A DNA stretch of 62,449 bases, filler included, from Globobulimina sp. (lineage: Eukaryota), in assembly GCA_003354225.1 (NCBI GenBank). It is 32 parts of 32 records of this genome, joined end to end, with 100 filler letters (N's around TTAATTAATTAA, not from the genome) between each part and the next. Parts side by side here need not be neighbours in the genome. Positions count along the whole stretch, not along the records: positions 52,781 to 54,634 come from PIVH01011204.1; positions 54,735 to 56,588 come from PIVH01011205.1; 30 more parts are not named here. One strand, 5' to 3'. The notes under the pieces were generated by a model. That model had not been told where the DNA came from and did no database searches. It saw nothing but the letters and a program-made list of their open reading frames with translations. A program made the translations under genes and the position numbers. Shown in pieces: positions 1 to 62,449 of this stretch (positions within the stretch are counted from its first letter, which is position 1; each line of letters begins with the position of its first letter).

Positions 1-243
1 CTCAATAAAAACAGATTTTGAATACAAACTGTACAACTTTATATCTATCGATATGTTTACAGGGGGGGGGGAGGTTATTCAAAGTGTTTTTAGTGGAGTA
101 ATTAATGAAAGAAAAAAAAACATTAAATAAAGGATACATCAAAAACAATGTAATACTCTAATCAACAACATACTATCCACACTCTCATAAAAACTAAATA
201 CATTGATGTCATTCAACAACAAACAGCTAAAAAACGCAATAAA

Positions 244-1740
244 ATGAAAGCTTCTTTATTTAAACGCACGTCAACTCTAGATCTCCAGACCAAAAATATC
301 CAGAATCTATTGGGTCAACAAAAGTTCAGCGACGTGACGTTTATTATTGGCAAAAACAAAACAGAATTTAATGCTAATCGTTTGTTATTAGCTGCTATCA
401 GTCCAGTGTTTGAAGTCATGCTTTATGGACAAATGCATGAAAGCAAAAAAGATTCAGATGTAATCATTGAAGATGTTGATGAATTCGCATTTGAAGCTGT
501 ATTAAAATATGCATATTGTGGTGACCCTAAAATTACTGATCAAAATATATTAAATTTACAATATATTTGTCGTAAATATCAAATTGAAACATTAGCCGGT
601 ATTTGTGCCCAATATTTCCGATCATGTTTGAACGTCGACAATTTTTGTGTCTTATTAAACGGTGCAATGGAACTGAAATTAGCTAAATTTGTTCAATATT
701 GTCATAAATAATATGCCTCTGTCTGGAAAGGTTTCGGAAATTGCGACAATCTGTGTATGCCGGAGTTCAGTGACTTCAGTGATCTCGGTCTGGCCAGGCA
801 GACTCTGACATTCTCTGTACCCAAAACTGAGATAATAAAATTCAAAGGTTTTTCAAAATTAGGTTCAAATTTGAGTTTTATTGTTGGTAAAGAACAAATA
901 GAATATGATGCACATACATTTTTGATGAGTAGTATTAGCTCTGTTTTTAAACAGATGATAAATGGTTTAAACACAAACAGTTCAAAAATTCTGAGTGATG
1001 TAAATATTGATGCTTCTGCATTTGCAAATGTATTGGAATACTCTTATTGCAAAAACCCAACGTTTCAACCAACAAATATAATGCAAATGAAATATATCTG
1101 TAAAAAATATCAAATTCATTCATTATCAGATTTATGCGATGATTATTTTGATTCATTTTTAAATTCTACAAATTTTTGTTTATTGCTGAATACTGCGATA
1201 TTGAACAAATATGATGGATTTATCCAAAAATGTCATGAATTTTTGGAACATAACGACAGATTTAACAACGACACATATAACAGCTCCAACAGCTGGCAGT
1301 ATCAACAGGACGTATCTCATAAAGACGGCGTCCCAAAGTTTATGCAAAATAAGACTGGATTTTTAAAATTAAGTTTGGGTGCAATGATATCATTATTAAC
1401 ATCCGACTATTTTAACATTGATGAGGAATTATTATGGGATTATGTCTGTGAATGGGCAGTATTTCAATCGAATTGTAACAAAATCATTAAATGTCACTTA
1501 AAGAATAAAAATGAAAAAAAAGAACAAGAACCTTTTGATAAATTAAATTATAAATTGTATTTATTGAAATCCATTCGTAAATTTATACGGTTCGGTTTAA
1601 TGAGTGGTGATTTTATCGCAAAACACATTAAGCCATTGAATGTATTGAACGATCATGAATTAGCTACGATTTTGGTTTATACATTTGACAAAGAACAAGG
1701 ATGTGGAGATTTCATCACAAAGAAAAGAGAAAAGATTTAG
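244..1740 (+). CDS. Tandem BTB/POZ (+BACK-like) domain protein, interrupted by one in-frame TAA at 709-711
   Basis: FSDVTFIIG..FNANRLLLAAISPVF..ML..FEAVLKYAY; a second BTB copy; EELLWDYVCEW..IRFGLM (BACK). ORFs 244-711 and 757-1740 are in the same frame. Confidence 0.85.
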
Positions 1741-1856
1741 ATATATTATATTAAATTTCATCACAAAGAAGAGATTTCATCACAAAGAAAAGTCTGAAAA
1801 GAGAAGCTTTTTTTAAAGTAATATTATTTTGTGTTAGCTACAGTTTGTTTAACAAA

Positions 1857-1956
1857 NNNNNNNNNNNNNNNNNNNNNNNNNNNNNNNNNNNNNNNNNNNN
1901 TTAATTAATTAANNNNNNNNNNNNNNNNNNNNNNNNNNNNNNNNNNNNNNNNNNNN
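1857..1956. other. Artificial contig linker (N44-TTAATTAATTAA-N44), first of 31 copies recurring every ~1954-1956 bp
   Basis: Identical spacer with stops in all six frames. Contig lengths decrease 1856, 1855, 1854, 1853. Confidence 0.99.
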
Positions 1957-2010
1957 AATTAAATAATGAAATTAAACCAATTTCAATATTAATATTCAAT
2001 TTCATTATTT

Positions 2011-3165
2011 AATTACAATACCACCTTAATTCAGAACAGTGCTTTGCAATTTCTTGTAGATCATAATACAAATATTAATTATGATTCCTCCCCGTTTCTG
2101 TTAGTACTAAGTAGCGTAGCGGCTCATTCCCCGTTCACTGTGCAAGACAAATACTTGTCGGAGATGCAGAAAAGTCACATAGTCGCACCGAGAACACCTA
2201 ACTGGAATGCATTTGGAATGAACGATCATCACAAACTGATTAGTGCACAGTCAGCAATGTCTCAGAAACAAGTCGACGAATCTGACTACATATTTCGTCA
2301 CAGGTTATATGCCTTAAAGTCTGTGGATGATGCAATTAACGACATTTATAATTACATTGCGGATGAAATGGATGCATCCGTATTAGATAACACTTTCTTT
2401 ATTTATACCTCCGATCATGGCTTCCATTCTGGACAGTTTGCTATGCCATTTGCTAAGATGCAATTGTATGAAACAGATATAAGAATTCCATTTTTCATCT
2501 CCAACTCTGGCGACAATATCGCTAAAGGCGTCAGTGTTGATGTTATGGCCAATAATATTGACATTGCACCGACCATTCTGGACTTGGCTGGAATTGATTA
2601 TCAAACAGAAACAGCTATGGATGGAAAGTCATTGTTGCCGTTCCTCGCAGTGTCTGATGATGAGAGTGGTGATTTGGAGGACGAGGTACAAATGGTTTTG
2701 GTTGAATATAATGGTGAAGGGTTTAATCATATTGATTTTAGAATGTGTGGGACTCATATTGACGGATTTGATACCATACAATGTGATTCATGGAATAATA
2801 CATTCAGTTGTCTGCGATGGATGGATAACAGGAATGAGGATGATGCCATTTATTGTAAGTTTACATGTTATACGGAAGGCAGAGTTGAAACGGAATGTGA
2901 AGCACAATATAACGATATTGAATTGAAAGGAGAGTATTATGAATTAAGTAATGATCCGTGGCAAATGAACAATTTATGGCATAGTTTGAGCGTGGAGCGA
3001 GTCCAATATTTTGATGATAAAATATTGCAATTTCAAGCATGTTCTGGCCGTCAATGCCGAGAATTGTTTAATATGAATAGTATGGTGGTGAGTAAAAAGG
3101 AAGTCATAAAGGAAGCGAATTCATTTTATGATGTTTCGAGATTATTGGCATTTTTAGCGTATTAA
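2011..3165 (+). CDS. Sulfatase (N-acetylglucosamine-6-sulfatase-like), 5'-partial
   Basis: AHSPF, LKSVDD, NTFFIYTSDHGFHSGQF..K..LYETDIRIPF, NIDIAPTILDLAG, MDGKSLLP, EYYELSNDPWQMNNL. Confidence 0.92.
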   Translation, partial: NYNTTLIQNSALQFLVDHNTNINYDSSPFLLVLSSVAAHSPFTVQDKYLSEMQKSHIVAPRTPNWNAFGMNDHHKLISAQSAMSQKQVDESDYIFRHRLYALKSVDDAINDIYNYIADEMDASVLDNTFFIYTSDHGFHSGQFAMPFAKMQLYETDIRIPFFISNSGDNIAKGVSVDVMANNIDIAPTILDLAGIDYQTETAMDGKSLLPFLAVSDDESGDLEDEVQMVLVEYNGEGFNHIDFRMCGTHIDGFDTIQCDSWNNTFSCLRWMDNRNEDDAIYCKFTCYTEGRVETECEAQYNDIELKGEYYELSNDPWQMNNLWHSLSVERVQYFDDKILQFQACSGRQCRELFNMNSMVVSKKEVIKEANSFYDVSRLLAFLAY

Positions 3166-3408
3166 CCTTTATTTATATTATATTTATATATATGTATTCT
3201 ATACAGTATTTATATTAGTATTTATATATTTTATCGTTATTTTTACCGTCGATAATTAATAATTTTAGTTCACTTGAAAGTTGAAAATCAATGCTAGACA
3301 GGGAAATGGCAGCAAGACTGTATATGGGTTATCTCTCAGGAAATTGACAAATTAAACTCCGTTAGAATCCGCACTAAAAACTTCTAAAAAATCTTGTAAT
3401 AATCTTCC

Positions 3409-3812
3409 ATGGCTCTTAAAGCTCTTTCATACACATTCATTGGGACTTGTATAGATTTAATTATTTATGGGATATTTGCTTTAATCGTTGCTTTCATTTT
3501 AATCATTGAAGTGATGCAGTTTTATAAAGGGTATCGAATGAAACATACATTGGAAGTCGAATTAGAAGTTGTAACAGTTCAAAGCTCAGTAGATTTAGAT
3601 GATCTATCAAACAAACCGTCAAATACTGGTGATTCTGATACAACATCGTCACCAGCTACATTTCTCCCATTTTTGAGTGCGTTGAATTTCGGCATATACA
3701 TATTCTACGTACTATTCATGGTTTCGTATATTTTTGTTGTAATGGAATATGAAATTGATGGAACGTGCTATGCGATGGGAATACCCGGCTTTTTATATGG
3801 ACTCGGCAAGAT
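3409..3812 (+). CDS. Multi-pass membrane protein, 3'-partial (possibly 7TM-like)
   Basis: ATG start and two to three hydrophobic helices; runs off the contig end. Confidence 0.6.
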
Positions 3813-3912
3813 NNNNNNNNNNNNNNNNNNNNNNNNNNNNNNNNNNNNNNNNNNNNTTAATTAATTAANNNNNNNNNNNNNNNNNNNNNNNNNNNNNNNN
3901 NNNNNNNNNNNN

Positions 3913-5768
3913 AAAATGGAAATGAATTACATTTATATTTATTAATACCATTTAATTTCATCCCTAATAAGTGATATTTTTTAGCTTTATAGATTTCCAT
4001 CGATAGCTCTTTACATTTCGTGCAATCCGCACCTGCAGAATCTGCATGGGATAACCATAAATATTTCAATATATCAATATCAATGCTGTTATTTGCTAAT
4101 GTTGCATATGCATATTCCATTACATTTTGCTCATTCACTGCGTCATCGTGCAATAATCCATGTGTTTCTTCCTCTTCTTTCTCCTCCGCTGGTTCATATG
4201 CTTTCGCATCACTTATTTTTGCTTTTTTGTGGGTGTTGATTTGAGGGATAACTCTCCCGCGGTCATTCATGATAATTGCGGGATATTTTATATAATTCGT
4301 ATTTATATTTTTTATGTTTGGTATCATGTCTGGTTTCCTGATACACATAAATTGCGTCTCTCCGTTTAAAGTGGCACCGCCACATTGGAAAAATATAGGT
4401 ATTTTCACATCGCATTGTTTATATTTCGATGGATGTGCAAACACAATAACATTCATATAAATACTCGCCAATTTATTCACACATTCAACATTATTCGACG
4501 ACGAGGTCTTAAACAAATCCATAATGATAACATCTGAGGGATAATAACAATGATTTTCATTGAAAATGACAACTTTTTTATAAATCGAATCATCCCAAAT
4601 CTCAAACCTATCATATTGGACATTGAAAGTTTGAATAAATACCTCATTTGCTTTCAAAATCTTCAATTCATCAAAACATCCATAGAGCAACGCGCCATGT
4701 TTATATTCCAAATATATTTTATATTCATTGCGCAAGATTTTGATTTCATTTTCAATCACAATTTGTATAAATTTGGACAGAAACACTTCCGATTCCGCCA
4801 ACAGCCCACAATTAAATGCTTTCATCCACACACTATTTTTGAATGAATATCCATTGCCTGCATTACAATTAATTGCTGGAATCGAAATATAATCCAAATT
4901 ATACAACAAATGCCGCGCCACCATATCATTGCACCGCGCATGATTTAATAACTTGATTCGTTCGCAAACCAATTTGTAAATGACTTGCGGGCAAATGCCT
5001 AATGACTGCAGTATAAAGATACTGTGTGGCGACAAATACGCTGGTTTCCAATACGAAAACTCGTAGATTTCCATATCATCGCTTTGCTGGAACCTATATT
5101 TCTTCTGCGATTTCCTGAAAATGAAGCCCTTCTCATCCATGTATGGATTCAGTGTCAAAACGCCAAAATATCCGCGATATGCAAATCTAACCAATGTGGG
5201 ACATTTATTGTTGTAATATTCATCGATATTCAATCGATACAATGACAATTTATTCACATTCTCCCCTCGCAATATATCATACAACTTACTATTGGCCCAA
5301 ATCAACGGCATCAAACCAGTGCCATCGGTGTATAATTCCCAACCGCTGCCATAAACCTCTTCTTCCTGCACAAATTTGATGTTATTCCTGGTTCCCGACA
5401 CACTGCAAATGGATGGCAAAAACCGCTGCGTGGCGTAATGGGTCAAAATGCCATTGGTAGTTAGCTGCGGCCGACATATTCTATTCAATAATTGCATGCA
5501 ACGCACGCGTTTGCCACCGACATACGACGATGGTTGGAAGAAACACAACGTCCGATGTCGAAATAGCGAGGGCGTACTGAACAAATATTGATAGGTCCGG
5601 TTATAAATTATAATGCGTCCATCATATATGCCATTCAGTATATATTTTTTTAATATAAACCCGAAATAAGAGCCATTTTGTATATTGGCACTGGGCATAG
5701 ACTCAAACTCTTCATTGACAAAGGAAATAAATAGCAAATTGTCCATGTACTTCTCATTTACAATCCAT
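3913..5768 (-). CDS. Eukaryotic RNAi-type RNA-dependent RNA polymerase homolog with degenerate active site, partial at both ends
   Basis: Ordered RdRP motifs: LFISFVNE, TDGTG, YRGYFGVL, FRKSQKKY, YLSPHSIFILQSLGI, LLYGCFDELKILKANEVFIQ, NHCYYPSDV, NVIVF, CGGATLNGE (canonical SGSDLDGD). Confidence 0.85.
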
Positions 5769-6083
5769 NNNNNNNNNNNNNNNNNNNNNNNNNNNNNNNN
5801 NNNNNNNNNNNNTTAATTAATTAANNNNNNNNNNNNNNNNNNNNNNNNNNNNNNNNNNNNNNNNNNNNAAAAAACATATGGTAGAGCATTACATTAGTTT
5901 TTCCCCTATGGTGAAGCGAACATTTTCCTATTTAAATATGAATGGAGATGTCAAATATCATTTTTTTTTCGATTTTATGGCAGTTTCAATATCAGAGTAT
6001 CAGTATCAAAGTTTCAGTACACACAACTTGTATACATTGATCTAGGTGGACTTAGACAAATTTAGATCAGAGTTTCAGAGTAT

Positions 6084-6272
6084 CAGTGTTTCAGTTAATT
6101 TTGCCTGTCTCCATTTCTACCACATTTCGGATATACATATCACTCAATCAGTGTTTCAGTGAATTTTGCCTGTCTCTATTTCTACCACATTACGCGGATA
6201 TACATATCACTCAATCAGTGTTTCAGTGGATTTTGCCTGTCTCTATTTCTACCACATTACGGATATACACAT
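6084..6272. repeat. Tandem repeat, ~65-67 bp x ~3
   Basis: CAGTGTTTCAGT.AATTTTGCCTGTCTC.ATTTCTACCACATT..GGATATACA repeated three times. Confidence 0.9.
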
Positions 6273-6380
6273 ATCCTAGTGACGCTACGCCTATATCCTA
6301 GTGACGTATATATATATATATATATCAATTATCAGTGATATCAGACAGGTATCATGATCTATATAGATAAGTGATCATAG

Positions 6381-6884
6381 TTTATCATTTTGATGATTCC
6401 GCAGCATCAAACTCCAATAACTCCACCAATAACAAGTTGCGTCTACAACGCACCGCCTTCGATGAAAAAATCAATAAAATATCACAAGACATGAATGCCA
6501 AACTCGACCGGCTATCCTATACTATCCTATACTATCCTATACTATCCTATACTATCCTATACTATCCTATACTAAGCCTTATCCTTCAATCCTAACGACT
6601 CGGTGTTGGATATCAATATGGAATGCAAATTAGATAAAAATTTGATAATCCCGCATGAGAATGATACAAATTTGGATTTAAGTTTAGGATTTAATATGGC
6701 GCAGAATGTGGGAGATATAACGGGCGTTTTACAAGGCAACGAAGAAGATTTAGATAGAAAGTTATTAGATTTTAAAGTGCCACAGGAATCGTTCGAGAGT
6801 CGGTGGAGAGATTGGGAGAAGACGGTATTATTCAAATTAAAACGTGGCGAAAAGTACAAACCGTTCGAATCGATGTTGGCGTAA
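6381..6884 (+). CDS. Probable 3' part of a gene of unknown function, split by the 10-bp minisatellite
   Basis: Coding-like composition on both sides; ...AKLDRLS | (AL)SFNPNDSVLDIN... continues in another frame to a stop at 6884. Confidence 0.4.
6512..6573. repeat. 10-bp minisatellite (CTATCCTATA) x ~6
   Basis: Directly visible perfect repeat. Confidence 0.95.
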
Positions 6885-7571
6885 AAGTGTCGGATTTTGT
6901 TTTATTAGTCATTGTTGTGTGAAGATTAGTATATTATTTTATTTTATTTTTATGTTTAGTTTTTAATTGGTTGGCATTGTATGTATGCAGTTATTTTTGT
7001 TTACAACCAATTTATTTAAGACGAATCATATTTATGTTTGATTCATTTATTTGTGCTTTTTTCACGCGTGTTTGTTTTTGTTTTTATTTGTTTATATGTC
7101 GTTGTGTGAGTGTTTGTAGTTTTTTTGTGATTGAACATTTTTAAGTCTTCAGTTAAACACTTTGACAATGGCTACTTTACGTTAGCCGAAAGCTCAGTGA
7201 TTTTAAACAATATAGTTTCAACTAATTCATACTATAAACTCTTTCTCAGTTTTTATAATTAAATAAACAAACTATATACCACATTGTACACATCACACTT
7301 AAATACATACAGTCAAATCCCGATTAAAATTAAAACGTAGAACAAGAAACAGAGTCATTCGATTTTTCACTGGATTTGCCAATTCCGATTATATTGATGT
7401 GCCCACTTTGCTACATTCCACATTAAAATATCTCGTCTACCTATGTTTTATCGGACATAAGTTCCCCTTCAAAGGAAATTTATTGTGCCTTCAAATCCAA
7501 ACATTCCATCTATTTTTGGGTCGATAGACCCTCATACCAGTGTTTTGAAAAATTTGAGTTTTTTTTTATGA

Positions 7572-7572
7572 G

Positions 7573-7604
<32 letters not shown>

Positions 7605-7724
7605 TTTTTTAACACTTTTTTTTTAGAATTATAGAAACGTTTTCTGACTAAATAAATCCGAGAATTATAGAAACGTTTTCAGACCAAATAAATCCGAAAT
7701 AAATCCGAGAATTATAGAAACGTT
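7572..7724. repeat. (ACT)n microsatellite followed by a ~36-bp imperfect tandem repeat
   Basis: TAC x ~10; AGAATTATAGAAACGTT x3. Confidence 0.9.
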
Positions 7725-7903
7725 NNNNNNNNNNNNNNNNNNNNNNNNNNNNNNNNNNNNNNNNNNNNTTAATTAATTAANNNNNNNNNNNNNNNNNNNN
7801 NNNNNNNNNNNNNNNNNNNNNNNNCCCATCTACCTACCTACCAAGCTCTGCAATGATAAAGGATTTTAACTAACATTATACCGCGCGCGTCTTGACGCGC
7901 GGG

Positions 7904-9680
7904 TAGGGATGCACACGAAAATTAAAATTCAAAAATTTACGTACGTGTAAAGTCCATTTTTTCCCGATTTAATTTCTATAATATACTGTAATATGGAAAT
8001 TAAACTGTTTAATTTTCGTATAGTACGTCGTACGAAAATTAATTTTCGTACACGTATAATTATTAATTAATGTACTCGTAACAGAAAATCAAAAATTCAA
8101 AATCTAAAATTTTATTTTATGAAACATAACATTCCATTACTATATTGCTTTCATAGCTAATTCTTGATTACATCTCAACAATACTTCATTCTGTAAACTA
8201 TCAGGACTCAATCTACAGCGATCAGCTGACATAGACTTGTTTGCAATACTAAAGATTCGCTCACAGCCAGCACTAGAGCTAGGAACACATAACACATCAC
8301 ATGCAAATCGACAAATCAAAGGATAGGAAATTTGACCCTTTATGCACCAATATGTAATAGGAGAGTCATTTCTGTCCAACACCAAATTATCAGTTCGATA
8401 TCGGTTTATTTCTGAACTAAGTTCGGATGGCTCTTGCAAAGAATCGGTGCTGTTTTGTTTTGTAATATTGGCTTCATCAAGCAACTGGTCCAAATAATTG
8501 CTGGTTGAAATAGCATCATTATCATCCACATCAACAGGCGTCAAAAAAGTTGGTTGTTGTCCCGACACATCAACTAGCTCACAGGATTCTGTTTCCGTCA
8601 TCAGCTAAAATATATTTTATAAGTAATTGTTAATCGAAATTCTGACTTTTTATGCTATTTTGTGAGTTACTAACTGAAATTACCTCTGATTCTAAGGCTG
8701 CTATAGCCGCATCAATTTGATTTTGTTTCAACAATCTTCGATATCTGGGGTCAAGAAATGTGGCAAGAACAAACAGCCAATCGAACTTCGGATTGTTTGG
8801 GTCAATAATGTAACCAAATCGATCCGATCGGTTAATTTCAGTAAGCAATCGGTTGGCAACATTCTGAACATGAGTACTGCGTTGCACCAGCAGGCGAAGT
8901 CCCTGAAAAAATCAGACATACAGTACACTCAAACATACATTATATGCATATACAACGATATGTATGAGGTAGAACAACAAAATAAAAACTAACAAAACAT
9001 ATGAACTCACTTTCAAGTGCATTTCAAGAACTTGTAAACTTGGAATCACTTCAGAGGCTGTAACTGCATTTTCTCTGGCTATCAAATCAGTAATTTCTGC
9101 AAACGGTTTTAAGAGATCATAAACTTCTCGAAGTTCGTCCCATTGTTGAAAGTTTGGACCATCAATTTTGTATTTTTGTTGAATTTCGGGTAAAAAATCC
9201 TTCACTTCGAGCAGTCGTTGAAGCATCAAGAATAATGAACTCCATCTGGAAAGTATTTGGTTACTAACATAGTATAGCAGTATATGTTAAAAATGTGCTT
9301 TTGATACCTACCTTGTAACAACAAATAGAACAACACCTTTGCCCCCGGTTGCCTGTTTCAGTGCTTCACCAGCTGCATGCTTATGTAGTTTTACAACCAA
9401 CTTTTTGGCTGCTTCAATACTATCAGTTAAGTCTGGATCATTAATGACAACCATGACGACAAGCTGAAGTGAATGTACAAAGCAAGCCATTCGCTTCCTA
9501 CCAAAATGAAAAAAGGCATCTTCCTCAGCTTGCTCAAATTCAGTGACAATTTTATCCAATCGTTCCTGTAAAGTGACTTTGGTTGCTGTGATAGCTGATT
9601 CCCTTTCTTCCAGGTCATCCTCATCAAATGATACATCAAGATTGGCATCTACATCGTGTACAACATCTTCCACTTCTGGT
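7904..9680 (-). mobile_element. hAT-superfamily DNA transposon, right-hand portion with putative terminus
   Basis: Transposase plus TAGGGATG at 7904 (Ac-like TIR start) and subterminal ACGAAAATT/TTTTCGTA repeats. Confidence 0.8.
8140..9680 (-). CDS. hAT transposase, 5'-partial, with 3 introns (9246-9311, 8903-9010, 8605-8683)
   Basis: CFVHSLQL (CxxH); VTR/WSS restored by splicing; ATFLDPRY; C-terminal dimerization domain VLCVPSSSAGCERIFS. GT-AG introns restore the frame. Confidence 0.92.
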
Positions 9681-9780
9681 NNNNNNNNNNNNNNNNNNNN
9701 NNNNNNNNNNNNNNNNNNNNNNNNTTAATTAATTAANNNNNNNNNNNNNNNNNNNNNNNNNNNNNNNNNNNNNNNNNNNN

Positions 9781-11636
9781 GAAAACAATGCGAGGATGTG
9801 GAAGATTTTTGGATACGACAATTCATTACTGCATTCCCATTTGGACTTAATGACAGAATTAAATGCTATGGAGATGTGTCAAGTGGGATAATTCCAGCTA
9901 CAAAGACTACCCAACCATATTTTTGTCGACCAATTATCATGGAAAAAAGGAATAGGAAACGAAACAAGAAACGTGAATCAAGAACAATGGATCCAGATAT
10001 ACTGATAAAAGCTGAAAGGATACAAAACAGTGATTCCTCCTGTTTTGATAGACGTAAATTATATTTGTTTCTACAATCATTGTCTAAAAAGAATTTACTG
10101 GTTATCAATGATGCAATAAACATGGGAAACATGGAATTCTGGCATGAAGATATTAAATTAGCTACTCAAGCTTACATGGCAGGTTACTATAATAATAACA
10201 AAATAACAAACAAATCAAAAAGTTTAATAATAGTAGCAAACTATCCTAATAAAGGTATGGAAATGCTAAAATTAGAAACAATTTTCAAGGATAGACGATT
10301 ACAGAAAGCATTTACATTCCAAAATATAAAATCTGAACAACCCATTATTACATACAAATATGTCACACCAATCAGTCGTAAATTGTTTAATTATAATTAT
10401 TTTCTCAAAAAACTAAATATTAATGAAATTAAAAACATTACGCAAAATAATTGTGAGTGTATCACATCAAAATATGTTTATAATCAATGTCAACACATCA
10501 TTACGGGGGATCTGAATATTGTCGAAAATACAAGACTAAGAAACTTATTTGGAAAAGGAGCCAAGTACCGAGAACCTAAAACTTTTAACTGGATAGAAGT
10601 TAAAGAAAGTGCTATTACTGCTGGAAATGATTATGTCAGAAAAACTTTGAAAGGATGCTCAGCCAGCAAAAGAAGGCATTTATTATTAGCCATGGAAGAT
10701 TACAAGAAATTATTTTCAAAGATAATTGACAACAGAATACGATTTTTGTCAGAACATATGGATAACAATATAGAAACGACCTCAATTCTATGTCAACATC
10801 AATGCCAGAAAGAATTGAAAAGACTACATTCAAGATTTGTTATAGCACCAGCAGACAAAGCTAGCAATAATTTTATCTTCATTTGTAAAAAATACTATAC
10901 AGAAGTCATGTGCAAGGAATTGGGTATCGAAATCGATAACAATGGTGGTTATTCTGTTGCAGGAAATAAAGTTTATGAACCTAGTGTTTCAGATGTCAAC
11001 ACTCTAATCGATAAACATAAAAGGCTAACATTACAGAATGGTATTACAAAATTTGGTGAAGATAATGAATGTTTACCAGTTATTTTTGCGACACCAAAAC
11101 TACACAAAAATCCTTACAAATTTCGTTTTATAGCTGGTGCTCGTAATTCTTCCACCAAACCCATGTCTAAAATTCTGCATCAAATTTTATCTCATTTTCA
11201 AAAGCATTTTGAACGATACTGTGGTATAGTTAGTAAAAGAAAAGGATTTAATTGTTATTGGTCTATCAAAGGCAGTCTGGAAGCCTTGAGACGTATTGAA
11301 CATAAAATACAATCTAAAAATCTTAACAGCATATGTACGGCAGATTTCAGCTCGCTATATACAATGTTTCCACATAACATTATAAAAGAGCAACTCTGCA
11401 AGCTGGCAGACTTGTTGTTTGATCATTCTAATAAAAGATTTGTGATAATTTCATACAACAATGTTTACTATGCAGATCAAGCTGAAGGAACCAAAATTAT
11501 AATACTTGACAGAAATGAAGTCAAATCTTTAATTATGGATGTTATCGATGAAACATTTGTTTTATTTGGCGGTTTTCACTTTAGACAAACATGTGGTGTT
11601 CCAATGGGTGGGAATGCCAGTCCACTTATCGCAGAT
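9781..11636 (+). mobile_element. Penelope-like retroelement ORF (Naiad/Chlamys-type, endonuclease N-terminal to RT), partial
   Basis: EDFWIRQFITAFPFGLND (GIY-YIG tail), KGAKYRE, PADKASNN, PKLHKNPYKFRFI, DFSSLYT, QTCGVPMGGNASPLIAD. Confidence 0.88.
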
Positions 11637-11736
11637 NNNNNNNNNNNNNNNNNNNNNNNNNNNNNNNNNNNNNNNNNNNNTTAATTAATTAANNNNNNNN
11701 NNNNNNNNNNNNNNNNNNNNNNNNNNNNNNNNNNNN

Positions 11737-13449
11737 TTGGCAGAATTAATTAAAGCTAACTCGATCCCATACGGTGTATAGCCGATACTTTCTTGTTTGA
11801 GTGCGGATAATAACAACGCCACATTGCCGCACGCATTCGGAGAGGACATCGAGGTGCCATTCATCAGTTGATTTTTACTCAAAGTATAACTCGGTATGCT
11901 CGATATTGCACCGCCGGGACACATGATTTTCACTCCGATCGCGCCATCCATAGCGGGTCCCCGCGACGACCACGAATAAGCCTGATAATAATTGGCCACA
12001 TTTTGCCCGTCGTCGCCTTTCTGCACCAAACCATATTCACTTTCGATCATTTGCGGCGAAAACATAGCGCCAATACCGATAATCGCATCCGATACACTTT
12101 GCGGAGCGCCGGCGGTGGATAAACAAGGCCCGTCGTTGCCAGCTGAACTGATAAATATTGTGCCATACTTCCACACCAATGTTTCAACGCCTTTTGGAAA
12201 GCAGCCAGTCTTCACCGCAGTGCTTGGTTCGCCATAGGACATATTGACAATGTCGCACTTATTTGCTTTAATATGGAACAATGCTCTCATTAAACCTTTC
12301 AATTTGAATCGAGTTTGTTTGCAATTTGAAGAAAATAATAAAGTATACCTAACCTTGGTTAGTTTCCATGGTCGACAAGCGAGTATCGCCGATTTTGATG
12401 GATACGAATTGGACGCCGGGCGCGATGCCATTAAGTGAGGGGTCGTTGGCATAGTACCCACCCACAATGCCAGCCACATGCGTGCCATGAGAGCCTCCGG
12501 GAACCACTATGGATACTAAGTTGCCGCAATCATAGATATTCAACACATAATTTAATAAAGTTTCCTGTGAAATGGTCGAATATTTATGACAGTCTTTGTA
12601 GTTGGTCAAGACATCCAATTGCGACAAATCAAATATATTCTCGCCATTGGCATCTTTTTTGACAAATACGATGCTTTCTTCATCATCAGAGTCGTCATCC
12701 TGTTTATTTTCCAATATCGCGTCTAAATGAGTACAATTCACATATGAATCCATGCAAATTGTATTTAAAACGGCATTGTATTTGTCACCGTCATTCCAAA
12801 CAAGAACATCAAACACAGGACCACTGCCCGTATTTGTTTCTTTCGATAATAAGTCAGTCAAAGTGGTTAAATCTTCAATTTCTTCCTTGCTGGCTTTTTT
12901 TTCGGCGTCGGCCATATCTTTGGAGGCGGTTTTCAATTTTTGCCGTGCAATATTTATTTTCTTCTCTAAGGTTTGCACACTTTTTCGTAATTTATTTCCA
13001 AATTTTTCGGTCCGTTTTTTTTCGATTCTTTTTATCAATGGCTTGGGGAAGAAATCATAGGCTCGAACTAAACCAATATTAAAATAATTATTTTTATTTT
13101 CCGCCATCCATTGTTTATTTAATAATAATTTATTGTTTGTTAATGGCGATGTTAACACCGAGTTATTGTGCGAGGAGGATGCTATTTTCATTTGTTTGGA
13201 GGTGTCGCAGTCTCCCGAGCCCGTTGAATCTATGACATCTATAAATTTTGGTTTGCTCTCAGAGGTAAAACGTAGTCCTTCCGCGCCGGGATCGCAGCCC
13301 GTATCTAATATGCCGACAATGACACCCCGACCGTCAAAATCATTATTCTCGCTGATAAATGACAATGCGCCGGTCTCTGTCTTTGGTAATACACCACGTT
13401 TAGGGAAACGTGATGATGATTCAAATGAAGCGAAAGCTGAAAGATCCAT
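11737..13449 (-). CDS. TPP2: Tripeptidyl-peptidase II (subtilase S8), 3'-partial, intron 12296-12353
   Basis: LPKTETGA..DGRGVIVGILDTGCDPGA, HGTHVAG, KIGDTRLSTMET, NMSYGE, WSSRGP, NGTSMSSPNACG. A 58-nt GT-AG intron joins the two ORFs. Confidence 0.96.
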
Positions 13450-13692
13450 GTACTTATTTCATTTGAGGACAATTTTCTTATACAAAAGTTGAAATCCGAT
13501 CACAACAATAGGGTTTTTGCTTTTAGTTCATTTCTTCAATCAACATTTAAATTTTCTATTTTTACTAACATTTGAGTGCTTCACTTTGTAACNNNNNNNN
13601 NNNNNNNNNNNNNNNNNNNNNNNNNNNNNNNNNNNNTTAATTAATTAANNNNNNNNNNNNNNNNNNNNNNNNNNNNNNNNNNNNNNNNNNNN

Positions 13693-13864
13693 AAATGAAA
13701 TATATTGTAACTTGAAAGAAAGATAATTTTGAACAACTAAAATCTGGAATGATTTCAATCATTTCATTTTCTGCCAAAAAATCACTCTCTTCAAATAACC
13801 AAGCAAACCCCCAATCAGTTGGTTCCTTGTATCGTTTTTGATGCTGGTTGATTTGCAATGCCAT
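13693..13864 (-). CDS. PSF2: GINS complex subunit Psf2, first exon
   Basis: FLAENEMIEIIPDFS motif typical of the Psf2 N-terminus. Confidence 0.75.
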
Positions 13865-14006
13865 GGTTAGAAATAGTTGATTTGGAGTTTTTCTTCAAAA
13901 CACTAAGAAAACATTTTTTTTCACAATCACTAAATAAATCTTTCTGGTAAAACGTCATGGAACATGTATCGAATAGTAGCAATTTCCTTATTTGTATTGT
14001 GAGAAA

Positions 14007-14777
14007 TCACGTTAATTTACTTTTTATTCCAGTTCCAGAAAACATGAATCCAAACCCAATTTGTTTAACATTATATTGTTTGAAATAACGATTTAAAACC
14101 TTTTCAATGTCTTGATGAACATCATCGATATTAAAGAAAATCTTTGCAGAAACCAAGCAATCATGATACCTTTGAACGTGCCACGGAATATCATCGATAA
14201 TGAACTCTTTGTAAATATTACAAATCGTAAAACCAAAAAACACTGTTTTTTCATCCATAAAAGATAATAAATTCTGTATCACCCTTTCCAATTTAAATGG
14301 CATTGGACTAGGAATACAATGTAAAACCCAGCTCATTCCGATTGAATTAAAGGTTATTTCCTCACCAATAACTTTTTTAATTTTTTGCCCACTGAGTACA
14401 TCACAATGTGCCGCAGTAACATTGTTTGGAATAAATCCATTTTGAATGAGTGTTTTCTTCGCTGTGACCAACGCTGATTTTTTAATATCTAACAAATGTA
14501 TTTTTGCTATTTTTCGATTGAATTTTGAATGTAATGGCTGATAAACAGAGGTACATCCAATTTCTAAATGTCTTCCATTTTGGGTTATATTATGATTGTA
14601 AAAATCTATTTGAGTTTGGATTGGAGTTCTCCATAATTTGAATGCGACAAAAATAAACTGATTATAAATTTTGACTGTGAACCACCAATCAGCGTAGTTC
14701 GGCAAAAATAATTTCCAAAATATCAAAAATAATAAGATTACTATACCAACAATGTACCAACACCATAGAGTTGACAT
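14007..14777 (-). CDS. Class I SAM-dependent methyltransferase with N-terminal membrane anchor
   Basis: HLEIGC, IHLLDI, HCDVL, FNSIGMSWVLHCIP. Confidence 0.8.
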   Translation of the reverse strand: MSTLWCWYIVGIVILLFLIFWKLFLPNYADWWFTVKIYNQFIFVAFKLWRTPIQTQIDFYNHNITQNGRHLEIGCTSVYQPLHSKFNRKIAKIHLLDIKKSALVTAKKTLIQNGFIPNNVTAAHCDVLSGQKIKKVIGEEITFNSIGMSWVLHCIPSPMPFKLERVIQNLLSFMDEKTVFFGFTICNIYKEFIIDDIPWHVQRYHDCLVSAKIFFNIDDVHQDIEKVLNRYFKQYNVKQIGFGFMFSGTGIKSKLT

Positions 14778-14969
14778 TATTTTCTTCTTATTGTATTGCT
14801 ACACTTAATTTTACGTCACTTTAGCACGATTTCAGAATTCAGAGCGACATTGCTTTTATAAAATGTCCAAAACTTGGTGGTTTTTTTGTACTTTCACTTA
14901 CATTTTCACAAGAAAACAATACCATTCATCCTTCCGCCGTTCGCTTGTTTTCTTACAATCACAAACATA

Positions 14970-15547
14970 ATGTCAACAACAACCACACCCCTTTCAAACA
15001 ACCACAACAACCACGCCAACAACAATAGCAATCGCAATAACAACCATGCACCGCCATCATTGACATCAGAGATTGACATATTTTATCATCGAACCCGTCC
15101 ATACCCCTCAGACATCAAAGAAAAAGAGAAGCTCTGCCGCTACATTCATCATTGCGTCGCCTACCTACACCATACATGCGAACAGGAATTGAATACCAGC
15201 AAAAAAAACAGAAAGAAGAAATTTAGCCCCACCAAGCAAATCTTTTTAGAAAACATGAAGTTACTTAGAACCTCACGTTCAGATTGGAACGTCTTCACAT
15301 TTGGCTCCTTATCGTGGGGCACCCACATCGCCAACGAGTCTGATATCGATATGGCCGTCGCACTTAACTTCAAAAACGGGCGTGGCGACAAAACATTTAT
15401 TTTAAAACGTTTATCGCAAATCATCTCAGAAAATGACGAAAACGGTCTGCTCACCGTTCAAATCTTGTTACGCGCAAAATATCCAATCATTCGCATCCAT
15501 CACATTTATCAAAAATGTATCAAAGTGGACATATCGATCGCGGATCG
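14970..15547 (+). CDS. Non-canonical poly(A) polymerase / terminal uridylyltransferase (Pol-beta NTase), 3'-partial
   Basis: FGS.......ESDIDM, AKYPII, VDISI. Confidence 0.85.
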
Positions 15548-15647
15548 NNNNNNNNNNNNNNNNNNNNNNNNNNNNNNNNNNNNNNNNNNNNTTAATTAAT
15601 TAANNNNNNNNNNNNNNNNNNNNNNNNNNNNNNNNNNNNNNNNNNNN

Positions 15648-16370
15648 GGCCGTGGCAGACACAATTGTACCAAACCAAACAGCGATATTCAATGCAGAGC
15701 CGGAGATGTAGCCGACGCAGCCAATGGATACAAATAAACTCCATCCAACACAGAGACCATAGAACTGATTTGGTTGTTGACTCGTTGCTACATTGATCAT
15801 CACAAAAACTAGAAAAAATGTGAACAAAAATTCAGCTCCAAAGGCTTGTGCGGGTTGAAAATGCATTTTTATTTCCTCTCCGTTTGTAAAAAAACCAGGT
15901 TGAGGGTACACCGCAGCACACGCATTTTTGTCAGTTATTGCCCACGCAAAGAATCCGCCTAATATTCCACCGCTAAATTGTGCAGCCATATACATGGCGA
16001 TATTTTTATAGTCATACAATGGGAAATCATCCAAAGAGCCCCGACATAATAAACCAATGCAAATGCAAGGGTTGAACTGCGCGAATGAGATGTAATCAAA
16101 TTGGTAGACTAATACTAATAAACCAAAGCCAATGGCATATTGAGTGCCAAGTGGACTGGTATCGTATGATAATTTGAAAAATAAAACTAAAAAGAATGTG
16201 CCAATAAATTCCGCAATCCAGGAACCAACTCTCTATAATATATTGATCACACATTTGATACGTAAATATTAGTTAAAATGGGCATGGTATATTTATGTAA
16301 CTGTCTTGGCGCCTTTTGATGTGGATAATGTTGATGCAGTTCGTATACGAGTACGATCCAAATGGTCCAT
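15648..16370 (-). CDS. Aquaporin/MIP channel, intron 16233-16301, 3'-partial
   Basis: AEFIGTFFLV, ISFAQFNPC, YMAAQFSGG, AEFLFTFFLVFV, ISGSALNIA. The frame extends upstream of the listed ORF. Confidence 0.92.
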
Positions 16371-16521
16371 GGTATGGTTTTAACTAAGCTGTGAAAACGC
16401 GTTTGTTTTGATAATAATTCAGAATCAGAACAGCGCATTTTTGACACATACACAAAATGGGACTATCTGTGAGATTAAATTAAATAAATAAATAAATAAA
16501 ACGTGTTTTGAGTCAAATCAA

Positions 16522-17197
16522 TCAATCATATGCATTTTCCGATGGGTCAGAGTTTTGAATTTGTGCTAATTGAATTTCTGATTGATTTTCGTTATCAGCT
16601 TTGCTGTTTGAAGGTTGTTGAGTTTTATTATAAATGCCAGCCACAATATTTAATACTCCTAACACCAATAAAATGACAGCAGTCAGAATTGCAAACCATT
16701 CACCTCCAAATGCGAGTGTTCCTTAATGCACAAATCAGTGTTTTAAATATATATATATATAATTTTCAGAATATATTAATACCTAAAAAAAAATACCAAA
16801 ACCCACGACCAACGCTGGTAAATATTATTTGTACTTTTCGAGCAACAAATTTAAACTTTAATTCCGCAGAAATTGTTAATAAACCCAACAGAATATAATA
16901 AAATGATAAAATATAGGATCGTACATTCAGTACACACACACTGAAACAAATAAATCCTTCCATAATTAAAACAATGCTCGGTATAATTCCTACCATCTAT
17001 ATTTAGTTTTATTCAACACAAATTAAACACTTTTTGTAAGTACAAATAATTAACAATACCGCTAAATATTTTGGTGCAATTAATTTATGTGCAAATTCCG
17101 AAATCGATGTGCTTGATGTGCTTTTTTCATCATCTGGAACTGCATTTATATTACTATTTTCATCAATTTTTCCATGATTCATTAGATTAGCAGACAT
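16522..17197 (-). CDS. COPI-associated / TVP15-like Golgi membrane protein, 2 introns
   Basis: FYYILLGLLTISAEL..IFTSVGRGFWYFFLG/TLAFG. Splicing KYLA|MVGII and FLG|TLAF gives a complete ORF. Confidence 0.8.
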
Positions 17198-17363
17198 TCT
17201 GTAATTTCGGTATCACAACAATTTTGAACTTAAGTACTGAAAACAAATGAATCAAAATGGCAAGTTTTTCGCCAAATGCGTCAACAATTTTAATTTTATG
17301 TACAGTTGTGGTTGCATTTGTATTGCTCTCTGTTTCTGTTTATGGAAATATTAAACTATTTAA

Positions 17364-17502
17364 ATGTCGACTAATCTAATGAATCATGGAAAAATTGATG
17401 GAAATAGTAATATCAATGCAGTTCCAGATGATGAAAAAAGCACATCAAGCACATCGATTTCGGAATTTGCACATAAATTAATTGCACCAAAATATTTAGC
17501 GG
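17364..17502 (+). CDS. Exon 1 of an inverted paralog of the TVP15-like gene
   Basis: Near-identical to the reverse complement of 17059-17197, with ~4 substitutions. Confidence 0.8.
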
Positions 17503-17610
17503 NNNNNNNNNNNNNNNNNNNNNNNNNNNNNNNNNNNNNNNNNNNNTTAATTAATTAANNNNNNNNNNNNNNNNNNNNNNNNNNNNNNNNNNNNNNNNNN
17601 NNTATATCAA

Positions 17611-17800
17611 ACACAATTAGATTCCACCTCCTTCCCCTCCACCGTAAATTACAGAATACATAAAATAATCACAATAAAATAGAAACACAAAAACAACCAA
17701 ACATAAGCACAAACCAACGAGAAAATATGCACAAAACATCGCATAAAAAATCTAACACAATTATGCCACCTCCCTCCCCTCCACCGTAAATTACAGAATA
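17611..17800. repeat. ~45-bp direct repeat, two copies
   Basis: CCACCTCC.TCCCCTCCACCGTAAATTACAGAATA at ~17624 and ~17766. Confidence 0.85.
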
Positions 17801-18402
17801 TGTATTGTAAAAAACCAATCAAAAAATAAACACAAAACAAACAAAACATAACCACAAACCAACCAAAAAATACGCACAAACAAACATAAAAAACAAAAAC
17901 AACGCACATAAGAATACAAATATGTATAGTATCTCTGAGAGTTGCGGGCCGGGCACAATTAATTCTATAACAAATCAGTTGCAACAAAACAAAACATTAA
18001 AAATTAATGTATAAAGATCGATTACATTCGGATTTTAAATCAAAATATTTAGTATCCATTGCAAATTGTTTGATATTTATAAAATGTAATATATTATTTG
18101 ACGGATATCGAGTTATAGCGAGTGGTTGTAACAATATGCAATTATAATAAGAATGTGAATATCAAACAATTCTGGTATTAAATATTTGATTCATGATAAA
18201 AATGAACTATCCATGTATTTATTATAAAATTGATGATATTAAAAGGAATTATATGTAAAATATCATTTATAAATTATTAATAAATGGCTCCATTTTTCAT
18301 TGTTAAATACATTCTTCATTGTTAAATACATTAAAAGTGATGATCAGAGGATTGTTTTTGATGAATACAAATAAGTTAAAAGTTTTTTCTGTACTTTGAC
18401 TA

Positions 18403-18855
18403 GTGAATATCGATGATGGTTTATTCAAAAAATTCGGACATCTCGCGGGGGTTCAGAATGGGGGCTGCATAGCTCCACTCGAATTAAATTTATTGGTATA
18501 TTCACGTATTATACAGGATATAATTAAATCTATTCAACGAAATAGGAGTTTAAGTAATAAAATAAAAATGATTAAATTTGAAGAATGGCAAATATTGGGA
18601 AATATTTTTAAAAAAGGAAGGGAATCGGGGTTGTGTCGTGACAAAGGCGGTGGGCTTTTCAATATTTTTATTTATATTGATAAAGAGCGTGATGTTGATA
18701 TATTGAATACATTAATTCATGAATTGGTTCATATTGAAATCGAAGGTCATTATAAAGATTTTATTATTTTTCAATCAAAAATAGCTCATCAAGTTTACAA
18801 AGCATTGTCAAACAATAATAGCTTTTATGTACATAGCAAAATTCAATTTGGTTAG
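18403..18855 (+). CDS. Zincin metallopeptidase-like (WLM/Wss1-like) domain; start uncertain
   Basis: TLIHELVHIEIEGH..DF (HExxH plus a third His). Confidence 0.65.
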   Translation: MNIDDGLFKKFGHLAGVQNGGCIAPLELNLLVYSRIIQDIIKSIQRNRSLSNKIKMIKFEEWQILGNIFKKGRESGLCRDKGGGLFNIFIYIDKERDVDILNTLIHELVHIEIEGHYKDFIIFQSKIAHQVYKALSNNNSFYVHSKIQFG

Positions 18856-19082
18856 TTTGCAAAAATACACTACATGCAATACTTTTTATACTTTTTATTA
18901 TGTTTTTCATGCTCACCGCTTTGCTTGAACATCCCGGCGAGGAGATTGATGGTATCAAAAGAGATACCATCTTGGAAGTGGAAAGAGCGATATTTGGCAT
19001 ATTGGATGGAGTTGTAATTGGGTGTTAAATAGTTCGAGTTATTTGGGTGCATTCGGCCAATTTCGGCAAGTTTATCTGCAAC

Positions 19083-19451
19083 CAAGCCGTTAATGATATC
19101 ATTGTGAAATCATTAAAAATGATATCATTAATGATTTTTGGCAATATTGGCAATTTACAACATTGATTTTTTTAATGATTTTTTCGATGGGCCGGTGAGA
19201 CATATTTGACTTAGGTACTTTTTGCCGTTTGCACAAATATGCAAAACACAAAAAAATATGTAAAACCTCTGTCTTTGATACAAATACAGCTTAAAACATG
19301 CGATTTTTTTTGTTTGTGCGATTTTTCTTTGGTTTTTGGTGGTTTTTTTGGTAGAATTTAAGATTTAATGATTTTTTTAATGATTTTTCAACATTTAAAA
19401 AATGTACAATGATTATTGCCATATTTCAACAATGATATCATTAACGGCTTG
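19083..19451. mobile_element. 369-bp MITE with 23-bp perfect TIRs and probable 8-bp TSD
   Basis: CAAGCCGTTAATGATATCATTGT ... ACAATGATATCATTAACGGCTTG. Left flank TCTGCAAC; right flank TCTGCA, cut by the contig end. Confidence 0.88.
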
Positions 19452-19720
19452 TCTGCANNNNNNNNNNNNNNNNNNNNNNNNNNNNNNNNNNNNNNNNNNN
19501 NTTAATTAATTAANNNNNNNNNNNNNNNNNNNNNNNNNNNNNNNNNNNNNNNNNNNNTGACTAATTCACTTACTCTTTCAACAAATGTATACATGTTTAT
19601 GGTCTTTCTCAAATGTAAAATCGTATTTGGAAATGTCTAGTAATACATGTCTAGTGAAAACATTTATGAAATGTCTGAAAACATTAATGCACTTTTTTTT
19701 CTTGATGCCTAGGTATTTAG

Positions 19721-20764
19721 CTAGTAATCATACTCTCCATTTGCAGTGTGGTATTTAATCTGTAACATCCTCACATCTTTTGACCTCTGTTGAACCCACA
19801 TAACATAATAATTCCTAAAACCCTCACTATATTCACTTCTTCGCGTATTATTAGACATATAATATCTTCCCACAGCCATCAATATTTTCGAAATAGGCTG
19901 TAACGATGGCAACAATAATGCATGCAATATATCCACAAAACATTTCTCTTTCATCCAGGCAGGTTTCTCATATGTCACATCATCCTTTTTATTCATGATA
20001 TACCAATATGGCAAATCAATTTTTTTGCATTTATGAATATCAAAAAAAGTTGGATTTTCCATTTCAAACATTGTCTTATATGCACCTCCTGAATTTTTCG
20101 AATTTGCAAAATATGACCAAAATGACATACTATTCTTATCGTAGGCCCATTGCATAGAACACGCATTCTTAGAAATGCCACCTTTTGTGCTTACAACCTC
20201 CAATGATACATTGTAAGACATCTTATTAATAACAGCCATTCCATCCACATTTTTCTCTGTCTCATAGGACTGTAATATTGCAATCAATTTATTTTCTCTT
20301 TCTTGTTTCTTGTCTTTTGTTTCATACTGTTTCCAAAATGTGACAATATCGTTTCTGTATTTTTTATCTAAGCATGATACCAAATCATCAAATTCAGCAT
20401 ATTCCAAAAATTGGATAAATATAAGTTTGCATTGAATAATTGCCATAGACGCAGCAATGGAAAGTTTCTTCTGTTTCTTGCGTTTCTGCGCAGTTTTTAA
20501 TTTTGATTTCTTTTTGTTGATTTTGTTAGTTTTCATGGGATTGAATTCTTTTGGTTTCATGCCGGGATGATTCTTATTTGTGTGTTTTTTCAATTTTTTA
20601 CGTATAATGAATTTTACATCTCGAGAGGCCAAACTCATTTCATATTTCTTGACACAATAAGCGCAGTATGTGTATTGTTCTGAATTGTCATAATCTAATC
20701 TTTCTTTTATTTTGTTTATATCTGCTGCAAAATCTCGTTTCTTTTTTTTTGTTTTGGTTGCCAT
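19721..20764 (-). CDS. Lys-rich protein of unknown function with a possible N-terminal C2H2/BED-like zinc finger
   Basis: 347-aa ORF; YCAYC...KKHTNKNH. Confidence 0.65.
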   Translation of the reverse strand: MATKTKKKKRDFAADINKIKERLDYDNSEQYTYCAYCVKKYEMSLASRDVKFIIRKKLKKHTNKNHPGMKPKEFNPMKTNKINKKKSKLKTAQKRKKQKKLSIAASMAIIQCKLIFIQFLEYAEFDDLVSCLDKKYRNDIVTFWKQYETKDKKQERENKLIAILQSYETEKNVDGMAVINKMSYNVSLEVVSTKGGISKNACSMQWAYDKNSMSFWSYFANSKNSGGAYKTMFEMENPTFFDIHKCKKIDLPYWYIMNKKDDVTYEKPAWMKEKCFVDILHALLLPSLQPISKILMAVGRYYMSNNTRRSEYSEGFRNYYVMWVQQRSKDVRMLQIKYHTANGEYDY

Positions 20765-20790
20765 TTTTTTGTTGTTTTTGGTGTTTTTTT

Positions 20791-21412
20791 ATGTCAGAAA
20801 CCATGTCCATGTTCGACAAAATAGCGAGCTACACATTGATATCATTATTATTTTTGTCAATTATTTGTAGCATGATTAACTTAGTTCAATTTTGTATATT
20901 TTATTCGCATGTTAATATTCAAACAAATCAATTTTTACAAGTACGAAAGCCAGCACTTATTGTTATTTATAGCATATTGTCGATTCTTAATTCGTTAATT
21001 GTATTACCAACAATAATATTTACAAATATATTACAACAAGAATTTCTTCCTTTGTATATTAATATATTTGTTCCATTAGAAATACGTGAAAAATATTTCA
21101 TAAACAATTTGTGGATATTAACCTTTTTACACCAAATTATTACGTGTTCATTATTATTAATCATAGCAGAAAGAGCGTGGCTATTATTATATGACTATAA
21201 GTACATTGACGCGTATACGAGCATTGAATGGAAAGATATTATAAACCCACAAGAATCAAAAAAAAACAGATGGTTGAAATATAGAAAAACGTTTGGATCA
21301 TATTCGTTTTTATCCAAATTAATATGTACTTTGTTTGCAGTTTTTGTTTGCGCACTATTTGTTGTACAAAATATATTCAATATGATAAATTATTCGTGGA
21401 TAGTAATCGATG
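20791..21412 (+). CDS. Multi-pass membrane protein (7TM-like), 3'-partial
   Basis: At least four hydrophobic helices; ERAWLLLYDY..EWKDIINP. Confidence 0.7.
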
Positions 21413-21601
21413 NNNNNNNNNNNNNNNNNNNNNNNNNNNNNNNNNNNNNNNNNNNNTTAATTAATTAANNNNNNNNNNNNNNNNNNNNNNNNNNNNNNNN
21501 NNNNNNNNNNNNAAAACAGAAACTCCAATATTTTGCAATCGATCATAAATGAATTAAAAATCTGATATCAATTCATGGTGGATTGCAAAATATATTGTAA
21601 C

Positions 21602-22215
21602 CGTAAGGCCCATTTTGATGCACTGTAACCAGTATAATATGCCATCCCTATCAATCCCAACAAAGAGCAAGTAACTATTACACGACCATACGCGTTTTGT
21701 TGCACTTTATTTCTCTTCAAATATGGTAATGTTATTTTGATGGTATTTACAACTCCAAAAAAATTGATATTCATAACACGATGATAATTCTTCATCGATG
21801 TATTTTCAAATGATGCAACTGGAGAAATTCCTGCATTACAAAATACACAATGTAACTCTGTCCATTTTGCGTCATCAAATGTTGCTATAATTTCTTTTTC
21901 CATTAAGTTATAATCTGACACATCAGCGGATATTGTTAATATTTTTTGTTTTGCATTTTTGCAGAGTTTTTGTAATTGTTGGGCTGCATTGCTTAATTTC
22001 TGTTTCTTACGCGCTAAAATTGCAACATTTGCACCCCTTTCGACACACGCTTTTGCAATGGAAAACCCAATGCCTTCAGAACCTCCAGTGATTAAAATAT
22101 TTGCATCTTTTAATGCTATGCCAGGGATTGATACACGACAATAAAAATGCCAAACACTAATTAATACAATAAACCCAACAAAATACCCAAGTACAACCAA
22201 CAAAGAGATCTCCAT
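21602..22215 (-). CDS. KDSR: 3-ketodihydrosphingosine reductase-like SDR, first exon
   Basis: N-terminal TM, ILITGGSEGIG, ILARK, ISADVS, CNAG, YTGYSASKWALR followed by a GT donor. Confidence 0.82.
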
Positions 22216-22295
22216 TCAAATCCAAACAGAGAGGTGGATGAAAATTGAGTTTACTGTTTTTTTTCAAAACTTGCTTGGTCAGAGACTCGATCAAA

Positions 22296-23225
22296 ATGAC
22301 GCAACTTCTCCAGCAAAGAGTTGCCAATGATGCAGCTGTCATGTTATTTGGTTGTCAAGTTGCTGGAGGTGGCAGGGACAGGTCATTGTCAACTGCCAAT
22401 GTGGAACGGAACACCAATTTCATCAGTTATTGCACCAAGCTGTGCGTATTTGGATACATTGGGAATTGTAATGATGAATTACATTTAAACATGCCTGTTG
22501 ATGTTGAATTGATTTGTCTTTACTTTTTTGGACAACTATCAATGAATTTTAATTATATCACAATGTATCAATATTTGAATCATAAATTACAATCTCCGTC
22601 GCGACCGTTGAATCTTTATTTAGCGTTAAATTGTTATACAGACAACGTATTGCAGCTTAAACTTGAATCCATAATGAAATCCCACATATCTTGCGCATCA
22701 ATACCAATATCACAAAGGTTAAGCTCTCAATCTCACAATTTTGCGTTTCATTTATATGATGTTTTATTTCATGGATCAATACAAAAGTTAGAAAAAAGCA
22801 GATGGGAAACTATTGGTATTGGCAAATTAGAATTAATTGAAAATAACTACAATCCATCGAGAGTATTAATAAAATTAACTCGAAACAAAAACAATAAAAT
22901 TTATATATTCCAATGCTACCCCAAATATAAAGTGGACCGCCAAGCTCTTGTCATGAAAGGCAAGCGGACCACAACTAAAACGCGTTGTGTTTTGGCTCTC
23001 AGATTTAATCAACAAAACTTGAGAGATAGATGGCAACAGAAATTAAAGCATGCGTATCGATCATCACCACAACGCGTTGCAAGACGGAGGCCGTATGGTA
23101 GGAGTTCACAAAAATGGGACTGTGAATTATGTTTGTATCAAAATAACGAATGGATATATTGCTCAGTGTGTCGATCACCAGAACCGCTCAACCAAACGCA
23201 AAGGAACACTAACAATGAATGGTAA
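22296..23225 (+). CDS. Protein with RanBD/PH-like domain and C-terminal RanBP2-type zinc finger
   Basis: WETIGIGKLEL..LALRF; WDCELCLYQN....CSVC. Confidence 0.7.
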   Translation: MTQLLQQRVANDAAVMLFGCQVAGGGRDRSLSTANVERNTNFISYCTKLCVFGYIGNCNDELHLNMPVDVELICLYFFGQLSMNFNYITMYQYLNHKLQSPSRPLNLYLALNCYTDNVLQLKLESIMKSHISCASIPISQRLSSQSHNFAFHLYDVLFHGSIQKLEKSRWETIGIGKLELIENNYNPSRVLIKLTRNKNNKIYIFQCYPKYKVDRQALVMKGKRTTTKTRCVLALRFNQQNLRDRWQQKLKHAYRSSPQRVARRRPYGRSSQKWDCELCLYQNNEWIYCSVCRSPEPLNQTQRNTNNEW

Positions 23226-23467
23226 TTTCAAAAATTTCTTGCTACTCATACTGTAATAGTTTGAATTAGAAAAATCATTGTTTTTTCACTGAAAAACATA
23301 CTTTTCATCGAAAATACACAGTTTGCATTGAAATGACACTGATTTTACACACTTTTCATATTCTGTGNNNNNNNNNNNNNNNNNNNNNNNNNNNNNNNNN
23401 NNNNNNNNNNNTTAATTAATTAANNNNNNNNNNNNNNNNNNNNNNNNNNNNNNNNNNNNNNNNNNNN

Positions 23468-24547
23468 TTATCCGTTTCTCCAAAATATTTAAATACTGTG
23501 TATAATAATGCAAGCCTATCATCTAAGATTAAAAACAGTAAATTAGATAATTTTACCATAGAAGAATCCATCGACATTGAGATACAACAAGAAACAATAC
23601 AAAATTCCACAAAATCAATGTCATTATTTGTTCCCGCAGATATTATAGACTGCATAATACATTTTTCTTTATCTCAAACGCAATTATTTGTTGAATTTAT
23701 CTCCAAACAAATCTATAACAATCTAAATATAATAGCAGTGCCCTTAAATATATGTCGCCACATTGCAACCTATCGTGGTGGTTATAGTTGGGATGGAGAA
23801 TTTTGGTGTTATCGCCATACGCATCCATTACATAAATATGCATATATGAACCGTGTGGTATATTGGTGTGGCAATCAAGATGTAATATATTGCAAATCGG
23901 ATGAATTTTGCTACGGGTCGCGATATTTTGTAAAGATCTTAATTGACCACAAAGAGGATGAGATGTGGTGCGGAATAATATTTCAAGATTTATCCAAATG
24001 GTCCTCATATTATCGAGAAATGCACCAAATTGCATATTATGGCGGAAGGCGAAGAACCACTGCTAACTTAAAAGAAAAGTTTAAACTGAAATATCCAAAA
24101 TTATTTAAAGATATTATGGTGGAATTAAAAGAGGAAGAACAGACTCAAAAATCGTTGGTGTTGGAAACGAATATGGTTGAAAATAAAAATGAAAATGCAT
24201 CTTTATGGGATATGGGCTTCGGAATAATTCAGGGAAGGGGCAAGTTGTTAAGTGATGTGTTGCCATGGTATGGGAGTGGTGATTGTATTGCGATATTGGT
24301 GGACACGCATGAAGGCGTTGTGTATTTCTTTAGAGAGCAGACATTGGTTTGGTTTATACGTGATGTTGAGATTAAAAATAAACACAACAAATGCAAAATA
24401 TTTGGCTGCACAGATTTAACCGATGATGCCTTGATTTATGAGAGAGTGCTATGGAATGATACGCGAGAAAAAGATTTACAAACACAAATTTCTAAAATCA
24501 AGAAACAAATAAACTCATATTGTAGCTCTTCATGGGATATTAATTAA
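23468..24547 (+). CDS. SPRY/B30.2-like domain protein
   Basis: EMWCGI; YGSGDCIAILVD...GVVYFFRE. Confidence 0.6.
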   Translation, partial: LSVSPKYLNTVYNNASLSSKIKNSKLDNFTIEESIDIEIQQETIQNSTKSMSLFVPADIIDCIIHFSLSQTQLFVEFISKQIYNNLNIIAVPLNICRHIATYRGGYSWDGEFWCYRHTHPLHKYAYMNRVVYWCGNQDVIYCKSDEFCYGSRYFVKILIDHKEDEMWCGIIFQDLSKWSSYYREMHQIAYYGGRRRTTANLKEKFKLKYPKLFKDIMVELKEEEQTQKSLVLETNMVENKNENASLWDMGFGIIQGRGKLLSDVLPWYGSGDCIAILVDTHEGVVYFFREQTLVWFIRDVEIKNKHNKCKIFGCTDLTDDALIYERVLWNDTREKDLQTQISKIKKQINSYCSSSWDIN

Positions 24548-24614
24548 GCTGTTCAGGCTGGAAATAAAAAAAGAAAATACAGCTGTCATATCTATGTACA
24601 TTTGAAATAATTAA

Positions 24615-25322
24615 TTAATATCTGTCAGAAAAGGTAGATTCTTTTGTTGCATCCAACAGAGGATGAACATCGAGATTCTTTTGTTTTTTATAGTCAAAAT
24701 ACGCAAACAAAGCCATCTCAATAATTATTATAATACATCCAATGATTATCACCCAAATGAAGGCAGTATCGGAGTGAGCTTCCTCTTCTTCGATCTCCCA
24801 AAGATCCGCAGTGCCAAATAACTGCATTGTCAACAATTTACTGATATTTTTAGTTCCACTCCAATCCGTCGGCTCAATCCAATTAACACACTCACTGTTT
24901 GGCATCCAATTATTCTCTCTGTCAATAAACGATTTCATCATCAAAAAGCCGCAAGTTTCAAATTGTTGCTGCGTTGAATTAATAATTGGCGACCGGAACA
25001 TTACAAAATGCGGTGTGTTTGGAACTGTATAATAATATCTATTCCACTCATTTGGCGCATCATCATTTATATTGGCATTGTATTGCTGTGCGGCATGAAG
25101 AGCCCACGAATGAGGTGTTTGAGGGTCTAAATTTCCATTTAATAATAACATTGGAATGGGCGGATCGGCAAACTCGCCGTACACGTCTTGGTTTGGTTCA
25201 TATCGATTCCATACATCCCACCAAACCCTGTAAGTCACCGATATTCCCGACGACACATAATATGCACCTTCTTCTTGTATCAATTGCTCCAAATCCTTTC
25301 CCGGAACATTGAAATCCAAACC
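24615..25322 (-). CDS. Alpha/beta-hydrolase (TAP-like C-terminus) with C-terminal TM, 5'-partial
   Basis: PMLLLNGNLDPQTP (Asp), VPNTPH (His), hydrophobic tail. Confidence 0.78.
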   Translation of the reverse strand, partial: GLDFNVPGKDLEQLIQEEGAYYVSSGISVTYRVWWDVWNRYEPNQDVYGEFADPPIPMLLLNGNLDPQTPHSWALHAAQQYNANINDDAPNEWNRYYYTVPNTPHFVMFRSPIINSTQQQFETCGFLMMKSFIDRENNWMPNSECVNWIEPTDWSGTKNISKLLTMQLFGTADLWEIEEEEAHSDTAFIWVIIIGCIIIIIEMALFAYFDYKKQKNLDVHPLLDATKESTFSDRY

Positions 25323-25422
25323 NNNNNNNNNNNNNNNNNNNNNNNNNNNNNNNNNNNNNNNNNNNNTTAATTAATTAANNNNNNNNNNNNNNNNNNNNNN
25401 NNNNNNNNNNNNNNNNNNNNNN

Positions 25423-27139
25423 GGGAAATCAGACCATCATTAACTGAAAAAAAATACATTCAATTATTACTAAGATTCTAAAACAGTGTATTATCGCATA
25501 CCTGTATTTAAGCGACACCGTTTTTGAGTTCTTCTATAATGGAGTAATATAGCATCTTTGGTCTTTGCAGAGCTGAAGTCGCGATATGATGGATCGACAC
25601 AAGCCTCTGCCGGTGGTGGTGATTTGGGCTTTATTTTCTCTCCCCAACCATGTTTTTCAATTACATTTAATTCCATTAATTTTCTAGCCCATTCCTTGAT
25701 GTCAACTGTGCTACAAAGAAAAAATAATACATTTTATGTACATATATTCTGTATGTACATTCACTTACTCAAATTCCCAAGTTAACATCATGGATGATAT
25801 ATCTGAGCCAGCTATGGCATCCATTTGAGCATACCCTATATCCTCCTCTGATGGATCAGCACTGGAAAAATTAGCATCAGGATTAAATTCAGTCATGTGA
25901 ATTCCACATTTGGCTGCAACCGACTTTAGGCCTTGTGGAAGTGGACCTAAAATGAATCGAATAAGGAATGAGTAAAAAATATCACTTTAACAAATGTACC
26001 GTTAGGACCAAGGCTTTGAAAGTTCAAGGTCATTGCCAATCGGTTTAATTCAATCCACCCAACCAAGTCTATTCCAAATTGTGACATAAGAGGTACCCGG
26101 TCACTATCTGCATTGCTGAGAACCTTGAATATATTTCTATCTTTTAAAACAGCTCCGATTTTCTTTAATCGTTTTGTGGCAGGACTTGTGTCGTTAGAAT
26201 GTAGAATTGACTTCAGATCAATTCCACTTACTCGAAGGTAAACGCCCTGTAATAATAGCGATTTTGTTGTAAATAACCAGTGTAACATATACTACTGAGT
26301 TCTGAATAAGGATAGATATTTAACATGACAAAAACTATGGTAACGGATGATTAAACAATCTGCTAATGTAAACAATATATAGTAACATACCCAACCACGA
26401 GCAGCAAGTTGAATCGTACAAATTGGACCAAATTCTGACTGGCGCGTATTGTTTAATTTTGGAGCCAACATGCCACTACTAAGCCGTTTCCCTCTGGCCT
26501 TGTTCGGGTTTAACATATCGTCCAACAATTTTTGTTCGGCATTTCTTCTTTCCTCGACAGTAGTATGTGGGTACTTCTCCAGTGCAGACTTCAATTGACT
26601 GAATGCTGGGTGAGTCAGTGTATCAGAAAGATCTATGAGAGTTTTCCGTAACTCTTTTAATCTTTCATTATGCTCTAACCATTTCTCAGACTTGTACTTG
26701 TTTTGCTCCTTCTTTTTATCGTGATATGCTATTTGAATCCTTGTCGAACTATAGAAAAATATTAATATAGCAAAGATTGTGAAAATCGATTTTTCTCACT
26801 TACATAATACTACTTAATAATTTACGGAAATTAGCTCTTTCCGTGTCCACACCCAGTACCACAGCTGAGTATGCATACATGGTCAAAAATATGTCAAAAT
26901 CTTTGGATATGTCTGTACCATCCTGCAAATCTCTCAGCGGATCCAGAATGACAATACTTTTTATGATTTGGCCAAAGTTTCGAAAAGTATTGAACATACT
27001 AGCCTCATTATCAAGATAGTACTTTATTGGCTCAACTGAAATTTAGAAAATATCAAATGAATGTTTTTCTAACTAAAGAACTCATCATCATATTACCGAG
27101 CGAAGCGATGATACAAACAGCTAATTCATTTGAATCCAT
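25423..27139 (-). CDS. Multi-exon gene of unknown function
   Basis: Several short same-strand ORFs separated by ~50-110-nt AT-rich GT..AG segments, one ending TTTCAG. Exact exon chain not fully resolved. Confidence 0.5.
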
Positions 27140-27431
27140 TTCTACCTATAATATATATATTTATCTGTTCAAAATCGTATCTCCATGAAATCTGATTAAT
27201 ATAGTATTGAATGTTAAATTGTGTAAAATCTCTTCTTTATGTTATGATAGCTTTGGACAGTATATGCATTTATTGAANNNNNNNNNNNNNNNNNNNNNNN
27301 NNNNNNNNNNNNNNNNNNNNNTTAATTAATTAANNNNNNNNNNNNNNNNNNNNNNNNNNNNNNNNNNNNNNNNNNNNTTTAATAAATTGCAGATGATATT
27401 ACAAGGAATGGATAACATACAAACACTGTGA

Positions 27432-28925
27432 GTGTGGCAAAAGCGTTTATTATTCCGCGAATTATCTGAAATTCCCTCCCGAGGAGTACAGGTTTGTACG
27501 TCTGAAAAGGAAACTTTTTTCCGCATATTTGAGAGTTTGCTCGCCGGCGATGTTGTTATATTTCAAGTAAACCCCAAACATCCATACTTTTCAAACGTAT
27601 TTGGCCGCAGCAATGATATTAATTTTAATACTGATTCGTCGAAGGATGATTTTGATAAATTGGAGCTACCAAATAATTCATTTTTTAACTTCGAGAGACA
27701 ATATTCTGAGCGCGGATTGCCACTGTTTTCCACTGCTCCGTTATATTGCAGACACCGACAGCAATTCAAAAATGTTAAACTCATTTATCGCCATGGCCAT
27801 AAATGGGAAAATGTTTTATTATCAATCTTAAAATTCAACACAAATAAACATATCGCAGCAAAATATCATAAATCGTCCTTTAATATGTCGATGAATCTCA
27901 ATCAGAGCTATGGCGGAATCAGGCAACAGATTGGCTTTATTTATGGCATTAATTGCAAATATATCGGGATATGGATCCCTTGCTCCGTCGTGTTTGACTC
28001 CTTTGACTATACCGCCTGTTTCCGAGGTGTTTGGCGTGATACAATCAAATCATTCGCGAGATCAAATCATGACATATTGCCGATTAAATGGGAAATTTGT
28101 GGCTATTCCACAGTAAAATATGACGAAATTGTCGTGTCAGAATTGGATGAAATGCAAACATTGCATACACATGGTATGGTGGGGGATAATGGGGACATTA
28201 ATTGCATTGATTATGGACCAAATGAAGCTATCTACCGAGTGGTCATTGTGTCGCCAGATACGACTGAGAATAATAAATATGTGGATGTTATTTTTGGCAA
28301 AGGATTTAAAGTGAATTTGTTCATTAAACATGTGTTGTTAACAATATTTAAACAGGCAATATTATCGGATGAATATGTCGGGATTTTTGGGGATGTGTCG
28401 TATGAGAATTTGGATGTGATTAATAATCAGTTTGTGTTGTTGGCAGAAAATGAATCAATTGTGTTATTTGGACATGACAGATGGTGCTTTCCTGCGGAAA
28501 ATAGCGTTTCTGATATTAATAACAATGTTTTTACGCTCGTGTTGTTAGGAAATGAGGAAAAATTTAATTTATCGTTTGTTAAACTCAGTAAGTTGCCGAA
28601 AAATAATGAATATGAAACAAAGGCGATGATAATTAAATTTTGGAAATATGTAAAGGATAAAAATCAAATTTGTGGGAAGATATTGAGAATAAAAGTTGCT
28701 GCGGATGAAAATTTAAAAGATATAATTTCAAATAAATTGCATACTAATTGTAATCAAGAGAAAACATTTAAATTTTATTTATGTGGCTCAAGTAATAACA
28801 AAGCAAAACCTGAAACTCTTGGAACAGAAATTGAATATCAAAATTATCAGTTTTTTTATCCGTTTACTATTTTATTACAGGATATTAATGCATCGCTTAA
28901 TGTGTTGTACACCTTTAAATATTGA
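27432..28925 (+). CDS. Hypothetical protein, probably 5'-partial
   Basis: 497-aa open frame in AT-rich DNA; no motif recognised. Confidence 0.7.
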   Translation: MWQKRLLFRELSEIPSRGVQVCTSEKETFFRIFESLLAGDVVIFQVNPKHPYFSNVFGRSNDINFNTDSSKDDFDKLELPNNSFFNFERQYSERGLPLFSTAPLYCRHRQQFKNVKLIYRHGHKWENVLLSILKFNTNKHIAAKYHKSSFNMSMNLNQSYGGIRQQIGFIYGINCKYIGIWIPCSVVFDSFDYTACFRGVWRDTIKSFARSNHDILPIKWEICGYSTVKYDEIVVSELDEMQTLHTHGMVGDNGDINCIDYGPNEAIYRVVIVSPDTTENNKYVDVIFGKGFKVNLFIKHVLLTIFKQAILSDEYVGIFGDVSYENLDVINNQFVLLAENESIVLFGHDRWCFPAENSVSDINNNVFTLVLLGNEEKFNLSFVKLSKLPKNNEYETKAMIIKFWKYVKDKNQICGKILRIKVAADENLKDIISNKLHTNCNQEKTFKFYLCGSSNNKAKPETLGTEIEYQNYQFFYPFTILLQDINASLNVLYTFKY

Positions 28926-29066
28926 TTGTATAATAATTGGTTATATTTTGTAATAATTTTTTTAGCAAACACATATTTGGCACACGTACTTTTTATACAA
29001 CTGACAACGTCCGTAAACTCGATAGCGAACAAAAAGGGTTTTTTTTAAGAAAACGAGGTTCCAACC

Positions 29067-29232
29067 ATGTCAACGTTCGAATATGAACCACTCCTCGCCA
29101 CAAACAACAATGTGCGTCGCAGCAAGAGTAACACTGCGGAAACAACCACAACCATCAAAACATATCTATGCAGAGCCAGAATAGTGTTATTTTGCATAGT
29201 ATCATTGATAAGTGCAGCGATAATCATTTGTG
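29067..29232 (+). CDS. N-terminus of a type II or multi-pass membrane protein
   Basis: MSTFEYEPLL (dileucine-like sorting motif) followed by a TM helix. Confidence 0.55.
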
Positions 29233-29332
29233 NNNNNNNNNNNNNNNNNNNNNNNNNNNNNNNNNNNNNNNNNNNNTTAATTAATTAANNNNNNNNNNNN
29301 NNNNNNNNNNNNNNNNNNNNNNNNNNNNNNNN

Positions 29333-29493
29333 TGGATATGTGTCTTGGTGAAATTAGGAAATTAACAATACCCTCTGATATGGGCTATGGTGATGGCGGA
29401 AGCCCTCCAAAGATCCCTGGTGGCGCCACATTGGTTTTTGAGGTCGAATTACTTGATATTACCAATAGAAAAGCTCCAAAACAAGAAGTATAA
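29333..29493 (+). CDS. FKBP-type peptidyl-prolyl isomerase C-terminus (FKBP2/13-like); absent from the ORF track
   Basis: [42 protein letters not shown]...KQEV*. Confidence 0.93.
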
Positions 29494-29532
29494 AACAATC
29501 TAACTTCTAAGTGCAAGGACAATAAACAAACA

Positions 29533-29910
29533 TTACTGCGCTTTCTTATTTTTAACAACTTTGTCAAGGTCATCTTGCTTTGATTTATTCAGTATAGAAA
29601 TTCCTATCAAAATTAAACATGTTCCAGTGAACCATTTCCAAGTCAAGATCTCGTTGAATAATAAGTATCCAATGATTGCAGTCATGCAACATTCAATTGC
29701 TTTTATTAAAAAGGTTGCTTGTACAGAACCAACTTGTTGCATGTATTCAACAAATAGAGATAACCCGAATGTATTGAATCCAATGGATGCTGTTACTAAT
29801 ATTATTTGATACAGTAAAATTGTTCCATCTGAAAATGCATATTTTGCGAGGGTTCCACCTGTTGCAGCACACATTGCAGCAAGTAAACATATTGGTACAT
29901 TCTGCATCAT
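29533..29910 (-). CDS. TMEM42/EamA-like small DMT membrane protein
   Basis: AATGGTLAKYAF, GSVQAT, TAIIGYLLFNE.L..KWFTG..LI.IG. Confidence 0.8.
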   Translation of the reverse strand: MMQNVPICLLAAMCAATGGTLAKYAFSDGTILLYQIILVTASIGFNTFGLSLFVEYMQQVGSVQATFLIKAIECCMTAIIGYLLFNEILTWKWFTGTCLILIGISILNKSKQDDLDKVVKNKKAQ

Positions 29911-29969
29911 TCTGTTTTTAAAAAAACTCTTTGCTACATATATAGTGAGCGAAATTAAACTTTAATACC

Positions 29970-30806
29970 ATGGCTTTTTTGTACATAGCCTCCTTTATTT
30001 TAGCGAACTGTGTTTCATTGGCATCAGCTACAAATGCAAACCAGACACGAAAACATCAAATTTACACTTCAATCAATGATACAATCGGAATTTATCATGG
30101 ATATGATGTGTTATGGGGTTCATTTCCATTCATTATTTTAATATTTGACACAGAATACAACACTCCATGTTGTGGTGGTACAATCATCCAACTAGTCCCA
30201 AGAAGTGTTATTTTAACGGCAGCACATTGTGTAGCAAATTGTAGATATCCTGAAGTGGTACACGTTGGCTGTCAAGGCGCATATTGTAGCAATGCAGAAG
30301 TTGTAGAATATAGAATTGCGGACTGGAATATAATTCCATTTTATTCCGCATCAAGCCCAGATTATGATGTTGCTTTGGCGTATATTGATGGAATAATTGT
30401 GTCTCCCTCCAATGTGGATGTAATTCCATTGTATACTGGTCCCGCATTGACGAGTGGTGCAATTTTGGAGGTTTTAGGATATGGTAAAACAGATGAAGAG
30501 GAATATGCGACCTCATTGCAATCTGGAATTGAACATTATATGATTCAGAGTATTTGTGAGGATTTGATGGAATGGTGGACCGCTCCTCTTACCGCGAGGA
30601 TGTTTTGTATGAGGTCGCATGTGCAAGACACAGCCGTTTGTATGGGCGATAGTGGCTCTCCAGTAATGTTTTCATATCAAAACGAAAGATATCAGGTTGG
30701 AATTGTTTCGTGGGGAATGGGTCAAAGCTGCAGCGGAGCTCTACCGCAGGTTCAAGCTAATTTGGAAAATAATAACATTAAAACTTGGATTGCAAGCAAT
30801 GTTTGA
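29970..30806 (+). CDS. Secreted trypsin-like serine protease (S1)
   Basis: Signal peptide; CGGTII, LTAAHC, DVAL, CMGDSGSP, GIVSWG. Confidence 0.95.
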   Translation: MAFLYIASFILANCVSLASATNANQTRKHQIYTSINDTIGIYHGYDVLWGSFPFIILIFDTEYNTPCCGGTIIQLVPRSVILTAAHCVANCRYPEVVHVGCQGAYCSNAEVVEYRIADWNIIPFYSASSPDYDVALAYIDGIIVSPSNVDVIPLYTGPALTSGAILEVLGYGKTDEEEYATSLQSGIEHYMIQSICEDLMEWWTAPLTARMFCMRSHVQDTAVCMGDSGSPVMFSYQNERYQVGIVSWGMGQSCSGALPQVQANLENNNIKTWIASNV

Positions 30807-30882
30807 TTGTTACTTTACATTTTTTTTTATTTAATCCTCGCGCGCATTTTAAGATTTTGAGTAGAAAACTGGAACTAAAGGA

Positions 30883-31186
30883 ATGAATGAAGAAAGCAAA
30901 GTAAATTCGTTGCCGACTGTGTTGATTACTGGAGCATCTCGAGGAATTGGTAGAAGTATAGCAATACATTTATCATTATCTGGAAAATATAAATTAGCTT
31001 TATTGTCACGTAATGTTTCAAAATTAAATGAAACAATAAATTTATGTAAAAATGTGAATAGCAATGTACAAATATTACCATTAAAATGTGATATCAATAA
31101 TACAAATGCATTAAAACAATGCATTCGAAAATGTGCTGATGAATTTGGTCCATATGCCGTATTAATAAATAATGCAGGAATATATG
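30883..31186 (+). CDS. Short-chain dehydrogenase/reductase, 3'-partial
   Basis: VLITGASRGIG, CDI, LINNAGI. Confidence 0.92.
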
Positions 31187-31306
31187 NNNNNNNNNNNNNN
31201 NNNNNNNNNNNNNNNNNNNNNNNNNNNNNNTTAATTAATTAANNNNNNNNNNNNNNNNNNNNNNNNNNNNNNNNNNNNNNNNNNNNATTTATCTATGTAC
31301 AAACAG

Positions 31307-32528
31307 TGCGACTGCATTATCCACGATGTTGTTGTTGCGTGACTTGGCCAGGAAAGACAAAAAAACCGTAATCGCCTGCATCCATCAGCCATCCTCGCAA
31401 ATAATCGATGTGATTGACAGAATATTGATATTGGCCAAAGGCGAAGTAGTGTATGAAGGCAAAATGAATGATTTACACGAATATTTAAGAAAGATGGACT
31501 ATGAATGTCCACAGTATTGCAACATTGCTGATTATGTAGTTCAACAAATTGCTCTTCGACCGGATTATTTCCTACGTGAATGGGAGCGGTATTCTCTTGA
31601 TCTGATTCTCAAACCACAACGTTTTCAACATCGACAATTAAGTACAGCCTCGCAAATAATGCAAACTGTTCCTCAGCCAAAACAAATGATTTCTTTTTGG
31701 CCACAAATTCCAATTTTATTCAAAAGAGAGTTTAAAATATTTATCAGAGACAAAGCAGCCACAAATGTTAGTATTGGGAGCATGCTGTTTGTTTTTATAT
31801 TACTTGGTTTGTTATGGTGGCAGCTAACACCAGTCAACGAAATGGATTCTATCATTAATCCGACGGATGTGGCAGAAAACGTACGTAACAGAACTGGCGT
31901 ATTGTACTTAGCAATGGCGTTCTGCGGAATGGGTGCTATCTCAATGGCTGTGCAGATATTTCCTGAACAAAGTTTGATTTTTGAAAAAGAAAGAAGCAGT
32001 AATTGGTATTATTCGTCTGCATGGGTGTTGGCAAGGACTTTAATTGAAGTTCCGACGGTATTTATACTAAGTATCTTACCGGCGATAATGGTAAAATATA
32101 TGGTTGGATTACATGCGAATTTGATATATTTGTATGTTACGCTGGTTGGAATAACATTGACTTGTGACTCCATCGGTTTTTTGTTGGGCTGTTTTTCTCG
32201 AAGTCAACAAGAAGCAGCACAGTTACAACCGCTTATAGTTTTGCCATTGATGTTGTTTTCAGGTTTTTATGTTTCTGTAGATGTCATACCAGTCTTTTTA
32301 AGATGGATAAAGTGGATTGATATATTTTATTATGGATCTGAGCTGATGTTTGTTATGGAATTCTCTGGTCTCAAAGATGTAAATGGTTTGGATGTTGGAA
32401 ATGCTTTCCTACAAACAATGGATATGCATTCTTCAAATACATATCGGGATATTTATGCTTTAATCATTGCATTCTTTGTCTGTCGGGTTTTGTCAATCGC
32501 CTATTTATTCTATAAAAATGGTAAATAA
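31307..32528 (+). CDS. ABCG (white-like) half transporter, last exon
   Basis: TVIACIHQPSS, FEKERSSNWY, PLMLFSGFYV....IP.FLRWI; AG acceptor at 31305-31306. Confidence 0.93.
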
Positions 32529-32695
32529 TTGATTGATTGGTTAAGTGTGAACTTATTTAAATTAAATTCATAAGCATGTATATCGAATATCGATATAACT
32601 CTGGCATAAAGTTGCGTGTAAAAAGTGCACTTTTGCCTTACGATAACTCGGGCGAGTCGCTCGACCAAACCACCAAATAATAATAATTTTATTAT

Positions 32696-33140
32696 TTGTC
32701 CCTGGGCTTTGATTATTATTCTCCAGGTTTCAATAATAATAATAATAATAAAATAGCTTTCCTAAGACAGAAATTTAACCAAGACCAGTACCATAAAACA
32801 GATATAATTGATAATACCTACTACCAAATGTTCCAAGATATTGCAGTAAGTGGAATAAGCGAAAAAGAGTCACATCAGAGGATAATAGAAATACTCTTAG
32901 GAACACACATAGACCCGGACCTCAAAAAAGGAGCGACCATGCAAGTTAAGAAAATGTTGGCATCACACCTGTATTTACTAACAACACTAAATAAAACGAT
33001 ACCCATACCAACGCCGCCAGATGAAATAACAACAATACAAGTAGATAATGAAAAAATTCAAATATTTAAGCAAGATGTAGAAGCAGGGAAAATAGTAGTA
33101 AGACAAATATACAACAACCAAGCACTATATACCAATATAA
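32696..33140 (+). CDS. Hypothetical ORF, 3'-partial (A-rich, possibly retroelement-derived)
   Basis: Open to the contig end; strand bias differs from the neighbouring gene. Confidence 0.35.
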
Positions 33141-33376
33141 NNNNNNNNNNNNNNNNNNNNNNNNNNNNNNNNNNNNNNNNNNNNTTAATTAATTAANNNN
33201 NNNNNNNNNNNNNNNNNNNNNNNNNNNNNNNNNNNNNNNNATTTTTCAAATGACTTTTTGACTATGTATTATGGTCAAGGGAGGAGTGGAATGAGTACTT
33301 TTAATTAATCCACGCTCCCAGCAGGCAATTGACTAAGTGTTTTTCAAGTTGGTAAGTATTAGTAGCTAAGAAAAAG

Positions 33377-35094
33377 TTAGTTTACAGGTGTCAATTGAAG
33401 GACTGTTTTCCAAATTGCAACTTGAGTCACTAAGTCTAGTGGCTCCTTAATGTCTTGAGGTCGACGGATGGTGTAGGGATAAAATAGGTTCTCTATATTT
33501 ATCTCGTCATTGTTACAAAATCCATTCCATATTTCGCATAGCGTTACTTTCATTCGTTTCCTTTGATGAATATACCTAGGGCAATCTAGCAGGTAATGGC
33601 GAATGGATTCTATAGATTGGGAATCACAATTGGCGCAATTTGGAGATGTTATTATTGCTTTATCGGTATCTTTGAATTTATGCTTGAATAGGAATGAATT
33701 CAGTTCGATATGTCCTGATATTAATCTATTAATTAAAGCAGCTTCGTCTCTGTTCATTTGTTTGATTATTATATTCAATTTATTATTCAGTATCGGATTC
33801 ATTTTATACATTCCATAGCTATCCTGGCTTGGTTGGGTGTCTCTATTTCGCCACAATTCCTGCCATTGATATTTGATTCGATTATGGAGCTGAGTGACTG
33901 TTGTGTTATATGTGATTGTGCTGTATAGGTTTGGGTCATATTTAGTATGCTTTGCTGCAAATTTGGCCATTAAATCAACAGCATCATTATGGATATTATT
34001 ACTGTGTATGTTCAAGCTCAGTGCCTTCATGGTACTGTCATGTTGGCAGAGATTATACGCAATTAACAGCGGGTTCCGTCGGAGGTTAGCAAATTTATTT
34101 GAGACATTATTGCGTTTCCGACGGTAATTATGGGATTGAATAGTATGGATTCTTTTGGTAAGGTTTAGGAATGTTTTATGGAGTGGATGGTATGCATTAT
34201 TATAGTATGCGCGGGCGAGCTGTCTGATTGTGAGGTATTCAGCCCGTCGCTCAATGGGTTCAATTTTCAGCAGATATTGGATGATATCCATTGGTGAATC
34301 GAGCCTGCATGGAATTGCAAGGCGGAGGAACTTATTTTGAATGATTTTGAGTGAGTTGGAATTATCATAGGGATGGTAGTGGGTGATGCCATATTCCATT
34401 CTGGATCGCGCCAAGGATTTATATAGAATGGAAATGGACATTGGCGTTAATTTAACACCGGATTTAATTGTAAAGAACAGGCGCCAGTAACTATTGATTG
34501 ATTTGGCTTTAATTCGGGCAATATGTGCTTTGAAGTTCAGTTTTTCATCGAACCACAGCCCAAGATATCTTATGACCGGTTCGTATTTTATTGGAGTGGA
34601 GTTGATTTTATATTTACTAATACGGATTAATTTATTTGTGTGTGGGTCAGTGATCGATGTGGATTTGGGATGGAAATTCAAGGATTTGCTATGAGATATG
34701 TTCATGGAAGAGCATTTTGATGGATTTAACATCAGCTGCCATTTATTACACCATTCACAGAAATTATTTACTTCATTTTGTAGGAATTTATATCTGATTG
34801 GATCTTTTGAGCCTGGCGAAGTCCAGAAAGCGGTGTCATCCGCAAAGCAGGCAAAATTCACATAATTTGGATATTTGACAATGTAATCGTTTGTAAACAT
34901 TAAAGCAGCTTCGTCTCTGTTCATTTGTTTGATTATTTTATTCAATTTATTATTCAGTATCGGATTCATTTTATACATTCCATAGCTATCCTGCCTTGGT
35001 TGGGTGTCTCTATTTCGCCACAATTCCTGCCATTGATATTTGATTCGATTATGGAGCTGAGTGACTGTTGTGTTATATGTGATTGTGCTGTATA
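33377..35094 (-). mobile_element. Non-LTR retrotransposon ORF2 3' part (RT C-terminus, RNase H remnant, CCHC), rearranged
   Basis: FTND, FADDTA, WQLMLNPSKC, RYLGLWFDEKLNF..HI, YKSLARSRMEYG, HNDAVDLMAK, CANC..ESIRHYLLDC. Confidence 0.9.
33732..35094. repeat. 196-bp direct repeat (33732-33927 and 34899-35094)
   Basis: Near-identical copies with two amino-acid-changing differences (S/R, I/K). Confidence 0.92.
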
Positions 35095-35194
35095 NNNNNN
35101 NNNNNNNNNNNNNNNNNNNNNNNNNNNNNNNNNNNNNNTTAATTAATTAANNNNNNNNNNNNNNNNNNNNNNNNNNNNNNNNNNNNNNNNNNNN

Positions 35195-36118
35195 CTATTA
35201 AAACAACAAGAATCTGCGATTATTTTACAACTTGCATCAAACAACCATGAAAACAACGAAAATAAAACCAATGAGATTATTAAAACTAAAAACGTTTACA
35301 ACACACAATCATACATATTCAATACAAAAAAATATCACCGAATTTGTAAGAAGAGAGCAAAAGAAGTAAAAGCTTTACGAGTGGAGGGATACAAGAAAGA
35401 GAGGATAACTCCCATTAATGATTTGGTTGAAGAACATAAACAGCACAAAAATGATAATCCCCGATGGTATACATCCAATGAAATAGCAACGCATAACTTC
35501 CGTAATGATTGTTGGGTTGTTATATTTGGTAAAATTTATAATATCACAGAATTAATAAAAGAAACCGCTCAAAATGAAAATACAAGTTTATTAATTCGAC
35601 CGTTACTAAAATTTGCTGGTCGAGATATTTCTGATTGGTTTGATTCGTATACAAATGATGTCAAAACCTATATTGATCCGCTTACAAACACACGTTCGTA
35701 TTATTTACCATTTGGGCGTTTTATTGATGTAGCACCAAATACGCCTGTTACCAATTGGACGTTTGATGTATTTCATGATAATATTCCATGGTGGCAAAAT
35801 TATAAATTTGTGATTGGTTTAAAATCTGAAAAACACAGAAACATTCGAATTGTAAATACGTTGACCGCTCAAGAACACGTAATTGAAGTGACAAACGAAG
35901 AAACGTTGAATGAAATAGAAAAATACAGATATCTTTCAATAAATAAACATTCAAATGGTTACATGTGGAAATATCAATCATTTACATTGGATATGAACAA
36001 AACATTGACGGATAATGGCATTAAAGATGAAGACGAATTATTCTATGAATTGGGCATATTTGAAGAATATGTACCTTCCATTTATATTTATTTTAATGAT
36101 GATCTCACTGTGGATTAA
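35195..36118 (+). CDS. CYB5D1: Cytochrome b5 domain-containing protein 1 (ciliary), 5'-partial
   Basis: HN..NDCWV, AGRDIS.WFD, PFGRF, PWW, IVNTLT, LDMNKTL.DNGI, PSIYIYFNDDLT. The frame is open to the contig start. Confidence 0.9.
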   Translation, partial: LLKQQESAIILQLASNNHENNENKTNEIIKTKNVYNTQSYIFNTKKYHRICKKRAKEVKALRVEGYKKERITPINDLVEEHKQHKNDNPRWYTSNEIATHNFRNDCWVVIFGKIYNITELIKETAQNENTSLLIRPLLKFAGRDISDWFDSYTNDVKTYIDPLTNTRSYYLPFGRFIDVAPNTPVTNWTFDVFHDNIPWWQNYKFVIGLKSEKHRNIRIVNTLTAQEHVIEVTNEETLNEIEKYRYLSINKHSNGYMWKYQSFTLDMNKTLTDNGIKDEDELFYELGIFEEYVPSIYIYFNDDLTVD

Positions 36119-36295
36119 TTATTTTTTCGTGTCCGAACTTGAACGTTTCTGGGTAACTTACCCAAAAACTAAAAACAATAAACAAATCTTTTTCTTTTTT
36201 CTGAAATGTCTCCGTGACAAAGTCACAAAGGCGTACATATAAAACAGAAAAATTTCTGAAAATATTTTAATATATTAGCAACAACAAAAATTAAA

Positions 36296-37048
36296 ATGGG
36301 TAACACAAATGAAAGTGAGTTATCGCCATTTCAACGATTTGAATTTCATGAAGAAAAAAAGATGTTATTAATAACTGGTTTTTGCAGATCAGTATTCTAC
36401 GATTACAAACAATTTGGTATGGGTATATTTATATATATTTTTTTATGCTATAAAGTATACACATACAAAACATGTTAACTCTGAAATAAAATAGATTTTA
36501 GCGTCATTACTTGCATTGTAATACAACATTACGACTATACAATTAACACAAACATCCGCCAATTATCAAAATACCTGAAACATAAACAAAAACAAACCGA
36601 AAATGATTTGTATCTGTCAATCTCATTAGAAATCAGTAAAATGTTAATAGAGTCGCACCAAGTAATCCGTAAACAGTTTAAAAGTGCAACAAAGACCAAA
36701 AAGATCAGAAACAAAACCGGTTTAACTTCATACACGAGCGCCAATATAGATTCTACACATATAACCACCATGGATTTTGCCGGCAAATGCTCGCTTGTCA
36801 TAGGCGGCCGACAGGCAATATGCCCCTCCAAAACCATCGACAATTACGATTTTAGAATCATTGACGATCCGACCGGTATATACAACGGTGTATATGTCCG
36901 ATGTCTATCCTTTGCGGACACCGCCATCAACGATCGCGGCGAAGTTCCCTTATTAAAAATGCATGGAAAGAAATACAACAAATTAGAATTCGGCGGTCGT
37001 CGCTTGAATATCTGGGTCAATTCGGAGGATATGAACGATAATGATTCG
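36296..37048 (+). CDS. Hypothetical protein (MG start), intron ~36417-36494, 3'-partial
   Basis: Two same-strand ORFs joined by an AT-rich GT..AG segment; LLITGFCR motif. Confidence 0.6.
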
Positions 37049-37148
37049 NNNNNNNNNNNNNNNNNNNNNNNNNNNNNNNNNNNNNNNNNNNNTTAATTAA
37101 TTAANNNNNNNNNNNNNNNNNNNNNNNNNNNNNNNNNNNNNNNNNNNN

Positions 37149-38722
37149 CGTACATTATTAGATGGCGAATATTCTGCAGCCAAACAAATATTATTCTTTC
37201 GAGATTTATTAGAATATGAACTGAGTATAAAACGTATGGATGTTGATAGCATCAAAGAAGTGATCGATTTAATTGTTGAGGAAGAATATGACTCTGAATC
37301 CATTATTGATGATATACGTTTTGAAGCGGATCAACTCAAAAATTATAGCAACATTGAAAAACACTTTGTAGTGAATAATAAGGAACATACATTTGTTACA
37401 ATTGCCAAAATTGTGAGGAAATATACAGATCCATCCGAACAAAATAAAATAAGAACCTGCGGTGAAGAGAAAGTCTTTGAAATACAACATTGTGCGCAAA
37501 TTAATTATCTTTTTGATTCATTAAAGACATTTCAAACGGATGGGTTCATTGTGGATGCCAATAAATATAATATTTGTGAGTTGTTGGCTGCCTATGATCA
37601 CATGGTTGATACCCATCAATTTTGTAAAGCTTCAATGGCTGACAATGGAAATGGAAATGATGAAGAAACAAAATCTGATCGTGAAACTATTAAAGAATAT
37701 TTTGCAAATGGTATTGGTGGTTATTGTGTGTTGGAGAATTGTTTGGTTTTACAAAATCACCGAATGAGACGGAGGGAACGGGAACACGAACGAGGTGCAA
37801 ATACCCATGAACATAATGATGAGGACAGTTTGAAAGAGATTATGTCAGCAACGTTAAATGCAATGCATTGTTATATTTCACATAAAGAGAATAATTTACA
37901 TTTTATAACACCGAAAGATGAAAAACAAGATAGCAAATCAGAGGAGAAAACGTCAACTGATTCTGCTCTGAGCATTAAATTTGGTGTCTCAGTGTTACAA
38001 TGGTTGGAATTCAATGAAGAGCCAACATTTCCATCATTACGACAAGAGATTGTAAACAATAAACACTCCACAATCAATGAACAGTTATATTTGAATTTTA
38101 CGCAAGAATGCTTTTTTAAAATTATTGGCAGAAAATATCACCAATATACGTTGGATGAATTGATGAGTTTGAAACTTTATACCGATACAGATTCATATCA
38201 AAGCGCACTACGCAAAGCTTTTTGGAAATCGTCCTCTAAAAAAGAGAAACTATCATTTTATCACTGGGCATTGCAGCTGTATAAAACCTCGCTGTTTCAT
38301 GCAAAACCTACGCCTCGAAGGACTATTTCTGCAAAGGGACCTCAGTCTATTTTCCATGGTATAACTCTTTGCATTGTATTTGTTACATATAATATATACA
38401 AACAAACTTTATAATGTCAACCAGGATTAAATATGGTATTTGTATTAGACAATGCGTTGCCTGTTTACCATGGTGTGATCAGTACGAGTTTGGACCAGAC
38501 CGTGGCTCACCAATTCAGCAAAGCAGCTGGTTTGTTGTGGCGGATTCGTCCGAGTTATGCCAATAAATTTAAATGTGTGATTGGAATATGTGTTGATTGG
38601 ATAAGTCAGCACAAGAATGAAGCCGAAGTATTGTTGGTTAATCAGTATCTGCCCATAGTTAATGCCATCAATTTTGATAATGACATTGCGAACAATGTAG
38701 ACCATTTATTATATTCTTTAAG
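37149..38722 (+). CDS. ADP-ribosyltransferase-fold protein, intron 38359-38424, partial
   Basis: LKLYTD, IFHG/L, ISTSLDQTVAHQF, WISQHKNEAEVLL. Confidence 0.72.
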
Positions 38723-39102
38723 GTAATGTGTAAGGAATATAATTTATATTTGTCTTTGTATACAATATTCAGAAACGTTTCTGTATATATTTTCAAGATA
38801 AACATAAATTATATTTATTGATTCATTGCTGAACTATTTTAAGATCATATCGAAAGCTTATAACAAATCCAAATACGTTTTACAATATTACAGGATTACA
38901 ATATAAAAACAATGACAAACAAAATGCAGAAATAAAATGTAACCCGGAGTGGATTCCTATAATCAAATCGAAAAAACAGTTTTTATATCAACCAACTGCT
39001 ATNNNNNNNNNNNNNNNNNNNNNNNNNNNNNNNNNNNNNNNNNNNNTTAATTAATTAANNNNNNNNNNNNNNNNNNNNNNNNNNNNNNNNNNNNNNNNNN
39101 NN

Positions 39103-39987
39103 CAAATATGCGCCCGCTTTAATGGCCATTTCCAAAGCAAGCAAGAACTGAATACTTTAGTCTCCACTGCCATTTATGTGAAGAAAGTGCCAATGCAACG
39201 TATTTCTGCAGGTGAAGGTGCCGAAAATCAGCAGTTTTGTATGTTTGTTGACTCGTTTTATGTGTACGCTGCGCGAGAGATAGACGGTGCTATGGATGGC
39301 TATACATTGTGTGATGTGTTTGATTATGCCTCCTATCAAAATAATTATGCGCAACTTATTGCCTCTTTGATGAAGCACAATTCGCGTGTCGGTGTTGCTG
39401 GTTTTCGGGACTCGAAATTGATTAGAAATGGCAGTAAAAGGTCCATTATTAGCACTTGTTCGAATTCGTCGTATAATACATCGAAATCGGTGAGTAATTA
39501 TCCAAAGAAACAGTATCATACTATTTACCTGAAGCCAATTATGGAGAGAATGAGGTTGATTTGCGGCAAACCCGCTGCAGTGAATAGCGATGCTATTGTC
39601 GAGATTGTGGATAAATGCATTAAACACGGCGTGAAGCGACAAATTAGTAAACGCACATTTGAGTTTAAATGTGAATCGTACACAGTTATTATGAGTAAAT
39701 CACTGAAAACCATCTTGGATGTGACCTTATCGCCGGATAAGGACATTATCACCGTGCATCCCGACGTAGTGAGTATTATAAGCAAGAAATGTGCAGTTTT
39801 GGATTATTTCACCATCCAAAAGTTGGCCTATCAGGCAAAATTAACAAAGACGTTTACCACGAAAAAGAATGACTATCGGCAGCAGTTTATTTATGATTTC
39901 CGTGGCTGTCGGATTGTATTTGCAAGTAATCATAGCACCATTGTTGAAATGCAATGTTATGAGCCACATTCGTTAATTCTTGAATAA
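39103..39987 (+). CDS. Hypothetical protein, 5'-partial, with two similar small C-terminal domains
   Basis: Frame open from the contig start; YTVIMSKSLKTILDV resembles CRIVFASNHSTIVEM. Confidence 0.65.
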   Translation, partial: QICARFNGHFQSKQELNTLVSTAIYVKKVPMQRISAGEGAENQQFCMFVDSFYVYAAREIDGAMDGYTLCDVFDYASYQNNYAQLIASLMKHNSRVGVAGFRDSKLIRNGSKRSIISTCSNSSYNTSKSVSNYPKKQYHTIYLKPIMERMRLICGKPAAVNSDAIVEIVDKCIKHGVKRQISKRTFEFKCESYTVIMSKSLKTILDVTLSPDKDIITVHPDVVSIISKKCAVLDYFTIQKLAYQAKLTKTFTTKKNDYRQQFIYDFRGCRIVFASNHSTIVEMQCYEPHSLILE

Positions 39988-41056
39988 TTTCTTAAATTAC
40001 ACCCATATTTCTATTCTATTAATTGTTTGGACTGACTGTAAGTTTGTGTTTTTTTCTGTATGTTTTCTATATGTTTTTTTGTCAGTTATTTATCTCTGTT
40101 TAGCTATTTAATTAATTCATTTACTCACCAAAGTGGAATGTCTCTTCTTTTTGTTGTTATTTTATGAATTATAATAGCACTCTCTTTTTTTTTTATTTGT
40201 TACACGTTTTCATGAAAGATGACTGATAAAATATGTGTGAAATCAGATTTTTTTGTAAAATGATTGACATGGCCAATATTATCATGTCGATACCATTTTT
40301 TATTTTTTTTTTTGTTCATGAATGTCAATTTTTTTGTTGTTACATTCATTTTTGTGTTTATATGGCAATGCCATTTACAGTGTGTTTTTAATTTGTGTCT
40401 CTGGAATGACAGTCGTATGTTAAACAAAAATTCGGTGATATTTAATTTATACATGAAATGACGCAAAGAATCTATCAAAAATACACAAGAACACCGAAAA
40501 TATGTAATATTAAAAACATGTAATAACAAAGATTACTAATTATATACTACATTTATGTATTAATCATGTATGCTCTGCGTTTGTTGGATATATGCAACGA
40601 AGTGGAGTTTTTTTTTTTGATGCATTTTTAATTTGATTGCTTTTTTTCAAATTAACAAATAATTATGACTTCTTCTAATTAGTTATGTCCAGTGTAGAAA
40701 ACAAAGAAAAAAAAGTCAATTACACACAGCTAGCCTTGCTTTTATTTATTTTATCGTTTAATTTATTCATATTTTATGTACTCGACATCATCCTGTCAAA
40801 CAAGTATAATTTACATGCATATGGTTTATCGGTGTTTTCATAAATATGGACCAAATTCTTTTGCAGCAGCGAACGTTAAAATACTGCAAAAAATGCATTA
40901 TTTCAAGTATCATTCATAAAAAAATATTAAAAATAGCGTGTAACGCATCAGCATCGNNNNNNNNNNNNNNNNNNNNNNNNNNNNNNNNNNNNNNNNNNNN
41001 TTAATTAATTAANNNNNNNNNNNNNNNNNNNNNNNNNNNNNNNNNNNNNNNNNNNN

Positions 41057-42910
41057 ATATATTGCATTGATTATCATCGGACTGGTTCAGATCCATTTCA
41101 TTCATATGGGATATTGTGTTTGTGTCTTTTTCTGTTTTTGTTTTCATTCTTGGTTCAAAGATCCATGGAAAAAAATCAGAGCTTATTGGATATTAATTGT
41201 AGCCTATTGTACTGTATGTTTTTTTGGTTTATATGCGTCACAATATTCATTCATACATAACTGGTTAAAAGATGATGTTTATCCCAAGTCCTTCAATGAT
41301 AAATATTTTAGTTTGGACGACATTGGACTCACAAATGAAGACACTGATAACGAGAAACCGTTTGCTATGTTTACCACTTTATTAGGTCCAGTTATTGCAA
41401 TGATATTAACCATTATACAATTTTCATATTTTGTTAGCATTAAACCTCGCCAAGAAATAAGATCAAATTATTGGGTGTCAAAGTTGAGCAGAGTTTGTTG
41501 TCAGTTATTATATTTAGGCTCCATTCATTGCGAGAAACTTACATTGCTGGCCGCATTTATATGGTGTATATATAGCGTTAATTTAATATCAGTGGCGTAT
41601 GTGGTCATTATTTGTATAGCGTTGATTAATCGCATCACGTTAAGAATAGCATGGTGCCCTTTTCAAATCATTGCCGTCCTGGTTTTTGTACTAAGATATT
41701 GCTATCAATTTCATTATTTTGAAGATACTGCGGTGACCAATGCGACAGTTATAGGATTTGAACGGTTTGGTCATTCGACTGATACAAATCCTGTCGATGC
41801 ATCTGCTGCTAAAATATGGCATGGTTTAGGTCAGGAATTAACTATAATTATATTAGCAACACTACAATGTGTACTGCAATGGTGGGTGCGATTGAAGCCG
41901 AAATTTGGACGCATTGAACATAAAAAACCGGTGATTGTATGGAAACATGAACGAATTTATTATGAGGATTTACGAAGACTTCATCCACAACATCAGAATT
42001 CATATACATACATTAATAATAATGTTGATGAAGATGGAAATGAATTATTGATTCAACATGACATTGAATTAAAAGTTGATGAAGATTTTGAAAGTGGACA
42101 CGAATCATCATCACCTTCAAAACTTGCTGGATCGATGTCACACACTGCGTTATTATCGGCATTAAGATTTACTCAAATCACAGGCAAAGTGGTCTGGAGG
42201 TGTTTGTGGCGAACATTACGCCGATTTTGGCATGTCTTAACAAATATTTTTTACTTTTATGGCGTTGAATTGAGTATAATTGTAATGGTATTTGCATCGT
42301 TTTACAGAGTATATTCATTTTCATTGATTTATATGCTTGTTACTGGATGTTATATTTATGATTCCCGGCGGAATGGTGAGGAGAATTATAGAGAATGGAA
42401 TGTATTACGCAAAATATGGTGGATATTATGCATTTTTATGACATTATGGCTGCTGCTTCAATATTGGATTGTAATTCCATACGAATTATCAGATGTTATT
42501 GGTGAATGTTGCGGATCCCGTTGGTGGAAGCTTTTTCATTTTAATTATGATTTTACCACATCGCAATATCAGAGATGGTGGAGTTGGGTTGCATTTATTC
42601 ATTATGCAGCCACAGATTTAATATTTGATTTTTTTGTATTGTTAGTTGTGTCGTTACAACGATGTTCATTCATACAACATGATAAAGATAAAAAAGTCGT
42701 TAATGGTCAAAGACCGATTAGTTCACAATTAACATTAATAAAAGATATGAGATCCAAATCAGAGGCAGATGACAATGCAGATATGTTATGGGAAAGTATT
42801 AAATTGCAATGTTTAATTTATAGTGATAAGATTTTATTGCTGTTAATGTTTATATTTGGAATAATGAATGTTGATTTATTAAGCATTGTCTTTTTGTTAT
42901 TTCCCTTTTT
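41057..42910 (+). CDS. Piezo-like mechanosensitive channel fragment
   Basis: Repeating 4-TM units; LYASQY, RYCYQF, LLQY, DLIFDFFVLLVVSLQ. Confidence 0.65.
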
Positions 42911-43010
42911 NNNNNNNNNNNNNNNNNNNNNNNNNNNNNNNNNNNNNNNNNNNNTTAATTAATTAANNNNNNNNNNNNNNNNNNNNNNNNNNNNNNNNNN
43001 NNNNNNNNNN

Positions 43011-43213
43011 TCCATAAAACGAATTCCTTTGAGATTCTTCAACAATTCATCCAAATCATTTTTGTCTTCAATATATTTAAAATCATTCACTGATTCAACA
43101 CCTAATTCTTTTAACGAGTTCACATATTGTTTTGCAAACTCTTCCTTAATTTCAAATTGTTTCAACCAGCCCTCCAAATCGGGTGAACCTTCAGTCACTT
43201 TAATTTGTGACAT
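43011..43213 (-). CDS. SAM-like domain protein N-terminus
   Basis: LEGWLKQF....YVNSLKELGVESVNDFKYI..DLDEL. Confidence 0.6.
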
Positions 43214-43244
43214 AATGGACTAAAGAGACGAAGTTTTTTTTTTA

Positions 43245-44166
43245 TTAGAAATGAAATATTTTACAAAGAGTATATTTGAATTCTAATTTCTTTTGCATTT
43301 GTATTGTCCAATTTGTTAATTGTTTCATTTCATATTGAATTATTCTTTCACATTTAGCACAATACTCTACCTTTGAGACACTTGCATCATTCCTCCATTG
43401 CATACTTTTGATGATATAATATCTGTATGAATCACTCACAAAATAATTATAAAAATATTTATCAAAGATATCATCCCATATTTGACCTCTATAAACTACC
43501 AATATTTCAATTACTTGCTTTGGAACAATAACATTATTCACATTATTTCCAAAAAGCCGAACATATCCAAAGACCAATAACTATGTTTTCAACATATCAA
43601 CATCCGTTTTTTTAATAAAATGTGGCAATCCGCATTTGAGTGAGTTTATATGATGAATACAATCCATTATTAGCCATTTGTCATCATCACAAAAATAATT
43701 ATTTTCAATGAAATCATCTCTGCACAAATTAATACATTCAATTAATTTATTCCTAATCATTGGAAATCTGATACAAAATACATGCTTTACAAATAATTTT
43801 AATCCTTTGCTTCTGGTATCATCCAAATGCATATGTTGGCCATTTGGAACATAAAACCTATCCAAATACATAAACATAGCATGCATTCCATCAACGGCCC
43901 ACATACTTTGCTGACATAATTCCAACCATTCTTTCAAGCATGTTTTATTACAGTGCCATTTACTTTGTTTTCTCATTTTTGTCTGGTAATATTGTGCTAA
44001 TATATGACTGTGTAATTCGTATAATTGGCGGGAATGAATCCCGAATGATTAAATGGTTCCCTCTGAATACACATTGTAAATATTGTATCACAAATGTAAA
44101 TATATTGTTGTTGCGGCATTGCCATGTATTTTGGTGGAGGTTCAAAAGCGATATCGATTCGATCAA
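43245..44166 (-). pseudogene. Cullin-1 N-terminal-repeat-derived pseudogene
   Basis: DTIFTMCIQREPFNHS, SYISTILP and MFMYLDRFYV lie in different frames; in-frame TAG at 43581-43583. Confidence 0.7.
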
Positions 44167-44354
44167 AAATTGCGATGGGACCTAGGACCTAGGGTCCAAT
44201 TTTAATTACGTAATTTAACAACACTCCCTAACTTCAAACACAACTTTTACGCACCTTGATTACTGAAACATGTCTTTCGACAAAATCCAGTCAGGACGTA
44301 AGTCAGACTCCAGACTCACAGATTGCTTGAACATCACTGCATGGCAGCATGAAG

Positions 44355-44510
44355 TGTTATGTAACATGGTGACGTTACACTTGTCACGTGACAATATTCC
44401 TATTTCTGTCATGTAACACATTATTTCTATATTGGTGACGTAACAAAAATAGGAATAGTGTTACGTGACAAAAATATGAATAATGCTACGTGACAGAAAT
44501 AGGAATATTA
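44355..44510. repeat. Foldback cluster with GTGAC/GTTAC motifs and a 19-bp inverted repeat
   Basis: AATATTCCTATTTCTGTCA (44393-44411) / TGACAGAAATAGGAATATT (44491-44509). Confidence 0.75.
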
Positions 44511-45006
44511 TTATAGCCCCCTAATGTTAGCCCCCTGACTACTAACTACATCGTCTACTCATTTATTCAAGGAATACCATAAAGATGTATTGAATTGAAT
44601 TAATTAAAAAGAAAAAGACAATACACGTAATATTTATATATACTAATTGCAATATTTATGGATAGAAAATTAAGAGTAATAATTAAAATTATAATTATCA
44701 GTCATTAAGTTGGACAATTTGCGTTTCCGATATCGGCCATAATGACGGCTGCTTTATCATTGTTTAATTCATCAATGATAAGCTTGAAATTATCGTAATT
44801 TTGATACAATGTGGCATTGAGAAACAATGTCATATATTTATTGACTATATTCCATTGTTTTTCTNNNNNNNNNNNNNNNNNNNNNNNNNNNNNNNNNNNN
44901 NNNNNNNNTTAATTAATTAANNNNNNNNNNNNNNNNNNNNNNNNNNNNNNNNNNNNNNNNNNNNAAGTGATGTACGATTGGATGACTAGCTCACTTCAAG
45001 AAAATG

Positions 45007-45109
45007 TTAATATCAGGGTTCTCGCCTTATAGACGACAAATGTCTATAGGCATTTTTGCTTTATCGTAAAAATGCCTTATGAGTAATGAGGTGAGAACCC
45101 TGATATTAA
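45007..45109. repeat. Nested inverted-repeat element (MITE-like or structured RNA)
   Basis: TTAATATCAGGGTTCTC / GAGAACCCTGATATTAA outer arms with two inner hairpins. Confidence 0.8.
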
Positions 45110-45144
45110 TTAAGATTTTCTTGGACATTAATATTAACAGAAAA

Positions 45145-46240
45145 CTACATTTGTATGGATGCATTTTTAAAATATTCATGTCGTTGTACCAATTCTTGAT
45201 AATATTTTATATCATTTGCATCTTTTGCCCATTTAAAAAACATAGTTTCGTCAATTAAAAATGAATTGGTTTCATCCAAAATATTTTGCCAATCATTATT
45301 CTGACCTTTTCGAATAATATTATCAAATTCAAGAGTCTGTGGATTCGTTTTAAATTCATGTTTCATATTATTTATTTCAGAGTTATTCAACACAATTTCA
45401 TAATCATTATCATCCATTTTTATATTTTTATTCTCATTCAAAAACAATGATATTTTTTTTATATATTCTAATCTATCTTGGACCATATCTTCATAATATA
45501 ACCATAACATATTATCAGTATCTTTCATATCTTTATAATATATCCACCAATTTTTATACCATTCAAAATAATCACCAAACATTAGAATTCCTCGATAAAA
45601 ATATGATAAATATTCATCTATGCAATAATCAGCACCTTCGCCATGAGCATAGCTACGGAAAAAAGTATAGCCAGAAACCACAACATCTTTGGGATTGCGA
45701 CAAATTAAAATAATTTTCCCCTTCAAAACAACAGTAATACGCAATCAAAACAGCAGTAAGTAAATAGAGAATGTTTGATACCTTAAAATCATTTGTGGGG
45801 AAATCGGGAAAAGGACAATGCGAAGCCCATAATCTATTGGATAAATGTGCTGTGTCTAATATTCTTTTATGGAATGTATTTTCATCAACTTGAGACACAA
45901 ATAATTCCCAAAATGGTATGGATTGTCCGCCAACATCACCATCTTTATAAAATAAACAATCATTACTATTTTTGTCACTATTTGCTAATATTTCCACAGC
46001 AACCTTCTTTAGCCAATGATTACCAGCCTTGGGATAACTAACAATAAATATATCGCTCGGTTGTGCTGAGTATATTTGTTGGAAATGTTTTATTTTTGTA
46101 GGGTTATGTTTGTACCAATAATATCTTGTTTCGTATGGTATGAGCTGCATCGGGTAATGTTTGCCGATAATATGAGAAAATATCTTTGAGGAATCGTCAA
46201 AAAATCTAGGTACACGGTCAAGTTGGGATTTCAGTTTCAT
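45145..46240 (-). CDS. Cytosolic-type sulfotransferase, intron 45721-45781
   Basis: SYPKAGNHW (5'-PSB), RNPKDVVVS (3'-PB), YEDM, RKGQNNDW. Confidence 0.93.
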
Positions 46241-46309
46241 TATTTCAGAGTTGGGTTAGTAGATTTAGATTAGGAGGATTTTTAGGAAGAAGGTGATCGG
46301 TGTAAGATC

Positions 46310-46675
46310 ATGGAGTCTGCAAAGCCAGGACAGCCGTTTAACAGTCCATCGTTCAGGTTATTTAATTTAACATTTCAACTTGGATTATGTCCTAACGGTG
46401 CTTACAAGGATGCTCCGGGGATTGTTGATATATTTTTAAACATTTGCGGGTTATCACCAAAGGTGCATTCTGTTAATATGAGGAGGAAGTATACTTTGAC
46501 TGAGTTGAATGTGGTACAACAAAGCAATCGCACAGTAACACATGAACAAATGGGTTGTGGCTCATGGCCAACAGGATATGTAAAAACCGCAGATATCCAG
46601 AAATTAAATCAAATGACATTGAAAGTTGATATTGCATTATTTAATGTTTTTGACAAAGATGGTGAAGATACGTAG
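46310..46675 (+). CDS. MATH/TRAF domain protein (single domain or fragment)
   Basis: SPSFRLFNLTFQLGLCPNG....VDIFL; CGSW. Confidence 0.75.
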   Translation: MESAKPGQPFNSPSFRLFNLTFQLGLCPNGAYKDAPGIVDIFLNICGLSPKVHSVNMRRKYTLTELNVVQQSNRTVTHEQMGCGSWPTGYVKTADIQKLNQMTLKVDIALFNVFDKDGEDT

Positions 46676-47011
46676 TGTTGATCGGTGGTAACAACGCTCA
46701 TTTGACACATATGTGTTATAACCAAATCAAAAACACCTTGCAGTGATCACGCATCGTGCTAACGAGTGTTTGTCACCAAACATGTGATAACGGATAGTGA
46801 TCACGATATTGTATATACNNNNNNNNNNNNNNNNNNNNNNNNNNNNNNNNNNNNNNNNNNNNTTAATTAATTAANNNNNNNNNNNNNNNNNNNNNNNNNN
46901 NNNNNNNNNNNNNNNNNNATCCACTGTTTTCTCTGTTTCCTCTCAGCGGAGACCAAACCAAAGCACACACTCACACTCACACTCATACACTAACCATAAC
47001 AATAACATACA

Positions 47012-48772
47012 GCTTGTGATGGTCGCCACGTGGATGCATTATACATCATAGATGTTTCTACAAACACCGCCAATTCAGGTTCAAGAATTAAAGCCATCTC
47101 ACAATATATTGAATGGAGAGTGGATGAATTAGACATGATATCGTTTGACAAACAGACCGATTTGAGTTTAAATTATGAATTATTTGGTCGATCCGCTGTC
47201 ATCATCGATAATTCCATCCTATTCAATTTAGATGGCTTCCCCAAATTTGATGGATTTCAAGAAGTCATCCAAGGCTCCAATCAAATGCAAATCAGTTAAA
47301 AACATACAATTATACATTTTTATAATTCCACACTGTATACACAAAACCAACACAAATATCAACACAGCCTCGCAATTACAGTTAGCAGCCTCGTCGGTAT
47401 TCCCTTTGGTCAATGACACCACAGAATTATTAGTATACTATTTCAGTGACAAATTTCCAATCACAGCCACTGACCAACTACCCTGCGATGTGAATAACAC
47501 CGCCTTGATCGATCCCTTACGTGGCGACTATTTTTTTGTCTCTTTGAATGACAATTTGCAGGGCGCACAACAATATTTATCGCAATGTTTAAATCAATAT
47601 CCCAGTCATCCCGATGAGCAATATCTATTTTTAAATTACTTCGTAACAAAACGTGTTGGACGCTTACAGGTCACCACCATCCAAGGTGAAGGCACCGAGG
47701 ATTCCTTATACCAACACGTGTGTGGCATTGGTATGTCTTTTTATTTGTTTCTGCCCTCCGATCATTAAAAACAAACCCAAAAAACAATAAAAACACAGAA
47801 TGTTGTCATGTGAATAGCTCATATTACCCACGCAATGTAGAAAACGGATATCCCGGTGATTTCTATGATATTGTCAATGATGAAAGTATCACTAAATTTG
47901 AAATCAGATTTACGACTCTCGATTTTGATGCAAATACCGTATTTATTGAAGATGTGGCCATGTTTTTGTTCCAGACACAGGGCATTTATATGGACGCTCG
48001 GTTAAAACTCAAAGTGATGAGTGGGGCCACCGAGACTTGGCAAGAAGTGACCCAATCTCCACCAGTCACGTACGGTGACGATGATAACGCTGTGTTCAAA
48101 ATGCATTTATTTGAAGAATACGAAGATTTAATCACATTGATCCCACTGCGCGATTATAAACTTGTGATTAATTTCTATGAGGTACCGGGATCCACCGATG
48201 ACGCATTAAAACGAGCGCAATATTTATATATCTTAGATGATGAGGACAGGAACGATGGGCGGAATTGTACCGGTCGATTAGATTGCGAGTTGGAGGAATA
48301 TTTCAGCGACTTTGCATTTTATGCCATTTATGGTTTTGGTGGGACAGTGCAGCAATTCACTGATTATCTCGGCGGATATATTAACTTTGGCTGTTTATTC
48401 GCGCCGCGCGACGCATCCAAACCGTTTACCACACCGATCGACCCTATGCCGCAATGTTCGGCGATTGAAAATCCTGGAAACGTATGCCACTGTTTGTTGT
48501 AATCAATTTGTAATATAATGTTGAAAATTGTTTGTTTTTTATAACAGTATGGAGTGTGTAATGGCAATGTCAGCACCCCGCAAGCTATGGATTGGGAGTT
48601 GACGTATTATGGCTCGCGATATTCGAAGGATGATGATCAGACAGAGGTAACTTATGCGGTGACTGTGGATTATAACTCAGTGGAAGATATTGTCCAAGTA
48701 CGCTTACAGTTACCTTGTGATTGTTTGCTTGATAATTGTATGCTGTCGTCGTTGATTGCATATTCTGATCCC
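47012..48772 (+). CDS. Multi-exon Cys-containing extracellular-type protein, possible vWA-like start
   Basis: Four ORF pieces separated by GT..ACAG introns (~47295-47368, 47731-47798, 48482-48547); VDALYIIDVS. Confidence 0.6.
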
Positions 48773-48889
48773 NNNNNNNNNNNNNNNNNNNNNNNNNNNN
48801 NNNNNNNNNNNNNNNNTTAATTAATTAANNNNNNNNNNNNNNNNNNNNNNNNNNNNNNNNNNNNNNNNNNNNAAAAAAAATTTTTGTGA

Positions 48890-49360
48890 AAAGTGGACAA
48901 GTTGCAAAAAAAAAAATTTTCGAAAATGGACAAGTTTGAAAAAATTGGGACAAGTTGAAAGTTGTACAAGGGGACAAGTGGACAAGTGAAAGGTGGACAA
49001 GAAATGAAGTGGACAAGAAATGAAGTGGGCAAGGGAAAGTAGGCAAGTGCACAATAGACAAGTGGACAATGGACAATGAAATGTGGATAAAATATGTGAA
49101 AGAAATACTTAAATAACATTCAATATTAAATGATAAATAATGGACATTTTGCAATGAGTTATAAAGTACATGATAGTGTATTACCATAGAATAAATAAAA
49201 AATTAAGGACCGTAAAATCGAAAATATCAATGACCGTAAATTCAAGGACCGTAAAATGAAATTGACGGTCTATGGAATCGAAAAGGACCGTAAATTGCAA
49301 CGTTTTGAGGACCGTCAATTTAACGTAGGCACAGTGAATACGCAAAAGTACCGTAAATTG
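48890..49360. repeat. Arrays of GTGGACAAG and GACCGTAAA short motifs (transposon subterminal-like)
   Basis: More than ten GGACAA units at 48890-49085 and ~7 GACCGT units at 49207-49356. Confidence 0.75.
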
Positions 49361-51070
49361 GTCATTTGCCGAGCACAGCTGTTACTCGATTTGCAAACAC
49401 CTCTATGCACACAATAATATGAAAAGTACAGCACTAATAAGGAAAATAATGCAACAAGCTAGAGGTACATTGTAACATTATATCATAGGGGTTGTTTGTG
49501 GGTAAAAAGGTCATCAATTTACGCTCCGTCTCACTCGACAGGCCAGTAGTTTACACACAGTAGTTATAACAAAAGTACAACTAAAAAACCACTTACCTGG
49601 AGCTTGCCAGTAGATCAGAAGGTTGATTGAGTTGGGAAAACTCTGGGGTCATCCATGTTCTTAAGGTTGGCCTTTGCCTTAAGATTGACTGCGATTGACT
49701 TGAATGAGCTTGAATGAGGGACAAGGGAAAGTACAGTAAAATAAAGAATTTTAATACAAATAAAAGAAATAAACTAAGTTATAAACAAAAGACATTTGGG
49801 ACTGCAAAGTACATACATAGTAAAGTAAGAGTAGTGGGCCAAGTATAGTAGGCCAAAGTCAGTAGTGTCAAAAGCAGTAATGAATGATAAAAGTTACTGA
49901 CAGATGTTTGGGCGAAACCATTATGAACTGGGAAAGGGGTGACAGCCCATGCATCTCGTGTTAGTATTACAAATAAATGCATATTACACATAAAGTACAT
50001 AAAAACATAAGTAAAGTACAAGTTATCACAAGTTATGACATAAAAGTACATCAAAGTAAGTAAATACATAGTGATATCAATTTTACGCAAGTATATAAGT
50101 AAAGTAATAATAAATACATATAAAAGTATGTATGTTATCTCGCGGCCCTCCGCGACACTCCCGACGAAAAAGAATTGACGAAAGTGTGTCAGGATACGAG
50201 AAAACATAAAGTTACAAGTACTATACAAAATACAAGAGTAAATAAAAGTATCATACATAGTAAGTTCATATCTCTGGTTTGTCTGAGAGTATTTGTACAT
50301 CTTGATAACAGTTTGCAAGTTAAATGATCTGAAAAACATGTGTACATTAGTGGTTTCAAATACATCAGAGAAAATGCAAAAAATAGTTGTGAGTTTAAAC
50401 CAAAGTTTCGAACAAAAAACCGAAATAAATTCTAGTAAAAGTAAAAGTAACTTATCTAAAAAGAATTCCATTAAGAGATTCCAGTCATCTGGAGGCTTCC
50501 TTGGTGGTCGGAAATCCAGTGAGCAGTCGTGAGTGACTTCATCGTTTCCAAATCCCATACAACAATGTGGCATGAATGCTACAAACAGTAAAAGTGAGAA
50601 AGCGATACCATAAGTAAAGCAATTGATGGGATTGGGGACAAAGGAAGTAGGGGAACCAATCGCAGGAAAAGGGGAACCCAAGTTTTTGAAAGTAGAATTG
50701 GCGCCCGAAGAAAAGGTCGAATTTGCNNNNNNNNNNNNNNNNNNNNNNNNNNNNNNNNNNNNNNNNNNNNTTAATTAATTAANNNNNNNNNNNNNNNNNN
50801 NNNNNNNNNNNNNNNNNNNNNNNNNNAAATTTAGAAACAGAAGAAGAGAAACAAGTGTGTGAGAAACGAAAAGTTGTGATGTTGAATAGTCCTTTGGGCT
50901 TGACTGAATTTGAAAGGAAAGTTATATGTTTGTTGGTAAAGATATGAAGAAAATGGATGATATTAAAGAAATTGATTTGGTCGAAGTGTATGAGGAATCT
51001 AACACAACTTTGAATGATATGATGTTTCAATGATGCGAAAAAGAGATGTTCTATCATGTAAATTCTTGTT

Positions 51071-51841
51071 TCAGTTACAAAGTCGCGACTTTTTTTCGTT
51101 TTTAAAATTCAATGATCGAGTTCGTTTTAATTTGCATTCTTTTTTTGGACAACAAATGTCAGCCTGCAATGTTTCAATATTCCGCATTTTTGTATGTTTT
51201 TCTAAAAATACAAATGTTGTTTCAAGCCTCTTCAACGCTCTTTTATCGCTAACAATTATTTGCGTTAATTTTGCTATATTTTCGTCGATAAATATTTTTT
51301 CTTTTAATGTTTTATTTAATCGATTTATTTTCAATGTTTTCAATTTTAATTTAATCGCATCATTATTTGATATACATCGCAACTGCTTTTTTATTTTCGT
51401 TAATTGTTTTTGTAGAGTTATTATCTCATTTTCTTTCCCATTCGTTTCTGTTTGTTTTTGTGATAACGTTTCTTGATTTTTTTGTATCTGTACACAAATA
51501 TTCGCAATCAGCTTTTTAGTGTCTTGTCTTTGCAAAATGCATTTAATTAATTTTTGTGTTTCTGCTATTTTATGTTCTATATTTTTACCTGAATCCATAA
51601 TGGCTTTCATTTCTGTTTGTAACTGGTTCAAAACTGCCAAATATTTATCCCGTTCGATTTGTTTCGTCCTTAATTGGTCACGAACCACTTTCCCATTTTC
51701 AACAAATGTTTTCATAGTTTCTGTGTTGATCGATAACTGCTCATTTAATGATTTTATTTTATTTTGTATGTCTGTAATTTCGTTCATATACGTTTCTAAT
51801 AAATCTCTCTGTTGGTTATATATCATCCATTTTTCAGCCAA
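51071..51841 (-). CDS. Coiled-coil protein
   Basis: 256-aa K/Q/E-rich heptad ORF. Confidence 0.6.
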   Translation of the reverse strand: MAEKWMIYNQQRDLLETYMNEITDIQNKIKSLNEQLSINTETMKTFVENGKVVRDQLRTKQIERDKYLAVLNQLQTEMKAIMDSGKNIEHKIAETQKLIKCILQRQDTKKLIANICVQIQKNQETLSQKQTETNGKENEIITLQKQLTKIKKQLRCISNNDAIKLKLKTLKINRLNKTLKEKIFIDENIAKLTQIIVSDKRALKRLETTFVFLEKHTKMRNIETLQADICCPKKECKLKRTRSLNFKNEKKSRLCN

Positions 51842-51880
51842 CTTCCAAAATTTAAGTTTTTCGCCTTGTTTTCTAAATTA

Positions 51881-52680
51881 TTAATATCGTTTTTGATGAT
51901 GTGTAAATATGTAAATATATGATATAAAATATAACTGTTTCTTAATCATAGCAACATAATCCAGCTTACTTTCAAAATATTGTTGTTTAATATCAGCAAC
52001 ATCACCAAAATCAAGCTTATCACCCACATTCAAGTCAGATGCTTCAAATAAAGCCATATTCGGAGTAAAAGCTTGTTTTCCATGCAAACTCCATGGTGCT
52101 TTATCATATGGATTATGATTTGTGTTGTTTTCATCAGATTTAATTTCGTTAACATCATCTAAATGAGTCCAGTACAAATACCGTTTTCCTGTTACTAACT
52201 CATAGGAAACCTGTTAAATATGAGTTATATGTATTGAATCTGTGTAGATATAATATACTCAACTTGAGCTTGACCAGATTTGCTGTCTAATTGTGCGATT
52301 TCACCTCGTTTCCAGCCTGGATGTGTCCGTAAAGGATTAATTTTTATTTTACCACATTGTTTAAGATGACCGAATTTGTATGATTTTCTTCTTGAGATTG
52401 AGCCGGCTGCAGCAAATCTGCCTGGTTCTAGTTTGTAATTAGACCATATATCAAATGGAATATCATAATAATGAGAATCGTAACAGAGTTTTAAATTTGA
52501 CCCTTGTTTTTCTAACACAGTGCAAGATACAAAGCGGCCATATTCGTCACGATGATCCAGTACATCACCAATATTTAGTTTGCACATGTCAGTGATGGAC
52601 ATGTTTGCGGCGAAAGGCAATGTAAAAGTGTGTGTTGGTTGTTGGATGTTGATGTTTGTGTTAAATGGCTGTTTTGATGA
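51881..52680 (-). CDS. Tudor/Agenet-like repeat protein, spliced, partial
   Basis: LNIGDVLDHRDEYGRF..CTV.E....LKLCYD...DIW; GWKRGEI; LNVGDKLD. Confidence 0.6.
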
Positions 52681-53024
52681 NNNNNNNNNNNNNNNNNNNN
52701 NNNNNNNNNNNNNNNNNNNNNNNNTTAATTAATTAANNNNNNNNNNNNNNNNNNNNNNNNNNNNNNNNNNNNNNNNNNNNCCTGGTTGAAAATTTCTAAC
52801 CTTTCCATTCGTATTTTTTTAGAATTCCAACCGTTTTCACTCATTAGTTTTATTTTTCCATCCCAATCCACCTTATACAACTCAATGTAACATTCATGGG
52901 TATCATGTTTTCGATGTAAAAACATTTTTTGACTTAGCTTATGGTAAAACTTTGTGTTTATCACACGCTGAAATAAAAAGTACGCCAACTAGTAAACAGA
53001 CAGACTAAAGTCAGTCTATATACG

Positions 53025-53581
53025 ATGTCTTCCCCTAAAGAGGTTGTGAGGCCTCGCGTTATCTGCGAATTTTGTAATAAGAAAATTTCAAAAACAAAGT
53101 TTGTCTTTTCTTGTACCGACTGTATTTTAGTGAAAATATATATTTTAGTTTTTCAAGACACAAACGAATCGCCCACAGGGTAATGCCTTTTCCCCAGCAA
53201 GAACTTGCACCGAAACCTGAAACATCATCATATCCTGATGTTCTTGGTTATTCGTTAACACTAATTCCAGCTTTTTTACCAAATTCAACTCCTTCATTTT
53301 TGCTTCCTACACCCGTCCTTCCTCAACAAGCCACGGTCACAGCAGAGACTCGACTGATGGACTCCTTTGAAGGGGTAGTTATCGATATGGACACTTTGCA
53401 AATAGAAAATGAGATCAAAGCTATCGCCAACATAGACGATCTAAGCCAACTTTCCAAGAATGATTTTGTAGAATATTTCAAGTTGGCTTTAGTTTCTACT
53501 CAAAAAGATGCTGCTTCAGACGACAGACGTCGCGAAAAGATGCTTTATAAACTATTGAACAAATACTCAGTTTTGTTGTGA
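53025..53581 (+). CDS. C2H2 zinc-finger protein, intron 53099-53148
   Basis: Splicing gives ICEFCNKKISKTN/FSRHKRIAH. Confidence 0.75.
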
Positions 53582-53584
53582 ATA

Positions 53585-54606
53585 ATGACAAAAGAAGGCC
53601 TTTCGCGTGATATTGTCACTAAATTAGATAGTTTATTTTTGGATATTTCTAAACCTGCTGCTTTTTTGGGAAGAAATAAACTATATATTGAGTGTAAAAA
53701 GCGTGGATGGAACATAACACAGTCACAAATTTTGAAATACCTTAGATCTAAACGGGTTTATACTGTATACAAATTGAGACGTAAAAGATGGAAACGACAA
53801 CCTATAATCGTTTGGGGTTTAAGTACGTAGTATCAACTTTTTCCCACAAAAAAATCAAAAAAATGTTTTAGATTGGCTTTGGTCGGCCGATTTGGCTGAT
53901 ATGCAAGCTCTGAAAGGGGCAAACTATGGCGTGTCTTTTCTTTTGGTGTGCATTAATTGTTTTTCTTATAAACTTAGAGTGGAGCCCTTAAAGTCAAAAC
54001 ATGGGCCTGTTGTGAGGGCTGCTTTTCAAACTATTTTTAATGAAGAAACGCCACCTTCTAACATATGTACAGACTTGGGAGCTGAAGTAGGTTGTTTTTG
54101 AACTTACAAAGATATTAAAATTTTGGTTTTAGTTCTATTGTGAACCTGTTTCCAACCTATTTCAAGAACTCGACATTAATCATTACCCAAGCAGAAATAA
54201 TGTCAAAAGCATTTATGCCGAAAATGCCATAAAATTTGTGAAAACTAAAATATATCGATTTCTTGCACATTTTAATCGTAAGCGCTATATCGACATATTG
54301 AAAAAAATCGAAATCGCTTGGAATCATGACACTTCTAAAGGCCCGTTACCAAACCTCTCACCTTCAAATGTAACAATTGATCATCAGACTGGTATACCAT
54401 CCTATATCCCCTCACCCGGACTAATTTTTTATTTTTTTATAGAAATTTTTTACCATCGGTTTCCAAACATTTACGATTTGGTGGGTAGGTCAAAAAAAAT
54501 TTCATATGCTATTGATGATGTTGTCCGAATAGCATTACCTACGACATCTGCATTTCAGAAAAGTTATCGACCCCAATTTTCGGAAGAGCTATATCGTATA
54601 CATAGG
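53585..54606 (+). mobile_element. Maverick/Polinton-type retroviral-like integrase with introns (53823-53871, 54087-54132, probably 54392-54442), 3'-partial
   Basis: PAAFLGRNKLY, WSADLADM, FLLVCINCFS, PLKSK, TDLGAE/F, AENAIK..KTKIYRF, YIDIL......NH, DVVRI, FQKSYRPQFSEELY. Confidence 0.88.
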
Positions 54607-54783
54607 TAAAGATAAGAATTTCAACTATTCTAACNNNNNNNNNNNNNNNNNNNNNNNNNNNNNNNNNNNNNNNNNNNNTTAATTAATTAANNNNNNNNNN
54701 NNNNNNNNNNNNNNNNNNNNNNNNNNNNNNNNNNATTCATCAGCAAAGCACCCGAATAAATCAAATCAATTTGATTTCGCAAA

Positions 54784-55446
54784 ATGATGAAATTCAACTT
54801 ATTGCTAGCAACGTTGCAATTGTTTGGATTAATTAATGGCTCGATGGACGATTTCGATTCGCTTTGTCTGGCCGTTTATGAAGGATTAGGTTATGATAAT
54901 AGCGGGCAATGGCAATATAGCGGAGGATGCTCGCAACATTTCGATGCCGGCAGTTTTTTATATCAGGACAGCAGTGGAACTATGACATTTTCTGAATGCG
55001 CGGCTCAATGCAATTCACGAGCAGACTGTCTCTCATTTACTGTTGGAAAGAAAGGTGTAGCGCGCGAAAATTGGTGTAATTTATATAGCGTAGTGTGTAG
55101 CGCCGGTAATGTCCCTGATACCGACTGGAATACGTTTAGTCCGACACGCAACACTGGCGCTGCGCCATCAGATTACGCAGTGACATGGCAATATAATGGA
55201 GGCTGCCAAGAGCATTTTGATTCGGGCAATTTATTGGTTCAGGACAAAAGCGGAAGTATGACCTTCGGTGCTTGTTATAATTTGTGTGTGACGTTTGGTG
55301 GCCAGTCTTTTTTCTATGGCGTCAGCAGTAATTGGTGTAATGTCTATCAGGGTGTCTGTACAAATAATGATGATCTTAGCTGGAATATGTATCTCCCGCT
55401 ACTTGAAAATGCTCAATCTGTCTGTGATGAGTATACTTGCAATTAA
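54784..55446 (+). CDS. Secreted protein with two tandem PAN/apple-like Cys repeats
   Basis: Signal peptide; WQY.GGC..HFD.G..L.QD.SG.MTF..C...C...NWCN.Y..VC twice. Confidence 0.8.
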   Translation: MMKFNLLLATLQLFGLINGSMDDFDSLCLAVYEGLGYDNSGQWQYSGGCSQHFDAGSFLYQDSSGTMTFSECAAQCNSRADCLSFTVGKKGVARENWCNLYSVVCSAGNVPDTDWNTFSPTRNTGAAPSDYAVTWQYNGGCQEHFDSGNLLVQDKSGSMTFGACYNLCVTFGGQSFFYGVSSNWCNVYQGVCTNNDDLSWNMYLPLLENAQSVCDEYTCN

Positions 55447-55916
55447 TTTAAAGTGAAGTGAAGTGTGTGCCTTTTTTGTTTGGTATTTTTTATTTTTTAT
55501 TTTTTGTAATTTGTTGTGTCTGCAATTTGAGTAATTGCTGTAAATTAAGATAATTTTAGTTTTATTTCTTTTCTTGTTGCTCTTTTGAATATTCAATTTG
55601 TGCAAGGATATATATAATACACTTGACGACAGTATGAAGCCACTCAAAGAGCGTAACATAAACATATTAATCATATATATGGGCTAGCCACTCATTAAAG
55701 TTTTGCTCTACTCAGAAACACTAATTTCAGAATTATTTAGAAACATGTTATTGAACTATTTCCTGTGGTTCAAAGTCTTAAATTATACATATAATCACAC
55801 AAAGTAAAGTTTTGAAGAAAACAGCCAGAAAAAAAAAGAATGTGAAGAAATGATTGTTCATAATTAATCTCTATAAAAAATAAAAGAGCTCGAAAAAAAG
55901 AAAATAAATTATTATA

Positions 55917-56203
55917 CATTGGAAGGAATGCATTTAAGTCAGAGGTTGAGAAGTTGAGAGGTTCAGAAGTTTAGGCGTTTAGAGGTTGGGATGTTCGGAA
56001 GTTGGTGGATAAAAGTATCGTAGAATTGGATTCTTGTTTCATTAGTAATTCAACTTCTGAACCTCTCAACTTCTGAACCTCTCAACTTCTGAACCTCTCA
56101 ACTTCTGATCCTCTCAACTTCTGAACCTCTCAACTTCTCAACGGCTAAACTTCCGAACCTCTCAACCTCTCAAACCTCTGACTTTAATGCATTTCTTTCA
56201 TTG
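55917..56203. mobile_element. Foldback/MITE-like element with internal 17-bp tandem repeats
   Basis: AATGCATTTAAGTCAGAGG / CCTCTGACTTTAATGCATT arms; (TCAACTTCTGAACCTC T)n inside; TA-rich flanks. Confidence 0.75.
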
Positions 56204-56715
56204 CTATAGGCAAAAAAAAAAAGTGTGATATGTATATAAGAACAATTCAACAAAAAGCAGCAAAAGAAGCAGAAAAGAGAATATTTTTTTAAAGGAGATG
56301 GGGAAACAAGGCTTTTCTAACTTGTGTTAATTAAAGTCAGGGGTTGGCATCCTTTAGGCGTGCCTCTTGAACAGATTTAACGGCCACCAATACCCCTCCG
56401 CCCAACAATACCACAACATAACAATAAATAACAAATACAAAATACAAAAAACAAAACATATAATCATAAGATATGGATTGGAAAAATAAATAAAATGCAC
56501 AAAGCAGGTGCAAAATCCAAAAATCATAATGCAATGCTTTTCGTGGTACAATGCCACAAAATCCCCATTAAAAAATCATTTTTGTGTTNNNNNNNNNNNN
56601 NNNNNNNNNNNNNNNNNNNNNNNNNNNNNNNNTTAATTAATTAANNNNNNNNNNNNNNNNNNNNNNNNNNNNNNNNNNNNNNNNNNNNCTTGTTACCGAA
56701 GCTTGATATAAGAAA

Positions 56716-57048
56716 ATGGCACAATATGACCAAAAGTTGCCGCAAAAGCCGCCAAAAGATGTTAAAAATGAATTTCATGTTGATATTATCATGGACATGT
56801 TAGAAATTAAAGTATCTATCAACGATACAGTAACTGGACTTGAATGGTTTGCTCACTATATGCCCAAAGCATGGACAGGGAACTCAGCAGATGCTGGAAA
56901 TATTTACAATTTTTTACATAATGAATTGGAAAAGCAACCTGCAAATTGGGTTCAATTGCCACCATTTAGAAAAGGCCAACCATTAAATATTATCATCGGT
57001 GATTCAAATGGACAACATTACAAATTGAGTATTCCATTCAAAAAATAA
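56716..57048 (+). CDS. Small hypothetical protein
   Basis: 110-aa ORF with AAAATGG start context and coding-like composition. Confidence 0.65.
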   Translation: MAQYDQKLPQKPPKDVKNEFHVDIIMDMLEIKVSINDTVTGLEWFAHYMPKAWTGNSADAGNIYNFLHNELEKQPANWVQLPPFRKGQPLNIIIGDSNGQHYKLSIPFKK

Positions 57049-57237
57049 ACAAAACGTTTATAATTTTGAACTGGACTGTCTATGTTAAATTTGCTATTAT
57101 CAATTCGTAAAATTGTAAATATTTCTACAGCTATGGATACATACTAACTGTCCTTGCACCCAGTTTCCGCTCGTAGTTTTTTTTGTTGCCCTAAAAATAA
57201 TATTTAGTTAGAAATAATTAATTAATACATCATTATA

Positions 57238-57798
57238 TTACACATGATAGGAATCATTCGGTGTGTCACCTGATGCTCCCACAACATAATACATTTCATG
57301 TTCTTCTTTTCTTGTAATGGTTGCATTAAAAGGACGAAATGCAATCCTCCCCAATTTAATATGTGTTCTTGACATTGGTATATTGCAAAGATTCCATGGT
57401 AAGAATATAAGGGCCATCAAGAAATGGAACACCATCATATGAAATCCAATGGCTATGGACCATATTAAACCGCCACAAAACCCTTTTCCACACTTTTTAT
57501 ATTCGCCACAACATTTTGATGGTTTCAAATGATATCTCAACGGAGTTATGCATACTCGTGCAAGTGTAAAACATCGTCTTCCTGCATTGCCACAGGGAAA
57601 TAATATACAACCAAAGAAACACCATATCAATATAAACCATAATCCGCCTCCAATGGTCCACCATAATATTAAATGACAACATATTAATCCTGTCCTTACT
57701 CTTTTTCTCTTTTTTTGATCAATTGATCCAGGTTCTGCTTCTTCATATCGATTCGGAGGATCTTCGAGCAAATCTCTACTTTGTCCTTCCTGTGTCAT
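57238..57798 (-). CDS. YccF-like (DUF307) membrane protein
   Basis: Two repeats LWW..GG...CF.LAR....P / IW....G....H......NIP....H.KLG.IAF.PF. Confidence 0.75.
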   Translation of the reverse strand: MTQEGQSRDLLEDPPNRYEEAEPGSIDQKKRKRVRTGLICCHLILWWTIGGGLWFILIWCFFGCILFPCGNAGRRCFTLARVCITPLRYHLKPSKCCGEYKKCGKGFCGGLIWSIAIGFHMMVFHFLMALIFLPWNLCNIPMSRTHIKLGRIAFRPFNATITRKEEHEMYYVVGASGDTPNDSYHV

Positions 57799-58642
57799 CT
57801 GGATATAATTTATTGTTCAAGTGTCAAACTTCAGTACGGTCTAAAAAAAACTTGACAGAAAAAAAATGATCGCTAAAAATTCAAAATGTCAAATTGACTT
57901 TTTGTTTCCTGTGAAATGGTTGGTGGTTAGAACGGTTTCCCAGTTTTCCAGTTTTCGTAGACTGACTTGCTTTTAACAGTGTAATTTAACAGAACTGGTA
58001 CCGCGTATAGTAGCATAGCATTGGAATACATCGATAATATGCATACACAACACAAATTAAGACACAAACACACAAATTAAGACACAAAAACCTACAATTT
58101 CAACTCCAATTCATCAAATGGGTCAATCACATGTACACTGGCTCTGTTTATTTTGTTTATCGTGTATGGTCGATGTCATAACTAGACCTTATCAATATCA
58201 ATATCAATCGATCAATCACATTTTCAATCGCATTTTTAATCAATCGCCGATTTACAATAAATCGTCGAATAAAATCCGATTTAAAAAAAAGTCCTATTCA
58301 AAACTCTTTAGGACTGAAATAAATCGAGCGATTTATAAATCGATTTTAAATCACAAAAATATGATATTAATCGACCGATTGAAATGTCATTAAACTGTGA
58401 TTTATTAACGATTATTTTGTCAAACGCGATTGATAATCGTAAATCAAGGAAGGAAAATAGGTTAATAATAAAATGTTACAGGTAACATTTAACTTTTTGC
58501 TTTTCAGTTTGAAATTACTGTTTTTTACTGTAAACTCTTTGANNNNNNNNNNNNNNNNNNNNNNNNNNNNNNNNNNNNNNNNNNNNTTAATTAATTAANN
58601 NNNNNNNNNNNNNNNNNNNNNNNNNNNNNNNNNNNNNNNNNN

Positions 58643-60496
58643 CATTGACGGAAAAATATAATGCCAGTAAAGCAGAGCTGATTGAAATGGATAAAAAATT
58701 AAAATTAGCGTCGCAGCAATTGGAAAATGTCAGCATGAAAAGAAAAGGTGAGGATCCTAGTGATCATACATTAAAAAATAATTTTTATGAATTGCGACGT
58801 GGCGTGGAACAAATGGAGAATAACAAACATGCGATGCAGATTGAAAAAACTGAATTAAATAAGCAAATAAATGCATTGCAAACGAAATACTGCGCATTGT
58901 TCAATGAACATAACAGTCTGATTCAACAATATCAAGCTGCTAAGCACAAGCTATCGGAGATGAAATTGGAGCAAAGCGGTGTGTTTATTGAGAGGGATTT
59001 ATTGGATTATAAAGTGGTACAATTGAAAGGGGATAAATCTAACACTGCTAAACAACTAAATAATTTACGCGCAGCCTATTTTGAGCAAAGTAGTAAATTC
59101 AAAACAGAACACACTGAGTTATATAAAAAATATCAGCAGATAAGCGGTGAACGGGAGCGCTTTAAAATTGAAATGGAACAATTATTAAACGAGAAACAAA
59201 CGTTACAACAGATACTAACTCAATATCAGACACAAACGGATAATAATAATGCGGACCTACAGCCAAAATTGGATCAATTATTGATAAAAAATGCGCAAAT
59301 ATCGTCGAAATTAACTCTCGCTGTGTCTGAGAATAAAGAGTTGAACGAGAAATTGAACACTGCACAATTACATATTGATGAATTAAATATTGCCGGTGAT
59401 GAAACAAAAAACGATGATAAATATAGCAAAGATATGATTGCAAATATAAAGGATAAATTAGTGGAGAAAACTGATGAATATCAACAATTGCAAATCAATT
59501 ATCAGCAGCAAGAAAATAAGGCGGTTAAATCCAAGCATGATTTACAAACTTTGCTCAGTTCCTTTAATAATTTATCCGCAGAAAATGAACAGCTCCATTC
59601 GGAGAACCAAGCGCTTTATCAACAATTGCAAATTGAGCAAATCAACAAACTGGTACAGGTGCAGTCGTCCACAGTGGAAAGCAGTGTTGGTGTCGAGCAA
59701 GAAGCCGCTGATAAAGATACAAAAGTTAGTATTAACTTACAGTCATTGGTAAAACGAGGCAAATTATTAACAGAGCAATGTGCTGATTTACATGTTGCAA
59801 ATAACAAATTAGAGAGCAATAACGGCCAATTAACACAGAAAATATGTGATTTAGAACAGCAAATCTCATTACTAAATATAAGCAATGACAGCAATGATAC
59901 CGTTGATCCAACGAAAGCAAAGCAAGAATGCAAAGCTGTGGTATTAATCGATAGTGATCATCACGACTCTGTATTGCGTGAATTAAGGCATCGCAACGAA
60001 CAGTTATTGAAACAAATGCGTTCCTTGCAACAGGATTTAGAAACTGACACTGAATTAATCGACAGGCTGCAAAAAGAAAATAGCGAAATACGCGCCAAAC
60101 TAAAAACGACTTTACAACGTCGACACTCGCCGCAGAAAATAGTGGCTGTGGACTCTAAAGGCGAACCATGGCAGGACATCATCAAAGGTTTACGCAAACA
60201 GTTGCAAGAAGCACGCAGTGATATTGCCGAATTATGCGAAGAGTCCATGGGTAAAACGCAGCATATTAATGATGTGGAATCGGCAAATTCGCAGTTAGTG
60301 CAAAATCTAAATAGTTTAGAAAAACAGCATAAAGAATTAACTGCCTCTTTAGCGGCCACACCGGCGCCGGAAGAGGAGGAAGCAGTGCCGGATGCAATTA
60401 ATGACGGGCAACTTGCGCAGGAATATGCGCGCAATGAGGAGCTGTGCGACCATATGCAGACTATGATCAATCGCATTATGACGGAGCAGAAAACAA
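58643..60496 (+). CDS. Long coiled-coil protein, internal fragment
   Basis: More than 600 codons open; Q/E/K/L heptads. Confidence 0.85.
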
Positions 60497-60896
60497 NNNN
60501 NNNNNNNNNNNNNNNNNNNNNNNNNNNNNNNNNNNNNNNNTTAATTAATTAANNNNNNNNNNNNNNNNNNNNNNNNNNNNNNNNNNNNNNNNNNNNCCTT
60601 TACCGGTGCTTTTGATTATTATCTTGATAAATAAAATCCGACTTGAAAGACTGGGAACTTTATGATGTTGATTCATCTTAAAGAAACCAGGAATCATGTT
60701 GGATGTTAAATTATGCAGGGATATATCATGAAAATATTTTTTTCCTTAGGCATCCACAACATCCTGTATATTTTCTATATTAACACACAACATGCACTTT
60801 TCATAGATTCTGTCCAAAAAAGCGAGTTCTTATCTTTTTTATCCTTCGAAATAACTTATGAAGATAGATTTTAGGAAATACAAGAACTTAAAAAAG

Positions 60897-61136
60897 TCAT
60901 TCAGATTGTTTTTTTTTGATATATGATACGATGTTTTCAATCGTATCAAAATTTTCATAAACAATATCCAATGCGGCAACTTTTATTCTGAATTCATCCT
61001 CAATAAACGCGATCAAACTTGTCAGATCCATAGAATCTAGTATTTGGGAGCTGAACAGGATTTCATTCTTCTCAATTGAACCATTATCTAAACATTCCTC
61101 GCAAATAAACCTATTAATTTGATCCTCTAATGTCAT
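60897..61136 (-). CDS. Bacterial acyl carrier protein
   Basis: LFSSQILDSMDLTSLIAFIEDEF.I....ENFDTI; SD-like AAGGTG upstream of the ATG. Confidence 0.9.
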   Translation of the reverse strand: MTLEDQINRFICEECLDNGSIEKNEILFSSQILDSMDLTSLIAFIEDEFRIKVAALDIVYENFDTIENIVSYIKKKQSE

Positions 61137-61185
61137 TGTTCGCACCTTATTGTTAATAAATGGTCACTATTGTTTTGAATAATTG

Positions 61186-62449
61186 TTATTCATATCCGGA
61201 TACTCCTCCTTTTGCAAGATATTTCACTTCAGGAGTCGGTGTAACGCTCCTGCCATTTTTTAAATATTTCGCTATACAACATAGCTTTGAAATTGGTTTC
61301 ACTCCGTTTTCAATCAATTTTCCATTATAGTCAAAAATTTCAATCGGTCTATTAAAAATTGTGTTGTGCCTGATATAAGAAGTTAAGACCTTCATGGCAT
61401 GAAGTGGACTCATGGTTGCTCCAAACTGGTTGTAACAAAAAGAAGCAAACAGTATGTCTGACATTTCGAAATCATTTCGCCGCATGTAGCGCATTCTTTC
61501 GGTCAACACTTGATAACGGAAAATGATGTCTTCCGTTTCCCTCAAATTGAGCCCCGCAATTATCGTAGCATCGCTCGTTTTGAAATAGGATCGCAACGTT
61601 TCCAAAATATCGCCCGGATCGCGAATTGAACATTTCTTAGAGCCATCCGCTTCTTTATATCCCGGGCATTCAGTACATGCCAAACAGCGATAAATGGTAA
61701 AGTTTACGATATTATGGATCCGGAAATTTACCCAGGGATGCATTTCTTTGACCTGATCGGTCACACCTTCAAGATACCGGGTAAGAAATGCATCTCTCGT
61801 ATCCATTGTGACCAATATATCGATATTAACTTTCTCCCCGTTTAGTACACCTGATTTCCCACTAGTCAGTAAGCGAGCGCTATGCGCAACTTTTTTACCC
61901 GTATCGTATGATGACTCCAAGCCCCAGGTATCCTTGAGAACTTGACCTTTATTACCTCCGATGGCGGTACCGCCATACTGGGAAGTAGGCGGGCCATTGC
62001 CGACAACGAGTGCGTTCTGGCTCAGCGCCTCCATTAATGTATAAATATTGCAAGTTTCCTGACCACCATTCCTTTTAGCTCCGACAGATGATACTCCGAC
62101 AACTTTTCCATCGAGTAACTTCTCTTTCTCGGCAAAATGCATCAGCTTATTGGCAACAGAAGAACGGTCTCCAAAATATACCGGCGAGGTTAGAATGACA
62201 CCATCGGCATCACTGATTTTATGATACAGGTTTTCGAGACGGTCTTTATTGAGCGCCAGTGAGTCAAGATGTGTTAAGCCGGTGTAGTATTGGTCAGGAT
62301 AGTGGAGATCTCTTGTTTCAACAATAGCCTTTTCCCGCACGGGAAAAATACTGCGAATGGGAAGGTAGTCTACTTGAGCACCGCAAGACTTTGCGCCTAT
62401 CAAAGAAGCAGCAGCTAAATATTCAGAGTTGCATAAAGCATCGGAGCCT
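61186..62449 (-). CDS. Bacterial flavodoxin-family / iron-sulfur flavoprotein with two flavodoxin-fold domains, 5'-partial
   Basis: NSE, ADGVILTSPVYFGDRSS, GAKRNGGQET; second domain with CLACTEC...C. No introns; higher GC. Confidence 0.88.
   Translation of the reverse strand, partial: GSDALCNSEYLAAASLIGAKSCGAQVDYLPIRSIFPVREKAIVETRDLHYPDQYYTGLTHLDSLALNKDRLENLYHKISDADGVILTSPVYFGDRSSVANKLMHFAEKEKLLDGKVVGVSSVGAKRNGGQETCNIYTLMEALSQNALVVGNGPPTSQYGGTAIGGNKGQVLKDTWGLESSYDTGKKVAHSARLLTSGKSGVLNGEKVNIDILVTMDTRDAFLTRYLEGVTDQVKEMHPWVNFRIHNIVNFTIYRCLACTECPGYKEADGSKKCSIRDPGDILETLRSYFKTSDATIIAGLNLRETEDIIFRYQVLTERMRYMRRNDFEMSDILFASFCYNQFGATMSPLHAMKVLTSYIRHNTIFNRPIEIFDYNGKLIENGVKPISKLCCIAKYLKNGRSVTPTPEVKYLAKGGVSGYE

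Follow-up and report, generated by a model that had tools for sequence, protein, structure and literature searches.

The contig at 3913..5768 (minus strand) of the window, the whole 62,449-base stretch of DNA analysed here, encodes a member of the RdRP family in which the metal-binding DxDGD loop is replaced by TLNGE, and the altered gene is under purifying selection. We find it probable that the product is a selected, non-polymerising RdRP paralogue, which would serve in a small-RNA pathway as a subunit that binds RNA or helps to form a complex but has no catalytic part. The earlier note had proposed a catalytically dead paralogue kept open by selection, and had named three observations that would speak against it: an intact DxDGD elsewhere in the protein, orthologues that retain DLDGD, and a dN/dS near 1. 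We found none of the three, and the proposal is supported.

The window consists of 32 contigs of ~1855 bases each, joined by 31 N-TTAATTAATTAA-N linkers. Copies of the N-flanked 12-mer TTAATTAATTAA recur regularly, about every 1955 bases, and number 31 against a chance expectation of 0.06. We rejected the neighbouring sequence as genomic context for the RdRP frame, since it belongs to other, unrelated contigs and the window therefore holds no such context. The features of the RdRP contig are as follows.

3913..5768, minus strand: the whole 1856-bp contig, an internal fragment of an RdRP-family gene, both ends cut by the contig ends
5447..5467, minus strand: helix before the first barrel, residues 101-107 onward, reading LTTNGILTHYA where canonical enzymes have AARxGQxFS; the R671 and S677 equivalents are G106 and A112
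5033..5200, minus strand: first barrel (DPBB1) region, residues 190-245, reading PTLVRFAYRGYFGV against canonical PSAFQIRxxGxKGV
5159..5173, minus strand: GYFGV, residues 199-203, replacing GYKGV
5024..5038, minus strand: YLSPH, residues 244-248, replacing YLNRQ
4550..4558, minus strand: ENH, residues 404-406, at the start of the second barrel, replacing KNP
4358..4372, minus strand: TLNGE, residues 466-470, replacing the metal-binding DxDGD loop
4133..4276, minus strand: variable acidic linker, residues 498-545 (pLDDT 49-54), the site of in-frame length variation

The protein, here called P0001, is read from the minus-strand frame 5767->3914, which fills the whole contig with 618 sense codons and 0 stops; in these 1856 bases each of the remaining five frames is interrupted by 22-57 stops. 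After shuffling (2000 shuffles) the P0001 frame contained 47.7 stops on average and never fewer than 27, and the probability of an open frame from base composition alone is ~3e-22 (G+C ~36%, 666 G+C of 1856 bases). The more than 600 uninterrupted codons reported for 3913-5768 in the earlier note are thereby borne out, and its position for TLNGE is exact, codons 466-470 corresponding to 4372..4358. The frame has neither a start nor a stop at its ends and runs off the contig on both sides. A 4866-nt contig of run X1 includes the whole 1856-bp stretch with 0 differences and extends past its two ends by 1283 and 1727 nt; the piece in the window is thus only part of the gene. When an HMM built from the RdRP alignment was run against the 372 six-frame ORFs of at least 50 aa in the window, one matched, and it was from this contig only.

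The family assignment was examined by profile, sequence and structure. P0001 matched the Pfam RdRP profile PF05183 with E 6.1e-35 and 121.4 bits (curated cut-off 23.8), residues 7-595 lying on profile positions 26-527 of 582, and this alignment, which had been asked for as a check, agrees with the initial reading of an RNAi RdRP homologue. A PDB sequence search with P0001 returned only Arabidopsis and maize RDR2 (4 distinct sequences, best E 1.7e-5), with ENHCYYPSD opposite KNPCLHPGD and YRGYFGV opposite YGGYKGV in the alignment.

The AlphaFold2 model of P0001, a prediction from an input alignment of 86 rows (clade members and canonical RdRPs), had a mean pLDDT of 84.7 and a pTM of 0.88, with 322 of the 618 residues at 90 or above. 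Values below 50 were confined to residues 1-3, 518-524 and 534-540, the last two within the acidic linker. In the model the TLNGE loop lies just before strand 472-476, and the motif blocks have pLDDT 83-97. Foldseek against the PDB gave 21 matches at E<=0.001, the best being maize RDR2 7w82 (E 9.9e-24, TMq 0.73); Arabidopsis RDR2 and QDE-1 (E 1e-18) were among the other top matches, followed by phage two-barrel RNA polymerases. The structure check likewise suggested beforehand thus gave a predicted fold that matches RDR2 and QDE-1. P0001 is a cellular RdRP family member and, on this model, has kept the two-barrel (double-psi beta-barrel) fold.

To place the altered residues we aligned the P0001 core by MAFFT with four close relatives (P0002-P0005) and 76 canonical RdRPs from a whole-library search. 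The canonical set was chosen for a DxDGD with enough flank, hence its full agreement (76/76) in the three Asp columns follows from that choice, while the other columns are free. TLNGE of P0001 aligned exactly on D-L-D-G-D of the 76 canonical RdRPs, F201 on the Lys of GxKG (K in 76/76), S246 and P247 on the N and R of LNRQ (N in 76/76, R in 67/76), and H406 on the Pro of KNP (P in 76/76). Both the replacement of DxDGD by TLNGE and the changes at the KG, LNRQ and KNP positions, seen before as YFGV, LSPH and ENH, therefore hold in the aligned columns. The DPBB1 region contains, in addition to YLSPH for YLNRQ, a QKKYRF block in which K223 is kept. There is no intact DxDGD elsewhere in the 618 residues of P0001, and a search for D.DGD throughout P0001-P0005 found none.

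The replacements are common to the relatives. In the five members that cover the motif D466 is always T, D468 is N in four (D is retained in P0003) and D470 is E in four (D is retained in P0004), so that position 5 is acidic in 5/5. P406 has become H in 5/5 and R456 is I, I, P, S or L; next to the TLNGE loop two residues, E404 and H406, are newly invariant. At the columns covered by four members, R196 is replaced by A, K201 by F and Q194 by R in 4/4; N246 is S, K, K or R, R106 (R in 74/76 canonical sequences) is G, G, A or G, and S112 is A. The structural columns G199, G202, L245, G363, D366, L371, G464, L467, G469 and P617 are kept, as is K223, the QDE-1 K767 equivalent, in 4/4 members covering the column. 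Thus the charged and polar canonical columns are replaced in the clade, K223 excepted, and the structural G, L and P columns are retained. The acidic linker is absent from two relatives, appearing as gaps in P0004 and P0005.

The QDE-1 equivalents of R106, Q194, R196, K201 and K223 were assigned by motif register (AARxGQxFS; FQIRxxGxKG; SMxKF). In QDE-1 the ligands of cations A and B are D1007, D1009 and D1011, and the mutants D1007A, D1009A and D1011A are each described as having no detectable activity (PMC9508822). Contacts to the product nucleotides at -1/-2 and to the phosphates of the NTP are made by R671, R738, K743 and K767, and Q736 and R738 mutants are impaired (PMC9508822). Of these four basic residues only the K767 equivalent remains in P0001, those of R671, R738 and K743 being replaced. 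By the aligned residues P0001 has lost the metal site and three of the four product and NTP contacts and has retained the scaffold. By analogy with the QDE-1 mutagenesis the protein most likely cannot make RNA, since the three metal carboxylates and three of the four product/NTP basic residues are replaced.

Only five sequences of this clade, P0001-P0005, cover the motif. P0002 (796 aa, 48% identity) came from a word-indexed search with 1 match among 3517 candidates, while P0003 (1619 aa, 53%), P0004 (1363 aa, 50%) and P0005 (1268 aa, 43%) were the 3 matches among 3272 candidates. An exhaustive HMMER search of 1.84 billion representatives gave 145 proteins at E<=1e-3, of which only five, P0003-P0005 plus two fragments, reached E<=1e-30. 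The 152-aa fragment P0008 follows at E 8e-24, and the first canonical RdRPs come after a gap, at E 3e-14; by this ranking the P0001 family stands well apart from the canonical enzymes. A further search for motif-covering members with residues 350-500 yielded 0 matches from 8 candidates, and a metagenome scan with 250 pattern matches led to 1 locus, the known P0005 contig, and to no further member. The nearest canonical match, P0009, was considered as an active foraminiferan paralogue and rejected, as it carries a metazoan RdRP-associated PH-like domain.

The motif of P0002 is GGGTLNGENQF, and the motif regions of P0003, P0004 and P0005 read CGGATLDGENKF, CGGATLNGDTQF and CGGSTLNGEGRF, i.e. TLDGE, TLNGD and TLNGE. 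The four relatives covering the motif all follow T-L-[N/D]-G-[E/D], the first position is Thr in all five members, and DLDGD is retained in 0/4 relatives. Such variation between N and D and between E and D would be expected when the three positions no longer have to act together as a triad.

As for the origin of these sequences, EukProt names assign P0004 to Nonionella stella and the fragment P0006 to Bolivina argentea, both foraminifera, which agrees with a foraminiferan source for P0001. Poly(A) transcriptomes of the two species have been assembled de novo (PMC8153729), and the EukProt entries presumably derive from them. P0005 is encoded on contig SPKZ01001766.1 (locus L001) in a single uninterrupted frame of 1279 codons; the G+C of this contig is 44-52% vs ~34% here. 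As the P0005 frame is uninterrupted in genomic DNA of a clearly different organism, the altered motif is not intron read-through.

The full-length members have common conserved N- and C-terminal regions, with a C-terminal Y-S-x-[VI]-S-P-H in three of them. RdRP is the only Pfam domain found in the relatives, and the clade-specific N- and C-terminal regions are without one. P0005 has an unrelated EIDGD ~300 residues upstream of the motif that is absent from the other members. PF05183 scores are 109-136 bits in the long members and 32 bits in P0002, a C-terminal piece, as compared with 500-520 bits in canonical enzymes.

In a FastTree tree of 81 core rows and 593 columns the five members formed one clade with SH-like support of 100, and in a second tree 4/4 grouped together; FastTree joins long branches readily, and the placement of the clade among canonical RdRPs in the 81-row tree is tentative. 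The clade stem is the longest internal branch, at 2.50 substitutions per site, the next longest being 0.93 and 0.50, although with midpoint rooting part of the stem may sit in the 0.93 branch. The end branches of the clade are canonical-like in length (0.35-0.63 vs a median of 0.56). By these trees the loss of the active site had a single origin and was followed by evolution under ordinary constraint, and the T-L-x-G-x RdRPs form a distinct clade, so far only in foraminiferan-type sequences.

Selection on the gene was assessed from contigs of other runs. Run X5, from another study, differed from the stretch at 2 places, and contigs of two further studies matched it at 96-100% of its words. The run records list none as RNA, and the cover by X6-X9 was set aside as evidence of transcription. 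Run X6, from a differently coded organism, reached every one of the 30 bins and is ~4% diverged, its contigs showing 56 differences over 1512 nt and 12 over 283 nt. Its indels of 6, 15, 6 and 3 nt all fall within the acidic linker, and together with one 6-nt indel in a low-depth divergent X1 contig the indels are multiples of three in 5/5 cases. The X6 comparison had 34 changed codons, 22 synonymous vs 12 replacement over 398 vs 1456 sites, giving a dN/dS of ~0.15 (binomial p 7e-8) on the basis of the 38 best-supported of 67 differing places in assembled contigs rather than reads. This is well away from the value near 1 that had been named as contrary evidence. Most of the replacements are conservative, with three cases of K>R besides I>V, I>L and M>L. 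Among the X6 changes listed, one turns ENH into EKH, a state also found in P0002. Two low-depth X1 contigs, covering 4080-4555 and 5199-5449, are 15-17% diverged and hint that this sample contains another, closer copy.

Conservation within the clade is uneven. The four long members agree at 173 of 618 positions overall (28%), as against 10/15 in the first-barrel motif, 18/29 in the K223 region, 10/19 in the TLNGE loop with its flanks and 1/48 in the acidic linker. The former active-site elements are thus about twice as conserved as P0001 overall.

We suggest that the 618 residues would form the central part of a full-length paralogue (~1300-1600 aa) of the RNA-silencing RdRPs, whose two-barrel fold was retained while the residues of the metal and NTP sites were dismantled once, the gene then being selectively kept. 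Because constraint is strongest in the former cleft, where the product-binding Lys survives within the invariant QKKYRF block, the protein may still engage RNA or a partner there, acting in a small-RNA pathway without catalysis. From this we infer a role in RNA silencing, which could include RNA binding or partnership in a small-RNA complex. The paralogue might act beside an active polymerase or Dicer, as discussed for Paramecium Rdr3. QDE-1 is a dimer in which the C-terminal tail of one protomer enters the cleft of the other (PMC9508822), and by analogy a dead/active heterodimer that includes a P0001-type protein is conceivable.

High conservation of the cleft may be read in other ways. One is that the cleft has been rebuilt as a new working site, in which the invariant E404-x-H406 beside T466-L-N-G-E470, within the most conserved segments, would serve as a binding site for another metal, for the end of an RNA or for a ligand resembling a nucleotide. 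We regard this as unlikely; if it were true, Foraminifera would have a two-barrel RdRP that is neofunctionalised rather than just a scaffold, and that has gained a new activity or acts as a sensor in RNA metabolism.

A further reading, to which we give a rather low probability, is that the protein is still an RNA polymerase with an unorthodox site, T466, N468 and E470 together with E404 and H406 holding the metal or metals in a different geometry. The predicted fold is intact, position 5 is acidic in every member, the middle Asp survives in one of them, E404 and H406 do not vary, and the conservation of the TLNGE loop and its flanks above that of the whole protein (10/19 vs 28%) would also fit a remodelled working site. 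Yet any single Asp-to-Ala change of the three abolishes QDE-1 activity (PMC9508822), and the R671, R738 and K743 equivalents are gone as well in 4/4 members. Moreover, DxDGD is kept in 103 of the 111 non-family sequences covering the motif, and the PF05183 scores of 109-136 bits (32 for P0002) fall far from the ~500 of canonical enzymes.

It is about equally improbable that the gene was exapted as a two-barrel protein unrelated to RNA silencing, with a structural role or another ligand, only the fold being kept. The very long stem branch of the clade and the large clade-specific terminal regions without a Pfam domain would suit such a history, but the QKKYRF block with its product-binding Lys and the whole cleft are the most conserved parts of the protein, and the only characterised divergent-site RdRP found in the literature search acts in siRNA accumulation (PMC2896523). 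Finally, a decaying pseudogene or an artefact (intron read-through, chimeric contig or contaminant) could be imagined for a short contig cut at both ends, but is very improbable given 618 open codons at ~36% G+C (P ~3e-22), a dN/dS of ~0.15 with in-frame indels, the motif in five independent sequences of which one is a single 1279-codon frame, contigs of two further studies matching at 96-100% of words, and a model that is confident across the motif.

The non-polymerising paralogue is therefore the reading we carry forward. A full-text literature search found no description of foraminiferan RdRPs or of foraminiferan RNAi, and the papers found that name Reticulomyxa with Dicer and Argonaute do not treat foraminiferan RNAi. 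A search for the term 'pseudoenzyme' with the RdRP family likewise returned none. The clade-wide pseudo-polymerase is well supported, and it occurs in a lineage for which there is essentially no description of RNA silencing. The DxDGD loop is usually taken to define cellular RdRPs as enzymes. The present clade, found in at least two named foraminiferan genera and several assemblies, offers a natural test of the work of the RdRP body other than copying, such as substrate hand-over, complex assembly and RNA capture, and what that body does apart from copying is a question also left open for Paramecium Rdr3.

Compared with the canonical RdRPs (RDR2 7eu0, 7roz and 7w82; Neurospora and Thielavia QDE-1 2j7n, 5fsw and 7y7r), P0001 is alike in profile family, fold and motif order, and its clade shares with them the Gly, Leu and Pro of the structural columns as well as the Lys that corresponds to K767. 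Unlike them, the clade has replacements in the DxDGD triad, the R671, Q736, R738 and K743 equivalents, and the KNP and LNRQ residues in all covering members; its PF05183 score reaches at most a quarter of that of canonical enzymes, and it lies on the longest internal branch of the tree.

Paramecium and foraminifera belong to different supergroup lineages. The closest published counterpart is a protist paralogue with a divergent site, Paramecium tetraurelia Rdr3, likened here by its published description. Rdr3 is described as having a highly divergent catalytic domain in which many conserved residues are missing, without the canonical DLDGD. Transgene-induced siRNAs and some endogenous ones nevertheless depend on it, and the authors of that study raise the question of a need for Rdr3 only 'as part of a complex' (PMC2896523). 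The two differ in that Rdr3 has three Asp at a different spacing (PMC2896523), whereas the P0001 clade has kept the spacing and changed the residues. Paramecium Rdr4, possibly a pseudogene, shows a gap of 7 residues (PMC2896523).

Within the library search, 116 of the 147 sequences cover the motif, comprising 103 with DxDGD, the 5 of the P0001 clade and 8 that are otherwise degenerate. Six of the eight are unnamed or hypothetical proteins of Mucorales (Pilobolus, Rhizopus, two Cunninghamella, Spinellus and a Mucor-type cluster), and one is a tea-plant protein with DLDGN. The DxDGD columns of the Mucorales homologues read NIKGA, GTEKD, KFNGQ, KLGGD, QFNGE and DDDKD, and the Lys of GxKG is lost in 4/6; our literature search found no description of this degenerate motif in Mucorales. 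The six form a clade of their own (support 98, 28-row set), apart from the foraminiferan-type clade, and are of separate origin. Since there is a separate Mucorales clade as well as the published case of Paramecium Rdr3, the comparison suggests that in the RdRP family the site has repeatedly been lost while the gene was retained.

Tomato Ty-1/Ty-3 are an example of RdRPs of the DFDGD type. These plant RDR3/4/5-type 'DFDGD' RdRPs are likewise a subgroup defined by an atypical catalytic motif (PMC3610679). Their motif differs from that of the P0001 clade in that DFDGD keeps all three Asp, whereas the clade replaces at least one and usually all three.

In sequencing run X1, two contigs aligning at window positions 4080-4555 and 5199-5449 diverge by 15-17% from the stretch at a low depth of 4-5, and one of the two spans the TLNGE codons that stand in place of DxDGD. 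These diverged contigs derive from one and the same sample as the near-identical X1 contig, and they may represent a second, closer copy of the RdRP-like gene. In the diverged run X6, codon 405 (window 4553) carries N405K, which turns ENH into EKH, a state that X6 has in common with P0002, the 48%-identical relative.

At L001, the locus encoding P0005, the relative with the higher G+C, an open frame of 186 codons (1300-1860, +) lies a short way upstream of the 1279-codon RdRP-like frame. This may be an N-terminal exon, the counterpart of the extra N-terminal region found in the relatives P0003 and P0004.

The whole window is made up of 32 contigs, each of about 1855 bp, with N-TTAATTAATTAA-N linkers between them at 1901, 3857, 5813 and so on to 60541. 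The contigs are apparently ordered by length, and any reading of gene neighbourhood across an N-TTAATTAATTAA-N linker is meaningless. The following frames and fragments were found on other contigs of the window:

1993-3162, + strand, sulfatase with SGSH C-terminal domain
12352-13458, - strand, subtilase
31287-32525, + strand, ABC-2 transporter membrane domain
61189-62448, - strand, FMN reductase
33380-35092, - strand, 571-codon frame with a weak RVT_1 match
9783-11636, + strand, contig open end to end
41058-42908, + strand, contig open end to end
58645-60495, + strand, contig open end to end

The first four are fragments of ordinary eukaryote-type genes. The RVT_1 match is sub-threshold (23.7 bits vs a cut-off of 29.6), and the 571-codon frame may be a retroelement fragment. 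The three further open contigs, of 617-618 codons, belong to large proteins of the same assembly without above-threshold Pfam match; two gave no Pfam match, and the remaining one only a sub-threshold KASH_CCD coiled-coil (24.6 bits vs a cut-off of 43.3).

Outside the window, RdRP homologues without DxDGD also occur in Mucorales (P0051, P0055, P0067, P0089, P0109 and P0122, from Pilobolus, Rhizopus, Cunninghamella, Spinellus and Mucor-type sources), where they form a separate clade. The motif reads NIKGA, GTEKD, KFNGQ, KLGGD, QFNGE and DDDKD in these six homologues, four of which also lack the GxKG Lys, a first-barrel residue of canonical RdRPs.

Follow-up and report, generated by a model that had tools for sequence, protein, structure and literature searches.

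Predicted introns in a Maverick/Polinton-type integrase gene adjoining a small putative zinc-finger gene in a Globobulimina sp. assembly

Introduction

Maverick/Polinton elements carry genes for protein-primed PolB (pPolB), an ATPase, a protease and a capsid protein within ~15-20 kb, and have terminal inverted repeats (TIRs) and a target-site duplication of 5-8 bp. The integrases of these elements (the non-mammalian c-integrases, a group that also covers polinton-like viruses and virophages) are standalone proteins, ~300-400 aa long, in which a retroviral-type D,D,E core is followed by an SH3-like region; they have no N-terminal HHCC finger. Integrases of the DDE type in the rve superfamily are recognised by catalytic D, D and E residues, the last two of which are separated by ~35 residues. 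An N-terminal zinc domain with a DNA-binding role is present in retroviral, LTR and Ginger integrases. LTR integrases are encoded downstream of RT and RNase H, at the 3' end of a pol ORF; since they are copied through RNA, they are intronless. Among DNA elements, the cut-and-paste transposons Ginger1 and Ginger2/TDD use integrase-type transposases.

According to Bao et al. (2010, PMC2836005), Polinton/Maverick integrases are without an N-terminal finger, whereas both Ginger1 and Ginger2 have an H2C2 finger, Ginger1 having in addition GPY/F, YPYY and OTU/Ulp1. In three further sources, core genes are reported as intronless for vertebrate Mavericks (PMC8097293), nematode Mavericks (bioRxiv 10.1101/2022.07.12.499685) and protist endogenous viruses (PMC10120064). 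Nematode Mavericks have an intron-containing gene directly upstream of the integrase, their cargo being proteases or kinases, while the integrase and the core genes are intronless (same bioRxiv source). When Maverick/Polinton elements and endogenous polinton-like viruses are surveyed, genes are usually called with prokaryote-style ORF finders, which presumes that introns are absent (PMC10120064). With such intron-free gene calling, a lineage with integrase exons of ~55-86 codons would be missed or reported in fragments.

Here we describe a locus from the Globobulimina sp. assembly GCA_003354225.1 in which a Maverick/Polinton-type integrase gene is predicted to contain at least four introns, unlike the intronless core genes reported for characterised Mavericks. 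The predicted integrase shares with Ginger1 and Ginger2/TDD a retroviral-type DDE integrase and with Ginger1 the presence of introns, but it lacks the HHCC and GP[YF] motifs. Directly upstream, 3 nt away, lies a small finger gene, not the ATPase that precedes the integrase in many relatives. As in nematode Mavericks, an intron-containing gene lies directly upstream; however, the integrase itself is split here, and, in contrast to the nematode cargo, the upstream finger gene is of a type that recurs beside related integrases. In the literature searched, neither a Maverick/Polinton integrase with spliceosomal introns nor a finger-integrase module is described; earlier reports may exist elsewhere, e.g., in supplementary files or Repbase entries.

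Results

Setting and gene content of the contig

The window, i.e., the whole stretch of DNA analysed (62,449 nt), consists of 32 contigs of 1853-1856 nt that are unrelated to each other, with spacers of the form N44-TTAATTAATTAA-N44 between them. Since the contigs are merely joined by these spacers, sequence beyond 52781-54634 is unrelated to the integrase locus. The zinc-finger and integrase genes are both located on this one contig (1854 nt; Table 1).

Table 1. Predicted features of the integrase contig (positions are those of the window)
Feature	Position	Strand	Description
Partial ORF	52782..52925	-	48 codons; ATG 52925-52923; runs off contig start
Finger gene exon 1	53025..53098	+	Met1 to codon 25, first two bases; Cys14 (53064-66), Cys17 (53073-75)
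Finger gene intron	53099..53148	+	50 nt; GTTTGT..TTTTAG; GC 26%
Finger gene exon 2	53149..53581	+	His29, His34; stop TGA 53579-81
Spacer	53582..53584	+	3 nt (ATA), finger-gene stop to integrase ATG
Integrase exon 1	53585..53822	+	ATG 53585; N-terminal region without HHCC; Met1 aligns with homologs' N-termini
Integrase intron 1	53823..53871	+	49 nt; GTACGT..GTTTTAG; GC 27%; phase 1
Integrase exon 2	53872..54086	+	Catalytic D86 (53889-91) and D147 (54072-74)
Integrase intron 2	54087..54132	+	46 nt; GTAGGT..GTTTTAG; GC 24%; phase 0
Integrase exon 3	54133..54391	+	Catalytic E181 (54220-22)
Integrase intron 3	54392..54442	+	51 nt, in frame; GTATAC..TTATAG; GC 33%
Integrase exon 4	54443..54605	+	SH3-like C-terminal region begins; ends ...FQKSYRPQFSEELYRIH(R)
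Integrase intron 4, first 29 nt	54606..54634	+	Donor AG/GTAAAG, then contig end

The partial ORF is divergent to the finger gene and starts ~100 nt from the finger ATG. It has no Pfam family and no match among the loci of 82 relatives; a variant contig in DNA run X1 has a 9-nt insertion at 52845 within it that keeps the frame. Genes for pPolB, ATPase and capsid were seen neither on the 1.85-kb integrase contig nor in the other 31 contigs of the window. A repeat search of the integrase contig gave no TIR-like pair and no meaningful inverted repeat; the ends of any element would lie outside the contig. Rfam and tRNA scans of the window returned 0 hits. Elsewhere in the window, host-type genes (for a cellular RdRP, an ABC2 transporter and a sulfatase) run as unbroken ORFs of 390-618 codons, and thus the genome does not look uniformly intron-dense.

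Gene model and introns of the integrase

Conceptual removal of the 49-, 46- and 51-nt GT..AG introns yields a 292-aa integrase product with the motifs WSADLAD (D86), TDLGAEF (D147) and AENAI (E181), in which 33 residues lie between D147 and E181 and the triad falls in the invariant D/D/E columns of the homolog alignment. Against a profile built from 30 full-length homologs, the three ORF pieces, each taken alone, give collinear matches with E values of 2.7e-15 (exon 1), 8.8e-23 (exon 2) and 5.6e-37 (ORF 54133-54606), and the joined integrase matches positions 6-286 of this profile as a single domain (E 6.8e-94, 300.8 bits). No gap occurs at any of the three junctions in the alignment to intronless homologs of 311-377 aa. 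With three collinear pieces, a one-domain match and gap-free junctions, the gene model, as a prediction from sequence, is far beyond chance. The statement of the first-pass annotation that two GT..TTTTAG introns join three ORF pieces into one frame with a complete DDE triad is thus borne out, coordinates included.

That annotation had also suggested a further, in-frame 51-nt intron. The corresponding 17 codons are missing from P0003, P0004 and other aligned homologs. In P0001, only 3 of the 17 are identical, against 78-80% identity across the whole match, and in P0002 they end in a stop. Two 1-nt deletions in variants from run X1 (54406 and 54423) both fall inside intron 3, among the sites listed. 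The additional donor expected at ~54607 is present at 54606-54607, 29 nt before the contig end, and reading through it would meet an in-frame stop directly afterwards. Past this point, P0003, P0039 and P0004 go on with a conserved I/M..PPRYG..G.WY..EL segment, and P0001 diverges exactly at the donor. Because the contig ends inside intron 4, the last ~35-40 integrase residues, and any chromodomain, are missing.

Further examination of close relatives suggests how these introns are distributed. P0002 starts with 'MFQ' right before the exon-3 residues, as would be expected if an acceptor sits at the same place as that of intron 2, and the positions of introns 2-4 appear to be common to P0001 and P0002 (78-84% identity). 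P0003 reads through the intron 2 point without an intron and is without introns 2-4; P0039 (81% identity over 31 residues) is without intron 4.

Spliceosomal introns have GT-AG ends, their removal restores frame and homology, and they are absent from mRNA; the first two properties hold for the predicted introns. The introns are also more AT-rich than the exons (GC 24-33% versus 36-39%). That a decayed pseudogene contains, by chance, GT..AG pairs which only resemble introns is scarcely credible and the least probable of the readings considered. This reading could appeal to the 51-nt segment, which is in frame and open in both the window and P0001, but it sits badly with three frame breaks that are each mended by a 46-51-nt GT..AG segment exactly where the homologs are continuous, with the lack of any other stop or frameshift in 292 codons, with the base composition just given and with the confinement of the listed 1-nt deletions to intron 3. 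By every indirect test, namely homolog collinearity and the confinement of indels and a stop to an intron, the GT..AG segments are supported as probable real introns. In contrast, the description of the introns as nematode-like is not supported: it is based on length and the TTTTAG ending only, and host ORFs elsewhere in the window are unbroken.

Family placement of the integrase

A phmmer search of exon 3 against 1.84 billion representatives produced 243 matches at E<=1e-3. The best 150 of these have a median length of 318 aa and a maximum of 566 aa, so none of them is a Pol polyprotein. Pfam listed rve for 10/10 homologs scanned (above cut-off in 6/10), Chromo for 3/10 and the H2C2 family for 0/10; Chromo was also seen for L007 and L011, and a C-terminal chromodomain is likewise a feature of Maverick/Polinton c-integrases. 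No rve match was obtained by Pfam for translations of single integrase exons. The HHCC pattern was found in 0/83 full-length homologs, and His is absent from the first 85 residues of the window integrase; the GP[YF] motif was not found in the spliced product. The integrase is a standalone gene: it starts with an ATG of its own, which coincides with Met1 of the homologs in the alignment, and the upstream ORF stops 3 nt before it.

The genomic context of relatives was examined in 82 loci. As around Maverick/Polinton c-integrases, the neighbours include pPolB-like ORFs (13/82), ATPase-like ORFs (21/82) and a conserved ~440-aa ORF (6/82); Pfam assigned DNA_pol_B_2 in L014, L027 and L074 and Pox_A32 in L001. 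The structural model of the ~440-aa ORF (pLDDT 60) matches capsid proteins of adintoviruses, virophages and NCLDV in Foldseek (E 1e-16 to 1e-8), by which this ORF is a predicted double-jelly-roll capsid gene. Directly upstream of the integrase, many relatives have the ATPase and not a finger gene. By tblastn, the spliced integrase matches the integrases of L007, L014 and L027 with E values of 4e-38, 4e-35 and 8e-29 over ~250-290 residues.

In two trees, both midpoint-rooted and with no Ginger or LTR sequences among the tips, the window integrase is sister to P0003 (support 99), and the next sets include the pPolB-linked L027 (support 96 in one tree, 88 in the other). Given the lack of an HHCC finger and the nesting among standalone integrases linked to pPolB, ATPase and capsid genes, the window integrase is assigned, by comparison of sequences and a tree free of Ginger and LTR members, to the Maverick/Polinton class and not to Ginger or LTR, as had been claimed.

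A Ginger or LTR-retrotransposon integrase is correspondingly very improbable. The rve core is common to all these integrases, and PDB entries for the PFV, HTLV and Ty3 integrases also match the homolog profile (E 2.7e-13 to 2.2e-9), which, with trees that hold no Ginger or LTR references, is what such a reading can draw on. However, pPolB-linked integrases are matched over the full length at E 1e-28 to 1e-40, far more strongly than these; there is neither an HHCC finger nor a GPY/F motif; the gene has its own ATG at the homologs' Met1, and the gene upstream is not RT or RNase H; all of the best 150 of 243 matches are <=566 aa, without a Pol polyprotein; and introns argue against a retrotransposed gene.

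Close relatives are few: a word-based search at near lengths across 5.8 billion clusters retrieved P0001 and P0002 alone, each of them a single-member cluster from a single contig. Longer relatives of exon 3 were also sought by a word-based protein search, which gave none. The ESM Atlas returned eukaryotic clusters for exon 3, with rve or Chromo clusters only below a score of 0.9, as leads only; a PDB sequence search with exon 2 gave no match, and P0004 and P0011, each used as a single query against IMG/VR, gave no relatives.

The finger gene and its counterparts

The C2H2 pattern is C-x2-4-C-x12-H-x3-5-H, with a strand-strand-helix fold. As the first-pass annotation had it, removal of an upstream 50-nt intron assembles a putative finger of this kind: the spliced 168-aa product has Cys14, Cys17, His29 and His34 in the arrangement C-x2-C-x11-H-x4-H, split by the intron and one residue short of the canonical x12 spacing. 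Past the histidines, exon 2 encodes a Pro-rich low-complexity stretch and then a conserved C-terminal part. Four donor/acceptor combinations were translated, two of which (50 nt and 59 nt) keep the frame. The 59-nt alternative was rejected, as it drops the NFSRH part and shrinks the finger to C-x2-C-x8-H; the 50-nt intron was chosen as the only combination that keeps both the frame and this part.

The claimed tight packing, with the finger stop at 53581 and the integrase ATG at 53585, was also confirmed; the 3-nt spacer is bridged by a 99%-identical Logan contig (record 4, run X1). We also rejected a model in which removal of the stop by splicing would fuse finger and integrase into one protein: a single GT..AG span crosses the stop and measures just ~25 nt, and the alignment of the integrase to its homologs begins at the integrase's own Met1.

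The finger gene has one homolog, P0153, with 53% identity over 140 aligned residues. No Pfam family was above cut-off for its unspliced pieces (best E 0.0011, below cut-off), and an ESM Atlas search with exon 2 gave no usable match. ORFs with an N-terminal C-x2-C-x11-H-x3-5-H finger adjoin the nearest related integrases in four metagenome loci: 67 nt upstream in L027, just downstream in L008 and L009, and beside the integrase in L052. The motif occurs 4 times in the loci examined versus 0 in each of 30 shuffles. The similarity is short (tblastn E 0.07 and 0.83, each taken singly), and the Pfam values of the homolog finger ORFs (zf-C2H2 E 0.12, zf-BED E 0.0024) are both below cut-off. In the AF2 model of the L027 finger ORF, strands at 22-24 and 31-33 are followed by a helix at 34-46, with pLDDT ~75 over the finger. 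Because such ORFs stand beside related integrases in four loci, the finger gene does not look like an arbitrary neighbour, and the pair looks like an element module.

Sequence variants in a DNA run

A search of sequencing runs listed one DNA run with the stretch, X1, which may be the source sample, and no RNA run; runs X2 and X3 yielded nothing useful. In X1, 17 Logan contigs match the stretch: five at >=99% identity, two at 95-99%, three at 90-95% and seven below 90%. Several are variants of 86-95%, and the 3' part of the integrase has at least three sequence variants. Among 40 of 121 sites listed, the integrase exons have five synonymous sites and two conservative changes. Instead of transposed copies, these variants could represent alleles, homeologs or related organisms.

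Discussion

We give a probability of roughly one half to the reading that the contig is a fragment of an endogenous Maverick/Polinton-lineage element with a two-gene module, long resident in the nucleus of an AT-rich eukaryote. The module would consist of a small protein with an N-terminal single finger (C2H2/BED-like), followed by the HHCC-less DDE integrase. Nuclear residence would have been long enough for both genes to gain short GT-AG introns, at least four in the integrase and one in the finger gene. Host machinery would transcribe and splice both genes; the integrase, once spliced and completed by its missing last exon, would perform DDE strand transfer of the element ends, while the finger protein may supply DNA binding in trans. 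The introns were probably gained in this lineage, because the sister homolog is without introns 2-4 and more distant homologs lack introns.

The intron load counts against a resident element: with at least four introns in 0.9 kb of integrase coding sequence, in exons of ~55-86 codons, there is one intron per ~75 codons, and a host gene is the better fit. The same direction is indicated by the intronless core genes reported for characterised Mavericks, by the pPolB, ATPase and capsid genes and TIRs not seen among the contigs of the window, by the ATPase that many relatives have directly upstream, by the scarcity of close relatives and by the shortness of the finger similarity. The domestication of a Maverick-derived integrase, alone or with its finger partner, into selected, intron-bearing and immobile host genes is a serious candidate, although we consider it unlikely to be the correct one. 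Consistent with it, the positions of introns 2-4 are apparently common to P0001 and P0002, the pattern in P0003 and the intronless homologs points to intron gain during genome residence, the triad is intact, listed variant sites are mostly synonymous (5 versus 2), databases hold very few close relatives, and the window's contigs have no other Polinton genes. There are also precedents, GIN1/GIN2 from Ginger1 (PMC2836005) and SCAND3/KRBA2 from Ginger2 (PMC3575427), which resemble the locus as integrase-derived coding sequences with host introns, the latter pair also tying the integrase to N-terminal modules of zinc-finger families (PMC3575427). These genes differ in their Ginger1/Ginger2 origin, single-copy state and fused extra domains, whereas the integrase here is Maverick-type and the finger is a separate ORF. 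Against domestication, 3-nt gene spacing with a third gene ~100 nt away on the opposite strand is virus-like packing that is not typical of hosts, the finger-integrase adjacency is the same as in the pPolB-bearing element L027, the integrase 3' part has at least three variants in one run, and P0039, without intron 4, indicates that intron content varies among close copies.

Still more doubtful is the proposition that the locus belongs to a minimal DNA transposon of Maverick descent, which would move by cut-and-paste and have only the finger and integrase genes between its own terminal repeats, much like Ginger2/TDD with their integrase-type transposase. Introns are ordinary in DNA transposase genes, e.g., 1-4 GT-AG introns in those of Ginger1 (PMC2836005), several diverged copies occur in one run, and pPolB, ATPase and capsid genes were not seen nearby. 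On the other hand, no terminal inverted repeat was found on the contig, the third, divergent ORF runs off its 5' end and indicates a unit larger than two genes, and the architecture was not found among known ones in the literature searched.

A more novel reading is offered only speculatively and is improbable as a whole. A separate single-finger protein and an HHCC-less Maverick-type integrase would form a conserved two-gene integration module, the finger acting in trans like the cis zinc domain of retroviral, LTR and Ginger integrases. Here, this module would have left its virus-like element and become an intron-rich nuclear pair, either as an integrase transposon of a new, minimal type or as a domesticated recombinase system, recording recent intron gain in virus-derived genes.

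If transcripts confirm splicing, the absence of three of the introns from the sister homolog would make the locus a dated case in which virus-derived genes have gained introns. In addition, the recurrent finger ORF is a testable candidate for how a zinc-domain-less integrase finds its DNA ends. With regard to survey methods, the closest relatives, P0001, P0002 and P0039, are present in protein collections as single-exon pieces, i.e., in just the fragment form that intron-free gene calling would produce.

Gene model of the split integrase

Every coordinate of the first-pass annotation proved right when rechecked in the window sequence (Table). Three bases separate the stop codon of the finger gene from the integrase ATG (53585), and GC content is 24-33% in the introns versus 36-39% in the exons. 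With the introns removed, the predicted integrase fragment comprises 292 residues and contains the complete DDE triad that had been claimed for it, namely D86 in WSADLAD, D147 in TDLGAEF and E181 in AENAI, with 33 residues separating D147 and E181. Pfam searches with single exon translations gave no matches; phmmer with exon 3 against 1.84 billion representative proteins gave 243 matches at E<=1e-3, and a family profile was built from 30 full-length ones. The three ORF pieces each match this profile individually and in order (E 2.7e-15, 8.8e-23 and 5.6e-37), and the joined product gives one single-domain match (300.8 bits, E 6.8e-94). When it is aligned with nine homologs, of which seven are full-length intronless ORFs of 311-377 aa, none of the three junctions carries a gap. 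Judged by these sequence comparisons, the predicted gene model exceeds chance.

Table. Predicted features of the window (positions along the whole stretch) and finger ORFs of related loci
Feature	Position	Strand	Details
Finger gene, start	53025	+	
Finger gene, intron	53099-53148	+	50 nt, GT..TTTTAG
Finger gene, stop	53579-81	+	
Integrase, intron 1	53823-53871	+	49 nt
Integrase, intron 2	54087-54132	+	46 nt
Integrase, intron 3	54392-54442	+	51 nt, in frame
Integrase, fourth intron donor AG/GTAAAG	54606-7	+	29 nt before contig end
Cellular RdRP ORF	3914-5767	-	618 codons, uninterrupted, fills contig; Pfam RdRP PF05183, E 6e-35
ABC2 transporter ORF	31287-32525	+	413 codons, uninterrupted; host-type gene
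Sulfatase ORF	1993-3162	+	390 codons, uninterrupted; host-type gene
FMN_red domain protein ORF	61189-62448	-	420 codons, uninterrupted; host-type gene
Finger ORF, locus L027	67 nt upstream of integrase	same as integrase	pPolB locus
Finger ORFs, loci L008 and L009	just downstream of integrase		
Finger ORF, locus L052	beside integrase		

Further introns, beyond the two that restore the frame, had also been suggested, and homolog comparison supports both the 51-nt segment and the terminal donor. The 17 codons of the segment are absent from the database homologs P0003 and P0004 and the other aligned homologs; in P0001, 3 of the 17 are identical, versus ~80% identity in its flanks, and in P0002 they end in a stop. 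Moreover, both 1-nt deletions in variant contigs of the DNA sequencing run X1 (54406 and 54423, among 40 of 121 sites listed) lie inside it. Because the segment is absent, diverged or stopped in homologs and the X1 deletions are confined to it, we read it as an intron. At the fourth intron, the window has an in-frame stop immediately past the donor; P0003, P0004 and a further homolog, P0039, run on past this point into a conserved tail of ~35 residues, and P0001 diverges precisely there. Summed contig depth in X1 reaches 32.6 in the bin at 54393-54454 and is about 5-15 in the other bins; there are loose ends to either side, at 54420 and 54452. A short T-rich sequence where intron 3 meets exon 4 seems to recur at other places in the X1 sample.

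The sister homolog P0003 (49% identity) is continuous through junctions 2, 3 and 4, P0039 (81% identity over 31 residues) is continuous through junction 4, and the more distant homologs are all single ORFs. Since these proteins read through the junctions, the simplest reading is that the introns were gained in the lineage of the window integrase, in which case intron 4 would still be variable among close copies.

The window consists of 32 contigs of 1853-1856 nt each, in size order, with spacers N44-TTAATTAATTAA-N44 and per-contig GC from 29% to 41%. Both genes lie entirely inside contig 52781-54634 (GC 35%); because separate contigs were joined, the adjoining sequence is unrelated. The uninterrupted RdRP, ABC2 transporter and sulfatase ORFs indicate that introns are not dense throughout the genome; next to the host-type genes of other contigs, the integrase is broken up to an unusual degree. 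The introns had been called nematode-like, a label that no test backs. Rfam and tRNA scans of the window gave no hits. The contig after that of the integrase carries an ORF (54781-55446, + strand) whose start resembles a signal peptide and which contains two Cys-rich repeats (WQY.GGC..HFD.G....QD.SG.MTF..C...C).

Family assignment and related loci

The 150 listed of the 243 phmmer matches have a median length of 318 aa and a maximum of 566 aa, and therefore no Pol polyprotein is among the matches listed. A Pfam scan of ten matches found rve in all ten (above cut-off in six), a C-terminal Chromo domain in three and the H2C2 family in none. Against PDB, the family profile matched PFV, HTLV and Ty3 integrases (E 2.7e-13 to 2.2e-9). 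Residues 1-85 of the window integrase include no histidine, and none of 83 full-length matches shows an HHCC pattern. According to Bao et al. 2010 (PMC2836005), absence of the HHCC finger sets Polinton/Maverick integrases apart from Ginger1 and Ginger2, and Ginger1 additionally carries GPY/F and YPYY motifs. The window integrase thus differs from both Gingers in having no HHCC finger, and from Ginger1 also in the absence of GP[YF].

Degenerate-pattern scans provided 82 related loci, mostly 1-3 kb (2 from IMG/VR, 80 from metagenome contigs). Pfam detected DNA_pol_B_2 in large ORFs of L014, L027 and L074, and Pox_A32 in L001 and, weakly, L011. By tblastn, a pPolB-like ORF was present in 13 of the 82, an ATPase-like ORF in 21, often immediately upstream of the integrase, and a conserved ORF of ~440 aa in six. 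An AlphaFold model of the latter (5-row alignment, mean pLDDT 60, pTM 0.62) matched adintovirus, virophage, adomavirus and giant-virus capsid proteins in BFVD (E 1e-16 to 1e-8), and its product is accordingly a double-jelly-roll capsid protein. Given these pPolB, ATPase and capsid-like ORFs, the relatives are Polinton-like viruses or Mavericks. Over nearly its full length, the spliced window integrase matches those of the loci (E 6e-40 for L008, 4e-38 for L007, 4e-35 for L014 and 8e-29 for L027).

The tree rows are sequences of 290-520 aa, to which P0003 and the homolog P0006 were added. In a FastTree of 143 rows, the window integrase is sister to P0003 (support 99) within a 12-row set (96) that includes the pPolB-linked L027. 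An IQ-TREE of 46 rows gave the same neighbours (99 with P0003; 91 with P0004, P0005 and P0016; 88 with L027 and L074), and its midpoint root has pPolB-linked rows on either side. The spliced protein therefore groups with pPolB-linked integrases; its separation from Ginger, the alternative named in the first-pass annotation, comes from defining features and context, the trees being midpoint-rooted and leaving out Ginger and LTR references. Absence of HHCC, homologs of standalone size and relatives linked to pPolB, ATPase and capsid genes bear out the proposed Maverick/Polinton-type integrase, and we consider this class assignment very probable.

Among the loci, L054 and L055 (metagenome, GC 20-21%) have a distant family integrase adjoining a deoxynucleoside kinase (Pfam dNK, E 1e-13); neither yielded a pPolB-like ORF, and the sole ATPase-like match, a weak one, is in L055. 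L028 (10.6 kb) has an intact integrase ORF, and ORFs of at least 150 aa are otherwise nearly absent from it; the sequence around this integrase may be eukaryotic, intron-bearing or decayed.

A recurring finger-integrase pairing

The finger gene encodes a predicted protein of 168 aa with an N-terminal C-x2-C-x11-H-x4-H interrupted by the intron. Beyond the finger come a Pro-rich region and a C-terminal segment; the latter is conserved in a single database homolog, P0153 (53% identity over 140 residues, 764-nt contig). Searching the 82 loci with the spliced protein by tblastn gave weak matches (E 0.07 and 0.83) that are positionally meaningful, and small ORFs beside related integrases share the motif ..C-x2-C-x7-[S/T/K]N[F/L]-x-RH-x3-5-H. 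This motif occurs four times in the 82 loci (three independent lineages), versus none in each of 30 shuffles; a profile of the finger core found no additional members in the loci. The nearest clade, a 20-row FastTree set, includes only three of the 82 loci, L008, L009 and L027, and each of them carries the finger ORF. Pfam matches of the finger ORFs to zf-C2H2 and zf-BED are both sub-threshold, and an AF2 model of the L027 ORF has strand-strand-helix across the finger (pLDDT ~75) and is unreliable elsewhere. In our reading, the finger gene is an accessory of this integrase subclade rather than a chance host neighbour; its product might act as a trans-acting DNA-binding partner of the integrase. 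The L027 ORF (6179-6565) has a second Cys/His cluster, C-x2-C..HH.HH, directly after the first finger. The order in L027 is pPolB ... finger ORF - integrase - 279-aa ORF - capsid-like ORF - ATPase-like ORF.

Nature of the locus

Core genes are described as intronless in vertebrate Mavericks (PMC8097293), in nematode Mavericks, which have intron-bearing cargo between TIR and integrase (bioRxiv 10.1101/2022.07.12.499685), and in endogenous viruses of protists (PMC10120064); introner insertions are reported in dinoflagellate maverick-polinton-like proviruses (PMC11957031). In contrast to the intronless core genes of characterised Mavericks, the window integrase is split by predicted introns. Transposase genes of Ginger1 and domesticated integrases commonly have introns (PMC2836005 and PMC3575427). 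An intron-split Maverick integrase or a finger-integrase module did not appear in the literature searched, outside which lie the founding Maverick/Polinton papers and supplementary files in general; an earlier mention is possible.

We favour a fragment of a resident element, with a probability of roughly one half. A domesticated gene pair is less likely, and a minimal derived transposon less likely still. The main yields are the recurring finger-integrase pairing and a warning that ORF-based surveys overlook such split genes.

Close relatives in the protein collections are only P0001 and P0002, each with one member on one contig. X1 is the only public run found with the stretch and possibly its source sample. 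Of its 17 Logan contigs on the stretch, five match at >=99% identity, two at 95-99%, three at 90-95% and seven below 90%. Variants of ~95% and ~88% identity accompany the reference sequence in the 3' part of the integrase. The X1 variants in general could represent copies that have transposed, alleles or homeologs, or sequences from related organisms. Among 40 of 121 sites listed, the integrase exons have five synonymous and two conservative variants, and the finger gene has six synonymous and eight non-synonymous ones.
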